Assembly (NCBI GenBank): GCA_035357435.1 | Contig: DAOPNM010000016.1 | Span: 1 to 11,950 of the forward strand | Reading direction: 5' to 3' | Length of the DNA: 11,950 bases | DNA from: an archaeon | Lineage (GTDB): Archaea > Iainarchaeota > Iainarchaeia > Iainarchaeales > CSSED10-239 | Shown here: one piece after another, positions 1 to 11,950 of the stretch | Layout: each line of letters opens with the position of its first letter | Position numbering within the stretch: the stretch's first letter is position 1 | Notes under the pieces: generated by a model | What the model was told of the DNA's origin: nothing | Seen by the model: only the letters and a program-made list of their open reading frames with translations | Databases searched by the model: none | Position numbers and translations under genes: made by a program

Positions 1-199
1 GTCTTAGTTTGTCCATATTTGATTTATCATACCATCCAGTATTCATTTTTGTTTTATATATATTTGGTTTTTCATTATTTTTATAAAATTCTTTTAAAAT
101 ATAGGATGGGTAGATACATTTATATCCAAAATGGTTTGCTATATTTTTTGCTAAGTAACTTTTTCCAGATGCAGAGTATCCACCAATTAATATTATCAT
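1..199 (-). CDS. P-loop NTPase, small nucleoside/nucleotide-kinase-like protein (N-terminal 66 codons only; continues past the left edge)
   Basis: Absent from the ORF track because there is no stop in the window. The reverse complement from the ATG (197-199) reads MIILIGGYSASGKSYLAKNIANHFGYKCIYPSYILKEFYKNNEKPNIYKTKMNTGWYDKSNMDKLR and stays open to position 2. A beta-strand plus Walker A (GxxxxGKS) at the extreme N-terminus is the layout of NMP, uridine and PRK-type kinases. An SD-like GTGAT lies 5 nt upstream (206-210). The + ORF 19..243 is its antisense shadow. Confidence 0.6.
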   Translation of the reverse strand, partial: MIILIGGYSASGKSYLAKNIANHFGYKCIYPSYILKEFYKNNEKPNIYKTKMNTGWYDKSNMDKLR

Positions 200-284
200 T
201 ATATATCACAATGATTTATATTTACAATATATTTAAAAATTGAATTGACACTATATTGATAATGTGTATTTTTGGGATGATATT
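200..284. promoter_or_regulatory. Divergent promoter region between the kinase-like gene and RuBisCO
   Basis: 85-nt AT-rich spacer between divergent starts. TATA-like TATTTAAA lies at 230-237, which would put a + strand TSS near 260. TTTATATTT lies at 215-223 for the minus-strand gene. Motif-level call only. Confidence 0.35.
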
Positions 285-1580
285 ATGGGTGTACAGAATT
301 ATAAATTAAATTATATTGATCTTAATTATAAACCAAGTAATACTGATATTATTGTAGAATATTATTTGGAACCAGAAGATGGTGTTTCTTTTGAAGTTGC
401 TGCAGAAAATGTTGCTTTAGAGAGTAGTATTGGTACCTGGACAGATTTGACTACTGCAATGCCATTGGAAAGGGCAAATAAATATAAACCACGTGTTTTT
501 TTTATAGATAAAAAAAGAGGAATTATTAAGGTTGCTCATCCTATTGTTCTTTTTGAATTAGGCAACATTTCTCAGTTATTAAGTGCAATTGCAGGAAATA
601 TTTTTGGGATGAAGCTTTTAAAAAATTTGAGATTAGAAGATATTTCTTTTCCAGAAGTTTATTTAAATTCTTTTAAAGGACCAAGTTTTGGTGTTCAAGG
701 AGTACGTAAGCTTGTTGGTGTTTATAATAGACCATTAGTTGGGACAATTATTAAACCAAAAATTGGTTTGACAAGCAAAGAACATGCAATTGTTGCATAT
801 AATGCATGGATGGGTGGCTGTGATGTTGTTAAAGATGATGAAAATTTAACAAATCAGTCTTTTAATAAATTTAATACAAGAATAAAAGAAACATATAAAT
901 TATTAAAAAAGGCAGAGAAGTTAACTGGAAGCAAAAAAATATATTTACCAAATGTGACAGCAGAAACAAAAGAAATGTTAAAACGGGCAAAGTTTGTAAA
1001 GAAGAATGGAGGCACCCATGTTATGGTTGATATTGTAACTGTTGGTTTTTCTGGGTTACAAACTCTTAAAAATGAATGTGATAGATTAGGTTTAGCAATT
1101 CATGCCCATAGAGCAATGCATGCAGCATTAACAAGAAATAAGAAACACGGTATTTCTATGTTGGTTCTAGCAAAGTTATCTAGGTTGATTGGTGTTGATC
1201 AGATACACATAGGTACAATTGTAGGAAAAATGGAAGGACAAAAGCAAGAGGTTCTTGATATAAAGAATGAAATGGAAAATAAAGTTATTCAAGAAAATCT
1301 AAATAATCATGTGCTTTATCAAGATTGGAAAGATATAAAACCTTGTTTTGTAGTTGCTTCGGGTGGTCTTCATCCTGGTAATGTTCCAGATCTTTATAAC
1401 TATTTTGGGAAAGATGTGATAATACAAATGGGTGGAGGCGTACATGGGCACCCTTCAGGAACATTAAAAGGAGCAATGGCTGCAAGGCAAGCAATTGATG
1501 CAGTTGTAAAGAAGATTCCTTTAAAGAAATATGCAGAAACTCATTCTGAGTTATTGCTAGCATTAAACCATTGGAGTTAA
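285..1580 (+). CDS. rbcL: Ribulose-1,5-bisphosphate carboxylase/oxygenase large subunit, archaeal form III type
   Basis: Collinear along the whole length with Thermococcus-type form III RuBisCO. All signature motifs are present: ESSIGTWT, GNIFGMK, GTIIKPKIGL (K175/K177 equivalents), KDDENL (carbamylated Lys plus Mg ligands D and E), HAHRAMHA, IHIGTIVGKMEG, ASGGLHPG, MGGGVHGHP. The ORF track starts at a GTG (264). The ATG at 285 gives an N-terminus of the usual length, so it is preferred, but 264 is not excluded. Confidence 0.95.
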   Translation: MGVQNYKLNYIDLNYKPSNTDIIVEYYLEPEDGVSFEVAAENVALESSIGTWTDLTTAMPLERANKYKPRVFFIDKKRGIIKVAHPIVLFELGNISQLLSAIAGNIFGMKLLKNLRLEDISFPEVYLNSFKGPSFGVQGVRKLVGVYNRPLVGTIIKPKIGLTSKEHAIVAYNAWMGGCDVVKDDENLTNQSFNKFNTRIKETYKLLKKAEKLTGSKKIYLPNVTAETKEMLKRAKFVKKNGGTHVMVDIVTVGFSGLQTLKNECDRLGLAIHAHRAMHAALTRNKKHGISMLVLAKLSRLIGVDQIHIGTIVGKMEGQKQEVLDIKNEMENKVIQENLNNHVLYQDWKDIKPCFVVASGGLHPGNVPDLYNYFGKDVIIQMGGGVHGHPSGTLKGAMAARQAIDAVVKKIPLKKYAETHSELLLALNHWS

Positions 1581-3292
1581 TTATTTTTTTCTTCAATTTT
1601 TTCTTTTAAATAGTTTATATACATTTCTTTTGAAAATTGAGATTCTTTTTCATGTTTTGTAATTAAATTTGTTATTTTTTCAAGTAATAAATTTGTTTCT
1701 AGTATATGTGGCATTATTACAAAATCAGCTCCATTTTCATATAGTTTCAATGCTTCTTTTTCTGTGTTTGCACGTGCGTATATTTTAATTTTTGGATTTA
1801 TTTTTTTTGCAGTTTTTAAAAATTTTATTGTTGTTTCAAATTGTGGAATAGTTATTACTGCAAGTTTTGCTGTTTGTATGTTTAGTATGTTTATAGTTTC
1901 TTCAAAGTTTATATCTCCACATATTGTATTAATTTTTTTGTTTATTAATTTTTTTGTTTTCTCTGGATCATAATCTACAATTATTAGTGGGATTTCTTTA
2001 TATTTTGCAAGTACCTTTTGAATTGCATTGCCCAATGTGTCTGCCCCAATTAATATTATATGATTTTTTATTTGTTTTGGTGGATTGTTGTATTCATTAA
2101 TTTTTCTATTAAAATATTTTGAGTTTTCTAGATTTAGTTTGTTGAAAAGTGGTTTAAATAAGTTATATATTTTGTTATCATATTTCATAATATATGGAGT
2201 AATTAGCATAGATATTGCAGTTATTACTATTATTGCTGAATATTGGCTGTTAGTAATGTGATTTAGTGTAAATCCTTGCATTGCTAATATTAATGAAAAT
2301 TCAGATACTTGTGTTAACTCTAATGATATTTTTGTTGCAATCCTTGTACCATATCCTGCCCATATTATTTGTATAAAATGAACTATTGGTTTAAATAAAA
2401 ATATCATTATAAATAAAATTAAAAGTAATATGTAATAATTTGCAGAAAAATTAAATGTCAATTGTAATCCTAAAGACACAAAAAATATCATTGAAAATAA
2501 ATTTCTTAAACCAGAAATGTTGTGTGTGATATTTATATTATATGGAAAAATAGATATTGCAAGTCCTCCTATAAATGCACCAACTGCTATTGAAAAGTTC
2601 AATAGATACGATAATAAAATAAAGATTGCTGCACTTGCAACACTTAATAAGAAAAAGCCTTCTTGTGATCCAAAGAGGTTTTTAATTAGTTTTGGGTAAA
2701 TATGTTTATATAAAATATATGCAATTACAATTAATATCCCTACTTTTAATAATACTTCTCCTACAACACCTATTGAAAAATTTGTTATATCTTTGAGTAA
2801 AGGCATAATTATGACTGCTATTAAATCTTCAACTAAAAGTATTATCATTGCTATTTTTCCGTGTAATGAATTTATTTCATTATTGTCAATAAGTATTTTT
2901 GCAACAACAACAGTAGAGCTAAATGAGATTATACAAGAAAGATATAAACTTTGTATCCAATTTATTCCAAATATGTTTTTACATATTAGAAATGTAAGAA
3001 ATCCAAATATAAGATTTATTAATGGAACTAAATATATTGCTTTATTAAATTTTTTTGTTTCTTTAAAATCTATATTTATCCCAACTGTAAACAATAAAAA
3101 TGCAACACCTATTTCTGAAAGAAGGCGTATATCTGGTGTATTTTGTATTATATTTAAGACCATTGGCCCTAATATTATCCCTGTAATGATATATGCTAAC
3201 AGTGGTGGTTGCTTTAGTTTGTTGAATATATATGCAATTAATGTTGCGAAGATTAGTATTATACAAACTGAAATTAAAATGTTTTGTACCAT
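1577..3292 (-). CDS. Kef/CPA2-family monovalent cation:proton antiporter with C-terminal RCK (TrkA-N) domain
   Basis: About 380 aa of multi-pass hydrophobic sequence with the typical Kef start (MVQNILISVCIILIFATLIAYIFNKLKQPPLLAYIITGIILGP). A Rossmann-like RCK module follows (HIILIGADTLGNAIQKVL...IIVDYDPEK...GDINFEE...IYARANTEKEALKLYENGADFVIMPH). The ORF-track start at 3409 is a TTG that adds 39 non-conserved residues. The ATG at 3292 is preferred: a palindromic TATA core TTTATAAA (3315-3322) lies about 27 nt upstream and there is no SD, which suggests a leaderless mRNA. Confidence 0.85.
   Translation of the reverse strand: MVQNILISVCIILIFATLIAYIFNKLKQPPLLAYIITGIILGPMVLNIIQNTPDIRLLSEIGVAFLLFTVGINIDFKETKKFNKAIYLVPLINLIFGFLTFLICKNIFGINWIQSLYLSCIISFSSTVVVAKILIDNNEINSLHGKIAMIILLVEDLIAVIIMPLLKDITNFSIGVVGEVLLKVGILIVIAYILYKHIYPKLIKNLFGSQEGFFLLSVASAAIFILLSYLLNFSIAVGAFIGGLAISIFPYNINITHNISGLRNLFSMIFFVSLGLQLTFNFSANYYILLLILFIMIFLFKPIVHFIQIIWAGYGTRIATKISLELTQVSEFSLILAMQGFTLNHITNSQYSAIIVITAISMLITPYIMKYDNKIYNLFKPLFNKLNLENSKYFNRKINEYNNPPKQIKNHIILIGADTLGNAIQKVLAKYKEIPLIIVDYDPEKTKKLINKKINTICGDINFEETINILNIQTAKLAVITIPQFETTIKFLKTAKKINPKIKIYARANTEKEALKLYENGADFVIMPHILETNLLLEKITNLITKHEKESQFSKEMYINYLKEKIEEKNN
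1581..1607 (+). terminator. Oligo-T tracts immediately after the RuBisCO stop (archaeal-type termination signal)
   Basis: T7 (1584-1590), T6 (1597-1602) and T4 (1604-1607) lie directly downstream of the TAA at 1578-1580. These tracts sit inside the 3' end of the convergent antiporter gene, whose A-rich codons read as T-runs on the + strand. Confidence 0.3.
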
Positions 3293-3398
3293 AGATTCAT
3301 CAAAAACAAAAATGTTTATAAATATATTGTAGTAAATATTATTATTTAAATAAACACATTTTTTTTTGGACAAACAATTTTTTAGATCATGATAAGAT
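3293..3398. promoter_or_regulatory. Divergent promoter region (antiporter / HTH gene) with two palindromic TATA elements
   Basis: TTTATAAA (3315-3322) and TATTTAAATA (3343-3352) are both perfect palindromes. The second lies 51 nt from the antiporter ATG and 47 nt from the HTH-gene ATG. Confidence 0.4.
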
Positions 3399-3812
3399 AT
3401 GTTATACAAAGATGTTTTAAATAATCAAAATAAAATAAATAAATTAGATCGAAACTGTGAAACCTTACATGTAACAAAACCATTTTCTAAGAAAACCTTT
3501 GTAAATATTTTTGCACATTGTAAGCATTTAAAGACAATAACTCTTTCTTTATCTACAAAGGAAAGATTAAGTAAACCTGTAAAAGACTATCTTAAATCTA
3601 AGCATGTTCTTTTGCAAGTAAAAAAAACACAAGGTAGACCTATAGGTGTTCCTTTAGTTAAATTAGAAAAAATATTGTCTATGTATAAAGATTATTCTTA
3701 TAGAGAGTTATCTGAGAAGTTAGGTGTTCCAAAAAGTACAATCCATTATATTATAAAAAAGGCAAAAAAGCAAAAAATAAAAGATGACAATAAAATAGTT
3801 TATTTAAAATAA
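3399..3812 (+). CDS. Small helix-turn-helix DNA-binding protein (resolvase/HTH_7-like C-terminal HTH; N-terminal domain not identified)
   Basis: 137-aa ORF with an ATG start. The C-terminal segment GRPIGVPLVKLEKILSMYKDYSYRELSEKLGVPKSTIHYIIKK has the GRP...(helix)...S-x-R-E-(I/L)-x-x-x-(L/F)-G-V-x-x-S-T-(I/V)-x-x pattern of resolvase-type HTH domains. There is no recombinase catalytic domain. Confidence 0.6.
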   Translation: MLYKDVLNNQNKINKLDRNCETLHVTKPFSKKTFVNIFAHCKHLKTITLSLSTKERLSKPVKDYLKSKHVLLQVKKTQGRPIGVPLVKLEKILSMYKDYSYRELSEKLGVPKSTIHYIIKKAKKQKIKDDNKIVYLK

Positions 3813-3819
3813 ACTATTT
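3793..3819. terminator. Perfect 27-nt palindrome (13-bp arms, 1-nt centre) across the convergent stop codons of the HTH gene and pfdB; candidate bidirectional terminator or binding site
   Basis: The sequence is AAATAGTTTATTT-A-AAATAAACTATTT. All 13 pairs were checked by hand, from 3793/3819 in to 3805/3807. It covers the TAA at 3810-3812 (+ gene) and overlaps the TAA at 3818-3820 (minus gene). On the minus strand it is followed by T4, T4, T6, T6 and T6 runs (+ strand A-runs in 3755-3795). On the + strand a T8 follows near 3850. Confidence 0.4.
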
Positions 3820-4195
3820 ATGCAATTGCTGCATCTATTTCATCATCATTTTTTTTAGTAGATGTTTTTTCTTTTGTTTCTTCTGTTTTTCTACCTAGTT
3901 CATTTAGTTTTTTTATAATTTCACTTTCTTGTTTTTCCAAAGTTTTTAATTTAAGGGTTGTGGTTTCTATCATTTCTTTTGTGTTTTTTAATACTTCATC
4001 TTTGTCAGAAAGAATGAATATATTTCCTATTCCCTTATATACTTTTTTTTCTTTACATTCTTCCAATTCTTTGATTGTTGTTTCTAAAATGTTTTGTTGA
4101 ATTTGTAGTTGTTGTCTTTGGTTTGTAATGTGAAATAAATGTTGTCTGTATTCATTTATTTTGTTTTCGTTAATTTTTTTGTCTTCTTGTGTCAT
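3818..4195 (-). CDS. pfdB: Prefoldin beta subunit
   Basis: 125 aa with two coiled-coil arms flanking the hairpin motif KKVYKGIGNIFILSDKDEVLKNTKE, which is typical of archaeal PfdB. GAGGTGA SD at 4201-4207. The ATGA start/stop overlaps pcc1. It occupies the terminal position of the conserved superoperon. Confidence 0.85.
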   Translation of the reverse strand: MTQEDKKINENKINEYRQHLFHITNQRQQLQIQQNILETTIKELEECKEKKVYKGIGNIFILSDKDEVLKNTKEMIETTTLKLKTLEKQESEIIKKLNELGRKTEETKEKTSTKKNDDEIDAAIA

Positions 4196-4443
4196 AAATT
4201 CACCTCATATATTTTTTTTATTAGTTCTAATAGATTTATATAATTATTAATACATGCTTTATATGCAATAATATCTTTTGCATATATTTTTATTGTTAAT
4301 GTTTTTTTATTTTTGTCAATTGTTATTTTTGAATCAGATCTATTATATTCTTTTCTTTTCATTTCAATTTCTAGAAGTTTTTTTAGTTTTTCTGGATTTT
4401 GTGTCATTATTTTAATTTCTGAACTAATTATGTTTTGTATCAT
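4192..4443 (-). CDS. pcc1: KEOPS complex subunit Pcc1-like protein
   Basis: 83 aa. RSDSKITIDKNKKTLTIKIYAKDIIAYKACINNYINLLELIKKIYEV aligns by eye with Pyrococcus Pcc1 (RSEIDFKLEGKKIILDIKATDSSALRGTVNSYLRWIKAALDVIEV). It sits at the expected position between Brix and pfdB. It overlaps the Brix gene by 20 nt. An alternative ATG at 4407 would truncate the first beta-strand. Confidence 0.75.
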   Translation of the reverse strand: MIQNIISSEIKIMTQNPEKLKKLLEIEMKRKEYNRSDSKITIDKNKKTLTIKIYAKDIIAYKACINNYINLLELIKKIYEVNL

Positions 4444-4918
4444 TTTTTATCTCATTTATTTGTTTAATTTTTATTTTTGTCCCTAAATATGTTTCATTTT
4501 TTCTAAATTCATAAACATTTGTTTCTTGTGTAGGAAATAGCCCGTATTTTGCAGTTTCAGAAATATATTTTTTATTTAAATAATAAAATATTTCTTTTGG
4601 CACATTTATTTTTTCTTTTTTTAAATTTTCTATTTTTGAAAATGGTATAAAGTGTCTTAAATCAATTATTTCCCAAATTTGTTCTTTTTCTGGATAATAT
4701 TGTTTTTCTTTTAGTTTGTATATTTTTAAAGATATATCTTTTTGTTTATTTGAACATATTAATATATATTTATTTCCTAAATATTGTGAATTATCATAAA
4801 TTTTAGAAATTTTTGTATTCCCTCTAGGAATATATGTTGTTTCTGGAATAAATTTAGAAAAATATCTAGCAAATCGTTTTGTTCTTTGATTTGCATGTTT
4901 TGAACAAACAATTTCCAT
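4424..4918 (-). CDS. Brix-domain (Imp4/Mil-like) ribosome-biogenesis protein
   Basis: 164 aa. The N-terminal CSKHANQRTKRFARYFSKFIPETTYIPRGN matches the archaeal Brix signature (TTSRxPSxRxRxFxKxLxxxIPxxxxxxRG). Conserved superoperon position after rpoP. Confidence 0.75.
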   Translation of the reverse strand: MEIVCSKHANQRTKRFARYFSKFIPETTYIPRGNTKISKIYDNSQYLGNKYILICSNKQKDISLKIYKLKEKQYYPEKEQIWEIIDLRHFIPFSKIENLKKEKINVPKEIFYYLNKKYISETAKYGLFPTQETNVYEFRKNETYLGTKIKIKQINEIKNDTKHN

Positions 4919-4924
4919 TTTTAA

Positions 4925-5053
4925 TCAATTGGCTTTAATTGTCTTTTTAATTGGCTCTCTTTTTTTATAAAATATTCTAGACCCACAATGTTTGCATTTT
5001 CCATTTTCAGGATATGTTTCATATTCTGCTTTACATCTTCCACAATAGTACAT
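4925..5053 (-). CDS. rpoP: DNA-directed RNA polymerase subunit P (Rpo12/RpoP, RPABC4 homologue)
   Basis: Absent from the ORF track because it is only 42 aa. Hand translation gives MYYCGRCKAEYETYPENGKCKHCGSRIFYKKREPIKKTIKAN, followed by TGA at 4925-4927. It has a CxxC...CxxC zinc ribbon followed by (I/L)xYKxR. Its ATG lies 2 nt after the eL43 stop, and its stop lies 6 nt before the Brix ATG. This is the canonical position in the superoperon. Confidence 0.85.
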   Translation of the reverse strand: MYYCGRCKAEYETYPENGKCKHCGSRIFYKKREPIKKTIKAN

Positions 5054-5055
5054 AT

Positions 5056-5301
5056 CTATTCACTTATTTCCTTTTTTTTGGTATCCAATCTATATGCGTC
5101 TCCAGATATTTTGGTATTACATTTTTTACAAACATATATACCTGTTGCTATTTTTTTTATTTTTCCTTTATATCCGCAATTTGGACAGACATATTGTTTT
5201 TTTTCTTTATTTGTAGGGGTTGCTAAAAGGTATTTTTTTCTTATGCCTCTTCCACCTCTTACTCCAAATTTTCCAGTTTGTTTTACTTTTTTTGTACTCA
5301 T
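5056..5301 (-). CDS. rpl37ae: Large-subunit ribosomal protein eL43 (L37Ae)
   Basis: 81 aa. TKKVKQTGKFGVRGGRGIRKK followed by the zinc ribbon CPNCG...GIYVCKKCNTKISGDAY is the eL43 signature. Confidence 0.92.
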   Translation of the reverse strand: MSTKKVKQTGKFGVRGGRGIRKKYLLATPTNKEKKQYVCPNCGYKGKIKKIATGIYVCKKCNTKISGDAYRLDTKKKEISE

Positions 5302-5307
5302 TTTATT

Positions 5308-6111
5308 TCACATTTTTATATATTTTAAAATTTCTTTTTTTATCTCACCATATTTTTTTAATGCAATATCTGTCATTTCTAAAATTTCTTTTTGTGTAAA
5401 TGTTCCGCTTTTACTTTTTTGGCAAGAAACAATTTTATCTTCACAAATACCTATTGAGAATCTTGTTGTTCCTGCATCTTCTTCTTTATCTGTTGGGTCC
5501 AAAACTATTTTGTTTTCTATTTTTTCAAAAGTAAATGATAGTGGAATTTTTTTTATATTTAGTTTTTTGTCACTATATTCTCCTTTTATAATTTTATTGT
5601 TTTCATCTATTTTTGGTATTTTGGCATCAAGTAATGCACAAATACTTGCTATTTCTGTTGCATCAATTATATTTCCTGCAGCATTTATTGCATAGCAGTC
5701 AATAAATATTAATAATACTTTTTCTCCAGGAATTATACAAAGATCTTTGAAATCAATAATTTCTGCAGATCTAATTACTCTATCTGCAATTCTTCCATAT
5801 TCCATTGCTTCCAATGTTGGTGGCCCTGTGAAATATTCTGGTGATGCAATTCCTGTTAGTTCAATATTTAAGGTCATGCTTCCTTGATCAGGAGAGTCTG
5901 GATATGGTTCTCCTATTTCAAATTTAATTCCACATACGACTTCTGTATCTCCTATCTTTACAATTGCAGAACCATCTGCCCAATTTAATCCACCTTTTTT
6001 TATTTCTATTTTTCTAAATTCATCTAGCTTTCTTTTATCTAATCTTTGCCCACCCGCTTTTATTGCATTTTTAACTTCTTCAGCATATAATGTGTTTATT
6101 ATTTCATTCAT
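5308..6111 (-). CDS. rrp42: Exosome complex component Rrp42 (RNase PH-like, non-catalytic ring subunit)
   Basis: 267 aa, collinear with Sulfolobus Rrp42 (RxDxRxxDExRxIxI...ADGSAxVKxGxTxV...GPP...IDxxxLxIxPGxxVxxxxIDxYxxxxxGNxxDA). 8-nt overlap (ATGAATGA) with rrp41, with GGTGA embedded in the rrp41 3' end. Confidence 0.88.
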   Translation of the reverse strand: MNEIINTLYAEEVKNAIKAGGQRLDKRKLDEFRKIEIKKGGLNWADGSAIVKIGDTEVVCGIKFEIGEPYPDSPDQGSMTLNIELTGIASPEYFTGPPTLEAMEYGRIADRVIRSAEIIDFKDLCIIPGEKVLLIFIDCYAINAAGNIIDATEIASICALLDAKIPKIDENNKIIKGEYSDKKLNIKKIPLSFTFEKIENKIVLDPTDKEEDAGTTRFSIGICEDKIVSCQKSKSGTFTQKEILEMTDIALKKYGEIKKEILKYIKM

Positions 6112-6805
6112 CTAATTCACCTTCTATTGGATATTTTTCTAATAATGCTTTTTTTTGTAGTTCATATACTTTTTCTGAGCCTTTTGTAGCCATCTCTATA
6201 ATTGTTTCCCATTGTTTCCTGTCTACATTTCCATCCATTTGTAATAATACAATTTCTTTTTGTGGCATAAGTAGTGCAAGAGGCATATCTGTAGTTCCTT
6301 CTGTTGCTTCTTCTTCATACATTAAATCTAAAACACATTCTTTGTTGACTACCCCTGCAGCAACTGCACTAATTAATCCTTTCATAGGAATTCCTGCATT
6401 TGCACATGCAACAGATGCAGCAGTTAAGGCTGCTACTCTTGTTCCGGCGTCTGCAGATAGTATAATTGTATCAATATCTATTACTGTGTTTGGAAATTTT
6501 TCTACAAATATTGCAGATTCTAATGCTTGCCCTGAAACCAAAGAAATTTCTTTTTCTCTTTTTCCAGGAACTGGTGCTTTTCTTTCACTTACAGAAAATG
6601 GTGCCATTCTATATCTATAATCAATAATTGCTTTTGTTTCATCTCCTAAATGTTTTGGGAATATTGGTTTTGGGCCATGTACTGTTGCTAATACTGTGTT
6701 TTTCCCCCATTCTAAATAGCATGATCCATCTGCATTTTTAATAATGCCAACTTGTATTTTTATTGGCCTTAATTCATCATTTTTTCTACCATCATATCGT
6801 GTCAT
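6104..6805 (-). CDS. rrp41: Exosome complex exonuclease Rrp41 (RNase PH-type catalytic subunit)
   Basis: 233 aa. DGRKNDELRPIKIQVGIIKNADGSCYLEWGKNTVLATVHGP, the phosphate-binding SADAGTR motif and the TDMPLA acidic site match active archaeal Rrp41. ATGA overlap with the rrp4 stop. Confidence 0.93.
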   Translation of the reverse strand: MTRYDGRKNDELRPIKIQVGIIKNADGSCYLEWGKNTVLATVHGPKPIFPKHLGDETKAIIDYRYRMAPFSVSERKAPVPGKREKEISLVSGQALESAIFVEKFPNTVIDIDTIILSADAGTRVAALTAASVACANAGIPMKGLISAVAAGVVNKECVLDLMYEEEATEGTTDMPLALLMPQKEIVLLQMDGNVDRKQWETIIEMATKGSEKVYELQKKALLEKYPIEGELDE

Positions 6806-7425
6806 ATTTTCTCACTATTTGTGTTTTCTAAAAATTTTTTTATATTGTCTGTTAAATTGGATTTTTGTGAATTATTTATAATTAATTGGAACGCTTTTTC
6901 TAATAATTCTGGTTTTTTTGAAGTGTACCATATTAATCCATTTTTTCCAATCACTATATTTGATTGGGTGTATTGTTTGAGCATATCAATCATTGAATTG
7001 TTTTTTCCAATAAGTCTTGGTACTTTTACACAAGAAGTAACATATATATTTCCTTTTGGTAGAACATTTATGTTATCTATTTCTACACTATCATAAGATG
7101 TAATTTCTTTTATTCTTGCAAAGATTATATCTCCTATTTTTAATTCTTTTGTAATTGCATTTTTTGGAATATATAATTCGTATGGAGAGTTATATTCTAA
7201 AAAATATCCATTTGGTGTTTCTGATTTAACAATTCCAATTACACCATCTCCTTGTTTGTTAATATATGAACCGTTTAATGCAATTACAGAAACACTATCT
7301 TCTGTTTCTGAAAGAATACCAACAACTGAGCTATATATTTTTCCATTTTCTTGATATACATTTGGCCCCATTTTCTTTCTTAAATCTGTAAGAAATTCTC
7401 CGGGCACAACTATTTTTTTGTCCAT
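6802..7425 (-). CDS. rrp4: Exosome cap subunit Rrp4 (N-terminal, S1 and KH domains)
   Basis: It has the VVPGEFL N-terminal motif, an S1-like GDGVIGIVKSE and a KH segment VPRLIGKNNSMIDMLKQYTQSNIVIGKNGLIWY. The ORF-track start at 7434 is the GTG inside the SD of TAAAGGTGAAAAATATG. The ATG at 7425 is therefore preferred (207 aa). Confidence 0.9.
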   Translation of the reverse strand: MDKKIVVPGEFLTDLRKKMGPNVYQENGKIYSSVVGILSETEDSVSVIALNGSYINKQGDGVIGIVKSETPNGYFLEYNSPYELYIPKNAITKELKIGDIIFARIKEITSYDSVEIDNINVLPKGNIYVTSCVKVPRLIGKNNSMIDMLKQYTQSNIVIGKNGLIWYTSKKPELLEKAFQLIINNSQKSNLTDNIKKFLENTNSEKI

Positions 7426-7436
7426 ATTTTTCACCT

Positions 7437-8129
7437 TTATTCTTGAATGTTTATTATTGCATTTCCATGTGTTATGTTATTTATTTCATTAATTAATTGT
7501 TGTCTCATCCCAGATGGAATTTTTATTTTTGCAATTAAATTTCCATTTTTGTCCCATTTCTGTTCTGTAATTTCATATTTATAAAGTATGCCATTTGCTT
7601 TGCCTGCATGGATTGCAGGGATTTCTATTTCTAATGTGATTTTTTCTAAAGATAATGGCATTACTCTTTTTAATTTTTCTATAATTTCTTCAATTTCTTT
7701 TTCTTTTGGTGTATTAATATTTACTTTTATTTTTAATTCTTCAAAGGCATTTATTATTCTTTGTAATGGTATTGGTGTTTTTGTTTTTGGGTCATGTGCA
7801 TTTCTTGCAATAAAATCCATAATTTCTTTTTCTCTTTTTTCTGTAAGTTCATGTCTTTGTGCCGTTGTTAATTGTACTTCTCCTTCTTTAATTATTTGTT
7901 TTGCAATCGTTTGAAAATCTTCTGTGTTAAATACTTCTTTAAGGATTGTTTTGGGTGTTTCATTTCCTTTTAATGCATCACTATAGACCACGTCATATCC
8001 AATCATGTCATCAAAATTTACATTTTGTCCATGTTTGTAATCCCATGCAAGATATGGATCTATATATATTTCAAAAGTATGTCCATTTTTTTTTAATCTT
8101 GCTAAAACACAATTATCTAATTTTGCCAT
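7437..8129 (-). CDS. sdo1: SBDS/Sdo1-family ribosome maturation protein
   Basis: 230 aa. The N-terminal FYSH-domain pattern VLARLKKNGHTFEIYIDPYLAWDYKHG...DVVYSDALKG and the overall length match archaeal SBDS. AAGGA SD 7 nt upstream of the ATG. Confidence 0.9.
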   Translation of the reverse strand: MAKLDNCVLARLKKNGHTFEIYIDPYLAWDYKHGQNVNFDDMIGYDVVYSDALKGNETPKTILKEVFNTEDFQTIAKQIIKEGEVQLTTAQRHELTEKREKEIMDFIARNAHDPKTKTPIPLQRIINAFEELKIKVNINTPKEKEIEEIIEKLKRVMPLSLEKITLEIEIPAIHAGKANGILYKYEITEQKWDKNGNLIAKIKIPSGMRQQLINEINNITHGNAIINIQE

Positions 8130-8138
8130 ATTTTTTCC

Positions 8139-8582
8139 TTATTTTTTTTCTTTTTCAATTTGTTCTTTCCATATTTGTTGTAAGCTATTAAGTTTTTGTA
8201 TTAAATATTTTACCTTTTCTTCATTTGGTAATTTTTCAAGTTCTGTCAAATACCAGGTAACTGTAAAATTATACGCATCCATATTTTTTATTCTTTCTTC
8301 TGGTTTTTTTGTTAATTTCATAAGTTGTCGAAATGCTTCATTCATTTTTCTATATGCATCATACATTTCTGTACTTGTTTTTCCTTGTACTTTATAATTA
8401 GAAAGTTTTTTTGTAAGCTCCATGTGTTTTCTTTTATATTCATTAAATACTTCTTTTTCTCTTTTTTCTACTGTTTTGTTATAACGAGGTTCAATTCTAG
8501 TTATTTTTTTTAATTCTTCACCTTTTTTTACTGGTTTTATTTCTTTTATTTTTCTTAAATATTTTGGCATTTTCCATAACAT
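8139..8582 (-). CDS. Hypothetical protein, strongly basic and Lys-rich, predicted all-helical, no recognisable domain
   Basis: 147-aa ORF co-directional with the operon, 9 nt upstream of sdo1 and 12 nt downstream of the preceding ORF. Its composition and codon pattern match neighbouring real genes (A-rich sense strand). No Cys and a single His. Basic N-terminal tail MLWKMPKYLRKIKEIKPVKKGEELKK. The start is uncertain (ATG 8582 or ATG 8570). Confidence 0.6.
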   Translation of the reverse strand: MLWKMPKYLRKIKEIKPVKKGEELKKITRIEPRYNKTVEKREKEVFNEYKRKHMELTKKLSNYKVQGKTSTEMYDAYRKMNEAFRQLMKLTKKPEERIKNMDAYNFTVTWYLTELEKLPNEEKVKYLIQKLNSLQQIWKEQIEKEKK

Positions 8583-8594
8583 CCTTTTGTTTTT

Positions 8595-8954
8595 TTAAGG
8601 CATTACACCTTTTCTCATTTTTTCTCTTAATGTTATTAGTTTGTCTAATTGTTTTTGCATTGTTGTTATTAAATATGTTTCTTGTGCTTTCCCTTTTTTT
8701 GTTTTGATCCCTCTTTCAATAGTTATTAAATATTTTTTGTTTGATTCTAGGAATGGTTCTAATTTTTTTTTATTGTATATTTCATACATATTATTTATTC
8801 CATTGGTGATATCGTAGATTCTATCATATAATGCAATTAGTTCATTATTTGTTTTTTTAGGAATGTCTTTTTTAGAATTTAGCCATTCTCTAATAGAAAT
8901 GTCTAGTTCTTGAATTTTTATGTTTAATCTTTCAACATTTGATATATTTCCCAT
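8595..8954 (-). CDS. Hypothetical protein, Lys/Asn/Ile-rich, predicted helical, no recognisable domain
   Basis: 119 aa from the ATG at 8954. The ORF-track start at 8957 is a TTG one codon upstream. A GGAG SD (8962-8965) lies 7 nt upstream of the ATG and directly follows the psmA stop (TAAAGGAGACGATTGATG). No Cys or His. The hydrophobic spacing looks heptad-like. Confidence 0.65.
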   Translation of the reverse strand: MGNISNVERLNIKIQELDISIREWLNSKKDIPKKTNNELIALYDRIYDITNGINNMYEIYNKKKLEPFLESNKKYLITIERGIKTKKGKAQETYLITTMQKQLDKLITLREKMRKGVMP

Positions 8955-8966
8955 CAATCGTCTCCT

Positions 8967-9692
8967 TTATATATATTTAACAAGTTTTTCTTTTGGGACA
9001 ATTGGATTTTTTTCTCCTTCTGTAATATTTAGTACTTCTATATAATTAGGATTAAGTTTTTGTTTTGCTTCTAAATTTAATGATAATGTTTTTATGCCTA
9101 ATTTTAAAGCATCTTCAAAATTCATGTTTTCTTTATAATTTTTTTCTAAATACCCCATTAATTTAGGTCTATTTTGTCCAATTGCAAGTGCTTTATATGC
9201 TGTTGTTGCACCACTTGGCTCAATTTCAAAAATATGTTTTCCTAATGGGTCTATCCCTGCAATCATAAGTGACACCCCAAATGGTCTTGCCCCTCCAAAT
9301 TGTGTATAATATTGAACAATCCCTGCTAGTTTTTCTACAAGTGGTTCTATTTCTATAGGATCATCATAATAGTTTCTATTTTGTTGTGCAATTGTTCTTG
9401 CAAAATCAACCAATCTTCTACCGTCCCCTATTAAGCCAGAACATGCAACCCATATGTGTTGATCAATTTTATATGTTTTTTCTACAGTTTCTGGGATTAT
9501 TAATGGTGAAAATATTTTTTTATCTGCAAATATAATTATTCCTTCTTTGTAGATAATTCCTACTGCTGGACTTCCTTTTTCTATTATTTTACTTGCATAA
9601 TCAACTTGGTATAACCTTCCTTCTGGACTAAATACCGTAATTGATCTATCATATGCTTGTGCTGCAGCATTTGCGTTTGTTGTTGGAAACAT
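8967..9692 (-). CDS. psmA: Proteasome (20S) alpha subunit
   Basis: YDRSITVFSPEGRLYQVDYA is the alpha-subunit signature, and the rest is collinear with Thermoplasma PsmA. The ORF-track start at 9701 is the GTG inside the SD of AAAGGTGAAAAAAATG. The ATG at 9692 is preferred (241 aa). Confidence 0.95.
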   Translation of the reverse strand: MFPTTNANAAAQAYDRSITVFSPEGRLYQVDYASKIIEKGSPAVGIIYKEGIIIFADKKIFSPLIIPETVEKTYKIDQHIWVACSGLIGDGRRLVDFARTIAQQNRNYYDDPIEIEPLVEKLAGIVQYYTQFGGARPFGVSLMIAGIDPLGKHIFEIEPSGATTAYKALAIGQNRPKLMGYLEKNYKENMNFEDALKLGIKTLSLNLEAKQKLNPNYIEVLNITEGEKNPIVPKEKLVKYI

Positions 9693-9798
9693 TTTTTTCA
9701 CCTTTTTATATAGTATATATTATATATGCCATTAATTATAAAAAGATATGCTAATTTATTTGTTTTTTTGCATATATTTTTTATATTTGCATAATTTG
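9693..9798 (-). promoter_or_regulatory. Internal promoter and 5' UTR for psmA and downstream genes; the only sizeable non-coding gap in the 8-kb gene string
   Basis: On the minus strand, the TATA-like CTTTTTATAA (9745 to 9736) lies about 45 nt upstream of the ATG at 9692. A GGTGA SD is at 9699-9703. A direct repeat TTTGCATA occurs at 9767-9774 and 9786-9793 (+ strand coordinates, 19-nt period). Confidence 0.45.
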
Positions 9799-10137
9799 TT
9801 ATTTTGTAAATTGTTTTTGTTTCTTTAATGTATTGCTTATTTTTTGAATCTTTATTATTCCAATTTCTTTGTTTAAAAATAATAAAGAGGAAATAAATTG
9901 ATTAAGATATGTTTTGTTTATTCTAATAATTATTTCGTTTTTTTCATTTATTTCTATAATTTTTAAATTAGTATCAACATCCACAAATAATCCATATATT
10001 TTTTGAAGATTTTTTTTAAAAGTGTTTTCTAATTTATATTTGTCTTGAGTTATTTGTTGTGCATATACCTTTAGTTTTATGTATCTTTTTTTTTGTCTCA
10101 TTGTTGGTTTTATTACACCAATTTTTTTTTTAAGCAT
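9799..10137 (-). CDS. rnp2: RNase P protein component 2 (Pop5 homologue)
   Basis: 112 aa. KPTMRQKKRYIKLKV matches the Pop5 N-terminal motif (LPPTLRxKKRYxxFxV). The C-terminal KISNTLKKQK corresponds to the (V)SGT(I)K(K/R) motif. Conserved position between Rpp30 and psmA. An alternative ATG at 10101 is possible. Confidence 0.75.
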   Translation of the reverse strand: MLKKKIGVIKPTMRQKKRYIKLKVYAQQITQDKYKLENTFKKNLQKIYGLFVDVDTNLKIIEINEKNEIIIRINKTYLNQFISSLLFLNKEIGIIKIQKISNTLKKQKQFTK

Positions 10138-10141
10138 ATTC

Positions 10142-10747
10142 TCATTTTTCTATAATTGTTTTATTTAAAAATCTATTTATTATATTTTCATCTAATTTAA
10201 AATTTAATAAAAAATATGAAACGATTTTCATATCAATTAACTCATTTGTGTTTTTTGCATCACTTATAAATATCATATCCACTTTGTTTTTTTTTAAAAG
10301 TTTTATAATAAAATTCCATTGTTTTATGGCAACATATGGATTTTCTAATAATTCATTTATACTAAACACAATTTTTTTTCCATTAATTTTTGCTAATTTT
10401 GCACATCCTTCATCAAATATTGGTTGTTTCCCTATTGGGTTGTATATAAAATCAATGTTTTTATTGTTTACAAGTTTTAAAATATCGTTTGGTGTGTTCC
10501 CCTGTGCCATTATTATATTGTTTTTTATTTTATTAATTTGTTCTAAATCTTCAAAAAGATATATTGGTTTACAGTTAATGTTTTTGAGTTTTGGTACGTC
10601 TATTTGTTTTTCCAAGTCTTTTTTATTTTTTATTTTTTTTATTATATATACATTTTTGATATTTAGTTGGTTTAGCATATCATTTAATTGTGAATTGTCA
10701 TTAGTTTGTTCAATTATTGTTTCATCAATAAAATCAAAATATTCCAT
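10142..10747 (-). CDS. rnp3: RNase P protein component 3 (Rpp30 homologue, TIM-barrel/PHP-like)
   Basis: 201 aa. The N-terminal YFDF start, the NIDFIYNP...FDEGCAKLAKINGKKIVFSINELL block and the later VDMIFISDAKNTNEL block (SSgA-type motif) fit Rpp30. Gene order (Rpp30-Pop5-psmA) supports the call. The sequence is divergent. Confidence 0.7.
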   Translation of the reverse strand: MEYFDFIDETIIEQTNDNSQLNDMLNQLNIKNVYIIKKIKNKKDLEKQIDVPKLKNINCKPIYLFEDLEQINKIKNNIIMAQGNTPNDILKLVNNKNIDFIYNPIGKQPIFDEGCAKLAKINGKKIVFSINELLENPYVAIKQWNFIIKLLKKNKVDMIFISDAKNTNELIDMKIVSYFLLNFKLDENIINRFLNKTIIEK

Positions 10748-10751
10748 AGTT

Positions 10752-11950
10752 TCACATTTTTTCTGGGATTTTCATATTAAGTAGATATAGTGCATTTTCT
10801 AATGTTATCAAAAAACTTTTTGTTAATAATATTCTAAATTTTTGTGTGTCTTGATCGTCACATAAGATAATATGTTTATCATAAAATTTATTATATGTGT
10901 GTGCTAGTTCTATTGCATAGTTTGCAATTACATTTGGTTTAAATTCTTTCATTGCTGTTAGTACGGTTTCTGGTAGTTCATTCATTTTTTTAATTAAATT
11001 TATTTCTTCTTCTTGTATGTTTTTTATTTTTATATTATCTATTTTTGTGTGTTCTTCATTTATTTTTTTAAGTATGCTTTTTGCTCTTACCCCACTGTAT
11101 TGTATATATGGGGCTGTGTCTCCATTAAGGTCTAGTGCATTATCAATGTTAAATATTAGATTTTTATGTGTGTTTAATTTTAGCATTTCAAAATTTATTA
11201 TTCCAAGCATTAATGTATTTATTGTTGTGTTGTCGTTTTCTAAATTATGCTCTTTTAATATTTCTTTTATTTTTTTTTGTAATGCTTGTTTGAAGTCTTC
11301 ATAAAGAATAATGTTGCCTTCTCTTGATTTTAATATTGCTTTTGAAGTTAATGATACAGTCCCATGGGATATATGAATATGTGTTGTTTCTGGAAAAAGT
11401 AGTTCAAACAATTTAAATAGTTGTTTAAAATAATGCTCTTGTCTATAGTCTGTTACATATAAATAGTTTGTGCATTCTGGATATGTTTCTTTTTTAATCA
11501 ATAAATTTCCAATATCTTTTGCACCATATAGTAGTGCACCATTGCTTTTTACAAGCACTAATATACCTAACTCATATTTTTTTAAATCTGCAATTATTGC
11601 CCCGTCACTTTCATAAATTATGTTTTTATAATTATTTAAAAGTGTATTTTTTATTTCTAAAAATTTTTTTTCAGCTTGGCTTTCAAAAATGTATTTTTCT
11701 AATGTTATTCCTAATTCTTGTGCAATTTCTAAATATCCTTGAAATGATTCTTTTACAAGTTTTTTTAATTCTTGTTGAAGTTCATTATTATTAATAAGTT
11801 CTTGTTGAAGTTTTTCAATTTCTTTTTCTGCGTTTGGGTCTTCTGAATATTTTTTTTCTGCAGACATATAGATTTCCCCAAACCATTTGCTTTTGTTTGT
11901 ATCTGGTATTTTTTGTTTTTGATTATCTAATGATTTGTAATACCATAACC
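10752..11950 (-). CDS. argS: Arginyl-tRNA synthetase (C-terminal ~399 codons; N-terminus lies beyond the right edge)
   Basis: The reading frame stays open upstream of the ORF-track Met at 11867 (…LWYYKSLDNQKQKIPDTNKSKWFGEIYMSAEKK). ArgRS motifs are present: KSNGALLYGAKDIG, YVTDYRQEHYFKQLF, the KMSK-equivalent ILKSREGN, DLNGDTAPYIQYSGVRAKSI, the DALR anticodon-binding helix ANYAIELAHTYNKFYDKHIIL, and the C-terminal ...IPEKM ending in Met, as is typical for ArgRS. Confidence 0.92.
   Translation of the reverse strand, partial: LWYYKSLDNQKQKIPDTNKSKWFGEIYMSAEKKYSEDPNAEKEIEKLQQELINNNELQQELKKLVKESFQGYLEIAQELGITLEKYIFESQAEKKFLEIKNTLLNNYKNIIYESDGAIIADLKKYELGILVLVKSNGALLYGAKDIGNLLIKKETYPECTNYLYVTDYRQEHYFKQLFKLFELLFPETTHIHISHGTVSLTSKAILKSREGNIILYEDFKQALQKKIKEILKEHNLENDNTTINTLMLGIINFEMLKLNTHKNLIFNIDNALDLNGDTAPYIQYSGVRAKSILKKINEEHTKIDNIKIKNIQEEEINLIKKMNELPETVLTAMKEFKPNVIANYAIELAHTYNKFYDKHIILCDDQDTQKFRILLTKSFLITLENALYLLNMKIPEKM

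Follow-up and report, generated by a model that had tools for sequence, protein, structure and literature searches.

Two small basic genes of no detectable family at the psmA-SBDS junction of an Iainarchaeia archaeon, and a positionally conserved junction slot in its relatives

The window analysed here is a stretch of 11,950 nucleotides (contig DAOPNM010000016.1 of assembly GCA_035357435.1) from an archaeon of the Iainarchaeales, and it carries the exosome-proteasome superoperon, which is among the most conserved gene strings in Archaea. In the canonical layout of this string, reportedly set out by Koonin, Wolf and Aravind in 2001 and said to be represented by the mth685 region of Methanothermobacter, SBDS directly follows psmA. 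The gene order of the window, Rpp30-Pop5-psmA-...-SBDS-Rrp4-Rrp41-Rrp42-L37ae-RpoP-Brix-like-(Pcc1)-prefoldin beta, in which the Rpp30-like and Brix-like genes have no Pfam match and were assigned by position alone, is common to that layout and is intact apart from two extra cistrons between psmA and SBDS, designated ORF A and ORF B. The membership of SBDS in the archaeal superoperon has been described previously (PMC2695463). The features of the junction are as follows:

8967-9701, minus strand: psmA, proteasome alpha subunit (Pfam Proteasome, E 1.5e-50), upstream of ORF A
8595-8957, minus strand: ORF A, the psmA-proximal gene of the pair; 119 aa from ATG at 8954, 120 aa from TTG at 8957
8583-8594, minus strand: 12-nt spacer between ORF A and ORF B, AAAAACAAAAGG, following the TAA stop of ORF A at 8595-8597
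8139-8582, minus strand: ORF B, the gene next to SBDS; 147 aa when read from the first ATG, 143 aa from the probable start ATG at 8570
7437-8129, minus strand: SBDS/Sdo1 homologue (Pfam SBDS_N, SBDS_domain_II and SBDS_C), directly downstream of ORF B

The original prediction had placed two ORFs at this junction on the same strand, with gaps of 9-12 nt to their neighbours, and both points were confirmed, the former by the ORF list and the sequence (with Pfam for the flanking genes) and the latter by spacings of 9 nt between psmA and ORF A, 12 nt between ORF A and ORF B and 9 nt between ORF B and SBDS; with the start of ORF B at 8570, the gaps range from 9 to 24 nt overall. The pair belongs to a transcription unit that opens with psmA, itself preceded by a 97-nt AT-rich intergenic region, and both ORFs share a common reading frame, being separated by TAA and 12 nt. 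A GGAG Shine-Dalgarno site had been claimed for the first ORF, correctly, as AAAGGAGACGATTGATG is seen upstream of the start of ORF A. Of the two predicted lengths, the 119 aa of ORF A holds, whereas the 147-aa frame of ORF B exists but is probably not the translated form. An AAGGA Shine-Dalgarno-like element (8582-8586) covers part of the spacer together with the initial base of the upstream ATG of ORF B; one population variant at 8581 (ATG>AGG) abolishes this ATG and creates a GGAGG site 9 nt before 8570, and another turns codon 2 of the 147-aa form into TAA. Because population variants destroy the upstream ATG or stop the frame at codon 2, the most likely true start of ORF B is the ATG at 8570, and the resulting 143-aa protein is the form found in public gene calls.

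ORF A and ORF B are real protein-coding genes. A codon model trained on neighbouring genes of the operon scored +0.35 (ORF A) and +0.42 (ORF B) per codon in the annotated frame and negative in the other five frames, the same pattern as for SBDS, psmA and Pop5. Hydrophobic periodicity at 100-103 degrees exceeded that of shuffled sequences (z 2.5-3.0 for ORF A and 3.8-4.1 for ORF B), and the same analysis detected no beta periodicity in either. Within the 143-aa ORF B the population SNPs comprise four synonymous and no nonsynonymous changes, a count that is too small and biased, since every relative available for this comparison exceeds 99.4% identity and was retrieved through an identical protein. 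It should be mentioned that antisense chance ORFs of 50-180 aa are frequent in the ORF list of the window, and that ORF A and ORF B, lying in one frame with only TAA and 12 nt between them, might be taken for a single gene read through its in-frame stop. However, a spacer with chance ORFs would hardly show frame-specific codon usage equal to that of bona fide neighbours, helical periodicity in both ORFs, tight spacing and a Shine-Dalgarno site ahead of each; an Rfam scan of the window revealed no RNA family in the region; a common frame is expected by chance in one case out of three; and in relatives the ORFs (121-162 aa) are separate and have dN/dS values below 1. Both a non-genic origin and read-through thus appear extremely improbable, and the pair can be treated as genuine genes, as had been proposed.

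The composition of the two proteins agrees with the original description, with no Cys in either and His absent from ORF A and occurring once in ORF B. Their isoelectric points are 9.7 (ORF A) and 9.8 (ORF B) and they terminate in ...KGVMP and ...EKEKK, respectively. The genome has a GC content of 26% and a Lys-rich proteome in which helical bundles and basic proteins are common, and pI values above 9.5 are likewise found in Pop5, the Brix-like protein and Pcc1, which weakens arguments drawn from fold and charge for kinship with the junction genes of relatives described below. The AlphaFold2 model of ORF B (pLDDT 79, pTM 0.67) contains four helices (residues 33-57, 67-86, 90-112 and 117-142) preceded by a disordered Lys-rich tail at residues 1-30, and the ORF B model is accordingly that of a compact bundle of helices whose N-terminal tail is flexible; for ORF A, which is also basic, a helical structure is predicted from the periodicity alone. 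The helical character that had been suggested for both proteins, and the basic N-terminal tail for the second, are therefore in line with the periodicity scores and the model.

Neither ORF belongs to a detectable family. Searches of Pfam, NCBIfam, PADLOC, PHROGs and PDB sequences, together with Foldseek, returned nothing significant for the window ORFs. For ORF A there was no match in Pfam, NCBIfam or PDB, and a word-indexed search of 5.8 billion proteins returned self-matches only; when ORF B was run exhaustively with HMMER against 1.84 billion representatives, it retrieved only itself. Foldseek was run with the ORF B model against PDB and BFVD and with a model of the junction family of the relatives (see below) against PDB, ORF A being without a model; no hit was obtained at E <0.4, query-normalised TM scores were at most 0.45, and the best E values (0.48-0.64) belonged to bundles of designed or FAT type. 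No Pfam or NCBIfam match at E up to 1-10 linked either ORF to ribosomal proteins, RNase P subunits or prefoldin, and among PDB chains the only similarity of this kind was a weak and insignificant one of ORF A to eL32, a ribosomal protein (9h3g_AV, E 0.93), ORF B having none. The claim that both ORFs are without a known family therefore stands, as does its corollary that homology to a characterised family, which would have argued against novelty, was sought across these databases with no such match. A literature search found no description of genes at the psmA-SBDS junction.

Several marginal signals were considered and rejected. ORF A and ORF B are not regarded as paralogues of each other (BLASTP E 0.17, with a stretch that is not collinear). 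A PADLOC match of ORF A to HEPN, in the C-terminal region of Csx1/Csm6 (E 0.009), is incompatible with the zero His content of this protein, as the Rx4-6H motif is required. The match of ORF A to PHROG 35454, a family of unknown function (E 5e-4), was taken as compositional, tblastn against 50,697 phage genomes having yielded nothing at E up to 1. Matches to tape-measure proteins, ATP synthase d, enterotoxin and VIT were insignificant and fell on coiled or helical segments.

The same junction was inspected in relatives of Iainarchaeum/Forterrea type, whose SBDS proteins are 52-63% identical to that of the window. At 16 loci, psmA and SBDS are separated by one or two same-strand ORFs of 121-162 aa. 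Across these sampled relatives the slot is conserved in position and is not a one-off insertion, a result that goes beyond the original prediction. At two loci of a distant archaeon (L024 and L025, SBDS 37% identical) psmA abuts SBDS with no gene in between, consistent with the ORFs being extra to the canonical order. Absence or disruption of the ORFs in relatives, or relaxed selection, had been named as observations that would speak against the proposal; the sampled relatives hold intact junction ORFs and their genes have dN/dS below 1. The expected restriction to a lineage is also seen, with junction ORFs in the sampled Iainarchaeum/Forterrea-type relatives and none at L024 and L025.

The junction genes of the relatives make up a tiny family of only 11 clusters in a set of 5.8 billion proteins; none of these clusters has a name or a Pfam domain (for example, 'hypothetical protein PHX47_02800, Candidatus ainarchaeum sp.'), and every member checked is located at the psmA-SBDS junction. 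Their dN/dS values of 0.30-0.62, compared with 0.02-0.11 for psmA and SBDS, show weak constraint (0.3-0.6), with pN below pS in six of seven pairs at p<0.05. Identity between junction proteins is down to 31% where SBDS is 92% identical and to 23% where SBDS is 84% identical, the rate of evolution of the genes being some 10-30 times that of their neighbours. Conserved motifs are PALKKNP at the N-terminus and INRKEGKEVLEIL at the C-terminus. The two Forterrea junction genes are clear paralogues, unlike ORF A and ORF B, and the copy-1 paralogues of the family end in ...KKY[I/M], with KKY invariant in all five aligned sequences and Tyr penultimate in four of them. In the AlphaFold2 model of the family (pLDDT 80, pTM 0.75), a basic N-terminal stretch leads into helices at 42-67, 73-93, 98-112 and 117-132.

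Comparison of this family with the window pair revealed likeness in position, size and charge, and for ORF B in modelled helix layout, but not in sequence. Both window genes share with the family the slot, flanked by psmA and SBDS on one strand and within one transcription unit, as well as the tight spacing, the copy number of one or two, the size range (approximately 120-160 aa) and the strong positive charge (pI about 10 for both ORFs; pI 9.7-10.3 and net charge +9 to +20 across all members). The ORF B model resembles that of the family in that a basic N-terminal segment precedes four main helices, whose boundaries almost coincide in the two, and the last interhelix loop falls at residues 113-116 in both; for ORF A, the helical layout is suggested by periodicity alone. 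However, there is no significant sequence similarity: neither ORF matches the family profile, the PALKKNP and INRKEGKEVLEIL motifs are not recognisable in either, a whole-family HMM scored the window ORFs no better than shuffled sequences, and hhalign gave E values of 0.11-0.8. Among the sub-family HMMs run against the window ORFs, one comparison alone was nominally significant: the copy-2 HMM aligned collinearly with ORF B at 6.3 bits (HMM 8-100 to residues 5-96), a score reached by 3 of 1000 shuffles; this signal was not accepted as homology, as unrelated natural 143-aa segments of the same genome reach 7.7 bits. Because junction proteins have already fallen to 31% and 23% identity at SBDS identities of 92% and 84%, the loss of detectable similarity at 52-63% is to be expected.

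Most likely, the window pair would be the counterpart of the junction family after divergence past the point of recognition, ORF B being equivalent to the copy next to SBDS. Taken separately, homology to the family is fairly probable for ORF B, for which the helix boundaries also agree, and possible, but short of probable, for ORF A. The alternative is that the two are unrelated orphan genes, possibly de novo or horizontally acquired, which landed independently at a permissive and highly expressed site between cistrons, as hitch-hikers of a strong constitutive transcript that have no functional link to proteasome, SBDS or exosome. Such an origin would agree with the undetectable similarity to a family at the very same site, with the absence of any ORF B homologue among the 1.84 billion representatives, with the unlikeness of ORF A and ORF B where the Forterrea pair are evident paralogues, and with the weak constraint on the relatives' genes (dN/dS up to 0.62). 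Nevertheless, divergence at the rates measured is a more parsimonious account than two independent insertions that agree in junction, strand, size range, charge, copy number and helix layout, the slot is filled in all sampled relatives, and the genes there are under significant purifying selection. We consequently regard unrelated orphans as unlikely and prefer divergence from the junction family.

With divergence as the preferred origin, the following picture may be drawn. The pair would be co-transcribed with psmA, SBDS, rrp4, rrp41 and rrp42 in this archaeon of the Diapherotrites/Iainarchaeia (DPANN), and the slot in every sampled relative holds one or two tandem genes for strongly basic, all-helical proteins of approximately 120-160 aa, fast-evolving under weak purifying selection. 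The proteins would be non-enzymatic; judging from the models, the helical bundle and Lys-rich tail would most plausibly bind RNA/RNP or an acidic protein surface. They may act as stoichiometric accessory or adaptor proteins, possibly as an A-B heterodimer, for a machine encoded on the same transcript; candidates are the exosome and the SBDS-dependent maturation of the large subunit, with the 20S proteasome as an alternative. Both proteins are probably lineage-specific accessory factors, for which an association with RNA/RNP or the proteasome would be the likeliest role. As a whole, the explanation that they are a divergent counterpart of the family and a non-enzymatic accessory factor has, in our estimate, a probability of about 0.5. 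Binding to nucleic acid or RNP, together with any link to exosome, SBDS or proteasome, is a more tentative proposal: the partnership is suggested by gene position alone, and guilt by association is weak here because the superoperon mixes several unrelated machines.

Two more specific assignments were weighed. The pair and the family could be proteasome factors, i.e. an assembly chaperone or a regulator of the alpha-ring gate, made right after PsmA to meet nascent alpha subunits. The genes stand directly downstream of psmA, the first cistron of the unit, and the KKY[I/M] C-terminus of the copy-1 family proteins loosely recalls HbYX, the C-terminal docking motif of proteasome activators; yet the residue before Tyr in the family motif is Lys and not hydrophobic, and neither window ORF ends in Tyr-X. 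There is a precedent in Pbp11 (Q9UZY3) of Thermococcales, a lineage-specific orphan of approximately 11 kDa that belongs to no family, binds and links the PAN-20S proteasome with tRNA, ribosomal proteins of the translation apparatus and exosome subunits, and requires its N-terminal region for RNA binding (PMC9540759). The likeness to the window pair is one of concept, both being lineage-restricted and family-less; Pbp11 has an OB-fold beta-barrel as opposed to a helical bundle and no sequence or structural relationship to the window proteins, for which binding to proteasome or RNA is putative. No match to the PAC/Pba, Ump1 or PI31 families was obtained in Pfam, nor to PDB folds, and the strong positive charge is better suited to RNA binding, so that a dedicated proteasome factor seems improbable. 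The other assignment would make the family, and with it the pair, the archaeal counterpart of the Rrp6-PMC2NT/Rrp47 cofactor module of the eukaryotic nuclear exosome, in which two small helical proteins form an intertwined heterodimer. The genes adjoin those of the exosome and are paired in some lineages, and the best PDB sequence match of family profile A3 was the N-terminal domain of Rrp6 (4wfc_A; collinear over 90 residues, E 0.064). However, this E value is not significant, and the match was lost with the cleaner copy-2 profile A4 (top match ferritin, E 0.07); no family member matched Pfam PMC2NT (PF08066) or Sas10/C1D (PF04000) at E up to 10; 4wfc and 4wfd were missing from the top 50 Foldseek hits of the family model (best E 0.48); and the window ORFs gave no such match in Pfam, PDB sequences or Foldseek. 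As neither the A4 profile, Pfam nor Foldseek reproduced it, the lead was rejected and this counterpart is considered very improbable; Rrp6 PMC2NT and Rrp47 (C1D) resemble the pair as small, helical, non-catalytic exosome cofactors and are not to be counted as related.

To our knowledge, cofactors of the exosome, of SBDS or of the 20S proteasome have seldom been recognised in Archaea. An always-filled slot in one DPANN lineage is a concrete and testable candidate for a lineage-specific accessory subunit, in which size, charge and helical layout are retained while the sequence turns over 10-30 times faster than that of the neighbours. The case illustrates that orphan genes may be positional orthologues diverged beyond recognition, with a bearing on annotation of the large hypothetical fraction of DPANN genomes; should the proteins be mere hitch-hikers, the locus would be a minor curiosity. 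A bolder and rather unlikely reading is that Iainarchaeia-type DPANN possess a dedicated and hitherto unrecognised subunit, small, basic and helical and in some cases composed of two paralogues as a heterodimer, which physically couples machines of the superoperon. It might, for example, anchor RNA or pre-50S particles at SBDS or the exosome cap, or connect the 20S proteasome with the translation apparatus, and it would evolve so fast that its orthologues become unrecognisable within one class. Such a subunit would be an archaeal analogue, not a homologue, of fast-evolving eukaryotic cofactors of the exosome or of ribosome biogenesis, for instance Mpp6 and Rrp47.

The window carries a well-known operon in a lineage-specific version, with a slot for fast-evolving, uncharacterised small proteins between psmA and SBDS. 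The archaeal exosome-proteasome superoperon is almost complete on its minus strand (GC content of the window, 25.7%), in the order ArgRS (3' part), Rpp30-like ORF, Pop5, psmA, ORF A, ORF B, SBDS, Rrp4, Rrp41, Rrp42, L37ae, RpoP, Brix-like ORF, Pcc1 and prefoldin beta. The same gene string is present in the Candidatus Diapherotrites MAG GCA_035451105.1 and shared by >20 metagenome contigs with >99.4% identity to the window. The features concerned are as follows.

8595-8957, minus strand: ORF A, start at the ATG at 8954 (119 aa)
8139-8582, minus strand: ORF B, start most likely the ATG at 8570 (143 aa)
10142-10747, minus strand: ORF of 201 aa at the Rpp30 position, assigned by position only
4424-4918, minus strand: ORF of 164 aa at the Brix/Imp4-like position, assigned by position only
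4925-5053, minus strand: RpoP/Rpb12-like zinc ribbon (CxxC...CxxC), 42 aa, between L37ae and the Brix-like gene

The last of these was missed in the initial ORF listing, which had a threshold of 50 aa; its weak match to Zn_ribbon_RPAB4 was seen in L001, a locus whose RuBisCO gene is identical to that of the window. The Rpp30-position and Brix/Imp4-like ORFs gave no Pfam matches and appear to be strongly diverged versions, known by location alone, in parallel to the junction genes. In one ENA assembly, L010, a TAT>TAA change in Rrp42 (window position 5833; L010 3633-4436) results in two calls of 92 and 168 aa. The split is due either to pseudogenisation at the strain level or to faulty assembly of this core exosome subunit.

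The presence of two ORFs at the psmA-SBDS junction, their coordinates and tight spacing (9 nt from psmA to ORF A, 12 nt between the ORFs and 9 nt from ORF B to SBDS) and the GGAG Shine-Dalgarno sequence upstream of ORF A were all borne out by the sequence; of the original description, only the start of ORF B needs revision. Both ORFs share one reading frame, separated by TAA and 12 nt (window 8568-8597, minus strand). One population variant changes the upstream ATG of ORF B to AGG, creating a GGAGG Shine-Dalgarno sequence 9 nt ahead of 8570, and a second converts codon 2 to TAA; ORF B therefore probably starts at 8570, giving the 143-aa form found in public gene calls.

A codon model trained on the remaining operon genes scored ORF A at +0.35 and ORF B at +0.42 log-likelihood per codon in the annotated frame and all five other frames negatively, a pattern shared by SBDS, psmA, Pop5, and the Rpp30-like and Brix-like ORFs. 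The helical character originally proposed for both proteins was supported by amphipathic alpha-helical periodicity exceeding that of shuffles (z 2.5-4.1), with no beta periodicity, and a scan of the whole window against Rfam gave no family matches. Population SNPs, too sparse and too biased by locus retrieval for dN/dS, comprised four synonymous and no nonsynonymous changes within the 143-aa form of ORF B and one nonsynonymous change in ORF A.

Neither ORF had been assignable to a family in the original prediction, and this held throughout. Pfam and NCBIfam returned only noise, a search of 5.8 billion proteins retrieved only the queries themselves, exhaustive phmmer against 1.84 billion cluster representatives found only ORF B with ORF B, and PDB sequence searches gave no match under E 0.08. 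Weak PHROG and PADLOC matches of ORF A were dismissed after follow-up, and no relationship between ORF A and ORF B was detectable. AlphaFold2 modelled ORF B fairly confidently (pLDDT 79, pTM 0.67), with helices at 33-57, 67-86, 90-112 and 117-142; the basic N-terminal tail is modelled as a disordered, Lys-rich segment (residues 1-30). Foldseek with this model found no neighbour in PDB or BFVD (best E ~0.5-0.6).

GTDB genomes and JGI metagenomes were probed with the window SBDS, and loci with 52-63% SBDS identity were collected; they belong to Candidatus Iainarchaeum, 'ainarchaeum' and Forterrea multitransposorum or lie on unnamed contigs. In every fetched relative the junction holds either one ORF or two (121-162 aa), tightly spaced on the same strand; in two contigs of a distant archaeon (SBDS 37% identical) psmA lies directly next to SBDS, the canonical arrangement. 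The relatives' junction proteins form one family, in which the two Forterrea copies are paralogous to each other and which the L016 and L018-group proteins join with BLAST E-values of 1e-5 to 7e-3 in a search of the small junction-protein set. Among 5.8 billion proteins the family profile found no more than 11 clusters, none of them named or bearing a Pfam domain, and every cluster looked up maps to this junction. In the confident family model (pLDDT 80, pTM 0.75), two short helices within a basic N-terminal region precede helices 42-67, 73-93, 98-112 and 117-132; the model had no structural neighbour in the PDB.

Closely related pairs gave dN/dS of 0.30-0.62 for junction genes, against 0.02-0.07 for psmA and SBDS and 0.08-0.22 for Pop5, Rrp4 and Rpp30. 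As pN was also below pS in 6/7 pairs (p<0.05), the relatives' junction genes are real and under weak purifying selection, with dN 10-30x that of neighbouring genes. In keeping with this rate, junction identities are only 31% (L018 and L031) and 23% (L017 and L018) between loci with 92% and 84% identical SBDS; either very rapid divergence or unequal survival of old paralogues may lie behind these values. The window is more remote still, its SBDS being 52-63% identical to all other loci and its psmA an outgroup (73-76% vs 78-95% among relatives), so that a total loss of recognisable similarity is to be expected.

Homology of the window pair to this family is not demonstrable from sequence: both ORFs score like shuffles with the whole-family HMM, and hhalign gave E 0.11-0.8. 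The HMM of copy-2, the SBDS-proximal paralogue, aligned collinearly (positions 8-100 to ORF B 5-96), with a score reached by only 3/1000 shuffles; as unrelated natural 143-aa segments of the same genome reached 7.7 bits vs 6.3 for ORF B, we do not count it as evidence. Nevertheless, the window pair and the family share the exact slot, strand, copy number and size, and all 20 proteins are strongly positive (pI 9.7-10.3). The ORF B and family models agree in their basic N-terminal region and in four helices with near-equal boundaries; the last loop falls at residues 113-116 in each. Divergent orthology of ORF B (probability about 0.6) is rated above independent insertion; for ORF A it is a more tentative proposal, somewhat short of even odds.

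With no Cys or His clusters, motifs or known fold, nothing suggests an enzymatic role. The compact helical bundle, flexible Lys-rich N-terminus and high net positive charge, conserved despite rapid sequence turnover, would suit a protein that binds RNA/RNP, or else an acidic protein surface, stoichiometrically, although the overall Lys-rich proteome weakens charge as a clue. A 97-nt AT-rich spacer precedes psmA, and both ORFs would be translated from a transcript beginning at psmA and running on into SBDS and the exosome core. Given this position, the most economical hypothesis would be that they serve one machine of the shared transcript as accessory or adaptor proteins, bearing in mind that the superoperon combines unrelated machines. 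The suggested partnership with the exosome, SBDS or proteasome is as yet a conjecture from context.

A proteasome-specific role is a weak alternative. HbYX tails dock in proteasome alpha-ring pockets, and copy-1, the psmA-proximal paralogue of the relatives, bears a loose likeness to them: all 5 sequences of alignment A5 have K-K-Y close to the C-terminus, with Tyr penultimate in L013, L014, L022 and L026 (...KKY[I/M]) and L012 ending ...KYIN, but the window proteins lack this ending. For the accessory-protein hypothesis, a precedent in concept is Pbp11 of Thermococcales. This lineage-specific orphan (~11 kDa) binds both PAN-20S and tRNA, and its pull-downs contain ribosomal and exosome proteins (PMC9540759). 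The pair is moderately interesting, and would become more so only if an interaction were demonstrated. An analogy with Rrp6-PMC2NT/Rrp47, from a marginal PDB match (E 0.064), failed every follow-up.

On the plus strand, directly after prefoldin beta and in divergent orientation, a 137-aa protein (3399-3812) combines an N-terminal DUF1699 with a C-terminal HTH (Sigma70_r4/HTH_SB-like) and may be a local regulator. A RuBisCO large-subunit homologue (264-1580, plus strand), whose identical counterpart in L001/L002 matches RuBisCO_large_N and RuBisCO_large (Pfam), adjoins a Na+/H+ exchanger that has a TrkA_N domain. The RuBisCO homologue is presumably of form III, the nucleotide-salvage type, which occurs in DPANN archaea.
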